The translations under genes were made by a program, and so were the position numbers. From positions 1-53,487 of the forward strand of contig CAMCEM010000005.1 of the NCBI GenBank assembly GCA_945873755.1: a stretch of 53,487 nt of DNA. The letters run 5' to 3'. Below the pieces are notes generated by a model. The model searched no databases, had not been told where the DNA came from, and was given only the letters and a program-made list of their open reading frames with translations. The stretch is from Chitinophaga pinensis (GTDB lineage: Bacteria > Bacteroidota > Bacteroidia > UKL13-3). This document shows positions 1 to 53,487 of the stretch, piece by piece (positions within the stretch are counted from its first letter, which is position 1; the number at the start of each line of letters is the position of its first letter).

Positions 1-230
1 CCCTGTTGGGTTGACATCCCCATGTCAGAGCCCAATTCCGTTTAAAAGGAAATTCGAAAGTCAACATTATTTTATAAAATAAAAAATAGGTATTATTGCC
101 AACAGAGTGAATAACTCTTAAATTAGTCAACCATTTTCAGGACGCTGCAGACCTCCTTCATGCCAACTCACAAGGGGGAAGCGTTTGTTAAAACACCATT
201 AATTGTTTTTAGAATTTAGATTTTTTCTAA

Positions 231-1871
231 CTATTCTTTTATTAGTTTTTGGCTGTAATTTCCTTTTAAGGTTTTAAAAATGATGGTGTAAACGCCTTTG
301 TTTAATAAAGAAACATCAACTAATAATTCATTGTTTTTTTGTGGTTCGGTGTTTTCTATGGTATAAACTTCTTTCCCTAAAATATCAATTATTGTCAATT
401 CAAAATTGTTCGTTTTAAGTTCATTGTAGTTTATAATCACTTTATCGTTGGCAGGGTTTGGGTATAATTTTAACAAACTACTATTTACATTATCTACCCC
501 TAATGCCCATTTGCCAACGGTTATGTTAATTCCTCTTATTGCAAAGGCACTTTGAGGACAAAACCTATCGGTGCCTGTTACTTTAAATGAATGAGGCTGA
601 GTTCTTATGGCTTCAATGGGTGGTGTCCAACAAAACTTAAAACTATCGGCTTTTGGACCCTCAATAGTACGTTGTTTTAAAATATAATTTCTTGTAAAAG
701 TAGCGTTGTTAAAAGCTGGATTATAACTTGCAGGAACATCCCATTTCAAATCGGTAGTATCAGCAAATATTGGTGGATTATTAGTTAGTACTGCTTGGTC
801 TTCGGCTACTACATCCAAACATATTTCTTTGCCTTGTTGTAAATAAAAATTATTACTTCCAGCATTTAATTTTCCATCTTTATACACTTTAATTAAAGGA
901 ACTCTATTTACAATACAAATATTGGTTGTATTTATTTGTAATTCTCTAAAAGTTGTTCCAACCAATGTATTTACATTATTCATTTTACGCCATTGCGAAA
1001 CTTCCATATTTATATTTGCAACAAATAAACCCAATGGTCTAAAACTGATATTTCCAGTTAATGGGTCTATTCGCAGGTCGAGTGGAAATGGACTTGGAGG
1101 AGCAAAATATGGGAATGGTTTTTCTGCCGAATAAGGCGCAATATAACTTACTGGAACACCTCTTCCTTTTAAACTAGGCACCATTTTATAGCTTAACGAG
1201 TCACCATCAGGGTCTGCAGCGCTTAATTCAAAAATATGGTCTATACCTGCGCAAATTGAAGCATGTGCATTATTAGTAAAAACTGGCGATGAATTTTCAA
1301 TACATTTATTAAGTATACATTCAGTATAAAATGTTTCTGGAACAATGGTTGTAAGCGATTTATTGCGTCCATCAATGCTAATTGATAACCCAATATTACA
1401 ACAATTTGCAGGAACTGCACTAACATCTACCAATCCTTCAAAAACATATACTTCTATGCCAGGGTTGTAAGTACCAGCAGTGCGCGTATTGCAATTGGTA
1501 CAAGTTGATTTAATAGATTCACATTTTTGAAACTCCACAATATCGTAAGCATTGGGTACACCAGTAACTATATTTAAATTAAAATCGCCATAGTTTATGC
1601 CCTCAAAACCTTTATCTAAACCAACAATGGCAGTTGTAAATCCTGCATTTTTAAGTGTGCAACCGTTTGTAGTTCCATTAGGGAAAGCAATATTACAACC
1701 CGCACACAATGCTTCTGCCGAACAGTCGCGATAAACTTTTACAGTTACTTTAAATATGTTTTTATTGGCTGTGGCTTGGTAACTCATATCGGCAGCATTA
1801 ATTTGAACAGCAACAACTTTGTTTGCATTAAAAAGTAAAAAGACAGTTAGAAAAGTAAATATGTTTTTCAT
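231..1871 (-). CDS. T9SS type A sorting domain-containing secreted protein (Cys-rich N-terminus, cadherin-like DPDGDSL motif)
   Basis: 546-aa ORF; N-terminal signal peptide; C-terminal LYPNPA...KGVY...QKLIKE typical of the T9SS CTD. Confidence 0.85.
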   Translation of the reverse strand: MKNIFTFLTVFLLFNANKVVAVQINAADMSYQATANKNIFKVTVKVYRDCSAEALCAGCNIAFPNGTTNGCTLKNAGFTTAIVGLDKGFEGINYGDFNLNIVTGVPNAYDIVEFQKCESIKSTCTNCNTRTAGTYNPGIEVYVFEGLVDVSAVPANCCNIGLSISIDGRNKSLTTIVPETFYTECILNKCIENSSPVFTNNAHASICAGIDHIFELSAADPDGDSLSYKMVPSLKGRGVPVSYIAPYSAEKPFPYFAPPSPFPLDLRIDPLTGNISFRPLGLFVANINMEVSQWRKMNNVNTLVGTTFRELQINTTNICIVNRVPLIKVYKDGKLNAGSNNFYLQQGKEICLDVVAEDQAVLTNNPPIFADTTDLKWDVPASYNPAFNNATFTRNYILKQRTIEGPKADSFKFCWTPPIEAIRTQPHSFKVTGTDRFCPQSAFAIRGINITVGKWALGVDNVNSSLLKLYPNPANDKVIINYNELKTNNFELTIIDILGKEVYTIENTEPQKNNELLVDVSLLNKGVYTIIFKTLKGNYSQKLIKE

Positions 1872-1893
1872 AATTGATTGAATTTAAGTAATT

Positions 1894-1901
1894 CAAACTT
1901 A
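1894..1901 (-). promoter_or_regulatory. Putative Bacteroidota -7 promoter box (TAAGTTTG)
   Basis: Matches TAnnTTTG about 22 nt upstream of the 1871 start. Confidence 0.45.
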
Positions 1902-1948
1902 GTAATTAATTTTAATTTTAATTTTAAATTTTGACAAAAAGTAGGCAT

Positions 1949-1982
1949 AAAAAAACCTGCACTAAAACTAGTGCAGGTTTTT
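1949..1982 (-). terminator. Intrinsic terminator after the Omp28-like gene
   Basis: aaaaacctgcact / agtgcaggttttt inverted repeat with A/T tails. Confidence 0.85.
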
Positions 1983-2001
1983 AATAAAACTTTAAAATAT
2001 T

Positions 2002-4041
2002 TTATTTAGCAATATTTAATTTAGAAGAAGTAACAACACCGTTAGCTTCAATTTGAACTAAATATAAACCATTAGCAATTGATGAACAATCAACCAATTG
2101 GTTCAATTCGTTAATAGTTGTTGAATAAACTAATTTTCCATTTAAATCAACAATTTTAATTGTTCCTTTTGTAGTATTTTTTAATTCAACTGTAAAATTA
2201 TTTTGAGCTGGATTAGGGAAAATATTAAAATCGTTACTTTCAATAACATTTTTGTAACCTAAAGGAAACACAGATGCAGAAGATTGTGATTGCCATACTT
2301 CTTTTTTAGTATCATCTTCAATAAACACAATTGCACTTAAATTCCAAGGATCTTCAACTGAATTTTCAGTAGCTAAGTTTATAATACTAGCTGTTTGTCC
2401 GTTTGCAGGTAAACGATATTTACCAGGAATTACATAAGATTGTGTGTAAGGAATTGCAGTGCCTGCAGTAAATGAAATAGCTGAACCAGAAGCATTAGGT
2501 AACATTTTTTTCATTACATTAAAAAATTCAGTTTCACCATTGGTTGCTGCATTATTTTCGGTTCTACTTTCAATTACAGCAATTCTAATTTTTAAATTAG
2601 CAGTGCTAAAAGATTGAACAGGAGTAACGTTACCAGAAACAGTAAAAGTTTTAGTTAATGGATCGTAAGTATGGTTAGCTGTAATAGAAACCAAAGATGG
2701 TTTATTAGCATAATTATCAAAAACAGTTGATGTGTAACTATTAGAATTTTGGTTATAAGAACCATCAACAGTTAACCAAGGAACAAAAGTTGCTCCATAA
2801 AATGAAAATCTGCTTCCTACTTCTGAAGTATAGTAAGGATCACCAGTTCCAGGGAAATTAGCTTGATACTTAATAACATTCCATTGATTATTTTTTGTTT
2901 TGATAACATTAGATAGGTTTACATTTCCGGGAACACAAGGAGGGCAAGTTGAAGAAGTAAATAATTCATGTAAAACTTTACGTGGCACAACTGTATTAAA
3001 TACTTCAGTTGAAACTGTTAAAGTATCATTTTTACCATTTTCATCAACATTTTGGTTAGGACTATCAATCCAAACTTTTATAACTTTAGCACCACTTGTT
3101 GCAAAATTTAAAGGTGTTGGAAAATTAAAGGTTTCTAAACCACCAGATTTTGTAGTATTTAAAGTAGATAATGCTCTGGTTGTAGTAGCACCACCATCAA
3201 CTGAATAAGAAACTTTTAAGTATGCAATATCGTTCTTTCCAAAGTTTTGAATAGTACAAATTAAATCTGCATTAGTAGATTTTGCTACATAAACAGGTAA
3301 AACTAGCTTATTTAAACCTACTTCATAATTTGCTTGAGGACCTGGGATAAATTTGTAAACAATCATATCAGCATTTGCTAAAATAGTTAAAGCAGTAGCT
3401 GTAATAGGGTAAGCAAATGAAGAAGAGTTACCTAACATTACTCCTTCAGTTCCAGTTGCATTTTGGTAACCAGCAACACCAGAAATAGAACCTGCTTTTC
3501 CACCATAAACTATATCAAATCCACCAGCTTCGTATAATTTTACTGCAGTAAATATGATATTACTTCCATCAGGAGCAACACCTTTTTTAGCCATACCATA
3601 CCATTGTATAACATGCACTCGGTTAGGTGAACTACCATAAGAATAACTAAATACTTGCGAACGCTCTCCAGTATATTGTGTATTTCCAATACATTCCATA
3701 TCAGCCCATAATGCAAAAATAGCATTTTTGGGAGCAGTACTATCTGGCAATGCCTTAGGTGTATTCATTGAAGAGGTAGTAGTTAAATCGAATGTTAAGT
3801 AACCATTGTCAGAAACTTTGTAAGAAGAATAATTAGTTCCATTAAAAGAAAAAGGAAAAGGAATGTTGTTTGCACCTGAAATAACATCGTTTGAACCTTT
3901 GTCAAAAATAACAGATGTAGAAGCTGTAGCTTGGAATTGGTTGTAAGCATCAGTTACACCAATTGTTTTGTAGTTCCAAAACCCTTGACTGAACGCATTT
4001 AGGCTGCTTAAAATAGCGCCAAATAGTAAAATTTTTTTCAT
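2002..4041 (-). CDS. Omp28-related T9SS cargo protein (CxxC thioredoxin-like domain, Ig/CARDB-like domain)
   Basis: 679 aa; signal peptide; ELFTSSTCPPC motif; NVMKKML Omp28-like segment; IFPNPA...NGLYLV CTD. Confidence 0.85.
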   Translation of the reverse strand: MKKILLFGAILSSLNAFSQGFWNYKTIGVTDAYNQFQATASTSVIFDKGSNDVISGANNIPFPFSFNGTNYSSYKVSDNGYLTFDLTTTSSMNTPKALPDSTAPKNAIFALWADMECIGNTQYTGERSQVFSYSYGSSPNRVHVIQWYGMAKKGVAPDGSNIIFTAVKLYEAGGFDIVYGGKAGSISGVAGYQNATGTEGVMLGNSSSFAYPITATALTILANADMIVYKFIPGPQANYEVGLNKLVLPVYVAKSTNADLICTIQNFGKNDIAYLKVSYSVDGGATTTRALSTLNTTKSGGLETFNFPTPLNFATSGAKVIKVWIDSPNQNVDENGKNDTLTVSTEVFNTVVPRKVLHELFTSSTCPPCVPGNVNLSNVIKTKNNQWNVIKYQANFPGTGDPYYTSEVGSRFSFYGATFVPWLTVDGSYNQNSNSYTSTVFDNYANKPSLVSITANHTYDPLTKTFTVSGNVTPVQSFSTANLKIRIAVIESRTENNAATNGETEFFNVMKKMLPNASGSAISFTAGTAIPYTQSYVIPGKYRLPANGQTASIINLATENSVEDPWNLSAIVFIEDDTKKEVWQSQSSASVFPLGYKNVIESNDFNIFPNPAQNNFTVELKNTTKGTIKIVDLNGKLVYSTTINELNQLVDCSSIANGLYLVQIEANGVVTSSKLNIAK

Positions 4042-4090
4042 TGTTTGTATTTATATTAAAAATCAATATTAAGATTATTTTAAGTTTTAA

Positions 4091-4098
4091 CAAATTTA
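4091..4098 (-). promoter_or_regulatory. Putative -7 promoter box (TAAATTTG) for the Omp28-like gene
   Basis: TAnnTTTG match upstream of 4041. Confidence 0.4.
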
Positions 4099-4169
4099 TT
4101 TTAGTAATTTTTTTAAAAAATAAATTATATCAATTTTAAACAATGCATACAACTATCTAAAAGTAATAA

Positions 4170-4177
4170 TACTTTTG
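4170..4177 (+). promoter_or_regulatory. Putative -7 promoter box (TACTTTTG) for recF
   Basis: TAnnTTTG match 8 nt before the ATG. Confidence 0.55.
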
Positions 4178-4185
4178 CCGCTTAT

Positions 4186-5298
4186 ATGCATTTACAATTA
4201 ACCCATTTACGTTTATATAATTTTAAAAATTATTCGTCTTCAAAATTCGAATTTAGTCCTGAAATTAATTGCTTTACTGGATTAAATGGAAGCGGTAAAA
4301 CCAATGTATTAGATGCCATTTATTACTTATGTTTTACCAAAAGTTATTTCCAAAACCAGGACGTGGTAAATATACTAACCCACGAAAATGAATTAAGCAT
4401 TAACGGTACATTTATAAAAAGTAATAACACAGAAAATGTACAACTAATAGTACAAAAAGGAAGTAAAAAAAAGCTTAAGTTAAATAATAACGAATATACC
4501 AAACTGGCTGATCATATTGGTTTGTTTCCATTAGTGATTATTGCCCCTAACGATATTTATTTAATACATGAAGGTAGTGAAGAACGCAGAAAATTTATTG
4601 ACTCATTTATTGCCCAATTTGATAAAATATATTTAACCAATTTAATACAATATAACCGAGCATTAGAACAAAGAAATGCTTGCCTTAAAAGTTTTTTTGA
4701 AACCCATTATTTTGATGAAAACTTAATAAATAACTACAACGAAAAACTAATTTTACATGGTAGTTATATATTTGATAAGAGAAAGGAATTTATAGCCGAT
4801 TTTGAACCTTTGTTTTTAAAATATTACACTAAAATTAGTTCCAATTCCGACTCAGTATCATTAAAATATGAAAGTGAACTTTACAATGAAAATTTTAGCA
4901 ATTTATTAATAAACAATATTAAAAATGACCAAGCTGCACAGCGCACCACCAAAGGCATACACAAAGATGATTTGATATTTGAAATAAATAATTCTCCGCT
5001 TAAGAAAATGGGTAGCCAAGGGCAACAAAAATCGTTTATTATAGCACTAAAATTAGCTCAATACGAATATTTAAAAAACAAAACCAGTATTAAACCATTG
5101 CTTTTGCTCGATGATATTTTTGAAAAGCTTGACAATAATCGTTTGGCAATTATTTTAAACATGATTGGAGAAGATAATTTTGGACAAATATTTATAAGCG
5201 ATACCGACAAAAAAAGGCTTGAAGAAATGTTTAAAAATCTTCAAGCCAAAATAAAATATTTTGAAATAAATAATGGAACTTTAGTTGCTAGCACTTAA
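4186..5298 (+). CDS. recF: DNA replication/repair protein RecF
   Basis: NFKNY, Walker A GLNGSGKTN, GIHKDDL, GSQGQQK, LLLLDD. Confidence 0.95.
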   Translation: MHLQLTHLRLYNFKNYSSSKFEFSPEINCFTGLNGSGKTNVLDAIYYLCFTKSYFQNQDVVNILTHENELSINGTFIKSNNTENVQLIVQKGSKKKLKLNNNEYTKLADHIGLFPLVIIAPNDIYLIHEGSEERRKFIDSFIAQFDKIYLTNLIQYNRALEQRNACLKSFFETHYFDENLINNYNEKLILHGSYIFDKRKEFIADFEPLFLKYYTKISSNSDSVSLKYESELYNENFSNLLINNIKNDQAAQRTTKGIHKDDLIFEINNSPLKKMGSQGQQKSFIIALKLAQYEYLKNKTSIKPLLLLDDIFEKLDNNRLAIILNMIGEDNFGQIFISDTDKKRLEEMFKNLQAKIKYFEINNGTLVAST

Positions 5299-5649
5299 AG
5301 CCAAATCAACGGCTTGCTGCAACATTTGCGATGTTATTGGTTTTGATAAAAAACCATGACTACTGGCTTCGCTAATGCGTTTAAAAGTATCGCTTTCTTT
5401 ATGGCTACTAGCAAAAATAACTTTGGTTTTACCGCCAATTATTTTAGCAGTATCAACTCCATCTAATTTGTCATTTAGCTCTATATCCATAATACATATA
5501 TCAATGGTTTCTGCCCTTATAATTTCAATGGCTTCAAAACCATTTGAACAAGTAATAATGTTTTTATAATTTAAACCCAACAATGTTTTTTTTAACACTT
5601 CGCGGGTTAATTCATCGTCTTCTACTATTAAAAATTTAGTGTCTTTCAT
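5281..5649 (-). CDS. Single-domain response regulator (receiver)
   Basis: LIVEDD, DICIMD, VIFASS, FLSKP receiver motifs; 122 aa. Confidence 0.9.
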   Translation of the reverse strand: MKDTKFLIVEDDELTREVLKKTLLGLNYKNIITCSNGFEAIEIIRAETIDICIMDIELNDKLDGVDTAKIIGGKTKVIFASSHKESDTFKRISEASSHGFLSKPITSQMLQQAVDLALSASN

Positions 5650-5764
5650 ATATATTATTTAATTTCAACAAATGTTGTTTTATTTTTACTTAATTAATTT
5701 TAAAAAATTGTACTTTATTAGCAAGTTATTGTGTTTATACAATTCGATTGGACAAGTTTTTGAA

Positions 5765-6180
5765 AAATGCAGAATGCGGAGTATAAAGTTTAAAGTATAA
5801 AGTTTAAAGTTTAAAGTATGAAGTTTAAAGTATGAAGTATAAAGTTTAAAGTATGAAGTTTAAAGTATGAAGTTTACAAATGCGGAATGCGGAGTGACAA
5901 AAGTGCGGAGTGAAAAGTTTGAAGTATAAAGTTTGAAGTATAAAGTTTGAAGTATAAAGTTTGAAGTATAAAGTATAAAGTATGAAGTTTACAAATGCGG
6001 AATGCGGAGTGACAAAAGTGCGGAGTGAAAAGTATGAAGTATAAAGTTTAAAGTATAAAGTTTAAAGTATAAAGTTTGAAGTATAAAGTTTAAAGTATAA
6101 AGTTTAAAGTATAAAGTTTAAAGTATAAAGTTTACAAATGCGGAATGCGGAGTGACAAAAGTGAGGAGTGAAAAGTTTGA
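5765..6180. repeat. Two-level tandem array: 37 TWTRAAG heptamers (runs of 13, 10, 14) punctuated by three 45-nt blocks
   Basis: Block tttacaaatgcggaatgcggagtgacaaaagtgcggagtgaaaag starts at 5873, 5988 and 6131 (one mismatch in the third copy); partial block at 5765-5781. Confidence 0.95.
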
Positions 6181-6200
6181 TTAAATAATTTTAAAAAACA

Positions 6201-6247
6201 TCCCCCTAACCCCCTTCTCCATTGCAAAGCCAACTCACAAGGGGGAA
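6201..6247. repeat. C-rich/G-rich REP-like hairpin; shares 19 nt with 162-180
   Basis: tccccctaacccccttc...gccaactcacaagggggaa; gccaactcacaagggggaa also occurs at 162-180. Confidence 0.7.
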
Positions 6248-6354
6248 TTTATAACTACACCTATTGATAAGAAAAATTTTTGATTTAAGAATATTATAAA
6301 TTCGAAGTTTTTTTAGAATCATTCGAATTTCTAATTTATTTTTTCGAATTTACA

Positions 6355-6960
6355 TTATGGTATTTTCATAAACTTATGTGTTTGCAAACTGATTTTCCAT
6401 TTTGGATTTAGTTTTACGTATTCAATAATTTGTGGGAGCATTTGGGTTGATTTATCCCATTCGGGTTGTAAATATAAAATACACTTTTCATTTACCAAAG
6501 CAGCGTATTTTTCGGCCCATTCAAAATCGGTTTTATTAAAAACTACAATTTTTAATTCATTGGCTTTTTCAATTACTTCTAATAAAGGCTCTTTAAATTT
6601 TTTGGGTGAAAGGCAAATCCAATCCCAATTACCACTTAGCGGGCTTGAACCACTGGTTTCAATATTGGTTTCAATGTTGTTTTGATGAAGCAATGCTGTT
6701 AACTCATCTAAATGATGTAAAAGTGGTTCACCACCTGTAATTACAGCCATTTGGGCTTTGGCTTCTTTTATGTATTGAAGCATGGTGTTTATTCCAACTT
6801 TAGGATGACTATTGGCGTCCCAACTTTCTTTTACATCGCACCAAACGCAACCAACATCGCAACCACCTAAACGTAAAAAATATGCGGCTTTCCCTGTATA
6901 AAAACCTTCACCTTGAATGGTATAAAAATGTTCCATTAAAGGAAGTGTAATTGCGTTCAT
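6355..6960 (-). CDS. queE: 7-carboxy-7-deazaguanine synthase (radical SAM)
   Basis: FYTIQGEG, CDVGCVWCD, ITGGEP, IETSG, SLQTHK. Confidence 0.93.
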   Translation of the reverse strand: MNAITLPLMEHFYTIQGEGFYTGKAAYFLRLGGCDVGCVWCDVKESWDANSHPKVGINTMLQYIKEAKAQMAVITGGEPLLHHLDELTALLHQNNIETNIETSGSSPLSGNWDWICLSPKKFKEPLLEVIEKANELKIVVFNKTDFEWAEKYAALVNEKCILYLQPEWDKSTQMLPQIIEYVKLNPKWKISLQTHKFMKIP

Positions 6961-6993
6961 TTGAATTTAATTTATTGCATTAAAAAAATAGAT

Positions 6994-7218
6994 TTAATAA
7001 TCTGTTTTCTTGTATAAAACTTTATCGTTGTTTTTATAAATAACTAAATTATCAGGATTTATGATTACTGGTTTATCTTTCAAAGCAAATAAAATAAACA
7101 AAGATATAACTGGTAAAAAAATTCCAATCCAAAACCACAACCAAAAGCTTCGTCCTTTACAAATGGCTAAATAACCCATTACAGGTGCAAAAAATAATAG
7201 TAAAAATAATGCTTCCAA
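6994..7218 (-). CDS. Small two-TM hypothetical membrane protein
   Basis: 74 aa; KGRSFWLWFWIG between two hydrophobic segments; TTG start. Confidence 0.7.
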   Translation of the reverse strand: MEALFLLLFFAPVMGYLAICKGRSFWLWFWIGIFLPVISLFILFALKDKPVIINPDNLVIYKNNDKVLYKKTDY

Positions 7219-7295
7219 GGTAAATGCTTTAAAATTATAACTATTAATATATTATAAAATATCTATAGTAATTTATTACAAATTCTTAAGATAGT

Positions 7296-7505
7296 TTATG
7301 CATAAATCAATTTTCCTTTTGGCTCAGGTATTGGTCTATTTAATAATTTAGCAGTTTCAATCCATTCTTCAATTACTTGCTCCACATTTATTAATGCTTC
7401 TTTATAAGTAGAACCATCAGCAAGGCAACCTTTTAATTCTGGTACTTCGGCAATAAAAGCACTATCCTCATTGCTCCAGTAAATAATAATTTCATAACGA
7501 TGCAT
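7296..7505 (-). CDS. hicB: HicB-family antitoxin (short form, no DNA-binding domain)
   Basis: YWSNEDSAFIAEVPELKGCLADGST...EWIETAK...PIPEP; ATG at 7505 preferred to TTG at 7511. Confidence 0.9.
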   Translation of the reverse strand: MHRYEIIIYWSNEDSAFIAEVPELKGCLADGSTYKEALINVEQVIEEWIETAKLLNRPIPEPKGKLIYA

Positions 7506-7507
7506 AA

Positions 7508-7759
7508 TCAATTGAGTTTTAATTTATATTTTAAAATTAATTTGCGAACTTGTTCTACTTGATAATTTTTAGCTTTATTTCCTTTTGCCTGCAAATTAAT
7601 AATTTCATCAATACCATTCATATAGAAAATATGGTGACTGCCTTTTATTCGCATTTCAAATCCTAAAGATTTTAACAAATTAACGAGCGTTTCAAAAGGA
7701 ATATTACCATCTGAAGTTCCATTTAAAATTTTCTGAAAAATACTATCTCGTTTACTCAT
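7508..7759 (-). CDS. hicA: HicA-family mRNA interferase toxin
   Basis: LGFEMRIKGSHHIF and AKNYQV motifs; directly upstream of hicB. Confidence 0.9.
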   Translation of the reverse strand: MSKRDSIFQKILNGTSDGNIPFETLVNLLKSLGFEMRIKGSHHIFYMNGIDEIINLQAKGNKAKNYQVEQVRKLILKYKLKLN

Positions 7760-7767
7760 TCAAAAAG

Positions 7768-7775
7768 CAAAAATA
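7768..7775 (-). promoter_or_regulatory. Putative -7 promoter box (TATTTTTG) for hicAB
   Basis: TAnnTTTG match 8 nt before the hicA ATG. Confidence 0.45.
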
Positions 7776-7930
7776 TACTTTCAATTAACAATAAAAAAAT
7801 CAATTGGTTCAATAGGTTCTTAATTTTACTTCAATCTAAATAATAGTTAGAAACTTTCTTTTTAAATCAACGTTAATTTAATTTACTTGAATATTAAGTT
7901 TTTACATTGTTTATTCATAAGAACTATAAC

Positions 7931-8275
7931 TTACAAAAATCCTAGTTGTAATTTGGCAGCTTCGCTCATTAAATCTTGGCTCCATTGTGGTTCAAAGGTT
8001 ACGCGTACTTCTACTTCTTTTACACCTTCAATGGCACTTAATTTTTCTTTTATTTCCGCAGGCATACTTTGCGCTGCAGGACAAAATGGTGAAGTTAAAC
8101 TCATTACAATTTCTATATTCAATTCGTTTGAAACATTCACTTCATAAATTAAACCTAGTTCATAAATATTTACAGGAATTTCAGGATCGTATACTGTTTG
8201 AATAACTTGTATGGCCTCGTTTTGTACATCTACAAAAGTACGAAGTGGTTTATTTTCTGTATTGGTTTCTTCCAT
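7931..8275 (-). CDS. sufT: DUF59/SufT-like Fe-S cluster assembly protein
   Basis: VYDPEIPVNIYELGLIY, LTSPFCP, PQWSQDLMSE; last gene of the suf operon. Confidence 0.88.
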   Translation of the reverse strand: MEETNTENKPLRTFVDVQNEAIQVIQTVYDPEIPVNIYELGLIYEVNVSNELNIEIVMSLTSPFCPAAQSMPAEIKEKLSAIEGVKEVEVRVTFEPQWSQDLMSEAAKLQLGFL

Positions 8276-8284
8276 ATTATTTTT

Positions 8285-8360
8285 AAAATTCTAAATTCTA
8301 ACATCGAAATTCGAATCAAAGCAATTTCTTTTCGAATTTCGTATTTAATTATTCGTGCTT
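8285..8360. repeat. Inverted heptamer cassette (aaattct/aaattcg ... cgaattt) between sufE and sufT
   Basis: aaattctaaattctaacatcgaaattcgaa ... ttcgaatttcgtatttaattattcgtgctt. Confidence 0.65.
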
Positions 8361-8787
8361 AATTATTTTTGCTGTTATACGCTAATGCGTACAATTTTAT
8401 TTGTTTAATCATATTGTTAAATCCATTGCTTCGTTGGCTGCCAATCATGCGGCTCATGCCAATTTTTTCAATGAAAAATAGTTCACTGTTTAAAATTTCA
8501 TCGGGGGTTTGGTTGCTCCAAACTTGAACCAGTAAACTAACCAAACCTTTTGTAATTTCGGTATTGCTATCTGCTTCAAAAATTACTTTGCCATCCATAA
8601 AACTTGGATAAACCCAAACTTTACTTTGGCAACCTTTTACTATAAAATCTTCTGTTTTATGAGCTTCAGGCATGGCAGGCAGTTTTTTACCTAAATCCAT
8701 TAAGTAAAACAAAATGCTTTCCATATCGCCATCGAACAATTCAAAGTTTTCGATGATTTCGTTTTGTATGTCGGTTATATTTTTCAA
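8359..8787 (-). CDS. sufE: Cysteine desulfuration protein SufE
   Basis: VKGCQSKVW, ADS..ITKGL, SQRSNG; suf operon context. Confidence 0.93.
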   Translation of the reverse strand: MKNITDIQNEIIENFELFDGDMESILFYLMDLGKKLPAMPEAHKTEDFIVKGCQSKVWVYPSFMDGKVIFEADSNTEITKGLVSLLVQVWSNQTPDEILNSELFFIEKIGMSRMIGSQRSNGFNNMIKQIKLYALAYNSKNN

Positions 8788-8826
8788 ATAGTTCTTAATT
8801 TTTAGTACCTAGTTTTTAGTTTTTTT

Positions 8827-8933
8827 GCCACAGATTTCACAGATTACACTGATAGATTTTGTATTTATTTTTGTTACAAATTACTTATTTTATAACACAG
8901 ATTTTTTTTATTTTTTTCTGTGTAATCTGTGGC
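8827..8933. mobile_element. Empty MITE-like element with (c)cacagatt 9-mer inverted arms
   Basis: gccacagatttcacagatt (8827-8845) ... tctgtgtaatctgtggc (8917-8933); same arms as those flanking the GxxExxY gene; mobility is inferred. Confidence 0.6.
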
Positions 8934-10204
8934 TATCTTTTTATTAATTTCTTAACTGCTTCCAAAAATACATCTACTTCTTCCAAAGTATTGTAAACCG
9001 AAAACGAAGCACGAATGGTCCCATCTACACCTAAATAGCTCATTAATGGTTGTGTGCAATGATGACCCGTTCTCACTGCAATTCCTTTTGCATCTAACAT
9101 CATGCCTGCATCAAAATGGTGCATGCCGTTAATTACAAATGACTGAACTGAAACCTTTTGTTTTGCTGTTCCGATAAGGTTTATGGGTTGCTGCTGTGGA
9201 GACGTTGCATGCAACGTCTTTACCGATTGGTTGATAGCCAATAATCCATCAACACAATGTTTTAGTAATTCGTTTTCGTGCGTTGCAATATTTTCTTTGC
9301 CAATTTCATTGATAAAATCTAAAGCATATTTAAAAGCAATTACATCGCCAATATTGGGTGTTCCTGCTTCAAATTTATAAGGAATTTCATTGTAAGTAGT
9401 TTTTTCAAAACTCACTTCTTTTATCATTTCACCTCCACCTTGGTAAGGCGGCATGGCTTCTAACAATTCTCGTTTGCCATATAACACACCAACACCAGTT
9501 GGGCCATATAATTTATGCCCAGAAATGGTTAAAAAATCACAATCTAAATCTTGTACATCAACTTCTAAATGCGAGCATGCTTGTGCACCATCTAACAAAA
9601 CTTTAGCGCCAACAGCATGAGCTTTGGTTATAATTTCTTTTACAGGATTAATGGTTCCTAAAGCATTACTCACCCATACGCAAGCCACTATTTTGGTTTT
9701 TGATGAAAGTAATTTTTCATACTCTTCCATCAATAATTCGCCTGCTTCGTTTATTGGAATAACTTTTAAAATAGCACCTTTTTCTTCGCAAATCATTTGC
9801 CAAGGAACAATATTGCTGTGGTGTTCCATGGTAGTTATGATTACTTCATCGCCTGCTACCAAAAATTTTCTTCCCCAAGTTTGGGCAACTAAGTTGATGC
9901 TTTCTGTAACTCCTTTTGTGAAAATACATTCTTCCACTTCCTTCGCATTTATAAATGCTTGAATGGTTTTACGTGTATCCTCAAACATGTCGGTAGAACG
10001 AGCAGCTAGGGTATGTGCAGCTCTGTGAATGTTTGCATTATCGTGAGAATAATATTTAACTAATGCATCAATAACTGCTTGTGGTTTTTGTGTGGTAGCG
10101 GCATTGTCAAAATAAATCAAAGGCTTACCATTAACCTCTTGATGAAGTATTGGAAACTGATTTCTTATTGATGTTATATCTAATTTTTGAGCCACAGATT
10201 TCAC
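8933..10204 (-). CDS. sufS: SufS-family cysteine desulfurase
   Basis: YFDNAATTQKP, EHHSN, SGHKLYGPTG (PLP Lys), RTGHHCTQP; GTG start position uncertain. Confidence 0.95.
   Translation of the reverse strand: MKSVAQKLDITSIRNQFPILHQEVNGKPLIYFDNAATTQKPQAVIDALVKYYSHDNANIHRAAHTLAARSTDMFEDTRKTIQAFINAKEVEECIFTKGVTESINLVAQTWGRKFLVAGDEVIITTMEHHSNIVPWQMICEEKGAILKVIPINEAGELLMEEYEKLLSSKTKIVACVWVSNALGTINPVKEIITKAHAVGAKVLLDGAQACSHLEVDVQDLDCDFLTISGHKLYGPTGVGVLYGKRELLEAMPPYQGGGEMIKEVSFEKTTYNEIPYKFEAGTPNIGDVIAFKYALDFINEIGKENIATHENELLKHCVDGLLAINQSVKTLHATSPQQQPINLIGTAKQKVSVQSFVINGMHHFDAGMMLDAKGIAVRTGHHCTQPLMSYLGVDGTIRASFSVYNTLEEVDVFLEAVKKLIKR
9196..9223. repeat. REP-like palindrome inside sufS
   Basis: Perfect 20-bp palindrome agacgttgcatgcaacgtct at 9200-9219. 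Confidence 0.8.
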
Positions 10205-10230
10205 AGATTTAAATGATTTTTTATTTTACT

Positions 10231-10394
10231 AACCGCAAAGTTCGCAAAGGTTTTTCGCAAAGTTCGCAAAGGTTTACTTCGTGTTCTGGTTTGTTTTATT
10301 TTTTTAACCGCAAAGTTCGCAAAGGTTTTTCGCAAAGTTCTTAAAGGTTTTCTTCGTGCTCTTTGCGTATTCTCTTCGTGTTCTTTGCGGTTAA
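10231..10394. repeat. cgcaaagtt 9-mer array with inverted arm
   Basis: aaccgcaaagttcgcaaaggtttttcgcaaagttc duplicated at 10231 and 10306; ttaaccgcaaag (10304) / ctttgcggttaa (10383) form a perfect 12-bp inverted repeat. Confidence 0.9.
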
Positions 10395-10407
10395 TCTTCT
10401 TAACTAT

Positions 10408-10806
10408 TTAGTTTTCGATTTTATTAGCAACTCTTTTAAGTCCATTTTTTAAAAGTGTTACGTTAAAGTTTATCAAAAGGCCTAGTCTAAAGTCACCTAT
10501 TTTTAAATAAGTTAGTGTTTGAGCCAAATCAACATCGTTCAAGGCTTCTTTTGACTTTATTTCTAGTACCAATTTTTTTTCTACAAGTAAATCTATTCTA
10601 TAACCAATTTCTAATTTAACCTCATTATAAATTAATGGCATTGGCTTTTCTTTTTCAACAAATAAACCTTCTTTCACTAATTCAAAATACAAACATTCCT
10701 TGTAGGCAGATTCTAACAAACCAGGCCCTAATGCTTTATGAACCTTGATTGCACAACCAATTACTTTATTAGTTATTTCTTCTATATTTAAATTACCTTC
10801 AATCAT
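10408..10806 (-). CDS. GxxExxY protein (PD-(D/E)XK nuclease-like)
   Basis: LGPGLLESAY, RIDLLVE..LVLEIKS, Q.LTYLK, GLLINF. Confidence 0.93.
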   Translation of the reverse strand: MIEGNLNIEEITNKVIGCAIKVHKALGPGLLESAYKECLYFELVKEGLFVEKEKPMPLIYNEVKLEIGYRIDLLVEKKLVLEIKSKEALNDVDLAQTLTYLKIGDFRLGLLINFNVTLLKNGLKRVANKIEN

Positions 10807-10841
10807 GTAATCTGTGTAATCTGTGCAATCTGTGGCTAATC

Positions 10842-12128
10842 TTATATCTTTTTCTCTATTTCTTGTTCTAGCAATTCGACCAATTCAGGAATTTTAATTC
10901 TTTCAGCTATATCATCGGCAAATGCGTTTAGCAGCATTTTTCTTGCTACATCTGCCGGAATTCCTCTGCTTCTTAAGTAAAACATAGGTTCTTCGTCTAG
11001 TTGACCAATAGTTGCGCCATGTGTACATTTAACATCATCAGCAAAAATTTCTAATTGGGGTTTGGTATTTACCGTTGCCTCATTGCTTAATAATATATTT
11101 TTGTTACGTTGATATGCATTGGTTTTTTGTGCATCTAAATGAACCATAATTTTTCCATTAAATACCGCCACCGATTTATCCATCATAATGCCTTTGTATA
11201 ATTCATCACTAAAGCAATTTGGGAAAGCATGGTCAACACGTGTGTGGTTATCAACTAACTCTGTTCCATGTGGCATATACAAACCATACAATAAACTATT
11301 GCAGTTTTGTCCGTTCATAAAAAAATGTAAGTTGTTACGCACCAAAGTACCACTTAATGTTAAGGTTACGTGGTTAATATTGGTATTTGCTTCTTGAAAA
11401 ATTTGGGTAAAATTATTGTGGTAACTTTCACCTTCTTGGTTTTGAATTTTATAATGTTCAATATGCGCATTTTCATTAGCATAAACTTCATTAACCGCAT
11501 TGGTAAATGAGGGGTTATTACCAACGGCATAAAAAGTTTCAACCAAAGTTAGCGAAGCACTTTTTTCTACAATAATTAAATTGCGGGGTTGGCACAATAC
11601 ATTTACATCGGTTGAATCGGCAATATTGATTATGATAACAGGATTGGTTAATGTTTTATTATTGGGTACAAATATAAAAGCACCATCACTTAACAAAGCA
11701 GTATTCATGGCATTTAAACCTTGTCCTTCAATGGGAGCATATTTGCCAAAATGTTTGTTAAATAATTCGCTATGAGCTGTTTTGGCTTTAGCTAAAGTAG
11801 TAATAACAATGCTGCTATCAGTTTCAATTATGGTTGAAAGTTCAGTGCGGAAAGTACCATTTACAAAAACCAATTTGTTGGCTGTTAAGTCTTTTAAAAA
11901 CGCATGCGATAGCATCAATTCTGTTTCAATGGTACTTTCGCATGTTGATTGAAACGATTGATTGACAATATTTTTAAGGTTGGTGTATTTCCATTCCTCG
12001 TTTTTGGTGGTAGGAAAACCAACTTTTTCAAATTCAGCAAAAGCTTCTTCACGCTTCAAAAAGAAATCACTTTTCTCCGCTTGATTTTTGTATAAATTAA
12101 ACTCTGCTTTTATATTTTCTACTAACAT
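10842..12128 (-). CDS. sufD: Fe-S cluster assembly protein SufD
   Basis: FPTTKNEEWKYT, KPQLEIFADDVKCTHGAT; ATG at 12128 preferred because the upstream ORF extension is translated repeat. Confidence 0.95.
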   Translation of the reverse strand: MLVENIKAEFNLYKNQAEKSDFFLKREEAFAEFEKVGFPTTKNEEWKYTNLKNIVNQSFQSTCESTIETELMLSHAFLKDLTANKLVFVNGTFRTELSTIIETDSSIVITTLAKAKTAHSELFNKHFGKYAPIEGQGLNAMNTALLSDGAFIFVPNNKTLTNPVIIINIADSTDVNVLCQPRNLIIVEKSASLTLVETFYAVGNNPSFTNAVNEVYANENAHIEHYKIQNQEGESYHNNFTQIFQEANTNINHVTLTLSGTLVRNNLHFFMNGQNCNSLLYGLYMPHGTELVDNHTRVDHAFPNCFSDELYKGIMMDKSVAVFNGKIMVHLDAQKTNAYQRNKNILLSNEATVNTKPQLEIFADDVKCTHGATIGQLDEEPMFYLRSRGIPADVARKMLLNAFADDIAERIKIPELVELLEQEIEKKI

Positions 12129-12138
12129 TATTTCTCTA

Positions 12139-12256
12139 TAAATTCTAAATTCGAATAACGAAATCCGAAACATTTTAAATAAATTTTGACTTAAAATTCT
12201 TTACTCAACTTAATATTAAAAAATATTTCGTGCTTCGAATTTTAAATTTCGAATTT
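12139..12256. repeat. Inverted heptamer cassette between sufC and sufD
   Basis: aaattctaaattcgaataacgaaatccgaaac ... tttcgtgcttcgaattttaaatttcgaattt. Confidence 0.7.
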
Positions 12257-13015
12257 TTATGAATTAGCTTCTACTTCTTGTTTAATCCAATCGTAGCCTT
12301 TTTCTTCTAATTCTTTGGCTAAACTTGCATCGCCACTTTTTACAATGCGGCCTTTGTATAACACATGCACAAAATCTGGAACTATATAATCTAACAACCT
12401 TTGGTAATGTGTAATAACAATGAATGCTCTTTCTTTATTGCGCAATTTATTTACCCCTTCCGATACCAAACGCAAAGCATCAATATCTAATCCTGAATCG
12501 GTTTCATCTAAAATACCTAATTTAGGTTCCAACATTGCCATTTGAAAAATTTCATTGCGTTTTTTCTCACCGCCACTAAAACCTTCGTTCAATGAACGAC
12601 TGGTTAACGATTTATCCATTTCAACCATAGCCATTTTTTCGCGCATCATTTTCAAAAAGTCGGTAGCTTCCATTGGCTCTAAACCTTGGTATTTGCGCTT
12701 TTCGTTGATGGCCGTTTTCAAAAAATTGGTATTGCTCACACCTGGTATTTCAATTGGGTATTGAAAAGCCAAAAACACACCTTCACGTGCTCTATCTTCT
12801 GGGCTTAATTCTAATAAATCTTTACCTTCAAATTCAACAGTTCCTTCTGTAACTTCGTAATCAGCTCTGCCAGCCAATACAGCCGATAAAGTACTTTTAC
12901 CTGCACCATTTGGTCCCATGATTGCATGCACTTCGCCTGCTTTTACTTCAAGGTTTAAACCATTTAGGATTTTTTTACCTTCTATTTCTGCTTTTAGATT
13001 TTTTATTGATAACAT
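12257..13015 (-). CDS. sufC: Fe-S cluster assembly ATPase SufC
   Basis: GPNGAGKST, FSGGEKKRNE, LDETDSGLD; start MLSIKNL at 13015 preferred. Confidence 0.96.
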   Translation of the reverse strand: MLSIKNLKAEIEGKKILNGLNLEVKAGEVHAIMGPNGAGKSTLSAVLAGRADYEVTEGTVEFEGKDLLELSPEDRAREGVFLAFQYPIEIPGVSNTNFLKTAINEKRKYQGLEPMEATDFLKMMREKMAMVEMDKSLTSRSLNEGFSGGEKKRNEIFQMAMLEPKLGILDETDSGLDIDALRLVSEGVNKLRNKERAFIVITHYQRLLDYIVPDFVHVLYKGRIVKSGDASLAKELEEKGYDWIKQEVEANS

Positions 13016-13027
13016 TTTTTCTTGTTT

Positions 13028-13107
13028 ATGGACCATGGACGATAGTCCATAGCAAATAATACTTATTTGAATTTTCTATGGTCTATCGACCATTAACTAT
13101 TGTCTAT
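13028..13107. repeat. Inverted heptamer cassette (atggacc/atagtcc ... ctatggt/ctatcga) between sufB and sufC
   Basis: atggaccatggacgatagtccatag ... ctatggtctatcgaccattaactattgtcta. Confidence 0.7.
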
Positions 13108-14555
13108 CCGACACTTCCTTCTAAACTTACTGCTAATAGCTTCTGTGCTTCTACTGCGAATTCCATTGGTAATTGGTTCAGTACTTCTTTACAGAAACCG
13201 TTTACAATTAATCCGATGGCTTCTTCTGTGCCAATACCACGTTGGTTGCAATAAAATATTTGATCTTCACCAATCTTACTAGTACTTGCTTCGTGTTCAA
13301 CTGTAGCAGTATTATTACTTATTTCTAGGTATGGAAAAGTATGCGCTCCACTCCTATTTCCTATTAACATACTATCGCATTGCGTATGGTTACGGGCATT
13401 TTCAGCTTTTTTATTTACTTTAACTAAACCACGGTAGGTGTTGTGCGATTTTCCTGCTGAAATTCCTTTCGATACAATTCTGCTTTTGGTGTTTTTACCA
13501 ATGTGAATCATTTTGGTTCCGGTATCGGCAACTTGCATGTTATTAGTTACAGCAACCGAAAAAAACTCACCAGTTGAATAATCACCTTTTAATATACAAC
13601 TTGGGTATTTCCAAGTAATGGCACTTCCAGTTTCTACTTGTGTCCAGCTAATTTTAGAATGTGCACCTTCGCAACTTCCACGCTTAGTAACAAAATTATA
13701 AATCCCACCTTTTCCATCTTTGTCTCCTGGATACCAGTTTTGAACGGTAGAATATTTTATTTCTGCTTTTTCCATCGCAATTAATTCCACTACAGCTGCG
13801 TGCAATTGGTTTTCATCGCGCATGGGAGCGGTGCAACCTTCTAAATAACTAACATAACTGTTATCGTCTGCAATGATTAATGTTCGCTCAAACTGACCCG
13901 TATTTTCAGCATTGATACGGAAATAAGTAGACAATTCCATTGGGCAACGAACTCCTTTTGGAATATAAACAAAACTTCCATCGCTAAAAACAGCTGCGTT
14001 TAAAGCCGAAAAATAATTATCGGTGTAAGGAACCACAGAGCCAATGTGTTTTTTTACTAATTCTGGGTGCTCATGCAATGCTTCACTGATGGCGCAGAAA
14101 ATAACTCCTTTTTCGTATAATTGGTCTTTAAAAGTGGTGGCTATAGAAACTGAATCAAAAACTGCATCAACTGCAACTCCTGTTAAACGTTTTTGTTCTG
14201 ATAAACTAATTCCTAATTTTTCAAATGTTTTTAATAATTCTGGATCTACTTGATCTAAACTATCTAATTTTATTTTTTCTTTTGGAGCAGCGTAATAAAT
14301 AATGTCTTGGTAATTGATTGGCTTTAAATTAAAATTTTGCCAATTGGGTTCTTCTAAAGTTAACCAATAACGATAAGCTTTCAATCTCCATTCCAACATC
14401 CATTCAGGTTCATTTTTTTTTGAAGAAATAAACCTAACAATATCCTCGCTCAGCCCCATAGGAGCAGTTTCCATTTCTATATCAGTACTAAATCCATATT
14501 TATATTCTTGGCTTACTACCTGATCAATTATATCAACTTCTTGTGTTTCTGACAT
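13104..14555 (-). CDS. sufB: Fe-S cluster assembly protein SufB
   Basis: [45 protein letters not shown]. Confidence 0.97.
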
Positions 14556-14584
14556 TTTTAAACTTTTTATTGAGTTTTGGATTG

Positions 14585-14592
14585 CAAATTTA
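14585..14592 (-). promoter_or_regulatory. Putative -7 promoter box (TAAATTTG) of the suf operon
   Basis: TAnnTTTG match about 29 nt upstream of the sufB ATG. Confidence 0.55.
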
Positions 14593-14770
14593 AACTAAAT
14601 TTTTGACTATTTATATTTAGTCTAAATAGAAATACAAAAAAATGTTCCTAACTGTTTTATAAAATGATTTAGTTTAGTTCTTTGTAAATAGTTCATAGTT
14701 TGTGGGTTTTTGGTTTCGGCTTATTTATTACGAGTTATAATTTTCATACTTAATACTTCTTAATTGATAA

Positions 14771-14902
14771 GTTGCGTAAGGGATAGCAGCGGAAATCCTT
14801 TTTTGTTTGGCATTGTGGGTTGGGTAAAAAAGATTGGAGCGAATAGCCCGACCCATTTTAGCTAGTAATGGCCTTAGAAATGGGCCAAATGGGTTACGCC
14901 CA
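14771..14902. repeat. GC-rich multi-stem intergenic element (MITE-like or ncRNA)
   Basis: Pairings gcgtaa/ttacgc, aatcctttttt/aaaaaagatt and cccattt/aaatggg. Confidence 0.55.
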
Positions 14903-14979
14903 AAAACAAATTATAAAATTGAGATAAGTGACTAATATATGTATATTTAAAAAACGGTAGGCAATTAAACAGCTTTATT

Positions 14980-14987
14980 TATATTTG
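14980..14987 (+). promoter_or_regulatory. Putative -7 promoter box (TATATTTG) for psd
   Basis: TAnnTTTG match 22 nt before the ATG. Confidence 0.6.
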
Positions 14988-15009
14988 CCGATTAATAAAA
15001 AACAAAAAA

Positions 15010-15660
15010 ATGTTACATAAAGAAGGGAAAGCTACTATATTAATTACACTGTTAAGTTTATTTGCTTTAAATTTCGCTTTCAGTTTTACAGAAATTAACT
15101 GGTTAATAAATATAATTTTAATTTTATCAATAGTATTTTTAATCATCATTCTACAATTTTTCAGAAACCCTACTGTTACAGTTACTCAAAACGAAAACCA
15201 TGTAATTTGCCCTGCTGATGGAAAAGTAGTGGTGATAGAAGAAGTAATGGAAACGGAATATTACAATGAAAAAAGAATTCAAGTTTCTGTATTTATGAGT
15301 CCTTTTAATGTGCATGTAAACCGAAACCCAATTGGTGGTTTGGTAAAATATTTTAAATACCATCCTGGTTTATATTTAGTGGCTTGGCATCCAAAATCAT
15401 CTACTGAAAATGAACGTACTACAACAGTTATTGAAAAAACAAACGGTGTTTCTGTTTTGTTTCGCCAAGTTGCAGGTGCATTGGCTAAACGCATAGTTTG
15501 GTATGTAAAAGAAGGTCAACAAGCGGAGCAAGGTGCTGAAATGGGTTTTATTAAATTTGGTTCGAGGGTTGATTTGTATTTGCCTTTAGATGCTAAAATA
15601 AATGTGACTTTAAATGAAGTGGTTAAAGGTGGAAAAACAGTTATAGCTGAATTTAAATAA
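15010..15660 (+). CDS. psd: Phosphatidylserine decarboxylase proenzyme
   Basis: FFRNP, PADGKV, FMSPFNVHVNR.P, IKFGSRVD (self-cleavage site). Confidence 0.95.
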   Translation: MLHKEGKATILITLLSLFALNFAFSFTEINWLINIILILSIVFLIIILQFFRNPTVTVTQNENHVICPADGKVVVIEEVMETEYYNEKRIQVSVFMSPFNVHVNRNPIGGLVKYFKYHPGLYLVAWHPKSSTENERTTTVIEKTNGVSVLFRQVAGALAKRIVWYVKEGQQAEQGAEMGFIKFGSRVDLYLPLDAKINVTLNEVVKGGKTVIAEFK

Positions 15661-15698
15661 ATAGTTTGTAGTAAATTAAAGCAAATCCTTTTTTCTTC

Positions 15699-15800
15699 TT
15701 TCTTTTTCCTTAGATGAAAAAGAAACAAAAAATCAAGGCAAAAAAATGCTTCCACCCACAAGGCTTGGGCTGGCCCGCTTTTTTGCCGACCCAACGCACA
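15699..15800. repeat. Structured intergenic element (MITE-like)
   Basis: tttctttttc/gaaaaagaaa hairpin followed by a ggcaaaaaa/ttttttgcc stem. Confidence 0.55.
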
Positions 15801-16028
15801 TTGTTAATGGAATAATTTACTATAAAATATAAAGTAACCTGAAACAAAAGCTATGTATTCTATGTGTCTATGTGGTTTTTGTTTTATTTAAAAATTAGTT
15901 TTTAAAAATGTCAATGGTTGTAAGAAGCAATCCCTCTGTGATTCTGATTTGTCGGAAGCTTCGTGCCTCGTAATGACGAATACTAAGTTTTAGCAAAAAA
16001 ATAATCGACTTATTATAAAATAAAAATT

Positions 16029-17087
16029 TTGAACAAAATAGATATACGCGAACTTACGCTTGACGAATTAAAAGACATTTTTGTAAAAAAAAGTCAGCCT
16101 GCTTTTAGAGGACAGCAAGTGTATGAATGGCTATGGAAAAAGTCGGCTACCAGTTTTGATGAAATGAGTAATCTTTCGATTGAATTACGCAATTTATTAA
16201 ACGAAGAGTTTTGCATTAATCATATTAAAGTTCAAGATAAACAAGTAAGCGAAGATAGAACCATAAAAAGTAGTTTTAGGCTTCATGATGGTTTTTTGGT
16301 GGAAGGTGTTTTAATTCCTGCCGAAGATAGAATGACTGCTTGTGTGAGTAGTCAAGTGGGTTGTAGTTTAACCTGTAAGTTTTGTGCCACAGGAACCATG
16401 AAGCGAGAGCGTAATTTAACCCCTGCCGAAATTTATGACCAAGTGGTTCATATAAAAAATTGGGCCAATAACCATTACGGAAAACCTTTGACCAATATTG
16501 TGTTTATGGGAATGGGCGAACCATTACTCAATTATAGCAATGTAATGGCAGCCATTAAGAAAATTACTTTGCCTGAAGGATTAAACATGAGCAATGAACG
16601 CATTACGGTTAGTACGGCTGGCATTGCCAAAATGATAGAAAAATTAGGGGACGACAATGTTAAATTCCGTTTGGCACTTTCGCTGCATGCTGCAAGCGAT
16701 GAAAAACGAAACCTAATAATGCCCATCAATGAAAGCAATAGTTTAGAAGCGGTTGGTAAAGCATTGCAACATTTTTATGCAAAAACTAAAAGCCGTATAA
16801 CCTTTGAATATATAGCTTTTAAAGATTTTAACGAAAGTATTGAAGATGCAAAATTATTGCTAAAATTCTGCAAAAAAGTGCCTGCAAAAGTTAATATTAT
16901 TGAATACAATCCTACAGGAGATGGCCAGTTTGAAAAAGCCGATAGTACTAAAATAGACCAATTTTGTGCTTACCTAGAAAAAAATGGAGTAAAAGCTACT
17001 GTTAGAAGAAGCAGAGGAAAAGACATAGATGCAGCCTGCGGACAATTAGCAAATAAGAAACATGTGGAAGCTTTGATGGAAGGGTAA
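16029..17087 (+). CDS. rlmN: 23S rRNA m2A2503 / tRNA methyltransferase RlmN
   Basis: CVSSQVGCSLTCKFCATG, FMGMGEP, SLHA, DIDAACGQL. Confidence 0.96.
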   Translation: MNKIDIRELTLDELKDIFVKKSQPAFRGQQVYEWLWKKSATSFDEMSNLSIELRNLLNEEFCINHIKVQDKQVSEDRTIKSSFRLHDGFLVEGVLIPAEDRMTACVSSQVGCSLTCKFCATGTMKRERNLTPAEIYDQVVHIKNWANNHYGKPLTNIVFMGMGEPLLNYSNVMAAIKKITLPEGLNMSNERITVSTAGIAKMIEKLGDDNVKFRLALSLHAASDEKRNLIMPINESNSLEAVGKALQHFYAKTKSRITFEYIAFKDFNESIEDAKLLLKFCKKVPAKVNIIEYNPTGDGQFEKADSTKIDQFCAYLEKNGVKATVRRSRGKDIDAACGQLANKKHVEALMEG

Positions 17088-17144
17088 AAAGTTCGGAATG
17101 CGAAGTGACAAAAATGCGGAGTAAAGAATAGTATTTTATATACA

Positions 17145-17182
17145 AAAAATCCCAATAACTATTCGTCATTGGGATTTTTTTT
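17145..17182. terminator. Bidirectional intrinsic terminator between rlmN and gcvP
   Basis: aaaaaatcccaat / attgggatttttt between convergent genes. Confidence 0.85.
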
Positions 17183-17217
17183 ATGATAAAAGCTAACAGC
17201 TAGAAGCCATAAGCAAT

Positions 17218-20088
17218 TTAATTGCTTGCTTGCTCGGCATAAGCTTCAACTGGTAAACATGCACAAATTAAGTTTCTATCGCCATAGGTATCGTTAATTC
17301 TACCTACACTTGGCCAAAACTTATTTGCTTTAACATAAGGCAAAGGGAAAGCTGCATTCTGACGACTGTAACTGTGTTTCCAATCATCGGCAGTTACCAT
17401 ACTTGCTGTATGTGGCGCATTTTTCAATACATTATCTGTTTTATCGGCACTGCCATTTTCAATTGCAGATACTTCGTTTCTTATCGAAATCATTGCATCA
17501 CAAAAACGGTCAAGTTCATGTTTGGCTTCGCTTTCTGTTGGCTCTATCATTATAGTTCCAGCTACAGGGAACGAAACAGTTGGCGCATGAAAACCGTAAT
17601 CCATTAAACGCTTAGCAATATCACTAACTTCAACACCTGATGCTTGCTTAAACACACGAGTATCTAAAATCATTTCGTGTGCACAACGGCCTTTTGCACC
17701 TACATATAATATTTGGTAGTGTTTTTCTAAACGTGCTTTTATATAATTTGCATTTAAAATAGCGTATTTGGTAGCATTTTCTAATCCTTCAGTTCCCATC
17801 ATTCTTATATAAGCATAAGATATTAATAAGATAGAAGCACTTCCCCAAGGAGCAGCACTAACTGCATGCATGGCTTGGTTTCCACCTTCCATATCAACAA
17901 CTGCATGTCCGGGTAAAAATGGAACTAAATGAGCTCCAACCCCAATTGGACCCATTCCAGGTCCGCCACCACCATGAGGAATGCAGAATGTTTTATGCAA
18001 ATTTAAATGGCACACATCAGCACCAATATTTGCTGGACTTGTTAATCCAACTTGCGCGTTCATGTTAGCACCATCCATGTATACTTGTCCACCATTTTGG
18101 TGAATAATATCGCAAATATCAATTATACCTTCTTCGAACACACCAAAAGTTGAAGGGTAAGTAACCATTAAACAAGCTAAATTATCTTTGTGTTCAGTTG
18201 CTTTAGCACGAATGTCTTCAATATCGATATATCCGTTTTCTAAAGTTTTGGTAACAATAACTTTCATACCAGCCATTACTGCACTTGCAGGGTTTGTTCC
18301 ATGTGCCGATGACGGTATTAAAGCAATATTTCTATGGCTTTCGCCTTTTGCTTTAAAGTATTCTCTTATTGTCATTAAACCTGCATATTCGCCTTGCGCA
18401 CCTGCGTTTGGTTGTAACGAAATACCTGCAAATCCTGTTACTTGTTTTAAGTATTCGGTTAACTCGTTAAATATTTGAGTGTAACCAGTAGCTTGGTTGC
18501 GAGGAATAAATGGGTGCAATACACTGAAACCAGGATAAGTAACTGGAATCATTTCGGCAGTTGCGTTTAATTTCATTGTGCAACTTCCTAACGCTATCAT
18601 ACTTTCGCAAAGCGATAAATCTTTACTTTCTAAAAGTTTGATATAACGCAACATTTCATGCTCGCTGTGGTGTGAATTAAACACCGGGTGGGTCATGTAA
18701 TTACTTGTACGAGCTAAGTTTGTTGGAACATTTAAATTTATAGTTTCTGAAACAGAAACCTCAATAGTTTTTCCTGTTAAACAATTCAACAATTCAATAA
18801 TATCTTTTGCTGAATGCGTTTCATCAATTGATATAGAAACATGCGAATTGTTTAATTTATTGATATTTATTTCAGCTTTTACACAATTTGCTAAAGCAGC
18901 ATCTGCATTACCAACTGCCACAGTTAAAGTATCGAAATAATTTTTATTAGTAACTGTTAAACCATTTTCATTTAAGCCATTTGCCAAAGCATTAGCCAAA
19001 CCATGCACACGGCTTGCAATTCCTTTTAAACCTTTTGGTCCGTGGTAAACACCAAACATACCAGCCATAATTGACAACAATACTTGTGCTGTACAAATAT
19101 TTGATGTTGCTTTTTCGCGTTTAATATGCTGTTCGCGAGTTTGTAAAGCCATACGTAATGCAGAATTTCCTTGACTATCGATTGAAACACCAATTAAACG
19201 ACCGGGCATTTGTCGTTTGTAAGCATCTTTGGTAGCAAAAAAACCAGCATGCGGCCCACCATAACCCATTGGCACGCCAAAACGTTGCGATGTTCCAACA
19301 ACTACATCTGCTCCCCACTCTCCTGGAGGAGTTAGTAAAGTTAAACTTAAAATATCGGCTGCAACAGTTACCAATACATTATTTTGTTTGGCATTTGCCA
19401 TAAATGCAGCGTAATCAATTACGTCCCCATTAATTGCAGGATATTGAATTATTGCTCCAAAATAGGTATTATCAAATTGAATAGTTTCGTGGTTACCAAT
19501 TACAATCTCTATTCCTGTTGGCTCTGCACGAGTAACTAATACATCAATTGTTTGTTTGAAACATAATTCAGACACAAAAAACTTATGTGCATTTTCGTTA
19601 TTGGCTTCGGCATGTAATAAATGCATTGCTTCAGCTGCTGCGGTTGCTTCATCTAACAAACTTGCATTTGCAATTTCCATTCCTGTTAAATCAACAATCA
19701 TGGTTTGGTAGTTCAACAATGCTTCTAATCTACCTTGCGCTATTTCTGGCTGGTAAGGAGTATAGGCGGTATACCAATTTGGATTTTCAAAAATATTTCT
19801 TAAAATAACATTTGGAGTATGAGTTCCATAATATCCTTGGCCAATAAAGTTTTTGTAAATTAAGTTTTTTTCTGAAACTTCTCTTAACATGCTCAACAAC
19901 TCCATTTCGGTTAAAGCTGCTGGCAAATTCATGCGTTCTTTTAATCGAATATGCGCAGGAATTGTTTCTTCTATCAACTGATTAACCGAGCTAACACCAA
20001 TGGTTTTAAGCATTTCTTCAGAATCTTTTCCCATTGTAGAATTATGTCGGTAAACAAATTCGTCTTTGTGGTTTGTATTAATTTGCAT
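17218..20088 (-). CDS. gcvP: Glycine dehydrogenase (glycine cleavage P protein)
   Basis: [45 protein letters not shown]. Confidence 0.98.
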
Positions 20089-20257
20089 GTTAAATTATAT
20101 TTAATTTTTGGTCAAATGTAATTTTTTACATAGTATTTATATAAATGATTAAGGTCAAAATAAATGGTAAAACAATTAATATTTAGAAGATAAAACCTCC
20201 TCCAAAAGTTAAATATTGATTCATTATATTTTAAATAAGATAAAGTTTTTTTATAAA

Positions 20258-20291
20258 AAAAAACCCGCTTCAAACAAATGAAACGGGTTTT
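20258..20291 (-). terminator. Intrinsic terminator after secG
   Basis: aaaacccgcttca / tgaaacgggtttt with T-tail on the minus strand. Confidence 0.75.
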
Positions 20292-20312
20292 GATTAATAT
20301 TTTTATATTAAA

Positions 20313-20669
20313 TTATTTTCCTGCTGAATCCCCATTTGGAGGCGTTTGTGAACTTGTGACAGGAGGCGGTTGGTTAATTGAACCACCTGTAGCGTTTTCA
20401 ATACCTTCTTTAGATCTTAAATCGTTAGTGCTATTTGTTTCTTGTTCGCCATAAGGACGAGCAAAGTTTGAACTTAAACTTAAAACTATTAAAGCAATTG
20501 CTAAAATCCAAGTAGCTTTTTCAACTACATCTGAACTTCTGTTGGCTCCCATTATTTGATTTGGTGCTGAAAAATTAGCAGCAATTCCGCCACCTTTAGG
20601 ATTTTGAATTAAAACTACTAAAGTAAGTAGTACGCAAACGATAATGATTAGGATTAAAAAAAATAACAT
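20313..20669 (-). CDS. secG: Preprotein translocase subunit SecG
   Basis: VLIQNPKGGG, EKATWIL; two TM segments. Confidence 0.92.
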   Translation of the reverse strand: MLFFLILIIIVCVLLTLVVLIQNPKGGGIAANFSAPNQIMGANRSSDVVEKATWILAIALIVLSLSSNFARPYGEQETNSTNDLRSKEGIENATGGSINQPPPVTSSQTPPNGDSAGK

Positions 20670-20673
20670 AGTT

Positions 20674-23205
20674 TTAGTTTATATTGTGTTCTGTTTTAAG
20701 TTGATTTATTAGGGCTGCGAAATAAGTAATTTTATGTGGATATATCAAACTTAATTTTTCATAAGTAGAAATTGCTTTTTTAATTAATCCTTGTTTAAGG
20801 TAAATTCCTGCTAATGTTTCACTTACAATTTCATCTTTTTCAACAACACTCATTTTTGCAACGTTTGTTGGGTCAAAAAACTCCGATTTTGGACGAGTTA
20901 TACTTGGATTTTCTTTCAAAAATTTATCTAAAATACTTTCCACATCATTTTGGTGTGTTTCTATAGGTTGTTTTTTTTCATCAATTAAAGTTTCAGTTAT
21001 TTCAACTTTTATTGAGGTTACTTTATAGTTATGTTTTATAGGTTCATAAACTTCATTAAATGAATTTTCAAAATCGTATTCGTTAATAGGAGCATTTACA
21101 AAAACAGTTTCAGTTTCTTTATTTTCAAAAGCGTTTTTATCTTCAGAAACTTTATCATCATTTAATATTTCTTTAGGAATTTCTATTTTACTTTCTGGAA
21201 AAGTGTTTTTAAATGTAGGTTCAAAAGCTGGAGCTTCATAACTTGGAATAAGTCCATCTTTTTTATCAAATTTTATATAAGGGTTAAATTCTTTTTTTAG
21301 TGCTTCAAAATCAGGTAAAATTGATTGAATTTCATAGTTATTTGATTCAATAATAAATTTTTCATCTTCTGCTTTTAATTCAGTTTCTTCAACACTATTT
21401 TCAGTCTCAAAATCAATGCTTTCTTTTTCTTTTTCATTGTTTTCAGTTTCTGTATCAGTATTATCTAAATCGGCCAAATAAGATTCAATTGATTCATTTA
21501 TTGAAAGCTCGTTGGTATCCGTTTTTACAATTTCATTGGGAAGAATTAAATTATCATCAATTGATTGTTCAATTATTTGATTTGCATTTGATATAGCGTT
21601 TATTTCAGCACTAATTTCTTTTTCTAAACTTAACTTCGATTTTAATTTAATAATTTGTTTAATGTTTTCAACAAACTCATCGTCTTCGTTATTTAGCTTA
21701 GCTTCCTCATTGGCATTTTCTACTGTATTTTCATCGGTTTTTTTGTTTAAATTCAACCAATCTATGAAGCTATGATTTTCATTAACACCTTCAACAATAT
21801 TATCTGAAGTTTCAATATTTACATCTTCATTATTTATATCTAATAAAGTAAAGGAATCATTTGAATTTATTTTGTTACTAATTTCTTTTTCTAAACTAGT
21901 GGTTATTTCTGCTTGAATAACTTTAACTTCTTCTGCTTGAACTTCTTCTGTTTGAACTTCTTCTGTTTGAACTTTTTCTGTTTGAACTTCTTCTGCTTGA
22001 ACAATTTCTTCTAGAACTAATTCTTCAATATTATTCGACTTATCATTAACTTCATCAATATTGCTATTTAATTCTAAATTATTTATTGCTTCAAAAACAG
22101 AATCTTTTTCAAAACTATTTTCTATACTTTTTTCCGAATTTTCATCATTATTCATTAACAAATTTTCTAACGAAATAGCATTGTTTTTTATATCTGTTTC
22201 ATCAGAATTTTCTTTTAAATCAATATTATCTACATCAATATTTACAACAATATCTTCAGCTTCTTTTTCAATTTCTTTTGCTGTATTAGTTTCATGGATT
22301 GGCTGCGGTTTAAATTCATTATTTGGTAAAACCGACTTAGTAATTGTTTCAATCTCAATATCTTCAGCAAAAAGACTGCTTTCATCAAAATCTGGCAAAA
22401 ACTCCTCATTATTTACAAACCTAACCAACATTCCTTCTGTATCTGCTAGTTGAAAATCATTTTCATTTTCAAATATATTAAAATCGTGAAATTCAATTTT
22501 ATCAGTACTTACAAATGGTTTTGGTTCTAAAGTTTCTGCTACTTTTACAACTTCATTTTCAATATCTAATACAACTTCTTCTTCTAAATTAGTCTCTACC
22601 GCTTTTTCAATTAAGTCAATACCTCCAACTAAATCAACTTTTTCAACTTCATTAATTAAATTAACTTCATCAACTTTTTCAACATCATCAATTAAATTTA
22701 CTTCATCAGCTTTTTCAACCACAACAACTAAGTGAACTTTTTCTTCTACTTCATCATTAAAAGTAATAGGTAAATCCTCAATTTTATTTTTAATTTCACT
22801 CAAACTTAATTCTTCATTGGAGTATTCAGTAGGTTGATTAAGAATAGCATTTGCTTCTAATAAAATGGCATCTTCTTCTTGTTTACTCATTTCAAAATCG
22901 GGTTTCGAAACTTTTTCAACTTTAAGTTCTATTGGAACTTTCATAAAGTTGACTTCATCATCTAATTCTAGCTCTTCATTATTTAAAAATTTGTATAAAA
23001 CAGCCCTATTCCCTACTGAAAGTGCAGTTATTTTTAATTGCTTTTCGTATTCGTAATGTTTGGTATTATAAAGTGCTTTGGTTAAAAGTATATGTGCAGT
23101 ACTAAAATATGGAAATTCTGCAACAATATTTTTTAAAATTTCTATATGCTCAGTTCCCAGTTTTTCAGGATTTTTAATTAAATCTGTAAATTCTACTTTG
23201 TTCAC
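20674..23205 (-). CDS. Hypothetical protein with helical N/C ends and a very long acidic low-complexity centre
   Basis: 843 aa; N-terminal EFPYF; C-terminal TPR-like SETLAGIYLKQG..AISTYEKL...YP; lies between lptE and secG. Confidence 0.8.
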   Translation of the reverse strand: MNKVEFTDLIKNPEKLGTEHIEILKNIVAEFPYFSTAHILLTKALYNTKHYEYEKQLKITALSVGNRAVLYKFLNNEELELDDEVNFMKVPIELKVEKVSKPDFEMSKQEEDAILLEANAILNQPTEYSNEELSLSEIKNKIEDLPITFNDEVEEKVHLVVVVEKADEVNLIDDVEKVDEVNLINEVEKVDLVGGIDLIEKAVETNLEEEVVLDIENEVVKVAETLEPKPFVSTDKIEFHDFNIFENENDFQLADTEGMLVRFVNNEEFLPDFDESSLFAEDIEIETITKSVLPNNEFKPQPIHETNTAKEIEKEAEDIVVNIDVDNIDLKENSDETDIKNNAISLENLLMNNDENSEKSIENSFEKDSVFEAINNLELNSNIDEVNDKSNNIEELVLEEIVQAEEVQTEKVQTEEVQTEEVQAEEVKVIQAEITTSLEKEISNKINSNDSFTLLDINNEDVNIETSDNIVEGVNENHSFIDWLNLNKKTDENTVENANEEAKLNNEDDEFVENIKQIIKLKSKLSLEKEISAEINAISNANQIIEQSIDDNLILPNEIVKTDTNELSINESIESYLADLDNTDTETENNEKEKESIDFETENSVEETELKAEDEKFIIESNNYEIQSILPDFEALKKEFNPYIKFDKKDGLIPSYEAPAFEPTFKNTFPESKIEIPKEILNDDKVSEDKNAFENKETETVFVNAPINEYDFENSFNEVYEPIKHNYKVTSIKVEITETLIDEKKQPIETHQNDVESILDKFLKENPSITRPKSEFFDPTNVAKMSVVEKDEIVSETLAGIYLKQGLIKKAISTYEKLSLIYPHKITYFAALINQLKTEHNIN
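21925..21999. repeat. Coding tandem repeat, 5 x 15 bp (Q[AT]E[EK]V)
   Basis: aactt[ct]ttctg[ct]ttg x5. Confidence 0.9.
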
Positions 23206-23292
23206 TGTTTTAGCTTAAATTTTATTTTAGCAAAATAATGGTTTTATTTTAAAATATTTATTTTTATATGAACAGAATTTATTTATTGTCGT

Positions 23293-23796
23293 TTACCAAT
23301 TAATAAATGCAGCATTAAATATATCTTGTACCAACATATCTACCACTTTCCCTGATAACTCAGCTTCTCGGGTTTGGAAATTATCAGATGCATTGAAATC
23401 AATATTATTTGAAAACGTTTTAGTGAAGTTTTTATCCACAGCTTTTTTATTTTCAAAAGTAATTTCAACAGAAATTGTCAACCTATTCAATGCATTCGTT
23501 TGATTTCCTTGAACCGCTGCAGGCCTAATTTCGTAGGTTATAATTTTCCCCGAAAACATTAAATCGGCTTCGGCAGTAGTAAGTTTTAAAGGTGTTTCAT
23601 TAACAAATTTTTGGCGTAACTTTTCACCCATTGTTTGGCTTAATAATGGATTTATAATACTAGCCATATTGGATAAATATGCTACCGATACTGTACTTGC
23701 ATCGGGTGGTACACTTGCTCCGGTGTGGCTGTATACACCACAACCAGTAACTAAAAAAGTTATTCCTAACAATACTGATACTATTAATTTTTGCAT
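23293..23796 (-). CDS. lptE: LptE-family LPS assembly lipoprotein
   Basis: Lipobox VTGC, GVYS.TGAS, NRLTI.V, C-terminal DIFN...NW. Confidence 0.8.
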   Translation of the reverse strand: MQKLIVSVLLGITFLVTGCGVYSHTGASVPPDASTVSVAYLSNMASIINPLLSQTMGEKLRQKFVNETPLKLTTAEADLMFSGKIITYEIRPAAVQGNQTNALNRLTISVEITFENKKAVDKNFTKTFSNNIDFNASDNFQTREAELSGKVVDMLVQDIFNAAFINW

Positions 23797-23800
23797 GTTA

Positions 23801-23808
23801 CAAAGCTA
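23801..23808 (-). promoter_or_regulatory. Putative -7 box (TAGCTTTG) 4 nt before the lptE ATG
   Basis: TAnnTTTG match. Confidence 0.5.
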
Positions 23809-23900
23809 AAAATGTTTACGACAAATTTTACTTTCAATAATTATGCCTTATATTAAATTAATTAATTTGTTTATTATTGTTCTTTACATTTATGCTTTTT

Positions 23901-24320
23901 ATGAAAAAAATAATTCTGTTAATTGTAGTTTTATGTACCGTAATTCCTTGTAATTTATTTGGTCAAGATTTAAAAACATTAGAAAAACAAACCATTTCAC
24001 TCAACTTAGCTACCAAGTTAAATGAAATAAAAATAAAATTAGTTAAATTAGAGTCTGAATTACTAGAAGTAAATGCAAAAGCTGAAAAGGCAAAATTAAA
24101 CTCGTTAAAAGCAGTAACCAAATTAGTTAACAACAACAATGATGAAAAAGATAACAAATTGGTTGAAAAATCGGCAGATGCCACTAAAGAATCACAAAAA
24201 ATTCAGAGTTCAATAAACAAATTGAATGATAAAATTATAACAGTTAAAGAAAAAATAACTGATATTGAGAATAAAATGTCAAAGCTATCTTGGGGAGTTC
24301 AATTAATACCTCAAAATTAA
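23901..24320 (+). CDS. Hypothetical secreted coiled-coil protein
   Basis: MKKIILL signal peptide from 23901; K/E/L-rich heptad pattern. Confidence 0.7.
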   Translation: MKKIILLIVVLCTVIPCNLFGQDLKTLEKQTISLNLATKLNEIKIKLVKLESELLEVNAKAEKAKLNSLKAVTKLVNNNNDEKDNKLVEKSADATKESQKIQSSINKLNDKIITVKEKITDIENKMSKLSWGVQLIPQN

Positions 24321-24452
24321 CAATTAAAAATATTGATTTTTAGTCTTTTAATTTAAAATATTTAAATATTTACCCAAACAAACACTTACTTTTATCAGCC
24401 AATAACAATTGATAAAAAGCTATTTTCGCCCCTTTGAAAAAAATAACCATTT

Positions 24453-25646
24453 ATGATTAAGTTAGCAAGCCGTTTAAATACTATAGTAGAGTCGAATACT
24501 TTACGCATGGCCAAGTTAAGCAGAGAACTACAAGCTCAAGGAAAAGATGTTATTAATTTAAGTTTAGGTGAACCTGATTTTCAAACTCCGCAACACATAA
24601 AAGATGCAGCAAAAAAAGCCATTGATGATGGCTATACTTTTTATACACCTGTAGTTGGGTATTTAGACTTACGACAAGCCATTAGTAAAAAATTTGAAAT
24701 TGATAATGGTTTATATTATACCCCAGAACAAATAGTAGTTTCAACAGGTGCAAAGCAATCTATTATAAATGTTTTGTTAAGTATTTTAAATGTTGGCGAT
24801 GAGGTAATAATTCCTACTCCTTTTTGGGTTAGTTACTCTGAAATGGTTAAAATTGCCGAAGGTGTTCCAGTTTATGTTCATAGCAATGTAACACAAGATT
24901 ATAAACCAACAGTGGCACAATTAGAAGCTGCTATTACAAGTAAAACCAAAGCTTTTATTTTTTCATCGCCATGTAATCCCACTGGCTCTGTTTTTAGTAA
25001 GGAGGAACTTTTTGAAATTGCAAAAATGTTCGAAAAATATCCCGAAATTATCATCATTGCAGATGAAATATATGAACACATAAATTTTATTGGCAAACAT
25101 GAAAGTATTGGTCAATTTAATTTTATAAAAGACAGAGTGGTTACTGTAAATGGCATGAGTAAAGGCTTTGCAATGACCGGTTGGAGACTTGGATATATTG
25201 GTGCACCTAAAGAAATAGCACAAGCTTGCGAAAAATTGCAAGGTCAGTTTACAAGTGGAACTAATTCAATTGCTCAGCGCGCTGCATTATTTGCATTACA
25301 ATCTGATTTAAAACCAACTATTGAAATGGCAAATGCTTTTCATAGAAGACGCGATTTAGTTATAAAGTTATTAAAAGAAATTGAAGGCTTAAAATTAAAT
25401 ATTCCTGAAGGTGCATTTTATGTTTTTCCAGATGTGAGTAGTTATTTTGGCAAGAGCGATGGTACAACTACAATAAATAATTGCGAAGATTTGTGCATGT
25501 ATATTTTACATAATGCCAATGTAAGTATTGTTGGTGGCGATAGTTTTGGTGCTCCTGAATGTGTAAGATTTAGCTATGCAACTAGCGATGAAAAGTTAAC
25601 TGAAGCCATTTCAAGAATTAAAAATGCTTTGCAACATTTAAAATAA
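24453..25646 (+). CDS. aspC: Aspartate aminotransferase (class I PLP enzyme)
   Basis: LSLGEPDF, TGAKQ, PCNPTG, DEIYE, SKGFAMTGWRLGY. Confidence 0.88.
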   Translation: MIKLASRLNTIVESNTLRMAKLSRELQAQGKDVINLSLGEPDFQTPQHIKDAAKKAIDDGYTFYTPVVGYLDLRQAISKKFEIDNGLYYTPEQIVVSTGAKQSIINVLLSILNVGDEVIIPTPFWVSYSEMVKIAEGVPVYVHSNVTQDYKPTVAQLEAAITSKTKAFIFSSPCNPTGSVFSKEELFEIAKMFEKYPEIIIIADEIYEHINFIGKHESIGQFNFIKDRVVTVNGMSKGFAMTGWRLGYIGAPKEIAQACEKLQGQFTSGTNSIAQRAALFALQSDLKPTIEMANAFHRRRDLVIKLLKEIEGLKLNIPEGAFYVFPDVSSYFGKSDGTTTINNCEDLCMYILHNANVSIVGGDSFGAPECVRFSYATSDEKLTEAISRIKNALQHLK

Positions 25647-25664
25647 ATTTTATTGCTGTAATTT

Positions 25665-26645
25665 ATGTTAAATAATAATTTAATAAATCAATTTGAAAAT
25701 ATTCCTGTTTTAGTTATTGGCGACTTAATGATAGATGCTTACCTTTTTGGTAATGTAGATAGAATAAGCCCTGAAGCACCAGTACCTATAGTTGCAGTTA
25801 ATAAAAAAGAAAACAGATTGGGTGGTGCCGCTAATGTAGCATTAAATTTAACTGCTTTAGGAGCAAAACCTATTATTTGTTCAGTAATTGGAAACGATTT
25901 AGAGGGAAATGATTTAATTAATTTATTAAGCAAAAATAATATTGATGCAAGTGGTATCATACAAAGTAATGATAGATTAACAACCGTAAAAACAAGGGTT
26001 ATTAGTCAAAATCATCAAATGCTTAGAATTGATAATGAAATAACTAATAATTTAAATAATGAGTTAACCGATTTACTAATTGAAAAAGCAAAAGGGCTTT
26101 TAACACGAGTAAAAATAGTAATTTTTGAAGACTACGATAAGGGCGTAATTACCGAAAAACTAATAACAGAAATTACAAAAGCTGCTAACCAATTAGGAAT
26201 TTCTACGGTGGTTGACCCTAAAAAAAGAAACTTTAATTTTTATAACCATGTAACTTTGTTTAAACCCAATTTAAAAGAACTTAGAGAGGGAACTAATGAA
26301 AATTTCTTGGTAGATGATAAGAAGCATTTTGAAAGCATTTGTAAGGCATTAATGTTAAAAATGAATCTTAAATATTTATTTGTAACCTTAAGCGAAAAAG
26401 GGGTTTTAATAACAGATGGAAAAACCTTTAATTACATACCAGCTCACTTCCGAAAAATAGCAGATGTAAGTGGCGCAGGCGATACTGTAATTAGTGTTGC
26501 ATCATTGTGCTTAGCATTAAATATTCCAATAGAACAAATTGCTGCTATTTCAAATCTGGCTGGTGGCTTGGTTTGCGAGGAAGTTGGTGTAGTACCTATA
26601 AATAAAAGTAAACTTGCCCAAGAATTAACAGAAATTGGTTTATAG
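25665..26645 (+). CDS. rfaE1: D-glycero-beta-D-manno-heptose-7-phosphate kinase (RfaE domain I, PfkB family)
   Basis: GDLMID, RISPEAPVP, GGAANVA, DYDKG, DVSGAGDTV. Confidence 0.88.
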   Translation: MLNNNLINQFENIPVLVIGDLMIDAYLFGNVDRISPEAPVPIVAVNKKENRLGGAANVALNLTALGAKPIICSVIGNDLEGNDLINLLSKNNIDASGIIQSNDRLTTVKTRVISQNHQMLRIDNEITNNLNNELTDLLIEKAKGLLTRVKIVIFEDYDKGVITEKLITEITKAANQLGISTVVDPKKRNFNFYNHVTLFKPNLKELREGTNENFLVDDKKHFESICKALMLKMNLKYLFVTLSEKGVLITDGKTFNYIPAHFRKIADVSGAGDTVISVASLCLALNIPIEQIAAISNLAGGLVCEEVGVVPINKSKLAQELTEIGL

Positions 26646-26688
26646 TTAAAATAAACTTATTTTATTTTAACAAATTAAATCAAGAAAT

Positions 26689-28773
26689 TTACTCTCCTTG
26701 TTCTTGTAACTTTAAAAAATTGTACGATTCAATTTGACTTCTGTTTTTATCAATACAATCAGTTAGCTGGTAATTATTTTCGCCATGTTCGTTTATATGT
26801 CTGGCTTTACAATTGTCGTTAAGTTGAGTATTAATTATAAATTTAATAGTGCTTTTAATTTCTTCACTATAAATTGGAAACCCACACTCCACCCTATTAT
26901 TTAAGTTCCTGCTCATCCAATCTGCACTCGATAAATACAACAATTCATTGCCATTGTTACAAAATATATAAACCCTTGCATGTTCTAAATACCTATCAAT
27001 AATACTTATTACCTCAATGTTTTCGCTTAATCCTGCTACTTTAGGTACTAACGAACAAACACCTCGAACTATTAATTGAATTTTTACACCCACTCTACTT
27101 GCATCATACAATTTTTTTATAACATCAATATCAACTAAACTATTCATTTTAGCAATAATATAAGCTGGTTTTCCGCCTTTTTTATTTAGAATTTCAGTAT
27201 CAATCATTTCTAAAAATTTGCGTTTCATATTATCAGGTGCAATTAACAAATGCTTATAAATACCCCTTTTTATGTTTAAAAACAAACTATCACTTAGCAT
27301 ATCTAGTTCATTAGTCAACCTTTCGTCTTTAGTAAAAATAGCAAAATCGCTATAAATTTTACTTGTCATTCCATTATAATTTCCGGTAGAAAGATGAGCA
27401 TATTTTACAGTTTGGTTGTTTTCTTTTCTATAAATTAAACAAAACTTTGTATGTACTTTTTGCCCTGGTTTTCCAAAATGAACATGCGCTCCTGCTTCTT
27501 GTAATTGAGTTGTCCAGTAAATATTCGATTCTTCATCGAACCTTGCTTGTAGCTCCATTAACACAACTACTATTTTACCATTTTTTATAGCATTAATTAG
27601 TGCGTTTACAACATTACTATGTTTGGCTACACGGTATAAAGTTATTTTTATGGTATGAACATTTGGATCAATAGCCGCTTCACGCAATAGCCTAATTAAA
27701 TAATCGAACGATTGGTAAGGATGATGAAGCAGTACATCGTGCTTGGTAATTATTTCAAATAAATTCTTTGCTTTATCTAATTCTCTAATATTTAATGTTG
27801 GTAAATTTTGGTAATAATCTTCTTCACTCCCAACTTTTGGAAAATCCATAAAGTCTTTGAAATTATGGTATTTTCCACCTGCAACCATATTTACATTTTT
27901 GAGCTCCAATCTTTTTGCTAAAAAATCTAACATGCTTTTTGGCATATTTGAGTCAAACACAAAACGAGTAGGTACACCTCTATTTCTTTGTTTTAAACTT
28001 TTTTGAATTTTATCTAATAAAGTAACTGTGTAATCTCTATCATCAGCATCTAATGTAAATTCTGCATCTCTTGTTATTTTTATAATATACGGTTCAAAAA
28101 TATCATAATCAAATTGCTGAAAAATTCTACTTAAATTCAACTTAATAATATCTTCTAAACATATAATATACTTTCCATTTTCAGTTGATGGTAATTGATA
28201 AAACCTATTAAGAATACCTACAGGAACTTCAATAATTGCATGTTTTGGTAATAAAATATTTTTGCTATCAACCAATCTAACTGCAAGATAAATAGAGTTA
28301 TCTCTTAAATGTGGAGTGTGTTTTAAATCGTCAATTATTATAGGAAAAAGTAAATTAATAATATTGCTTTTAAAGTATTCTTTTACTTGATTTTTTTGGT
28401 CATCATTTACTTGGTTATCGTTAACTAAAAAAATGTTTTTTTCGGCCAAAGTAGGTAAAATGCTGTTTTGATAAATTTTGTTAAATCTATCTTGAAGCGA
28501 TTGTACTTGTAATTGAATTGCTTCTAAAATTTCATCCGGACTATTTTGAACATCGCTTATTGCTTTCTTTCCATTTACTTTCTGTACCCTTCTTAACTGA
28601 GCAACACGAACTCTAAAAAATTCATCTAAGTTCGATGAAAAAATGGCTAAAAACTTTATGCGCTCCATTAACGGAGTAGCGGTATTTTCTGCTTCTTGCA
28701 ATACTCGTTCGTTAAAGTATAGCCAACTAATTTCTCTATCTTTAAATAAATAGCCTTTATGGTTTTTAATCAT
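26689..28773 (-). CDS. ppk1: Polyphosphate kinase 1
   Basis: REISWL.FN.RVL, SNLDEFF, HHPYQSF, ARFDEE, KVHTK, LEHAR, SADWM.RN. Confidence 0.96.
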   Translation of the reverse strand: MIKNHKGYLFKDREISWLYFNERVLQEAENTATPLMERIKFLAIFSSNLDEFFRVRVAQLRRVQKVNGKKAISDVQNSPDEILEAIQLQVQSLQDRFNKIYQNSILPTLAEKNIFLVNDNQVNDDQKNQVKEYFKSNIINLLFPIIIDDLKHTPHLRDNSIYLAVRLVDSKNILLPKHAIIEVPVGILNRFYQLPSTENGKYIICLEDIIKLNLSRIFQQFDYDIFEPYIIKITRDAEFTLDADDRDYTVTLLDKIQKSLKQRNRGVPTRFVFDSNMPKSMLDFLAKRLELKNVNMVAGGKYHNFKDFMDFPKVGSEEDYYQNLPTLNIRELDKAKNLFEIITKHDVLLHHPYQSFDYLIRLLREAAIDPNVHTIKITLYRVAKHSNVVNALINAIKNGKIVVVLMELQARFDEESNIYWTTQLQEAGAHVHFGKPGQKVHTKFCLIYRKENNQTVKYAHLSTGNYNGMTSKIYSDFAIFTKDERLTNELDMLSDSLFLNIKRGIYKHLLIAPDNMKRKFLEMIDTEILNKKGGKPAYIIAKMNSLVDIDVIKKLYDASRVGVKIQLIVRGVCSLVPKVAGLSENIEVISIIDRYLEHARVYIFCNNGNELLYLSSADWMSRNLNNRVECGFPIYSEEIKSTIKFIINTQLNDNCKARHINEHGENNYQLTDCIDKNRSQIESYNFLKLQEQGE

Positions 28774-28845
28774 GTAAATTGGTTTTTGTATTTAAAATAA
28801 TTTAAAAATAACGATTTTATTTTATAACTAACTTATGAACAATCA

Positions 28846-28881
28846 AAAAAAAATCCCACTTAAATTAAAGCAGGATTTTTT
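28846..28881 (-). terminator. Probable intrinsic terminator
   Basis: Imperfect aaaaaatcc / ggatttttt hairpin downstream of the ORF ending at 28885. Confidence 0.55.
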
Positions 28882-28884
28882 ATG

Positions 28885-29409
28885 TTAAATTTTTTCTTCT
28901 TTCAAAAAAGGAATATTTATTTTTAATAAATAATAAGCCCCAAATAACAATATTGTAAATAATATATCGCTTTGAACTGACGATTTAAAGAATGGCAAAG
29001 CAGCAAAATAACTTTGAAACACACCAGCAAAACTATGAGGATAAAGCATATTGTCGGCTGAATATACGAATGTAAAATTAGTTACTAAATAAAAAATAAT
29101 TGAACCCAATAAAGAAGAACCTAAAATTGACAATGGATTGTTTTTGTTTGTAACAAAAATACCAATAACGCTAAACAATGCGGTACAAGTATAAACTGGA
29201 ATCATTCCTGCACCATATAATCCAATAAATATATCGCTTATAAATAAAGCAATCAAAGGCAATGCAACTGCCAAATATCTATTGGCTATAAATGCTCCTG
29301 AAAATAAAGCTATTGCGCCCATTGGCGAAAAATTAGATTGAAAAGGTAAAAAGCGACTTAAAGCAGCAATGGCTATTAAAGTTACTATGGTTATAAATTT
29401 TTTGTTCAT
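28885..29409 (-). CDS. DUF6580-like putative transport membrane protein
   Basis: NFSPMGAIALFSGA, SDIFIG, FYLVTNF, ALPFF; multiple TM segments. Confidence 0.75.
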   Translation of the reverse strand: MNKKFITIVTLIAIAALSRFLPFQSNFSPMGAIALFSGAFIANRYLAVALPLIALFISDIFIGLYGAGMIPVYTCTALFSVIGIFVTNKNNPLSILGSSLLGSIIFYLVTNFTFVYSADNMLYPHSFAGVFQSYFAALPFFKSSVQSDILFTILLFGAYYLLKINIPFLKEEKI

Positions 29410-29633
29410 TTTTATGTTTTACTGATATTATATTCTGCGAAAGTAATTGATATAGTTAAAAAATAAAAGTATTTATTAATTCAATTATTTAACAATTTGT
29501 GTATTACAAATGAATATAATAATCAACCGTTTAATTGCAAAAAATGCCATTAAGCAATTTTTCATTCTAATAATTATTTAAATTTATACATATTGCACTC
29601 AATTAAATTATTAAAAATTTAAAATAAAATAAT

Positions 29634-32495
29634 ATGAAAAAGAATTTTTTACTTTTTACATTAGTTTTTGGTATTACTTTATACTCAAATCTAAAAGCAC
29701 AAGGTCAGCCTGCTGTTTCAAACCAAACAGTTTTAATTGAAAAGGTGGAAGCAAAACCAGGTGAATTAAAAATAGCTTACGAAAAATATAAGCTTCCTAA
29801 TGGTTTAACTTTAATTATTCACGAAGATCATTCAGATCCTTTGGTTCACGTTGAGGTAACTTACCACGTGGGTTCAGCAAGAGAAGCTGCAGGAAAATCG
29901 GGCTTTGCACATTTGTTCGAACATATGTTGTTTCAAGGTTCAGAACATGTAAAAGACGAAGAACATTTTAAAATGGTGTCGGCAGCTGGTGGGCAAATGA
30001 ACGGAAATACTACAAGAGACAGGACAACTTATTTTGAAACAGTTCCTTCAAATTACTTAGAAACTGCTTTGTGGTTAGAGTCTGACAGAATGGGTTTTTT
30101 ATTAGATTCATTAACAACTAAAAAATTTGAAGTTCAACGCTCTACTGTAAAAAATGAAAAAGGACAAAATGTAGACAATGTTCCTTACGGAAAAGTTAAT
30201 GAAATTCGTGATCAAAATATGTATCCAATGGAACATCCATACAGTTGGCCAGTTATTGGCTACTTAAGAGATTTAGATAACGCAACAATTGAAGATGTAA
30301 AAAACTTTTTTATGCGTTGGTATGCACCTAATAATGCTTCTTTAATTATTAGTGGTGATGTAAACCCTGCTGAAGCAATTAAATTAGTTGAAAAATATTT
30401 TGGTCCAATTCCTAAAGGACCAGAAGTTAGAAAGCAAAGAGTAGAATCGTTTAGATTAGCAGATAATAAATATTTAAATTATCCAGACAAAGTATATTTT
30501 CCAATGAACGAATATACTTGGCCTACAGTGGCTCAATACCATGCAGATGAACCTGCTTTAGATTATTTAGGTGGTATTTTAAGCCAAGGTAAAAATTCTA
30601 TTTTTTATAAAAACTTAATTAAACCTGAAAAAGTGGTTGAAGCTGGAGCATACAATAGTGGTTCAGAGTTGGGTGGCGAGTTTGTAATTGATTTATTTAC
30701 GTTTCCTGGAAGTGAAGAAAATGAAGAAAAATTAATGATGCAATGTTTAGCAGAATTTAACGAAAAAGGTGTTACTGACGAACAAATTGAAGCTGCTTAT
30801 AAGCAAATTGAAAACTCTTTAATTGGCGCTATTGAAAGCGTTCAAGGTCGCTCATCTTTACTAATGTTTTTTCAATACATTCACAATGGAAAATCTTATA
30901 ATTTAAACGAGGAGTTAGCACGTTACAAAAAAGTAACCAAAGAAGATGTAATGCGCGTTTTTAGAAAATATATTTACAATGTAAGCACCAAAACAAGTCA
31001 AAACTTTGTTAAAGTTAGGGTATTTCCTAAAGATTTAAATGCTGCAAACAAGCAAGAGTATGTGCACAAAGATCCTGAAATGGAAAAAGGAACTAACGAG
31101 TTAGAATACAAAGGCTTGACTTACAACAAGGCAGTTGATAATTTTGATAGAAGTATTAAACCTACTCCTACATCGCCTAAATCAGTAACTGTTCCTACTT
31201 ATTGGCAAACTATTTTACCTAATGGTATAAAAATTATTGGCACACGCTCAACTGAGACACCAAATATAGATATTACCATTAGAATGAAAGGTGGAAACAT
31301 GGTGTTAGACCCAGGTAAAACAGGATTGGCAAGTTTAACCGCAAGTATGATGGGCGAGGCTACTCAAACCAAAACAGGCGAGCAATTAGATGCAGCCATA
31401 CAAAAACTTGGTGGTGGATTTGGCTTTAGTGCTGGTTTTGATGCAAATTTTGCTTCTGTTGGTTGTCAAAAGAAAGATTTAGATGCTATGTTGAATTTAT
31501 TTGAAGATGCATTGATGCACCCTAAGTTTAACGCTGACGACTACAAACGTATTTCGAACCAAACCTACCAAAATGTAGAACAAAGTATGCAAAATGTTTC
31601 AGTTGCTGGAGGTATGGTTTTTAGACGTTTAATGTATGGTAAAAATTCTATACAAGGCGTGCCTGCTAGTGGTACAACCAAATCAATTAAAAGTTTAAGC
31701 ATAAAAGATGTACAAAACTATTACGACAAATATTATGCTCCTGATTTTGCAACAGTAGTAGTTATTGGCGACTTAAGCCAAGAAGAAGTTTTAGCCAAAT
31801 TAAAATTTTTAAATAACTGGACTAAAAAGAATGTAGTAATACCTACATTACCACAACCACCTGCAGTGGAGCAAACTCAAATATATATTGTAGATAAATA
31901 CAAAGCTCCACAATCGCAAATATTTGTGGGTACTCCTGCAATGGCTTACGATTGGGATGGAAAATTCTTTAAATCTACTTTAATGAACTTTGTATTGGGT
32001 GGAAACTTTAATAGCCGTTTAAACTTAAACTTACGCGAAGACAAAGGATTTACCTATGGAATTTATAGTGGTGTAAGCGGAACTGAATTTAATGGTGTTT
32101 GGTCTACTTCTGCCGGAGTTAGGGCTAGCTCTACTGATAGTTCGGTACGTGAGATTTTAAAAGAAATAAAATTATTACGTGATAGAGGAATTGATGATGA
32201 TGAATTAGGATTTATTAAATCATCAATTGGGCAAAGCGATGCTTTAAGATATGAATCGAATGGTGATAAAGCAGGGTTTTTAAGCTTAATAGCTGAAAAG
32301 AACTTGCCATCTGACTATATTAATCGCCAAAAGGCCATACTGAATGCTTTAACCAAAGAAGAAGTACAACAATTGGCCAATGAAGTAATTAACCCTGATA
32401 AATTAATTATAGTAGTGGTAGGCGATAGAGATAAAATAACTGAACCTTTAAAAAAATTAGGTTATAAAGTAATACCTGCTAGTCCTTTTGAATAA
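29634..32495 (+). CDS. M16-family (PqqL/insulinase-like) zinc peptidase
   Basis: Signal peptide; inverted zinc motif AHLFEHML; SRLNLNLREDKGFTY. Confidence 0.93.
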   Translation: MKKNFLLFTLVFGITLYSNLKAQGQPAVSNQTVLIEKVEAKPGELKIAYEKYKLPNGLTLIIHEDHSDPLVHVEVTYHVGSAREAAGKSGFAHLFEHMLFQGSEHVKDEEHFKMVSAAGGQMNGNTTRDRTTYFETVPSNYLETALWLESDRMGFLLDSLTTKKFEVQRSTVKNEKGQNVDNVPYGKVNEIRDQNMYPMEHPYSWPVIGYLRDLDNATIEDVKNFFMRWYAPNNASLIISGDVNPAEAIKLVEKYFGPIPKGPEVRKQRVESFRLADNKYLNYPDKVYFPMNEYTWPTVAQYHADEPALDYLGGILSQGKNSIFYKNLIKPEKVVEAGAYNSGSELGGEFVIDLFTFPGSEENEEKLMMQCLAEFNEKGVTDEQIEAAYKQIENSLIGAIESVQGRSSLLMFFQYIHNGKSYNLNEELARYKKVTKEDVMRVFRKYIYNVSTKTSQNFVKVRVFPKDLNAANKQEYVHKDPEMEKGTNELEYKGLTYNKAVDNFDRSIKPTPTSPKSVTVPTYWQTILPNGIKIIGTRSTETPNIDITIRMKGGNMVLDPGKTGLASLTASMMGEATQTKTGEQLDAAIQKLGGGFGFSAGFDANFASVGCQKKDLDAMLNLFEDALMHPKFNADDYKRISNQTYQNVEQSMQNVSVAGGMVFRRLMYGKNSIQGVPASGTTKSIKSLSIKDVQNYYDKYYAPDFATVVVIGDLSQEEVLAKLKFLNNWTKKNVVIPTLPQPPAVEQTQIYIVDKYKAPQSQIFVGTPAMAYDWDGKFFKSTLMNFVLGGNFNSRLNLNLREDKGFTYGIYSGVSGTEFNGVWSTSAGVRASSTDSSVREILKEIKLLRDRGIDDDELGFIKSSIGQSDALRYESNGDKAGFLSLIAEKNLPSDYINRQKAILNALTKEEVQQLANEVINPDKLIIVVVGDRDKITEPLKKLGYKVIPASPFE

Positions 32496-32534
32496 TTGAT
32501 TTGGAGATATGGAGATTAATTGATTTCCAAGTTT

Positions 32535-32574
32535 AAAAAGCCCTTTAAAACAGTAGTTTTAAAGGGCTTTTTTT
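32535..32574 (+). terminator. Intrinsic terminator, copy 1
   Basis: aaaagccctttaaaac / gttttaaagggctttt plus T tail. Confidence 0.88.
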
Positions 32575-32830
32575 ATTTTTAAAATTTAAAATAAATAAGG
32601 TAAAAAATAGAATTACAAGTTAGGAATAAAAATCTCAAAAAATAATATTCATCCATTGTTCAAAAATCATCAATCAACACTAATCATTTTAAGAAACCAT
32701 ATATACTGATAATAGTTGATTTAAAACAACATCTTTGTATACCACAGTCATAATTAAATAGTTATTTATAAATAAACTTTGATAAACAATTAAAGTGCGG
32801 AGTCAGCACGATAAACTCTGACACAAAAAA

Positions 32831-33718
32831 ATGAAAAAGTTAAAAACAATTATGATTGCTATATTATTAGCAGTAGTATTTAATGTTAGAGCTCAAATCC
32901 CAAATAATGGGTTTGAAACGTGGGAAAGTTATACAGATAAATATACCAATCATGTATATCAAAAACCAGATTTATGGAATGGATCGTTGCCAAACAATTC
33001 GGTTTATTCTTATTCTCTAACAAAAAATCCTGAAAGTTATCCTCCTGGAACTGGATTATTTTCTTTGAAAATTCAAGCAGACCTTACAAATGGAGTTAGG
33101 GGTGTAGCAATAAGTAATGATGGAGCAGATTCAATGACAAATTGGATACCAAGACCATCATTTGCTCTAAACAGAAGACCAGATTCATTGTATTTGTATT
33201 ACAAATGTTTTCCTTATGGAGGAGATACAATTATTGGTATTGTATATTTTTATAAAAATGGAGTTGTAATTGGCAATCCTTCATTTGGAACTACAGAAAC
33301 TGTTTCAAATTGGACTTCATTAGCAATACCTATGACTTATAATAATAATGATGTTCCCGATTCGGCTACAATACTATTTGTAACAGGTGCATACGTTCAA
33401 CATTCTCAATCAACTTTATTTTTGGATAATTTAAGTTTCAATGGTTATGTTACATCTGTTCCTAAAAGTATTGAAGAAAATACTAAATTTAATTTGTACC
33501 CTAATCCTGCTTCTGAAACAGTTAATTTGAATATTGATTATAAAAATAACGTTGATTTGGTGTTGAATATTTATAACTTAATGGGCACTTTAGTTAAATC
33601 TGAAAAACTAAACCAAAATCAGCAGGAAGTTAAAGTTAGTGATTTAAACAATGGAACATATATCATTGAAATCAAGTCGAATGAATGGACAAAAAAACAA
33701 AAGCTAATTATTGAATGA
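32831..33718 (+). CDS. T9SS type A sorting domain-containing protein (carbohydrate-binding-like N-domain)
   Basis: Signal peptide, QIPNNGFE.W, LFLDNLSF, LYPNPA...NGTYII..KLIIE. Confidence 0.85.
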   Translation: MKKLKTIMIAILLAVVFNVRAQIPNNGFETWESYTDKYTNHVYQKPDLWNGSLPNNSVYSYSLTKNPESYPPGTGLFSLKIQADLTNGVRGVAISNDGADSMTNWIPRPSFALNRRPDSLYLYYKCFPYGGDTIIGIVYFYKNGVVIGNPSFGTTETVSNWTSLAIPMTYNNNDVPDSATILFVTGAYVQHSQSTLFLDNLSFNGYVTSVPKSIEENTKFNLYPNPASETVNLNIDYKNNVDLVLNIYNLMGTLVKSEKLNQNQQEVKVSDLNNGTYIIEIKSNEWTKKQKLIIE

Positions 33719-33851
33719 TTAAAATAAAGTAAAGCCTTTCTAGCTTTTTAAAAAGTTGGTTTTTATTAAAAAAATATAAGTGTTCCATAATTTTTTACAA
33801 AAGGAACATAATTTTTTTTAAATATATTATTTATTGGAAATATTGTTAAAT

Positions 33852-33890
33852 AAAAGCCCTTTAAAACCTTCGTTTTAAAAGGCTTTTTTT
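33852..33890 (+). terminator. Intrinsic terminator, copy 2 (near-identical to the one at 32535)
   Basis: aaaagccctttaaaac / gttttaaaaggctttt plus T tail. Confidence 0.82.
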
Positions 33891-34049
33891 GTGGGTAAAA
33901 CAATCCACAATTCATTGAAAAAATGTGGGTATTTTATAACTGTAAACTCCATTAAAATCAATATATTTGAATGTTATCGGTTTTTTATATTTATGTTAAT
34001 TAATTTAAAAGTAAATCATTTAAAAATCAGGTAGTTTAAAAATTAAAAT

Positions 34050-36707
34050 ATGGCAGAAGACAGAATTATACCCATCAACATTGAAGATGAAATGAAAACC
34101 GCATACATCGATTACTCGATGTCGGTTATTGTAAGTCGTGCATTACCCGATGTACGCGATGGTTTAAAACCAGTTCACCGCAGGGTTTTATACGGAATGA
34201 CCGATTTAGGTTTAGCCTCAAATCGTCCTCACAAAAAATCGGCTCGTATTGTGGGCGAAGTATTAGGTAAATACCATCCACATGGCGATTCATCGGTTTA
34301 CGATACCATGGTGCGTATGGCTCAAGATTGGAGCATGCGATACACTTTAGTTGATGGACAAGGAAACTTTGGTTCAGTAGATGGTGATCCACCAGCTGCT
34401 ATGCGTTATACTGAAGCCCGCTTAAAGAAAATAGCTGAAGAACTTTTAAACGACATTGAAAAAGATACAGTTGATTTCCGTCCAAACTTTGACGATAGTT
34501 TGCAAGAACCAACCGTATTGCCTGCAAAATTTCCTAATTTATTGGTAAACGGAGCATCGGGAATTGCAGTGGGAATGGCCACAAACATGGCTCCTCATAA
34601 TTTAACCGAAGCCATTAATGGCATAATAGCCTACATTGATAACAGAGATATTACTATTCCTGAATTGATGAAATTTATTAAGGCGCCAGATTTTCCTACA
34701 GGTGGAATTATTTACGGTTACGAAGGGGTGAAAGATGCTTTTGAAACTGGTCGTGGCAGAATTGTAATGCGTGCCAAAGCTATTTTTGAAACTAGCAAAA
34801 CTGGGAAAGATCAAATTGTAGTTAACGAAATTCCTTATCAAGTAAATAAATCGACTTTAATTAAGCAAACTGCCGATTTAGTAAACGAAAAGGTAATTGA
34901 AGGCATTAGCGATGTGCGCGATGAAAGCGATAGAGATGGAATGCGCATAGTTTATGATTTAAAACGAGATGCAGTTCCAAATGTAGTATTAAACAAACTT
35001 TTTAAATACACTCAATTACAAACTTCATTCAGTGTAAATAATGTTTGTTTGGTAAAAGGCCGCCCCGAAATGTTAAATCTTAAAGGTTTAATTACTCATT
35101 TTGTGGCACACAGACACGATGTGGTTGTTCGCAGAACACAATACGAATTAGCAGAAGCTGAAAAACGTGCGCATATTTTGGAAGGATTATTAATTGCTTT
35201 GGATCATTTAGACCAAGTAATTAAATTAATTCGTGATTCACAAACGCCAGAAGAAGCTAAAAACGGTTTAGTTGAAACTTTCAAACTTTCTGAAATACAA
35301 GCAAAAGCTATTTTAGACATGCGTTTGCAACGTTTAACTGGATTGGAACGTGATAAAATAAAAGCGGAGTTTGATGAGTTAATGAAAACCATTGCACATT
35401 TAAACGAAATATTGAATAACGAGCCAATGCGTTACCAAATTATAAAAGACGAATTGGTAGAAATGCGCGAAAAGTATGGCGATGAAAGACGCAGTGTAAT
35501 AGAAATGGTGGGCAATGAAATGAGCATGGAAGACTTAATTCCTGATGATGAAGTGGTAATTACTATTTCGCATTTGGGTTATGTAAAACGCACTTCATTA
35601 AGCGAATACCGTACACAAGCCCGAGGAGGAAGAGGAAGCCGAGGAGTTGCTAAACGCCAAGAAGATTTTGTGGAGCATATTTTTATGGCCACTAACCATA
35701 ATTATTTATTGTTATTTACCGAACAAGGCAGGTGTTTCTGGTTACGAGTATTTGAAATTCCTGAAGGTGAAAAAGCAACCAAAGGAAGAGCCATTCAAAA
35801 CTTAATTAACATTCCGGTTGACGATAAAGTAAAAGCATTCTTAAATGTAAAAAGCTTAAGCAATCCTGAATATATTAACCAAATGAATGTAATTATGGTT
35901 ACTCAACAAGGTACCATTAAGAAAACTACTTTGGAAGCATATAGCCGTCCACGTTTAAATGGTATCAATTCTATGAATGTTCGTGAAGGCGATCAATTGG
36001 TAGAAGCTAGGTTAACAAACGGAACTTGCGAAATGGTGATTGCGAGTAGAAATGGTAAAGCCATTCGTTTCAACGAAAGCACAGTTCGCCCAATGGGAAG
36101 AAGTGCTACTGGAGTAAGAGCAATTCGTTTGGCTGAAGGCGATGAAGTAATTGGAATGGTTTCTATTGAAGATCCTAAAGTAACTAACGTGTTGGTTGTT
36201 TCTGAAAATGGAATGGGTAAACGCAGTGAAGTAGAAGATTATAGAATTACCAACCGAGGTGGTAAAGGAGTAATGGCCATGAATGTTACCGAAAAAACCG
36301 GTAAATTAGTAGCTATTAAAGATGTGGATGATACCATGGACGTAATGATTATTAACAAAAGCGGTATTACCATTCGTTTAAGCATGAAAGATTTAAGAGT
36401 AATCGGACGTGTGACACAAGGTGTTCGTTTAATTAATATTGGTGGTAAAGATGAAATAGCAAGTGTTGCTAAAATCAATTATATACCAGGCGATGATGAC
36501 GAAGAAGTAATTGAATTAGATGAAAATGGAAATCCAATTATTGTTGAAAAAGTTGTTGAATTAGATGAAGAAGGAAATCCAATTGTAATAGAAGCCATTA
36601 CCAGTAAATTAATGGATGAAATAGTGGATAGAGCAATGGATGATGCAGAAATAAATCCTAATACTGACGAAGAAGAGGAAGAAGACGAAACTCCTCCAAC
36701 GGAGTAA
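34050..36707 (+). CDS. gyrA: DNA gyrase subunit A
   Basis: [29 protein letters not shown], GyrA-box QARGGRG, acidic tail. Confidence 0.98.
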
Positions 36708-36724
36708 TAAATTCAATAACAAAT

Positions 36725-36759
36725 AAAACCTCCAAGTTTAAAAGCTTGGAGGTTTTTTT
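36725..36759 (+). terminator. Intrinsic terminator after gyrA
   Basis: aaaacctccaag / cttggaggtttt plus T tail. Confidence 0.88.
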
Positions 36760-36809
36760 ATGTCAGAAAAAAATTGATAATTCGTATATTCATTTTTTAA
36801 ATAATAGCT

Positions 36810-38093
36810 ATGAAATCAACTAGAAAAAATTTTATTAAAACTGGGTTTACTGCTTTAATGGCTGGTAGTGTTGTAAATGAATTATTAGCAAATAATAATA
36901 CTTTTTTACCTAATACATCATCCACTGAAATAGCCAATAACGATGAATATTATTGGAAAACCATAAGGCAACATTTTCCTTTAAACCCCGATTTAATTTA
37001 CTTGAACAATGGCACTATGGGACCATCGCCTTATCCAGTTATTGAAGCTGTAAAAAAAGGAATGATGGAAGGTGATGTAAATGGTGGATATGGTGGTTGG
37101 GAAAATACTGCAATAAAACTAGCCAAATTTGTGAATGTAAATGAGGATGAAATAGGATTAACACACAATGTAACCGAAGGAATAAACATAGCTTGCTGGG
37201 GTTTGCCATTAAAAAAAGGCGATGAGGTAATAATGAATACCCACGAGCATGTAGGCAATGCATTGCCTTGGCTAAATAGACAAAAAGTGCATGGCATTGT
37301 TATAAAAACATTTACTCCATCATTAACCGCAGCCGAAACTTTAAAAAGTATTGAAGCATTAATTACAAAAAAAACAAAGGCTATTGCAGTGCCACATATT
37401 CCGTGTACACAAGGGCAAATATTACCCGTACCTGAAATTGTAAAACTTGCTAAAAGTAAAAACATTTTTTCAATAATTGATGGTGCGCATGGAGCAGGAA
37501 TGTTGCCTTTAAGTTTACATGAATTGGGTTGCGATGTATATGTAAGTTGTTGCCATAAATGGATGCTTGGGCCAAAGGGAACTGGATTTATTTATGTTAG
37601 AAAAGAATTTCAGGATACACTGCAAGCATACTTTGTAGGTGCTGGTGGCGATGATAATAAATGGAACATGATGAGTAATCCGCCTAAAATGGAAAACTAT
37701 GCACCTTCAGCCCACAGGTATTATGGAGGAACACAATCGTTAGGATTGTATAAAGGAGTTGATGCTGCCATAGATTTTATAGAAACCATTGGCAAACAAA
37801 ATATTTATAACCGCATTAATTATTTAGGAAAATACACACAAGATGCATTGATTAATTTAGGTGATAGAATAGAAATAATAACGCCAACTGAACAACAATC
37901 GAGGTGTGCAATTAATGGTTTTAAAATAAAGGGAATTGAGTCGGCTAAGTTTTACCAAATTGCTGCTGAAAATAAAATAAGAATAAGGCAAGTACCCGAA
38001 AATGGATTAAACTCATTGAGGGTTTCAACCCATATTTATAACAATACTATTGAAATAGATAAGTTAATTGATTTAATAAAAAAGAGTTTGTAA
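36810..38093 (+). CDS. Class V-fold PLP-dependent enzyme (isopenicillin-N epimerase/lyase-like) with Tat-like leader
   Basis: YLNNGTMG, HEH, DGAHG, CHKWMLGPKGTG, RVSTHIYN; N-terminal STRKNFIK. Confidence 0.85.
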   Translation: MKSTRKNFIKTGFTALMAGSVVNELLANNNTFLPNTSSTEIANNDEYYWKTIRQHFPLNPDLIYLNNGTMGPSPYPVIEAVKKGMMEGDVNGGYGGWENTAIKLAKFVNVNEDEIGLTHNVTEGINIACWGLPLKKGDEVIMNTHEHVGNALPWLNRQKVHGIVIKTFTPSLTAAETLKSIEALITKKTKAIAVPHIPCTQGQILPVPEIVKLAKSKNIFSIIDGAHGAGMLPLSLHELGCDVYVSCCHKWMLGPKGTGFIYVRKEFQDTLQAYFVGAGGDDNKWNMMSNPPKMENYAPSAHRYYGGTQSLGLYKGVDAAIDFIETIGKQNIYNRINYLGKYTQDALINLGDRIEIITPTEQQSRCAINGFKIKGIESAKFYQIAAENKIRIRQVPENGLNSLRVSTHIYNNTIEIDKLIDLIKKSL

Positions 38094-38204
38094 ATAGAAA
38101 AGCTATTTTAACTTTTTAGTTTGTTAGTTAATGGAAAGTATTCTTGAATTTGATTAACAGATCACAAACATAGGATGACTAATTATGGGGTTTTATAATT
38201 CCAA

Positions 38205-39533
38205 TTATCTTTTAAATGGCATGTTGCGCATATTCATTCCTGCGCCACCCATTTTATTCATGGAACGCATCATTTTACGCATTTCTTCAAATTGTTTTAG
38301 CAACTGATTTACTTGTTGTATATCGGTGCCACTTCCCAATGCAACACGTTTTCTCCTGTTGCCATTTAGTATATCGGGCGTTTTGCGTTCAGCTGGAGTC
38401 ATTGAGTTTATAATGGCTTCAATTCCTTTAAAAGCATCATCGCTTATGTCAATGTCTTTAATCGATTTACCAACACCAGGAATCATTGCCATTAAATCTT
38501 TAAGATTACCCATTTTCTTTATTTGTTGAATTTGGCTATAAAAATCTTCAAAAGTAAATTGGTCTTTTAATAATTTCTTTTGAATTTTTGCAGCTTCTTC
38601 ATCATCAAAAACAGATTGAGCACGTTCAACCAAAGTTACAATATCGCCCATTCCTAATATTCGTTGGGCCATCCTATCAGGGTGAAAAACATCGAGTGCT
38701 TCCATTTTTTCGCCCATACCCACAAACTTTATTGGCTTTTCAACTACTGTTTTAATTGAAAGGGCAGCTCCACCCCTAGTATCACCATCTAATTTTGTTA
38801 AAATTACACCTGTAAAATCTAACACATCGTTAAATGCTTTTGCAGTATTTACAGCATCTTGCCCTGTCATTGAATCAACAACAAACAAAATTTCTTGTGG
38901 CTTAACGGTATTTTTAATGTTACCAATTTCAGCCATCATTTCCTCATCAATACTTAAACGACCCGCAGTATCAATAATTAATATTTTATGCTTACCATCT
39001 TTAGCAGCATTCAAAGCATTTTCAGCAATTTGAACTGGATTTTTGTTTTCCATTTCATAATAAACTGGTACTTCTATTTGCTCACCTAAAACTATTAATT
39101 GCTGAATAGCAGCAGGACGATAAACATCGGCAGCAGCCAAAAGCACACTTTTACCTTGCTTTTTAAAGTAATGAGCTAGTTTGGCTGAATGGGTTGTTTT
39201 TCCGCTTCCTTGTAAACCCGCCATTAAAATTACAGTAGGGTTACCGGTGGTATTTATATTTTCAGTTTGGCCACCTAATAACTGAGTTAATTCGTCATTA
39301 ACAACTTTTACCATTAGTTGTCCAGGACTTAAACTAGTTAATACATTTAATCCTAATGCTTTTTCTTTAACAGTATCAGTAAATTGTTTTGCTATTTTAT
39401 AATTAACATCGGCATCTATTAAGGCTTTACGAATTTCTTTTACTGTTTCAGCAACATTAATTTCAGTAATTTTACCTTGTCCTTTTAAGGTTTTAAATGC
39501 TTTATCTAATTTACTACTTAAACTTTCAAACAT
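38205..39533 (-). CDS. ffh: Signal recognition particle protein
   Basis: GLQGSGKTT, DTAGR, TKLDGD.RGGA, Met-rich M domain. Confidence 0.98.
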   Translation of the reverse strand: MFESLSSKLDKAFKTLKGQGKITEINVAETVKEIRKALIDADVNYKIAKQFTDTVKEKALGLNVLTSLSPGQLMVKVVNDELTQLLGGQTENINTTGNPTVILMAGLQGSGKTTHSAKLAHYFKKQGKSVLLAAADVYRPAAIQQLIVLGEQIEVPVYYEMENKNPVQIAENALNAAKDGKHKILIIDTAGRLSIDEEMMAEIGNIKNTVKPQEILFVVDSMTGQDAVNTAKAFNDVLDFTGVILTKLDGDTRGGAALSIKTVVEKPIKFVGMGEKMEALDVFHPDRMAQRILGMGDIVTLVERAQSVFDDEEAAKIQKKLLKDQFTFEDFYSQIQQIKKMGNLKDLMAMIPGVGKSIKDIDISDDAFKGIEAIINSMTPAERKTPDILNGNRRKRVALGSGTDIQQVNQLLKQFEEMRKMMRSMNKMGGAGMNMRNMPFKR

Positions 39534-39622
39534 AAATATTATTTTTTTCGGTTGGCGAAGATATACTTTATTTAAAAATGAAAAAATGTAATAATTGTAA
39601 GTAATCTATAGTAATTACTCAT

Positions 39623-39655
39623 AAAAAAAGCTGTTCTATTTGTGAACAGCTTTTT
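39623..39655 (-). terminator. Intrinsic terminator
   Basis: aaaaagctgttc / gaacagcttttt. Confidence 0.85.
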
Positions 39656-39659
39656 AATT

Positions 39660-40037
39660 TTAAGCACCTATACAACTTTTTAAATCATGTATTTGACTAT
39701 CCCAAAGTTGCTCTGTATTTTTTTCATCTCCCTCATCGGCATAATCAGTAATAATTAAAGCCACGTCATCAGTTAGTTCATCTACATTAATATCAAATTC
39801 TAAAAACTCGTCTTTAGCAGTATTCATCCACTTAAATTTCATGCTTTTGTTATTTACTTTTTTAAGCAGCTCGGCACTTGTTTCTTCTCCATCCCACTTA
39901 AATTTAAATACATTATTTCTAATATCTACATCGTTGCAAAACCATTGTGATAAGCCACTTGGTGAACTAATGTAATTAAATAACAATGAAGGCGATGCCT
40001 TAATTGGAAATTCTATTTTAACTTGTACGCGAGCCAT
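39660..40037 (-). CDS. START-like (SRPBCC) domain protein
   Basis: SPSGLSQWFC.DV, F.W, ITDY, LWDSQI..LK pattern. Confidence 0.82.
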   Translation of the reverse strand: MARVQVKIEFPIKASPSLLFNYISSPSGLSQWFCNDVDIRNNVFKFKWDGEETSAELLKKVNNKSMKFKWMNTAKDEFLEFDINVDELTDDVALIITDYADEGDEKNTEQLWDSQIHDLKSCIGA

Positions 40038-40066
40038 GAGTAAAAATTTTTAAAAGTGATTATTAG

Positions 40067-40074
40067 CAAATATA
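40067..40074 (-). promoter_or_regulatory. Putative -7 box (TATATTTG)
   Basis: TAnnTTTG match upstream of 40037. Confidence 0.5.
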
Positions 40075-40098
40075 ATTTTTCCTTTCACTTTTCAAAGT

Positions 40099-40593
40099 TT
40101 ATCCTAAAAAATTCTTCAACATTCCTCCAATTCCACCACTTTCACCATCAGTTTTACTTCCACCAAACATATTTCCTATCATTCCACCTAAATTTGCTCC
40201 ACCTAAACTACTTACAATAGACTTTACATCAAACGAGTTATCGTTTGGATTGTTGGTTTTTGATACCAATTGATTCATAACTTGAGGAATTAAACTGTTT
40301 GCAATATTGCCTGCATCAGCACCACTTACATTAAATTTTGAAGTTAAACTAGAAGTTAAATTTTCAATAATACTTGAAACAATTGGATTGTTGGCTAAAC
40401 TGCCTGCACCACCTTTTAACAAATCAGTTAATCCACCCAAATTTCCTGATGATAAAGCAGATTTTAGTCCGTCAGTAATAGCTGAACCAGTTTCAGAAAT
40501 TGCAGCATCGTTGTGCTCGTTTGAAATTGCTTGATTATTTACAATTAAATCACCAGCATTTTCTTTTATTAAATTTAATAAATTTTCTATCAT
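40099..40593 (-). CDS. Gly-rich hypothetical protein (DUF937/YidB-like)
   Basis: 164 aa; amphipathic helices; Gly-rich C-terminus. Confidence 0.7.
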   Translation of the reverse strand: MIENLLNLIKENAGDLIVNNQAISNEHNDAAISETGSAITDGLKSALSSGNLGGLTDLLKGGAGSLANNPIVSSIIENLTSSLTSKFNVSGADAGNIANSLIPQVMNQLVSKTNNPNDNSFDVKSIVSSLGGANLGGMIGNMFGGSKTDGESGGIGGMLKNFLG

Positions 40594-40626
40594 AATTTTT
40601 ATATAATTATTGTTTGAATTAATGTT

Positions 40627-42291
40627 TTAAAATAATTTTTGAGTTTGAAAATAATTTTTGAGTTCAGTAGCAGAATATGCATTTAAACAGTTCTCTTTTG
40701 TTAAGCCACCTTTTCGAGCAATTAAAGTTCCATAATACATATCTTTCAATCCTTCTATACTGTGTGCATCGGGGTTTATGCACAGTTTTACGCCTTTGTT
40801 CAATGCATAATCTATGTATCGCCAATCTAAATCTAATCGGTATGGATTGGCATTAATTTCAATGGCTACTTTATTGGCTGCACAAGCATCAATAATTTTA
40901 AAATGATTTATAGGGTAACCTTCTCTCAACAGCAATAACCTTCCAGTTGGGTGTCCTAAAATGGTTGTATATGGATTTTCAATTGCAGAAATTAATCTAC
41001 TCATGGCTTTTTCTTCGTTCATTTTTAAAATGCTATGCACCGAAGCCACCACATAATCAAAACTAGAAAGTACATCATCAGAATAATCTAATTGACCATT
41101 GTATAAAATATCACATTCTATTCCTTTAAAAATAGTAAAATTAGGGTTGGCAATATTTAATTTATCAATTTCATCGTGTTGAAGTAAAATATGTTCTTCA
41201 CTCAATCCATTGGCGTAAAAAGCAGCTTTGCTATGATCGGCTATTCCAAAATAACTGTACCCCATTTTTTGACAAGCTTTAGCCATTTCAGCAATGGTAT
41301 TTAACCCATCGCTCCAAGTTGAATGGTTGTGTAAAGCTCCTTTCAAATCAGCATACTCAATTAAAACAGGAAGTTTATTATTTTTTGCAAGTTCAACTTC
41401 ATTCAAACCTTCCCTCAACTCAGGTTCTATAAAAGGTAAATCAATACTTTGATATATCTCTATTTCGCTTTTTAAATTTCTATTTATCCTATTTAAATCA
41501 AGTAATTCTAAATGACTTTTGGTAGCAGTATTTTCAAATAAATTCCATATAAATTTTTCATCACTACATAAAAGCAGTTTAATTGGTATATGCTCAAATT
41601 TACCATCAATTGTTTCATTGAGTGATTCAATTTCAGTAAACTGATTATTTTTACTTATTTCATTAAGTAAATCATTGGTAGATTCAGTACTAACAACAAA
41701 TTCAATTGTATCAATTATTTCAATTTTTCGTCTTAAATCTCCACTTATTGAAACTCTTTTAACAGAAATAAAATGCTTTAAAATTTCACCTAATTGCAAA
41801 GCAATATTTTCTACTTTAGAATAATGAAATTTATTTGCGCTTGCATACATAAATTCAATTTGGTTAATTACATTTTGTTGTGTTTTTAAACCAAATCCTT
41901 TTGCTTGAGCCAGCCTGTTTTCTTTGCATGCATATAGTAATTCTCCTATTTCTTCTATTTCAAGTTCTTTCCAAATAATGGCAATTTTTTTAGGTCCAAT
42001 GCCTTTAATTTTCATCATTTGTAAAACACCTTCAGGTGTATTGGCAATTATTTCATTTAATTCTGCAAAGCTTTCAGTTCTATTTATTTCATCAATTTTA
42101 GCTGCAATTCCTTTACCTATTCCTTCTATTTTTTCAAGTTCAGGAATGGTTAAATTTTCTAGTGCAGTAAGCATTTTATCAATTCTGAAAAATGCATTAG
42201 TAAATTGTTTTGTTTTAAAGGGATTGGCTCCATGTAACTCGCTTAAGTCGGCATAAAGTTTAAATAAATCGGCTATATCAGAATTAGTCAT
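40627..42291 (-). CDS. polX: PolX-PHP (family X polymerase-like domain with 3'-5' exonuclease PHP domain)
   Basis: HhH motifs IEGIGKG and IKGIGPKK, PELRE; PHP motifs H.H.TWSDG, DHS, HPTGR, NPDAH. Confidence 0.92.
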   Translation of the reverse strand: MTNSDIADLFKLYADLSELHGANPFKTKQFTNAFFRIDKMLTALENLTIPELEKIEGIGKGIAAKIDEINRTESFAELNEIIANTPEGVLQMMKIKGIGPKKIAIIWKELEIEEIGELLYACKENRLAQAKGFGLKTQQNVINQIEFMYASANKFHYSKVENIALQLGEILKHFISVKRVSISGDLRRKIEIIDTIEFVVSTESTNDLLNEISKNNQFTEIESLNETIDGKFEHIPIKLLLCSDEKFIWNLFENTATKSHLELLDLNRINRNLKSEIEIYQSIDLPFIEPELREGLNEVELAKNNKLPVLIEYADLKGALHNHSTWSDGLNTIAEMAKACQKMGYSYFGIADHSKAAFYANGLSEEHILLQHDEIDKLNIANPNFTIFKGIECDILYNGQLDYSDDVLSSFDYVVASVHSILKMNEEKAMSRLISAIENPYTTILGHPTGRLLLLREGYPINHFKIIDACAANKVAIEINANPYRLDLDWRYIDYALNKGVKLCINPDAHSIEGLKDMYYGTLIARKGGLTKENCLNAYSATELKNYFQTQKLF

Positions 42292-42298
42292 TAAATTA

Positions 42299-42637
42299 TT
42301 ATTTTAAAAAATATTGTTTTATAAAAGTATTCCAAACATAAACAAGCATTGTTAAAATACCACCAATGAAAAATATTAATGAAATAGATTTTGGAATATT
42401 GTTGTAAAAATCGCTTACCATCCATGCACTGTTCGCACAAATCCAAAATATAATTGCAAGGTTTACAATAATTAAATTAAAGTTATTTTTTGAAAGATAT
42501 AAAACATAAAAAGCCATTGCTAAAGTAGGTAAAATCATTATTGCGCCAGCAGTTTTAAACTCCAACATCCAACACATATCTTTAAAAAGCCAAAATACCA
42601 CATGCAAGTTTTCGGTTTTACGGAGTTTATCAATCAT
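42299..42637 (-). CDS. Hypothetical membrane protein
   Basis: ENLH..FWL.KD.CW and WICANS.WM; hydrophobic. Confidence 0.78.
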   Translation of the reverse strand: MIDKLRKTENLHVVFWLFKDMCWMLEFKTAGAIMILPTLAMAFYVLYLSKNNFNLIIVNLAIIFWICANSAWMVSDFYNNIPKSISLIFFIGGILTMLVYVWNTFIKQYFLK

Positions 42638-42841
42638 TATATTATTACAAATTATTTTTACAATAATAAATATAATTGGATTAATACTTGGCGTTTTGAG
42701 GTTGAAACAATTAAAAATATATCGAATTCAAACTGTATTATCCTTAAATAGGTTGACTCCAAAATGTTCCGAATAAAATTCCTCTCTTTGAGCGTGAAGC
42801 GATAGCAATTGTTGGCAGTCAGTGGTGTTTTTTGTTTACTT

Positions 42842-44125
42842 TTAAAGCAATTGCTTACAAATACTATAAAAATTGGGTCTGGCTAAAATATTTTCTTGCA
42901 TGCAATTGTCTTTTATTTCTTCCAATATTTTAATAGTTGTATCATGTTTGTCGGTATTTGTATTCATTAACAAATCGTCTAGCATGCATCCGTAAGCCCT
43001 TACTTCTATTTTTTCAATTAACTCTGCTTCTTTTGATTCTTTATTGTAAAAAGTGGCAGCACCAAAATCGCCAAATAGGTTATCGCCATTTTCGTTGTAT
43101 AAAATATTGTGTGCATATAAATCGCCATGGTTTATGCCTTTACTATGAAGTTGTGCACTTACAGATGCTATGCCTTTGGCAATTGAAATAATTTGATTTA
43201 GAGTAAAGTTAGTATCAGCATTAAATACATCGCGCGAGCAACTTTCCAAACTTGGAGGATTACCTAAGTTTTTATAGTTAGGTGATATTAATTCCATCAC
43301 TAAACCATCTTTGTTTTCTGGATGATTTTTTATTTTACCTAAAATTGGAATTAAATTGGGGTGCTCTCCTGCTTGTAAACATGCATTCATTTCGCTTAAA
43401 GGCAACCCATCGCTAGTAACTTCGCCTTTAAAAACTTTAACTGCTATTTTTTTATTATTCATTTCAGCTTTTGAAATTATACCTGATGCTCCCTGTCCTA
43501 AAATTTCTTTTAGTGCTATTTCGTTCCAATCAAATTGATGTAAATTATTGGTTATTTGTTCTTTTTCGCTAAATGGATTTCCTGCAAAAGCAATCCATGA
43601 TAGTTTAGGTAACTGTTCAATCCAATGAGGTAATTTGGTTAATAAATTGGCTGAAATTCTTATCAATTCTAAGTTTTTACAGTTGGCCAATTCTACTGGT
43701 AAAGTTTTTAATTTATTTCCTGCCAAAGCCAATTTTTGCAAAGGGAAACAATTGCCAATGGATGCAGGAATTACTTCAATTTGGTTATTGGTTAAAATAA
43801 GCCAACGGGTAGTTTTAGGCAAAGCATTTTCACTTACTGTTTTAATTTGGTTCGATTTAAAACCAATCATTTCTAAACTTTGGCATTTACCCAAAACTTC
43901 AGGCAATTCTGTAAACAAATTATCAGAGAAAAAAGCAATTTTGAGTTTACTTAATTTATCAAAATTAGGAGGTAAACTACTTAATTTATTATGCGATAAA
44001 TCTAATATTTCTAAGGAATCGGCTAAGTCAAGAATCTCCAACGGAAACTCAGTTAAGTTACACGAAAGTTTTAAATGTTTTATTCCTATTAATTCTCCTG
44101 AAAGAAGTTGTTGTATGGTTTGCAT
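42842..44125 (-). CDS. Leucine-rich repeat protein fused to a Ser/Thr kinase-like domain
   Basis: LxLxxNxLxxLP repeats; LGQGASG, AVK, HGDLYAHN, DFG. Confidence 0.9.
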   Translation of the reverse strand: MQTIQQLLSGELIGIKHLKLSCNLTEFPLEILDLADSLEILDLSHNKLSSLPPNFDKLSKLKIAFFSDNLFTELPEVLGKCQSLEMIGFKSNQIKTVSENALPKTTRWLILTNNQIEVIPASIGNCFPLQKLALAGNKLKTLPVELANCKNLELIRISANLLTKLPHWIEQLPKLSWIAFAGNPFSEKEQITNNLHQFDWNEIALKEILGQGASGIISKAEMNNKKIAVKVFKGEVTSDGLPLSEMNACLQAGEHPNLIPILGKIKNHPENKDGLVMELISPNYKNLGNPPSLESCSRDVFNADTNFTLNQIISIAKGIASVSAQLHSKGINHGDLYAHNILYNENGDNLFGDFGAATFYNKESKEAELIEKIEVRAYGCMLDDLLMNTNTDKHDTTIKILEEIKDNCMQENILARPNFYSICKQLL

Positions 44126-44231
44126 TAACTACTTGTTGATTTGTTGATTTACGATTTTTTGTGGTTTTTATTTTGGCTACTGGTAGCCAGCAATTAGATT
44201 TCCTCAAATTAGAAAGTAATGAATTTAAGAA

Positions 44232-44753
44232 TTAGTTTTCATCTTTCATTCTTTTCCATTCCGATTTGTCAATACTGTTTGTATCAATTATTGTAGACCA
44301 AATAAAATAATGTCCAATGGGTACAATTTTATACATCTTATATTTAGGATAATCCCCATCCATTGCTCCGCAATCCAGATGCTTTCTGACAATTTTTGTA
44401 GAAATATTATTTTTATTTACAAAAAAATCACCTGATTCAATATTCCCACACATTGATCCAAGTATTGATATAAACATTATAAATACGGTTATAAAAACAT
44501 ATCCAAAACTAGTCAATAAATGAACAAGCTTTTGTTTTAAATCATTCTTTTTAAATATTGAGATAATATGATACAAAAATACGAGTATTGGTAAGCACCA
44601 TAATCGAAAAGTGTAATAATTGGATAAGTAATTTTCATCACTAAACTCCAAAGGAGAAAATGTAAGAATAATTGCAACTAAAATCCACAATATGATTGCG
44701 AACAAAGTAAATAATTTGATTTTTCCTATGTAATAAGACTTATCTAAATTCAT
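44232..44753 (-). CDS. Hypothetical membrane protein
   Basis: Three hydrophobic segments followed by a soluble part with DCGA; start at 44753 or 44759. Confidence 0.65.
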   Translation of the reverse strand: MNLDKSYYIGKIKLFTLFAIILWILVAIILTFSPLEFSDENYLSNYYTFRLWCLPILVFLYHIISIFKKNDLKQKLVHLLTSFGYVFITVFIMFISILGSMCGNIESGDFFVNKNNISTKIVRKHLDCGAMDGDYPKYKMYKIVPIGHYFIWSTIIDTNSIDKSEWKRMKDEN

Positions 44754-44775
44754 TTCCAATCATGTAAATATTCGT

Positions 44776-44954
44776 ATTTTTCTAATCTTAAATAATCCGT
44801 CTGACGCTTGCCAAGCAATGCCCAACAATACGTCTGACGGAGTGAAACTATGAATTCTTGGTAATATTTCTAATCAAAAAAATCCGTCTGACGCTTGCCA
44901 AGCAATGCCCAACAATGCGTCTGACGGAGTGAAACTATGAATTTTTCTAATCTT
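44776..44954. repeat. Two 63-bp direct repeats (period 87) with REP-like arms, flanked by 14-bp direct repeats
   Basis: aatccgtctgacgcttgccaagcaatgcccaacaat[ag]cgtctgacggagtgaaactatgaatt at 44794 and 44881; atttttctaatctt at 44776 and 44941. Confidence 0.9.
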
Positions 44955-44963
44955 TCATCAACC

Positions 44964-46628
44964 TTAGCTTAAACCCGTAATCTCTCCATTTACAAAATCA
45001 ATGTGCATAGCAGCGGGGTCTTTTGGTAAACCTGGCATACGCATAATTTCTCCTGCAACTGCTACAATAAATCCTGCTCCGTTGTTCAATACCAAGTTTT
45101 CAATATGAATATTAAATCCTTCGGCAGCTCCTACTAATGCCGCGTTATCAGTAAAACTAAATTGCGTTTTAGCAATACAAACTGGCAATTTATCAGCACC
45201 TAAATCAGTTATTTTCTTTAAGGCAGCTTTGGCATTTTTACCCAAAGTTATGCTGCTTCCTTTGTATATTTTTGTAACAATACTTTTTATTTTTTCTTCA
45301 ATCGTATCGTTCAAATTATAAGTATGGTTGATGGGTTTACTTGGATTATTTTCTACAATTTCAACCACTTTTTTAGCCAATTCAACTGCACCATTTCCAC
45401 CATTTGCAAATCCTTCATTAATGGCAAAATGAGCGCCTTTTTCTTTGCACCAATTTTCAATATAAGCAATTTCTTCATCCGTATCAAAACCAAATTTATT
45501 TAAAGCAACAATTACAGTTTGTCCAAATTGTTGTAGGTTTTCAATATGGCGTTCTACATTTTTTATTCCAGCTTTTAAGCCATCCATATTGGGTTGTTTA
45601 ATTAACTTTTCGTCAACTTTACCATGCAATTTTATTGATTGAGTAGTAGTAACCAAAACAGTAGCTTTAGGACTAATTCCTGCTGCTCTGCATTTAATAT
45701 TTAAAAACTTTTCTCCACCTAAATCGCTTCCAAAACCTGCTTCGGTAACAGCATATTCTCCATATTGCATAGCAGCTTTGGTAGCCATAATACTGTTACA
45801 ACCGTGGGCAATATTAGCAAACGGACCTCCATGAATAAATGCTGCGCCTCCTTCAATGGTTTGTACTAAATTAGGCTGAAAAGCATCTTTTAATAAAGTA
45901 ACCAATGCACCAGCTACTCCTAAATCTTTTACATAAAAAGGTGTATTGTCGTATTTATAACCAATCAATATATTTTCAATGCGAGCACGCAAATCATCTA
46001 ACGAAGTGGAAAGGCAAAAAATTGCCATAATTTCGGAAGCAGGTGTAATATCAAAACCTGTTTCAGTAGGTATGCCATTGCTTGATCCATTTAAGCCCGA
46101 AACCATATAACGCAACGAACGATCATTTACATCCAACACCCTGCGCCATAAAATTTGCTTTAAACCATTCGGATTGTTTTTATTGAAATATTGGTAATTA
46201 TCAATCAAAGCTGCTAAAGTATTATTAGCCGAAGTAATGGCGTGAAAATCGCCTGTAAAATGCAAGTTGATATCTTCCATTGGCAATACTTGACTATAAC
46301 CTCCACCGGCAGCGCCACCTTTCATTCCAAAGCAAGGACCTAAAGAAGGCTCACGCAATGCAACAATGGCTTTTTTACCTATTTTATTTAACCCTTGAGC
46401 CAAGGCAACAGAAGTTGTAGTTTTACCGCTTCCACTTTTATTAGGAGTAGTAGCAGTTACTAAAATTAAATTGCTTTGTGCTATTTTTTGTTCATCAAAA
46501 TTAAAAGTAATTTTAGCTTTATACTTACCATATTGCTCTACTTGATCTTCAGAAATTCCTATGCTTTCAGCAATTTTTTGAATGGGTTGAAGTTTTACTT
46601 CACGTGCAATTTCTATATCTGATTTCAT
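44964..46628 (-). CDS. fhs: Formate--tetrahydrofolate ligase
   Basis: YGKYKAK, REPSLGP, KGGAAGGGYSQV, HGGPFANIAHG, MRMPGLP. Confidence 0.97.
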   Translation of the reverse strand: MKSDIEIAREVKLQPIQKIAESIGISEDQVEQYGKYKAKITFNFDEQKIAQSNLILVTATTPNKSGSGKTTTSVALAQGLNKIGKKAIVALREPSLGPCFGMKGGAAGGGYSQVLPMEDINLHFTGDFHAITSANNTLAALIDNYQYFNKNNPNGLKQILWRRVLDVNDRSLRYMVSGLNGSSNGIPTETGFDITPASEIMAIFCLSTSLDDLRARIENILIGYKYDNTPFYVKDLGVAGALVTLLKDAFQPNLVQTIEGGAAFIHGGPFANIAHGCNSIMATKAAMQYGEYAVTEAGFGSDLGGEKFLNIKCRAAGISPKATVLVTTTQSIKLHGKVDEKLIKQPNMDGLKAGIKNVERHIENLQQFGQTVIVALNKFGFDTDEEIAYIENWCKEKGAHFAINEGFANGGNGAVELAKKVVEIVENNPSKPINHTYNLNDTIEEKIKSIVTKIYKGSSITLGKNAKAALKKITDLGADKLPVCIAKTQFSFTDNAALVGAAEGFNIHIENLVLNNGAGFIVAVAGEIMRMPGLPKDPAAMHIDFVNGEITGLS

Positions 46629-46701
46629 ATTTTTTAAAAACGCAATGTTGAATAATTAAATGAAATTACAAAATACAAATTTTAAAACAATTAAAATAAC
46701 A

Positions 46702-47055
46702 TTACAAAAACTTCTTCCACCATTTAACTTTTAAGCCAATATAAACACCATCAGTTCTTAACTCTGTTGGATAGGTTTCTACATAATCGCCTTGGTTTCC
46801 GTTACCTTTTCCCGTTCTTGGATTGTATTTATACCTGTGTATGGGGCAAATTACAAATTCATTTTCATCGCATTTACCATTGCCGAGTGGCGCTCCTGCA
46901 TGAGGGCATTTATCGTCTATAGCAAAAAATCCATCGTGCAAACGAACTAAACAAATTCGTTTGCCTTCAATATCTATTGATCTTACCGAATTTAATTGTT
47001 GTGGTTCTTTGCCATCTAAATTAAAATCGTAAATTTTATAAAAATTAATTGCCAT
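46702..47055 (-). CDS. Rieske [2Fe-2S] ferredoxin
   Basis: CPH ... CPIH motifs. Confidence 0.9.
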   Translation of the reverse strand: MAINFYKIYDFNLDGKEPQQLNSVRSIDIEGKRICLVRLHDGFFAIDDKCPHAGAPLGNGKCDENEFVICPIHRYKYNPRTGKGNGNQGDYVETYPTELRTDGVYIGLKVKWWKKFL

Positions 47056-47058
47056 TAA

Positions 47059-48279
47059 TTATATGTGTGCAGAAAGTAATAAATCAATGTCTTTGTGGTA
47101 AATGCTTAACCTTTTGCCTATGTGTTTATTTGTTAAATTACCTTTATAAACATACACTCCATTGCGCGCTCCAGCATTGTTGTATAAAAAAGTTGGGATG
47201 TCTTTGGCATCTGCCAATTTTAGTAAAAGTGGAGTAAATACATTACTTAAAGCATAGCTGGCTGTTCTGCAAACTCTACTTGTTATATTTGGTACACAAT
47301 AATGAATTACATCGTGTTTAATAAAAGTAGGATTTTTGTGGTTTGTAGTTTCGCTTGTTTCAAAAATTCCACCTTGGTCAATGCTTATATCAATAATAAC
47401 CGACATTGGTTTCATTTGTGTTACCATTTCTTCAGTAATAATTACAGGACTTCTGCCATCTTCACTTCGCATACAACCAATTACTACATCGGCTGTATGT
47501 AGTGCTTTGCAAATTATTTTAGGATGTAGCAAACTGGTAAAAATTCCACTACGTAAGTTGTCTTGTATTCTGCGTAATTTTGATAGGGAATAGTCGAAAA
47601 CTTTAACCATTGCACCTTTACCTAAAGCTGCTTTTGCTGCATACTCTCCTACTGTTCCAGCACCAATAATTACTATTTCAGTAGGAGGAATTCCTGTAAC
47701 TCCACCTAACATTTCGCCTTTACCACCAAATGCAGAACTTAATAATTCATCGGCTATACTTATAGAAGTAGTTCCAGCTATTTCGCTTAATGTTCTAATT
47801 ACTGGGTACAAGCCATCTTGGTCTTTTAAATTTTCATACGAAATAGCAGTAATTTTTTTCTGCATTAAATGCCTTATAAATATTTCATTTTTACTACCAT
47901 GTTGCAACGCTGAAATTAGTAAATGCTGAGGGGTCAATAATTTTATTTCATCTTCGGTTGGTGGTTCTACTTTTAAAATAATATTTGCTTTAAATACTTC
48001 TTCTTTAGTGTAACATATTTTTGCTCCAGCCTCACTAAATTCTTTATCGGTAAAATGTGCATTTTTACCAGCACCAGTTTCTATCCATACTTCGTTTCCA
48101 TTATTTACCAAAAGCTGAATAGATGATGGTGTTAAAGGAATTCGGCTTTCTTGTAAAGTAGTTTCTTTTGGAACTCCAATATATAATACATGGTTGGGAT
48201 TGCGCTTTTCTAGCAACGCTTCTTTAGGTTGAAGCGAAGCTTGTTTAGCTAGTTCTGAAAATCCGAAATGTTGATCCAT
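47059..48279 (-). CDS. ald: Alanine dehydrogenase (AlaDH/PNT family)
   Basis: IGVPKE, LSEIAG, GAGTVG, DISIDQGG.FET, HYCVPN. Confidence 0.85.
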   Translation of the reverse strand: MDQHFGFSELAKQASLQPKEALLEKRNPNHVLYIGVPKETTLQESRIPLTPSSIQLLVNNGNEVWIETGAGKNAHFTDKEFSEAGAKICYTKEEVFKANIILKVEPPTEDEIKLLTPQHLLISALQHGSKNEIFIRHLMQKKITAISYENLKDQDGLYPVIRTLSEIAGTTSISIADELLSSAFGGKGEMLGGVTGIPPTEIVIIGAGTVGEYAAKAALGKGAMVKVFDYSLSKLRRIQDNLRSGIFTSLLHPKIICKALHTADVVIGCMRSEDGRSPVIITEEMVTQMKPMSVIIDISIDQGGIFETSETTNHKNPTFIKHDVIHYCVPNITSRVCRTASYALSNVFTPLLLKLADAKDIPTFLYNNAGARNGVYVYKGNLTNKHIGKRLSIYHKDIDLLLSAHI

Positions 48280-48320
48280 AGTTTATTTAAAGGCAATAGT
48301 TCAAAAATAACCGAATTATG

Positions 48321-48328
48321 CAAAATTA
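48321..48328 (-). promoter_or_regulatory. Putative -7 box (TAATTTTG) for ald
   Basis: TAnnTTTG match upstream of 48279. Confidence 0.45.
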
Positions 48329-48434
48329 CAATTTATAAAAAATAAAAAATTATTACTAATTTAAATAAATAACAATGTTTTTAACAATTTTATAAAAACT
48401 ATAACTATAATTACAAAAAAAAATTAATAGCTAA

Positions 48435-51074
48435 ATGAAAATACTTGACATTAAAACCATGCGTGGACCAAATTATTGGAGTGTTCGCAGACATAAATTA
48501 ATTCAAATGCGTTTGGATTTGGAAGATTTAGAACAAAAACCAACAAATGTTATTGATGGTTTTGGAGAGCGTTTAGAAAAAATGTTTCCATCTATGTTTA
48601 GCCACAGATGTTCGGTTGGTAAACCAGGAGGTTTTTTTAGCAGGGTAAAAGAAGGAACTTGGATGGGACATGTTATAGAACATATTGCACTCGAAATTCA
48701 ATCGTTGGCTGGAATGGAAACAGGTTTTGGTAGAACACGATCTACTGGAAAAGATGGTATTTACAACGTAGTATTTAGCTACATGGAAGAAAAAGCGGGT
48801 GTTTTTGCAGCTAGGGCAGCTGTAAGAATTGCAGAAGCTTTAATTGATGGAAACGAATATGATTTACCAGCAGATATTCAAGAACTGAGAGTTATAAGAG
48901 AAGACGAAAGACTTGGGCCAAGCACTGGTTGTATAGTTGATGAAGCTGTAGCAAGAGGAATTCCTTACATAAGATTAAATAGAAACTCTTTGGTTCAACT
49001 AGGTTATGGTGTAAATCAAAAAAGAATTAGAGCCACAATTGCAAGTACTACAGGGTGCATAGCTGTAGATATTGCTTGTGATAAAGAAGAAACAAAAAAC
49101 CTACTAGGTGCTGCTGAAATTCCTGTTCCTAAAGGTAGGATTGTATATGGTGAAGAAGGATTACAAGCTGCTATTGAAAGTATAAAATATCCAATTGTTA
49201 CAAAACCAGTTGATGGCAACCATGGTAAAGGTGCTACTACAAATATTACAAACTGGGATGATGCAGTTAAAGGTTTGGAAGCTGCTAAAAAATATTCAAG
49301 AGGAATAATAGTAGAAAAATTTATTACCGGTTTAGACCACAGAGTATTGGTAATTAATTATAAATTTATTGCTGCTGCAATTCGTAAACCTGCTGCTATT
49401 ACTGGCGATGGAGTGCACACCATTGACGAATTAATAGATATTACAAACCAAGACCCACGAAGAGGATATGGCCATGAAAAAACTTTAACCAGTATAAAAA
49501 TTGATCAATTTACTTTAGATATTTTAGAACAAAAAAACTTAACATTAGATAGTGTTTTACCTAATGGCTTAGAATTATGGCTAAAACCAACTGCCAATTT
49601 ATCAACTGGAGGAACTGCAACTGATATAACCGATTTGGTTCATCCTGATAATATTTTTATGTGCGAACGCATTGCAAAAATTATTGGATTAGATATTTGT
49701 GGAATAGATATTATGGCCGAAACGCTTTCGGAACCAGTAAGCGAAACTGGAGGTGGAGTAATTGAGGTAAATGCTGCACCTGGTTTTAGAATGCATATAG
49801 ATCCAGCTGAAGGTTTGCCTCGTAACATTGCAGAACCTGTTATTGATATGTTGTATCCATTAGGAAGTTCAGCCCGAATTCCAATTATTGCTGTAACTGG
49901 AACAAACGGAAAAACTACCACTACTAGATTAATGGCGCACATGGTAAAAACTATGGGACACAAAGTTGGTTATACTACTACCGATGGTGTTTATATTCAA
50001 AACCAATTAATGATGCGAGGCGACTGTACTGGCCCTGTTAGTGCTGAATTTGTATTGAAAGATCCAACTGTTGATTTTGCAGTATTAGAATGTGCCCGCG
50101 GAGGGATTTTACGTTCAGGATTAGGTTTTCATAATTGCGATATTGCTATTGTTACAAACATAGCAGAAGATCATTTGGGAATTGGAGATATTGATACAAT
50201 TGAACAACTAGCTAGAGTTAAAGCAGTAGTTCCTGAAAGCGTTCTACCAGCTGGTTATGCTATATTAAATGCAGATAATATTTACACTGCTGCAATGACT
50301 AAAGATTTAAGATGCAAACATGCTTTTTTTAGTATGGATGAAAACAATCCAATTATTAAAGCTCATATCAATGCGGGTGGTTTAGCAGCCATTTACGAAA
50401 ACGATTACGTTACTATTTGTAAAGGTACTTGGAAAATTAGGGTTGAAAAAGCAGTTAATATTCCACTTACTTTTGGTGGAAGAGCCACATACAATATAGC
50501 CAATGTTTTACCTGTAATTTTAGCTGCATTTATTCGCAATTATAAAATAGAAGACATGCGTTTGGCTTTAGCTACTTTTATTCCAGGACCTACCCAAACT
50601 CCTGGTAGAATGAATATTTTTAACTTTAAAAACTTCCAGGTAATGGTTGATTATGCCCACAATACTGCGGGTTTTGAAGCAATAGCCGACATGTTAAGTA
50701 AAGTTAATGCAACAGAAAAAGTGGGTGTAATAGCTGGTGTTGGAGATAGAAGAGATGAAGATACCACTAATTTAGGAAAAGTAGCTGCAAAAATGTTTGA
50801 TACAATTGTTATTCGTCAAGATAAAAACTTAAGAGGAAAAACAGAACAAGAAATTATTGATTTGATAACAAATGGAGTAAAAGAAGTAAATCCTAGCAAA
50901 GAAATAATTACAATTAAAAAAGAAAAAGAAGCTATTGAATATGTAATTAAAAATGCAAAAAAAGGAAGTTTTATTACCATTTGCAGCGATGTAGTTCCAG
51001 ATGCTTTGGATCAAATAATGAAATTAAAAGAAGCAGAAGATTTAGGCCATATAGAACTAGGAATGAATGAATAG
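48435..51074 (+). CDS. cphA: Cyanophycin synthetase (CphA1)
   Basis: RGPNYWS, LGPST, ATP-grasp KP.DGNHGKG, EVNAAPG, Mur-ligase VTGTNGKTTT, DYAHN; 879 aa. Confidence 0.96.
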   Translation: MKILDIKTMRGPNYWSVRRHKLIQMRLDLEDLEQKPTNVIDGFGERLEKMFPSMFSHRCSVGKPGGFFSRVKEGTWMGHVIEHIALEIQSLAGMETGFGRTRSTGKDGIYNVVFSYMEEKAGVFAARAAVRIAEALIDGNEYDLPADIQELRVIREDERLGPSTGCIVDEAVARGIPYIRLNRNSLVQLGYGVNQKRIRATIASTTGCIAVDIACDKEETKNLLGAAEIPVPKGRIVYGEEGLQAAIESIKYPIVTKPVDGNHGKGATTNITNWDDAVKGLEAAKKYSRGIIVEKFITGLDHRVLVINYKFIAAAIRKPAAITGDGVHTIDELIDITNQDPRRGYGHEKTLTSIKIDQFTLDILEQKNLTLDSVLPNGLELWLKPTANLSTGGTATDITDLVHPDNIFMCERIAKIIGLDICGIDIMAETLSEPVSETGGGVIEVNAAPGFRMHIDPAEGLPRNIAEPVIDMLYPLGSSARIPIIAVTGTNGKTTTTRLMAHMVKTMGHKVGYTTTDGVYIQNQLMMRGDCTGPVSAEFVLKDPTVDFAVLECARGGILRSGLGFHNCDIAIVTNIAEDHLGIGDIDTIEQLARVKAVVPESVLPAGYAILNADNIYTAAMTKDLRCKHAFFSMDENNPIIKAHINAGGLAAIYENDYVTICKGTWKIRVEKAVNIPLTFGGRATYNIANVLPVILAAFIRNYKIEDMRLALATFIPGPTQTPGRMNIFNFKNFQVMVDYAHNTAGFEAIADMLSKVNATEKVGVIAGVGDRRDEDTTNLGKVAAKMFDTIVIRQDKNLRGKTEQEIIDLITNGVKEVNPSKEIITIKKEKEAIEYVIKNAKKGSFITICSDVVPDALDQIMKLKEAEDLGHIELGMNE

Positions 51075-51097
51075 ATGGTTGTACTTATAAATTGGGA

Positions 51098-51188
51098 GTT
51101 ATATTGTTGAATGGTTATATTGTTGAATGGTTATATTGTTGAATGGTTAAATTGTTAAATGGTTAAATTGTTGTATGGTTAATTATAT
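51098..51188. repeat. 16-bp (2 x 8-mer) tandem repeat
   Basis: gttatattgttgaatg x3 followed by two degenerate copies. Confidence 0.9.
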
Positions 51189-51275
51189 TTAAAATGTTAC
51201 TTACAACAATATTAATTTAATAATTCCAATACCATTGATTGATTAAATGTAAATTTAACAATACCGCCAAAATGC

Positions 51276-51310
51276 AAAAAGCTGCTTAATGTTTGTTAAG
51301 CAGCTTTTTT
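51276..51310. terminator. Bidirectional intrinsic terminator
   Basis: aaaaagctgcttaa / ttaagcagcttttt between convergent genes. Confidence 0.88.
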
Positions 51311-51322
51311 ATTTAAAAGATT

Positions 51323-52411
51323 TTATTTTTTTTCGAATAAAAACATAGGATACTCCCCATTTAAACCCGTGTATGAAGGATTTTTTTCTTCATAGTTCCA
51401 TATTCCTTTTAATATCTGTTTGCCAAAAAGCCAAGGATGAATGTAAAAACGCATAAAAGGCACACTAATAGAACGCCACACCGCTAAAGTAAAAGGCATT
51501 GGCATATTGTTTTTAAAATGGTCGTAATTGTGTGCATGGAAATACAACATTTTAGCTGGTGCAGCTTTTCCAGTAGCACTAGCAAACAAATTTAATATTC
51601 TATGTTTAAAAAATTCCAATGCCCTAAAAGGTAACAATGAAATATTCATCCATGGAGAATGTTTGTACCAATCATATACTACAACTCCCCTACCATTTGT
51701 TATTAAAACTCTATACAATTCTGCCATGGCTTTAATCTGCTCTTCTTTAGGAATATGGTAAATGGCATTTAACGAAATAAATCCATCAACAGTTCCTTCT
51801 TTTATTGGCAAATTTGTTATATCACACAGTAAGCAAATTGCTTTATCGCCTAATTTTTTCTTGCATTCCAACAATCCTTGAATAGATAAATCGGCACAAA
51901 TTCGGTATTCGTAATTTTCTGAATATTGCAAATAATCGGTAAATTGAAGTGCACCTGAACCACCATCTAACATGTATTTACCTTTTTTATTTAAATACCT
52001 ATTTACACGTGCATGGCAATTTTTAATATATTCGGCACTCATTGGGCGCAAATCTTCAAAAATTATTGCATCTTCATACTCTTCTCCTTCTTCATGGTGC
52101 CAACCTCTGTCATCATAAAAATTCTTTACTAATTTTTTATCATCACTTAGTAATTCACCTTGAACTTTATCAAAACTATCAACCAATGCTAAATCGGAAA
52201 GTAATACTACTACCCCTTTAATAATCGGATAAATATAACTGCCATCAACTGTGGTAAGTCCTTTTTCTATTTTATAATCTATTAGTTTGCCATCTACTTG
52301 CCAAATTTTACCTTGTGCTAACAGTTCATTAATTTTTTCAATTTCTGCACTGGTTAACTCACGTAAATTGTTACCAGTAAAAGTACACTTTAGTATATTA
52401 ATCCATTCCAT
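51323..52411 (-). CDS. Class I SAM-dependent methyltransferase with Trm112-like N-terminal domain
   Basis: N-terminal LKC..T...L and YPIIKGVVVLL; LDGGSG, ADLS, DITNLP, ELYRVL; start MEWINI at 52411 preferred. Confidence 0.82.
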   Translation of the reverse strand: MEWINILKCTFTGNNLRELTSAEIEKINELLAQGKIWQVDGKLIDYKIEKGLTTVDGSYIYPIIKGVVVLLSDLALVDSFDKVQGELLSDDKKLVKNFYDDRGWHHEEGEEYEDAIIFEDLRPMSAEYIKNCHARVNRYLNKKGKYMLDGGSGALQFTDYLQYSENYEYRICADLSIQGLLECKKKLGDKAICLLCDITNLPIKEGTVDGFISLNAIYHIPKEEQIKAMAELYRVLITNGRGVVVYDWYKHSPWMNISLLPFRALEFFKHRILNLFASATGKAAPAKMLYFHAHNYDHFKNNMPMPFTLAVWRSISVPFMRFYIHPWLFGKQILKGIWNYEEKNPSYTGLNGEYPMFLFEKK

Positions 52412-52516
52412 AAACACTTTGTTTTTATAAACATGCAAATAATATTAAAAACCACAGAGATACAAAGCTTTTTTTAAGCCTAGTTAATAACATTGTACAT
52501 TTTACAGCTCTATAAA

Positions 52517-52547
52517 TAAAAAAAGCCCACTATTGCTAGCGGGCTTT
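52517..52547 (-). terminator. Intrinsic terminator after rplT
   Basis: aaagcccacta / tagcgggcttt with T tail on the minus strand. Confidence 0.8.
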
Positions 52548-52580
52548 ATATAATCGAAAATTGTATTGTTAGTTAAAAAT

Positions 52581-52925
52581 TTATTTTACTTTTTCAACAA
52601 TGGCTTTAAATGCATCAGGATGATTCATTGCTAAATCGGCCAATACTTTACGGTTTAAAGCTAAATTACTTTTAGCAGCTAAACCAATAAATTGGCTGTA
52701 GCTTAAACCATATTGACGCACACCTGCGTTAATACGCACTATCCAAAGTGAACGAAAATTTCGTTTTTTGGTTTTTCTATCGCGGTAAGCATAATTTAGA
52801 CCTTTGTCTATAGTATGTTTGGCAACTGTTAATACATTTTTTCTTGCACCCCAATAGCCTTTAGCTAATTTTAGGAGTTTTTTTCTGCGCCTTCTTGAGG
52901 CTACTGAATTGACTGAACGTGGCAT
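52581..52925 (-). CDS. rplT: 50S ribosomal protein L20
   Basis: [34 protein letters not shown]. Confidence 0.98.
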
Positions 52926-52944
52926 AATTTAATTTTAGTTTTTT

Positions 52945-52994
52945 GAACCTAAGCGACCACTTCGGTTAAGTGTGATTCTTTGGAGCTTTTGTTC
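52945..52994 (-). promoter_or_regulatory. Candidate structured RNA between rpmI and rplT
   Basis: On the mRNA, GAAC-AA-AAGC / GCUU-AG-GUUC outer stem enclosing a CACUU/AAGUG hairpin. Confidence 0.45.
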
Positions 52995-53103
52995 GGGTTT
53001 ATACTTGTTTGAAACCGAGTTTGGAAAAATAAATGGTTGTACTGTTTTATTGCTAAATTGTTGTTTTGTTAGAAAATAAATTCTATCAACCGACAACTAA
53101 CAA

Positions 53104-53304
53104 CTATTTACCTATTCCTAATAAATTTTTTATCAACCCCATATCAGGTTCGCTAATGTAACCACCTTTGGTTAAGTTACGTTTACGTTTGGTTGATTTT
53201 TTTGTTAAAATGTGGCTTTTGTAAGCTGAGCCTCTTTTAATTTTACCACTTGGAGTGGTTTTGAAGCGCTTTTTGGCCGCACTGTTTGTTTTTACTTTTG
53301 GCAT
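53104..53304 (-). CDS. rpmI: 50S ribosomal protein L35
   Basis: MPKVKT..AAKKRF, HILTKKS.KRKR.L. Confidence 0.97.
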
Positions 53305-53346
53305 TTTAATCTCCGATTCTTTTTATACTTTACAATTTATCGATTT

Positions 53347-53487
53347 CTATTTTTTAGGTTTTGGACTCATAATTAAATTCATCTTCTTACCTTCTAATTT
53401 TGGTAGCATATCTACTTTTCCCCACTCTGATAATTTTTGAGCAAACTGCAAAAGCAATACTTCACCTCTTTCTTTATAAACAATTGA
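53347..53487 (-). CDS. infC: Translation initiation factor IF-3, C-terminal part (truncated by the window edge)
   Basis: Manual translation [46 protein letters not shown]; infC-rpmI-rplT synteny; absent from the ORF track. Confidence 0.92.

Follow-up and report, generated by a model that had tools for sequence, protein, structure and literature searches.

Why an operon should carry, between two of its genes, a small nuclease-family gene enclosed by inverted repeat arrays, and whether gene and repeats belong together, is the question raised by the sufD-sufS junction of Chitinophaga pinensis, which lies in a 53,487-nt stretch of DNA (contig CAMCEM010000005.1) referred to here as the window. The suf genes and the interposed ORF are all on the minus strand, in the operon order sufB (14555-13104), sufC (13036-12257), sufD (12173-10842), ORF (10806-10408), sufS (10204-8933) and sufE (8787-8359). 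The suf genes were assigned by gene calls, which are joined by profile matches for the upstream flank, sufD, and the downstream flank, sufS; the 132-aa ORF was assigned by its reading frame and a profile match to the type-1 clade of the GxxExxY / PDDEXK_3 family. A sequence-only reading had taken the locus as a minimal mobile element, in which a GxxExxY gene co-oriented with the operon is bracketed by inverted arms of 9-nt units, has no known transposase, and encodes a protein that recognises these very arms and inserts the unit just after stop codons. Its coordinates and layout hold: the gene lies between sufD and sufS in the sense of the operon, the arms at 10190-10209 and 10818-10837 are complementary at 19 of 20 positions as read off the sequence, the upstream arm begins 4 nt past the sufD TAA and stops 2 nt short of the ATG, and the single ORF of the cassette is a PD-(D/E)XK protein. 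The unity of gene and arms is another matter, and is taken up below.

The GxxExxY protein

The 132-aa ORF matches both PF13366 (PDDEXK_3; E 2.9e-38, with 131.3 bits over all 117 positions of the profile and a cut-off of 22) and TIGR04256 (GxxExxY; E 2.5e-40, 137.5 bits against a cut-off of 35). The family motif is present as G29-L-L-E32-S-A-Y35, followed by D72 and E82-I-K84, and the nuclease motif residues E32, D72, E82 and K84 are all intact in the gene of the window. Among 75 GxxExxY sequences no variation is seen at G27, G29, E32, Y35, D72, K84, Q96, Y100, N113 and F114, and at least 90% keep E82. An AlphaFold2 model of the protein (pLDDT 91.5) has its best fold matches in the BpuSI nuclease domain (Z 8.2), 3ijm (Z 7.9) and Cas4 SSO0001 (Z 7.8), all of them PD-(D/E)XK nucleases, and predicted model and fold matches agree, at middling Z scores, with the fold stated for the family in the earlier reading. 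A Foldseek search against the PDB gave no match at E 0.001 or better (best E 1.5e-3), a PDB sequence search gave no solved relative at E up to 1, and a PHROGs search gave no match, with PADLOC returning only weak matches to Cas4 and Cas4b (E 7e-4 to 3e-3). GxxExxY/PDDEXK_3 is a large orphan family spread over many phyla, and its row in the table of a 2012 survey gives the function as 'Unknown' (PMC3424549), in agreement with the earlier statement that no function had been assigned.

Two classes of repeat at one locus

The outer arms reach beyond the 20 nt first noticed, to 29 nt at 83% identity. In the operon sense, a repeat search places the left arm at 10809..10837, as AGCC and three 9-nt units, and the right arm, its reverse complement at 24 of 29 positions, at 10190..10218 (both on the minus strand). 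Each 9-nt unit of the left arm holds the heptamer CACAGAT, which defines the AT class, and the arms are direct heptamer arrays that are palindromic only as a pair. As an inverted repeat they are modestly unusual, with a best score of 17 that is reached by 8 of 300 dinucleotide shuffles of 10100-10900. The word itself is strongly enriched: CACAGATT occurs 9 times in the window (1.49 expected; none of 100 shuffles reaches 9). For GCCACAGATT base composition predicts about 2.7 copies genome-wide, where 51 are present, and the arm layout is found again at orthologous and other loci. An additional feature, absent from the earlier account, is that the right arm overlaps the start of sufS. In relatives the first codons of sufS are ATG-TCA/TCG-AAA; in the window the arm directly adjoins CAAAAATTAGAT and leaves only a GTG of its own as a start. 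Comparison with relatives and with the metagenome run X1 delimits an A-rich tail immediately inside the right arm (10210..10232, minus strand).

Within the outer arms, the minus-strand stretch 10219..10400 holds two tandem repeats of about 75 nt and a partner arm that extends to about 10395 (repeat search), none of which was part of the element as first proposed. The two tandem units (10219-10287 and 10294-10362, 91% alike) are gene-less palindromes of CGCAAAG/CACGAAG heptamers with the ends TTAACCGCAAAG...CTTTGCGGTTAA, which define the AG class. The palindrome at 10219..10400 could form a hairpin of -31.9 kcal/mol, and in relatives the unit of about 75 nt is present in 1-4 copies. Upstream, the type-1 gene of the window is not adjacent to an array of its own class.

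Heptamer class follows protein clade

All GxxExxY genes of this genome (4/4) lie between inverted arrays, whose units differ. The architecture common to the family is a PD-(D/E)XK gene of about 125-140 aa with an array on either side, the two arrays being inverted and made up of 2-4 degenerate heptamers apiece at 9-10 nt spacing, and the heptamer is CRCARAG in type 1, CRCWGAT(T) in type 2 and CACATAG or CATATAAG in a third clade. Eighty type-1 loci were fetched, of which 78 were analysed after two with short flanks (L050 and L083) had been dropped; here the AG heptamer is found 127 times in forward and 29 times in reverse orientation upstream of the gene, and 28 times forward and 135 times reverse downstream of it, and the AT heptamer counts in the same order are 5/2/4/2. 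Conversely, around 30 type-2 genes the AT heptamer counts are 52 forward and 2 reverse upstream and 2 forward and 83 reverse downstream, and those of the AG heptamer are 0/0/1/0. In the third clade CACATAG or CATATAAG was read by eye on both sides, and among 10 loci at an identity of at least 55% the automatic labelling assigned this class in 4. A strict ungapped inverted-repeat score was also tried as an association statistic; a score of at least 12 was found at 41 of 78 type-1 and 15 of 30 type-2 loci, and in 29 and 65 of 300 cross-locus pairs, and this noisy measure, in which same-class arms match across loci, was rejected in favour of the oriented word counts. Together with the four genes of the genome, the counts at type-1 loci bear out the suspected association of GxxExxY genes with inverted arrays, of 7-nt words.

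The expectation that the unit would co-vary with the protein clade is likewise borne out, since a tree of 129 proteins explains the arm classes with 2 changes, the fewest possible, at the 79 loci that the automatic labelling could classify (50 of 129 were left without a class), whereas shuffled labels need 21.7 changes on average and never fewer than 17. This congruence rests on three clades, hence only two changes, and would also result from plain co-inheritance of gene and arm with no recognition needed. Furthermore, type-2 proteins cluster by site (4 changes against a shuffled mean of 13.4), and vertical descent or flank-mediated recombination could account for much of the type-2 spread. 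Within a clade the heptamer is conserved across phyla and the spacers are not; whatever reads the words would therefore diverge together with the gene. Because type-1 genes go with CRCARAG elsewhere and AT arms go with type 2, the present locus is a hybrid in which a type-1 gene and palindromes of its own class are nested in the arms of a type-2 cassette.

The pairing of clade and heptamer provides a concrete and cheap test, namely which protein binds which word, and it may help to explain why word repeats are so abundant in intergenic DNA. STRRs (short tandemly repeated repetitive sequences) are tandem heptamers in the intergenic DNA of heterocystous cyanobacteria and share with the arrays described here the tandem 7-nt words in intergenic DNA; a type-1 locus of Coleofasciculus (L108) has CGCAGAG arrays on both sides of the gene. 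In the literature searched, no link of STRRs to any gene family was found, and the uses listed are fingerprinting.

Alternative alleles at the junction

Among 14 same-genus genomes, 4 have the type-1 cassette at the sufD-sufS junction, in 5 it is occupied by a type-2 cassette between orthologous arms, and the remaining 5 are without a GxxExxY gene and provide the empty sites that the mobile-element idea had called for. The right arm and the A-rich tail are common to the type-1 and type-2 alleles. AT arms bracket the type-1 gene at this junction in three genomes (G000, G009 and G005), the type-1 carriers G016 and G008 are without the right arm, and the copy in G021 is pseudogenised by an in-frame stop. 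GxxExxY genes occupy the junction in several genera, the type-2 cassette is a recurrent occupant of sufD-sufS and nuoE-nuoF in this bacterial family, and the same cassettes are also present in nuo, metH, RND-pump and rplS-valS contexts.

Strain-level alleles were compared over contigs of four runs, with the gene body 10421-10723 among the uncovered parts. A 3982-nt contig of run X1, a lake metagenome, is 96-99.8% identical over sufE, sufS and sufD, and in it 515 other letters replace 10233-10878 and the last 12 or so sufD codons differ. The A-rich tail, which the X1 allele has in common with the type-2 cassettes of relatives, is the inner edge of the replaced segment; from their length, our guess is that the 515 letters are a type-2 cassette. 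A second joint in X1 (8852 to 10808), with 30 letters only on one side, was treated as a repeat artefact.

In these respects the locus resembles free-standing homing endonuclease genes between conserved genes, such as seg and mob of phage T4, and I-Ssp6803I provides an example of a PD-(D/E)XK homing enzyme. In both cases conserved, co-transcribed genes have a small nuclease gene lodged between them, its presence varies among close relatives, and alleles are exchanged with adjoining flank, as in X1. However, we know of no homing genes that are framed by dispersed repeat arrays or have gene-less copies, and the cassette has both. Cassettes inside essential operons (suf, nuo, metH) rewrite the stops and starts of neighbouring genes, and strains exchange such cassettes, which is relevant to annotation and to strain variation in metagenomes.

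Gene-less copies and dispersed arrays

With its CACAGATT arms the locus holds one copy of a repeat that is dispersed through intergenic DNA: the genome has 58 AT arrays, only 4 of which are inside ORFs of at least 150 aa, though such ORFs cover 79% of the genome. Word search and alignment show that the next spacer of the window, sufS-sufE, holds a gene-less 110-bp element with these arms as well (8827..8936, minus strand); other species have an AG-class palindrome or nothing there, and the TAG stop of sufS falls within the terminal TAGCC of the element. The element aligns end to end with the stretch from gene stop to right arm of the type-2 cassette in G018 (score 64 against a shuffle maximum of 24). 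On contig C20 a 3' gene remnant with an arm sits beside the type-2 GxxExxY copy. When two gene-less AT element regions of G000 were compared with the five closest genomes, the flanks were about 80% identical and synteny broke at the elements. Arm termini (TAGCC, TTAACC) frequently overlap the upstream stop codon, a picture that need not mean insertion targeted to stop codons, since selection against disruptive insertions would produce it as well.

TIR transposons and MITEs have inverted ends, and their gene-less deletion derivatives keep these ends and a piece of the interior. The inverted ends of the cassette, the element at 8827-8936 with its ends and interior piece, and the remnant on contig C20 follow the same pattern. 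The cassette differs in having no DDE or other transposase and ends that are multi-copy word arrays. No target-site duplication was seen by eye at 17 elements, though the palindromic TA of TAGCC...GGCTA could hide one of 2 nt.

A proposed nuclease-driven selfish unit

With moderate confidence, we favour the view that GxxExxY cassettes with repeat arms persist as nuclease-driven selfish units akin to REP/RAYT, and that the present locus is a nested hybrid among them. A PD-(D/E)XK nuclease alone cannot join DNA. Each nuclease would act as a multimer that binds arrays of its own heptamer and cuts at or beside them, and host repair and recombination would then copy, delete or exchange the DNA between arrays. 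Gene and arrays may persist as a selfish unit, as RAYT genes do with REP sequences, because such cutting would let repair act on the DNA between them. In addition, whole cassettes probably move between strains by homologous recombination in the conserved flanking genes. At the present junction, a type-1 gene with two gene-less palindromes of its own class would have replaced a type-2 gene between the AT arms.

REPtrons, that is REP/REPIN sequences with a RAYT gene, are the closest parallel, with a small enzyme gene between inverted copies of a short repeat (PMC3116915, PMC3337134, PMC3733652). In both systems the repeat is also scattered through intergenic DNA without a gene, frequently in inverted doublets, and its type follows the gene lineage; target duplications are not a known feature of REPtrons, and by eye none was noticed at the 17 elements mentioned above, within the limit given there. 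The REPtron enzyme is a Y1 HUH transposase, whereas the enzyme here is of the PD-(D/E)XK type (in Pfam, PDDEXK_3 only), and REPs are single hairpins of 20-40 nt with GTAG/CGTC heads, whereas the arms are direct 7-nt words at a 9-10-nt period. Moreover, the genome has RAYT-like genes of its own elsewhere: six strong Y1 genes (PF01797) have other hairpin repeats beside them and no heptamer arrays. If the nuclease drives the system, the REP/RAYT way of life would have arisen a second time by an unrelated mechanism. The openly available literature searched on GxxExxY, heptamer repeats, IVS and REP/RAYT contained no account of gene and arms as a unit.

A wider claim, which we advance tentatively and hold to be less probable than the view just given, is that GxxExxY proteins are the enzymes of an unrecognised, phylum-spanning class of selfish DNA, in which a minimal PD-(D/E)XK nuclease would read arrays of its own 7-nt word, cut, and drive copying, loss and exchange between inverted arrays. 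If true, the selfish-nuclease reading would give an orphan family its function and explain the tandem heptamer repeats in the genomes of Bacteroidota, cyanobacteria and others. With the four-helix-bundle cassettes described below added, the rRNA IVS would become a special case of a general 'word-array cassette', and the present locus a natural swap experiment, with a nuclease of one specificity between the arms of another.

Cargo, cognate arms, RNA device or fixed operon part

An alternative is that the arrays are moved or maintained by a trans-acting enzyme or by host replication and recombination, the enclosed genes being cargo with functions of their own, for example addiction or defence. 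This we regard as unlikely, if clearly the strongest of the rivals. The genome has 10 four-helix-bundle genes (TIGR02436), which are non-nucleases and most of which show the same arm architecture, and two other small ORFs also lie behind AT arms; the arms therefore need no nuclease inside. Furthermore, of 33 family genomes with at least five strict AT arrays, 12 (one of them with 41) have no type-2 or C14-type gene, an absence judged at post hoc thresholds. Arrays in the run contigs vary by whole 9-nt units (an insertion at 8916), which is consistent with slippage, and the protein phylogeny is clustered by site. However, the conservation of the heptamer, and not the spacers, in each protein clade across phyla argues for a reader that diverges with the gene, and each four-helix-bundle gene has an array unit of its own, which is easier to reconcile with an enclosed protein reading its arms than with a single enzyme shared by all. 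The different repeats of the RAYT-like genes, the weak Cas4 matches in PADLOC and the empty PHROGs search also count against cargo. Even if the nuclease is not the driver, the cassettes form a recurrent, site-faithful class of insertions that gene callers and repeat finders have overlooked.

The sequence-only reading itself, in which gene and CACAGATT arms form one autonomous element whose protein recognises these 9-mers and inserts after stops, is now improbable. It draws on the bracketing of the gene in the three genomes named above, on the dispersal of the arms in the genome and on the overlap of arm termini with stop codons at several loci. Nevertheless, AT-class words stand on both sides in 0 of 78 other type-1 loci, and AT arms surround 24 of 30 type-2 loci, so gene and flagged arms do not form a single cognate unit. 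Type-1 relatives of the same genus have AG arms, type-2 genes stand in the same arms at this junction in 5 same-genus genomes, two type-1 carriers are without the right arm, and AG-class palindromes lie inside the outer arms. Nor do the flagged arms belong to this gene in particular: they also occur around no gene (8827-8936) and before other small ORFs.

An RNA-level device is about equally improbable. As in the 23S rRNA IVS, the arms would pair in the suf transcript and RNase III would cut the stem, releasing or insulating the ORF, with the operon tolerating the insertion and the complementarity being kept. The precedent is the Coxiella burnetii IVS, a 428-nt element with a 28-bp terminal stem and a small ORF of the S23p type, cut by RNase III (PMC4990558). 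Elements of this kind share with the cassette a size of about 0.45-0.65 kb, a single ORF of about 120-140 aa flanked by terminal inverted repeats, tolerance inside an essential transcription unit, and an unexplained origin and mobility. The 29-nt arms of the present cassette could likewise form a stem around a small ORF (a 24-bp RNA duplex of -29.5 kcal/mol), cassette and operon are co-oriented, and the S23p-type four-helix-bundle genes of this genome have the same repeat-array arms. In contrast to the IVS, however, the cassette is in a protein-coding operon and not in an rRNA helix, its ORF is of a nuclease family and not S23p or another four-helix bundle, and there is no sign of selection for RNA pairing. 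On the sense strand, arm mismatches at the 78 type-1 loci comprise 81 of the G:U and 98 of the A:C type, and they sit at the degenerate R positions of the heptamer. With G:U not in excess and the mismatches at R positions, the pattern is more in keeping with sites for a protein on DNA than with a stem in RNA. An Rfam scan of 8300-11000 at E up to 1, rRNA families included, gave 0 matches.

Finally, that the insert is an immobile part of the suf operon, passed on vertically and serving regulation or structure, as the presence of site-clustered GxxExxY genes at the junction in several genera might suggest, is scarcely tenable and was rejected, given that the gene is absent in 5 of 14 same-genus genomes, two gene clades alternate, run X1 has an alternative allele within near-identical flanks, copies such as that of G021 are pseudogenised, and the same cassettes stand in nuo, metH, RND-pump and rplS-valS contexts.

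A GxxExxY gene between inverted arms within the suf operon

On the minus strand of the window, the suf genes follow the order sufB, sufC, sufD, a 132-aa ORF, sufS and sufE, with the ORF (10806-10408) lying between sufD (12173-10842) and sufS (10204-8933). Gene calls and both profile matches confirm it as a full-length GxxExxY / PDDEXK_3 protein, as the sequence-only reading had proposed, and the inverted arms of 9-nt units described there are also present, with 10190-10209 and 10818-10837 complementary at 19 of 20 positions and extendable to 29 nt at 83%. In the operon sense, the left arm consists of AGCC and three 9-nt units, each containing the heptamer CACAGAT, and it spans from 4 nt past the sufD stop to 2 nt ahead of the ORF's ATG. 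The right arm overruns the start region of sufS and abuts CAAAAATTAGAT; the sole sufS start available in the window is a GTG inside this arm, and sufS in relatives opens with ATG-TCA/TCG-AAA-TTA-GAT. Missing from the earlier description are two tandem 75-nt units between the ORF and the right arm, which are 91% alike, have the ends TTAACCGCAAAG...CTTTGCGGTTAA and carry a word (CGCAAAG/CACGAAG) different from the arm word. One such unit folds into a hairpin of -31.9 kcal/mol.

Arm words follow the protein clades

Inverted word arrays flank each of the genome's four GxxExxY genes, and the words differ. The word is CACAGAT for the window copy (sufD-sufS), CACTGAT/CACAGAT for the contig C20 copy (nuoE-nuoF), behind which lies the 3' remnant of a gene with another arm, CGCAGAT for the copy on C14 (flanked by genes for an RND pump and its outer-membrane partner) and ACATAGA for the C10 copy (rplS-valS). 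On C14, three arm-like arrays occupy 30650-30950 (L001) between the GxxExxY gene and the outer-membrane-protein gene; the frame of the latter's likely signal peptide passes through the last of these arrays, and no ordinary start codon lies close by.

Two GxxExxY clades, type 1 and type 2, were compared across genomes. Among 80 type-1 loci from named genomes, 78 were analysed (two were dropped for short flanks); these are mostly from Bacteroidota, with others, going by record titles, from Acidobacteriota, Chloroflexota, Ignavibacteriota, Cyanobacteria and Proteobacteria. The word CRCARAG occurs there 127 times forward and 29 times reverse upstream, and 28 and 135 times downstream, while the CACAGAT-type word stays at background (5 and 2 upstream, 4 and 2 downstream). 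Same-genus type-1 relatives at the split metH site have CRCARAG arms too, ending TTTAACC. The best 30 type-2 loci from 119 genomes of the bacterial family span several genera, with 13 at sufD-sufS and 12 at nuoE-nuoF, and contain CRCWGAT 52 times forward and 2 times reverse upstream and 2 and 83 times downstream, with CRCARAG counts of 0 and 0 upstream and 1 and 0 downstream. In the third, C10-type clade, loci of at least 55% identity have CACATAG or CATATAAG on both sides as judged by eye, the automatic label having caught 4 of 10. The expected enrichment of inverted arms around GxxExxY genes is therefore borne out by the oriented word excess in both sets.

On a tree of 129 proteins, arm class needs two changes for 79 labelled loci, the minimum for three classes, compared with a mean of 21.7 and never fewer than 17 when labels are shuffled; loci were sampled clade by clade, 50 of the 129 have no arm label, and only two independent changes are involved because there are only three clades. 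Unit sequence thus co-varies with protein clade, and the oriented counts and the tree both support the general idea of word arrays belonging to GxxExxY clades. Within classes the words are degenerate, neighbouring words are 9-10 nt apart and the spacers carry little information.

The window locus as a hybrid

The pairing of the window gene with CACAGAT arms proved wrong, since the arms are of the type-2 class and the gene is type 1; the CRCARAG-class word is found only downstream of it, as complete gene-less palindromes. Junction DNA was searched in 40 related genomes, and the spacer was read where one contig held both sufD and sufS. Among 14 same-genus genomes, four have the same 132-aa type-1 gene (87-95% identical), five have a type-2 gene (137-139 aa, sharing about 35% identity with type 1) enclosed by orthologous arms, and five have no GxxExxY gene, so that empty sites do exist in close relatives, with spacers of 32-129 nt holding an unrelated hairpin repeat. 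Beyond these, a contig end interrupts a fifth type-1 carrier, and no junction was obtained from three genomes. Type-1 and type-2 alleles have the right arm in common, together with the A-rich tail inside it; the arm is absent from two type-1 carriers, in which sufS retains its ancestral ATG. Between 1 and 4 internal CGCAAAG units are present. An in-frame stop interrupts the type-2 copy that occupies sufD-sufS in another genus.

A contig from the lake-metagenome run X1 is 96% (sufE/sufS), 98.4% (sufS) and 99.8% (sufD) identical to the window, and 515 other letters replace 10233-10878. The right arm with its tail is common to both, and divergence is seen again only over the final dozen codons of sufD; alternative fillings therefore circulate between near-identical backgrounds. 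Judged from length and not letters, the replacement fits the relatives' 513-nt type-2 spacer.

The window arms are those of a type-2 cassette, a recurrent occupant of sufD-sufS, and the combination of type-1 gene and type-2 arms is confined, among the loci sampled, to sufD-sufS of this genus. The locus does belong to a family of repeat-armed cassettes, of which no published description was found in the literature searched. The whole account, a hybrid member of repeat-armed GxxExxY cassettes with its presumed mechanism, is given about even chances.

Abundance of the word and gene-less elements

The window's inverted repeat alone is weak evidence, its score being reached by 8 of 300 shuffles. 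The occurrence of the arm word is not chance; the window has 9 copies of CACAGATT where 1.49 are expected (none of 100 shuffles has as many), and the 3.13-Mb genome has 51 copies of GCCACAGATT where about 2.7 are expected. The latter is also the commonest period-9 tandem heptamer of the genome, low-complexity words aside. Of 58 AT arrays (two or more AT-class heptamers, that is CACAGAT / CRCWGAT words), only 4 fall inside ORFs of at least 150 aa, which cover 79% of the genome.

Four of the nine window copies belong to a gene-less 110-bp inverted pair in the sufS-sufE spacer (8827-8936). This element aligns end to end with the G018 type-2 cassette from stop codon to right arm (score 64, shuffle maximum 24), so the G018 'right arm' is part of a complete degenerate gene-less unit behind the gene, the same layout as in the window. 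The same spacer holds a CRCAAAG palindrome in two other species, and is 2-45 nt long with neither word array in others. Element termini read GCCAC...GTGGC or CCCGC...GCGGG, often TAGCC...GGCTA, and at several loci the terminal TAG (AT class) or the TAA of TTAACC (other class) doubles as the upstream gene's stop. No target duplication was seen by eye at 17 elements.

In the X1 contig the right array of the sufS-sufE element is longer by one 9-nt unit (window 8916), and therefore arrays change by whole units. Many AT arrays of the genome abut another recurrent word (…CCAACAAC…), AACAACG-type arrays are its commonest period-7 tandems, and several repeat families crowd into the same spacers.

What could move the arrays

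In its strong form, the proposal is that the GxxExxY nuclease would drive the cassette system, a mechanism that we consider possible but rather doubtful. In 75 sequences E32, D72 and K84 never vary and at least 90% retain E82; the confident model of the window protein (pLDDT 91.5) has PD-(D/E)XK nucleases as its nearest solved folds, with middling scores; conservation and model suggest a nuclease and nothing further.

Several findings speak against a nuclease-centred view. Among type-2 proteins, grouping is stronger by site (4 changes against a shuffled mean of 13.4) than by genus (13 changes; 20-23 in the five shuffles listed), which long residence plus flank-mediated exchange could explain without transposition. 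Other genes also occupy such arrays. Most of the 10 four-helix-bundle (TIGR02436, rRNA-IVS-type) genes of the genome (L149-L158; contigs C159, C189, C2, C200, C94, C24 and C26) lie within inverted arrays, each with its own word, and the C189 gene sits at the split metH site, where the related genomes G001 and G017 have a type-1 cassette. In addition, an AT-class left arm precedes each of two small ORFs at C20:4971-5770, one of 74 aa and one of 102 aa whose N-terminus is hydrophobic; right arms close the region, and this cargo is something other than GxxExxY. Among family genomes with at least five strict AT arrays, a type-2 or C14-type gene is present in 21 of 33 and absent in 12, one of the genomes without it holding 41 arrays, and it is present in 24 of 86 genomes with fewer than five; these counts use post hoc thresholds and related genomes, and the strict pattern misses variant arrays.

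Arms kept for pairing in the sense transcript should show G:U-compatible mismatches outnumbering A:C, and no such excess was found (81 versus 98) among the 78 loci, out of 108, whose inverted repeat was usable. The mismatches are located at degenerate purine positions of the word, a pattern that fits a stem less well than arrays of protein sites.

The closest analogues of the cassette family are REP/RAYT systems and rRNA intervening sequences that carry an ORF (PMC4990558); the locus departs from both in defining features. The genome has six strong RAYT-like Y1_Tnp genes (~150 aa; C40, C49, C105, C81, C57 and C60, L145-L148), each flanked by its own, different short hairpin repeats, which form a separate REP-like population.

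Other repeats and genes near suf

A palindromic repeat at 9185-9235 (core ...GACGTTGCATGCAACGTC...; 5 genome copies) is an in-frame part of sufS, where it encodes VKTLHATSPQ. At this position sufS has an 8-residue gap in G003, G007, G009 and G005 and a different, longer insert in G010, G012 and G013, and in run X1 70 other letters replace 9173-9245. In G004, G014 and G015 this hairpin also makes up the sufD-sufS spacer. Beside the suf cluster, two small overlapping minus-strand ORFs of 71 and 83 aa (7296-7759) form a putative toxin-antitoxin pair, judging by eye.
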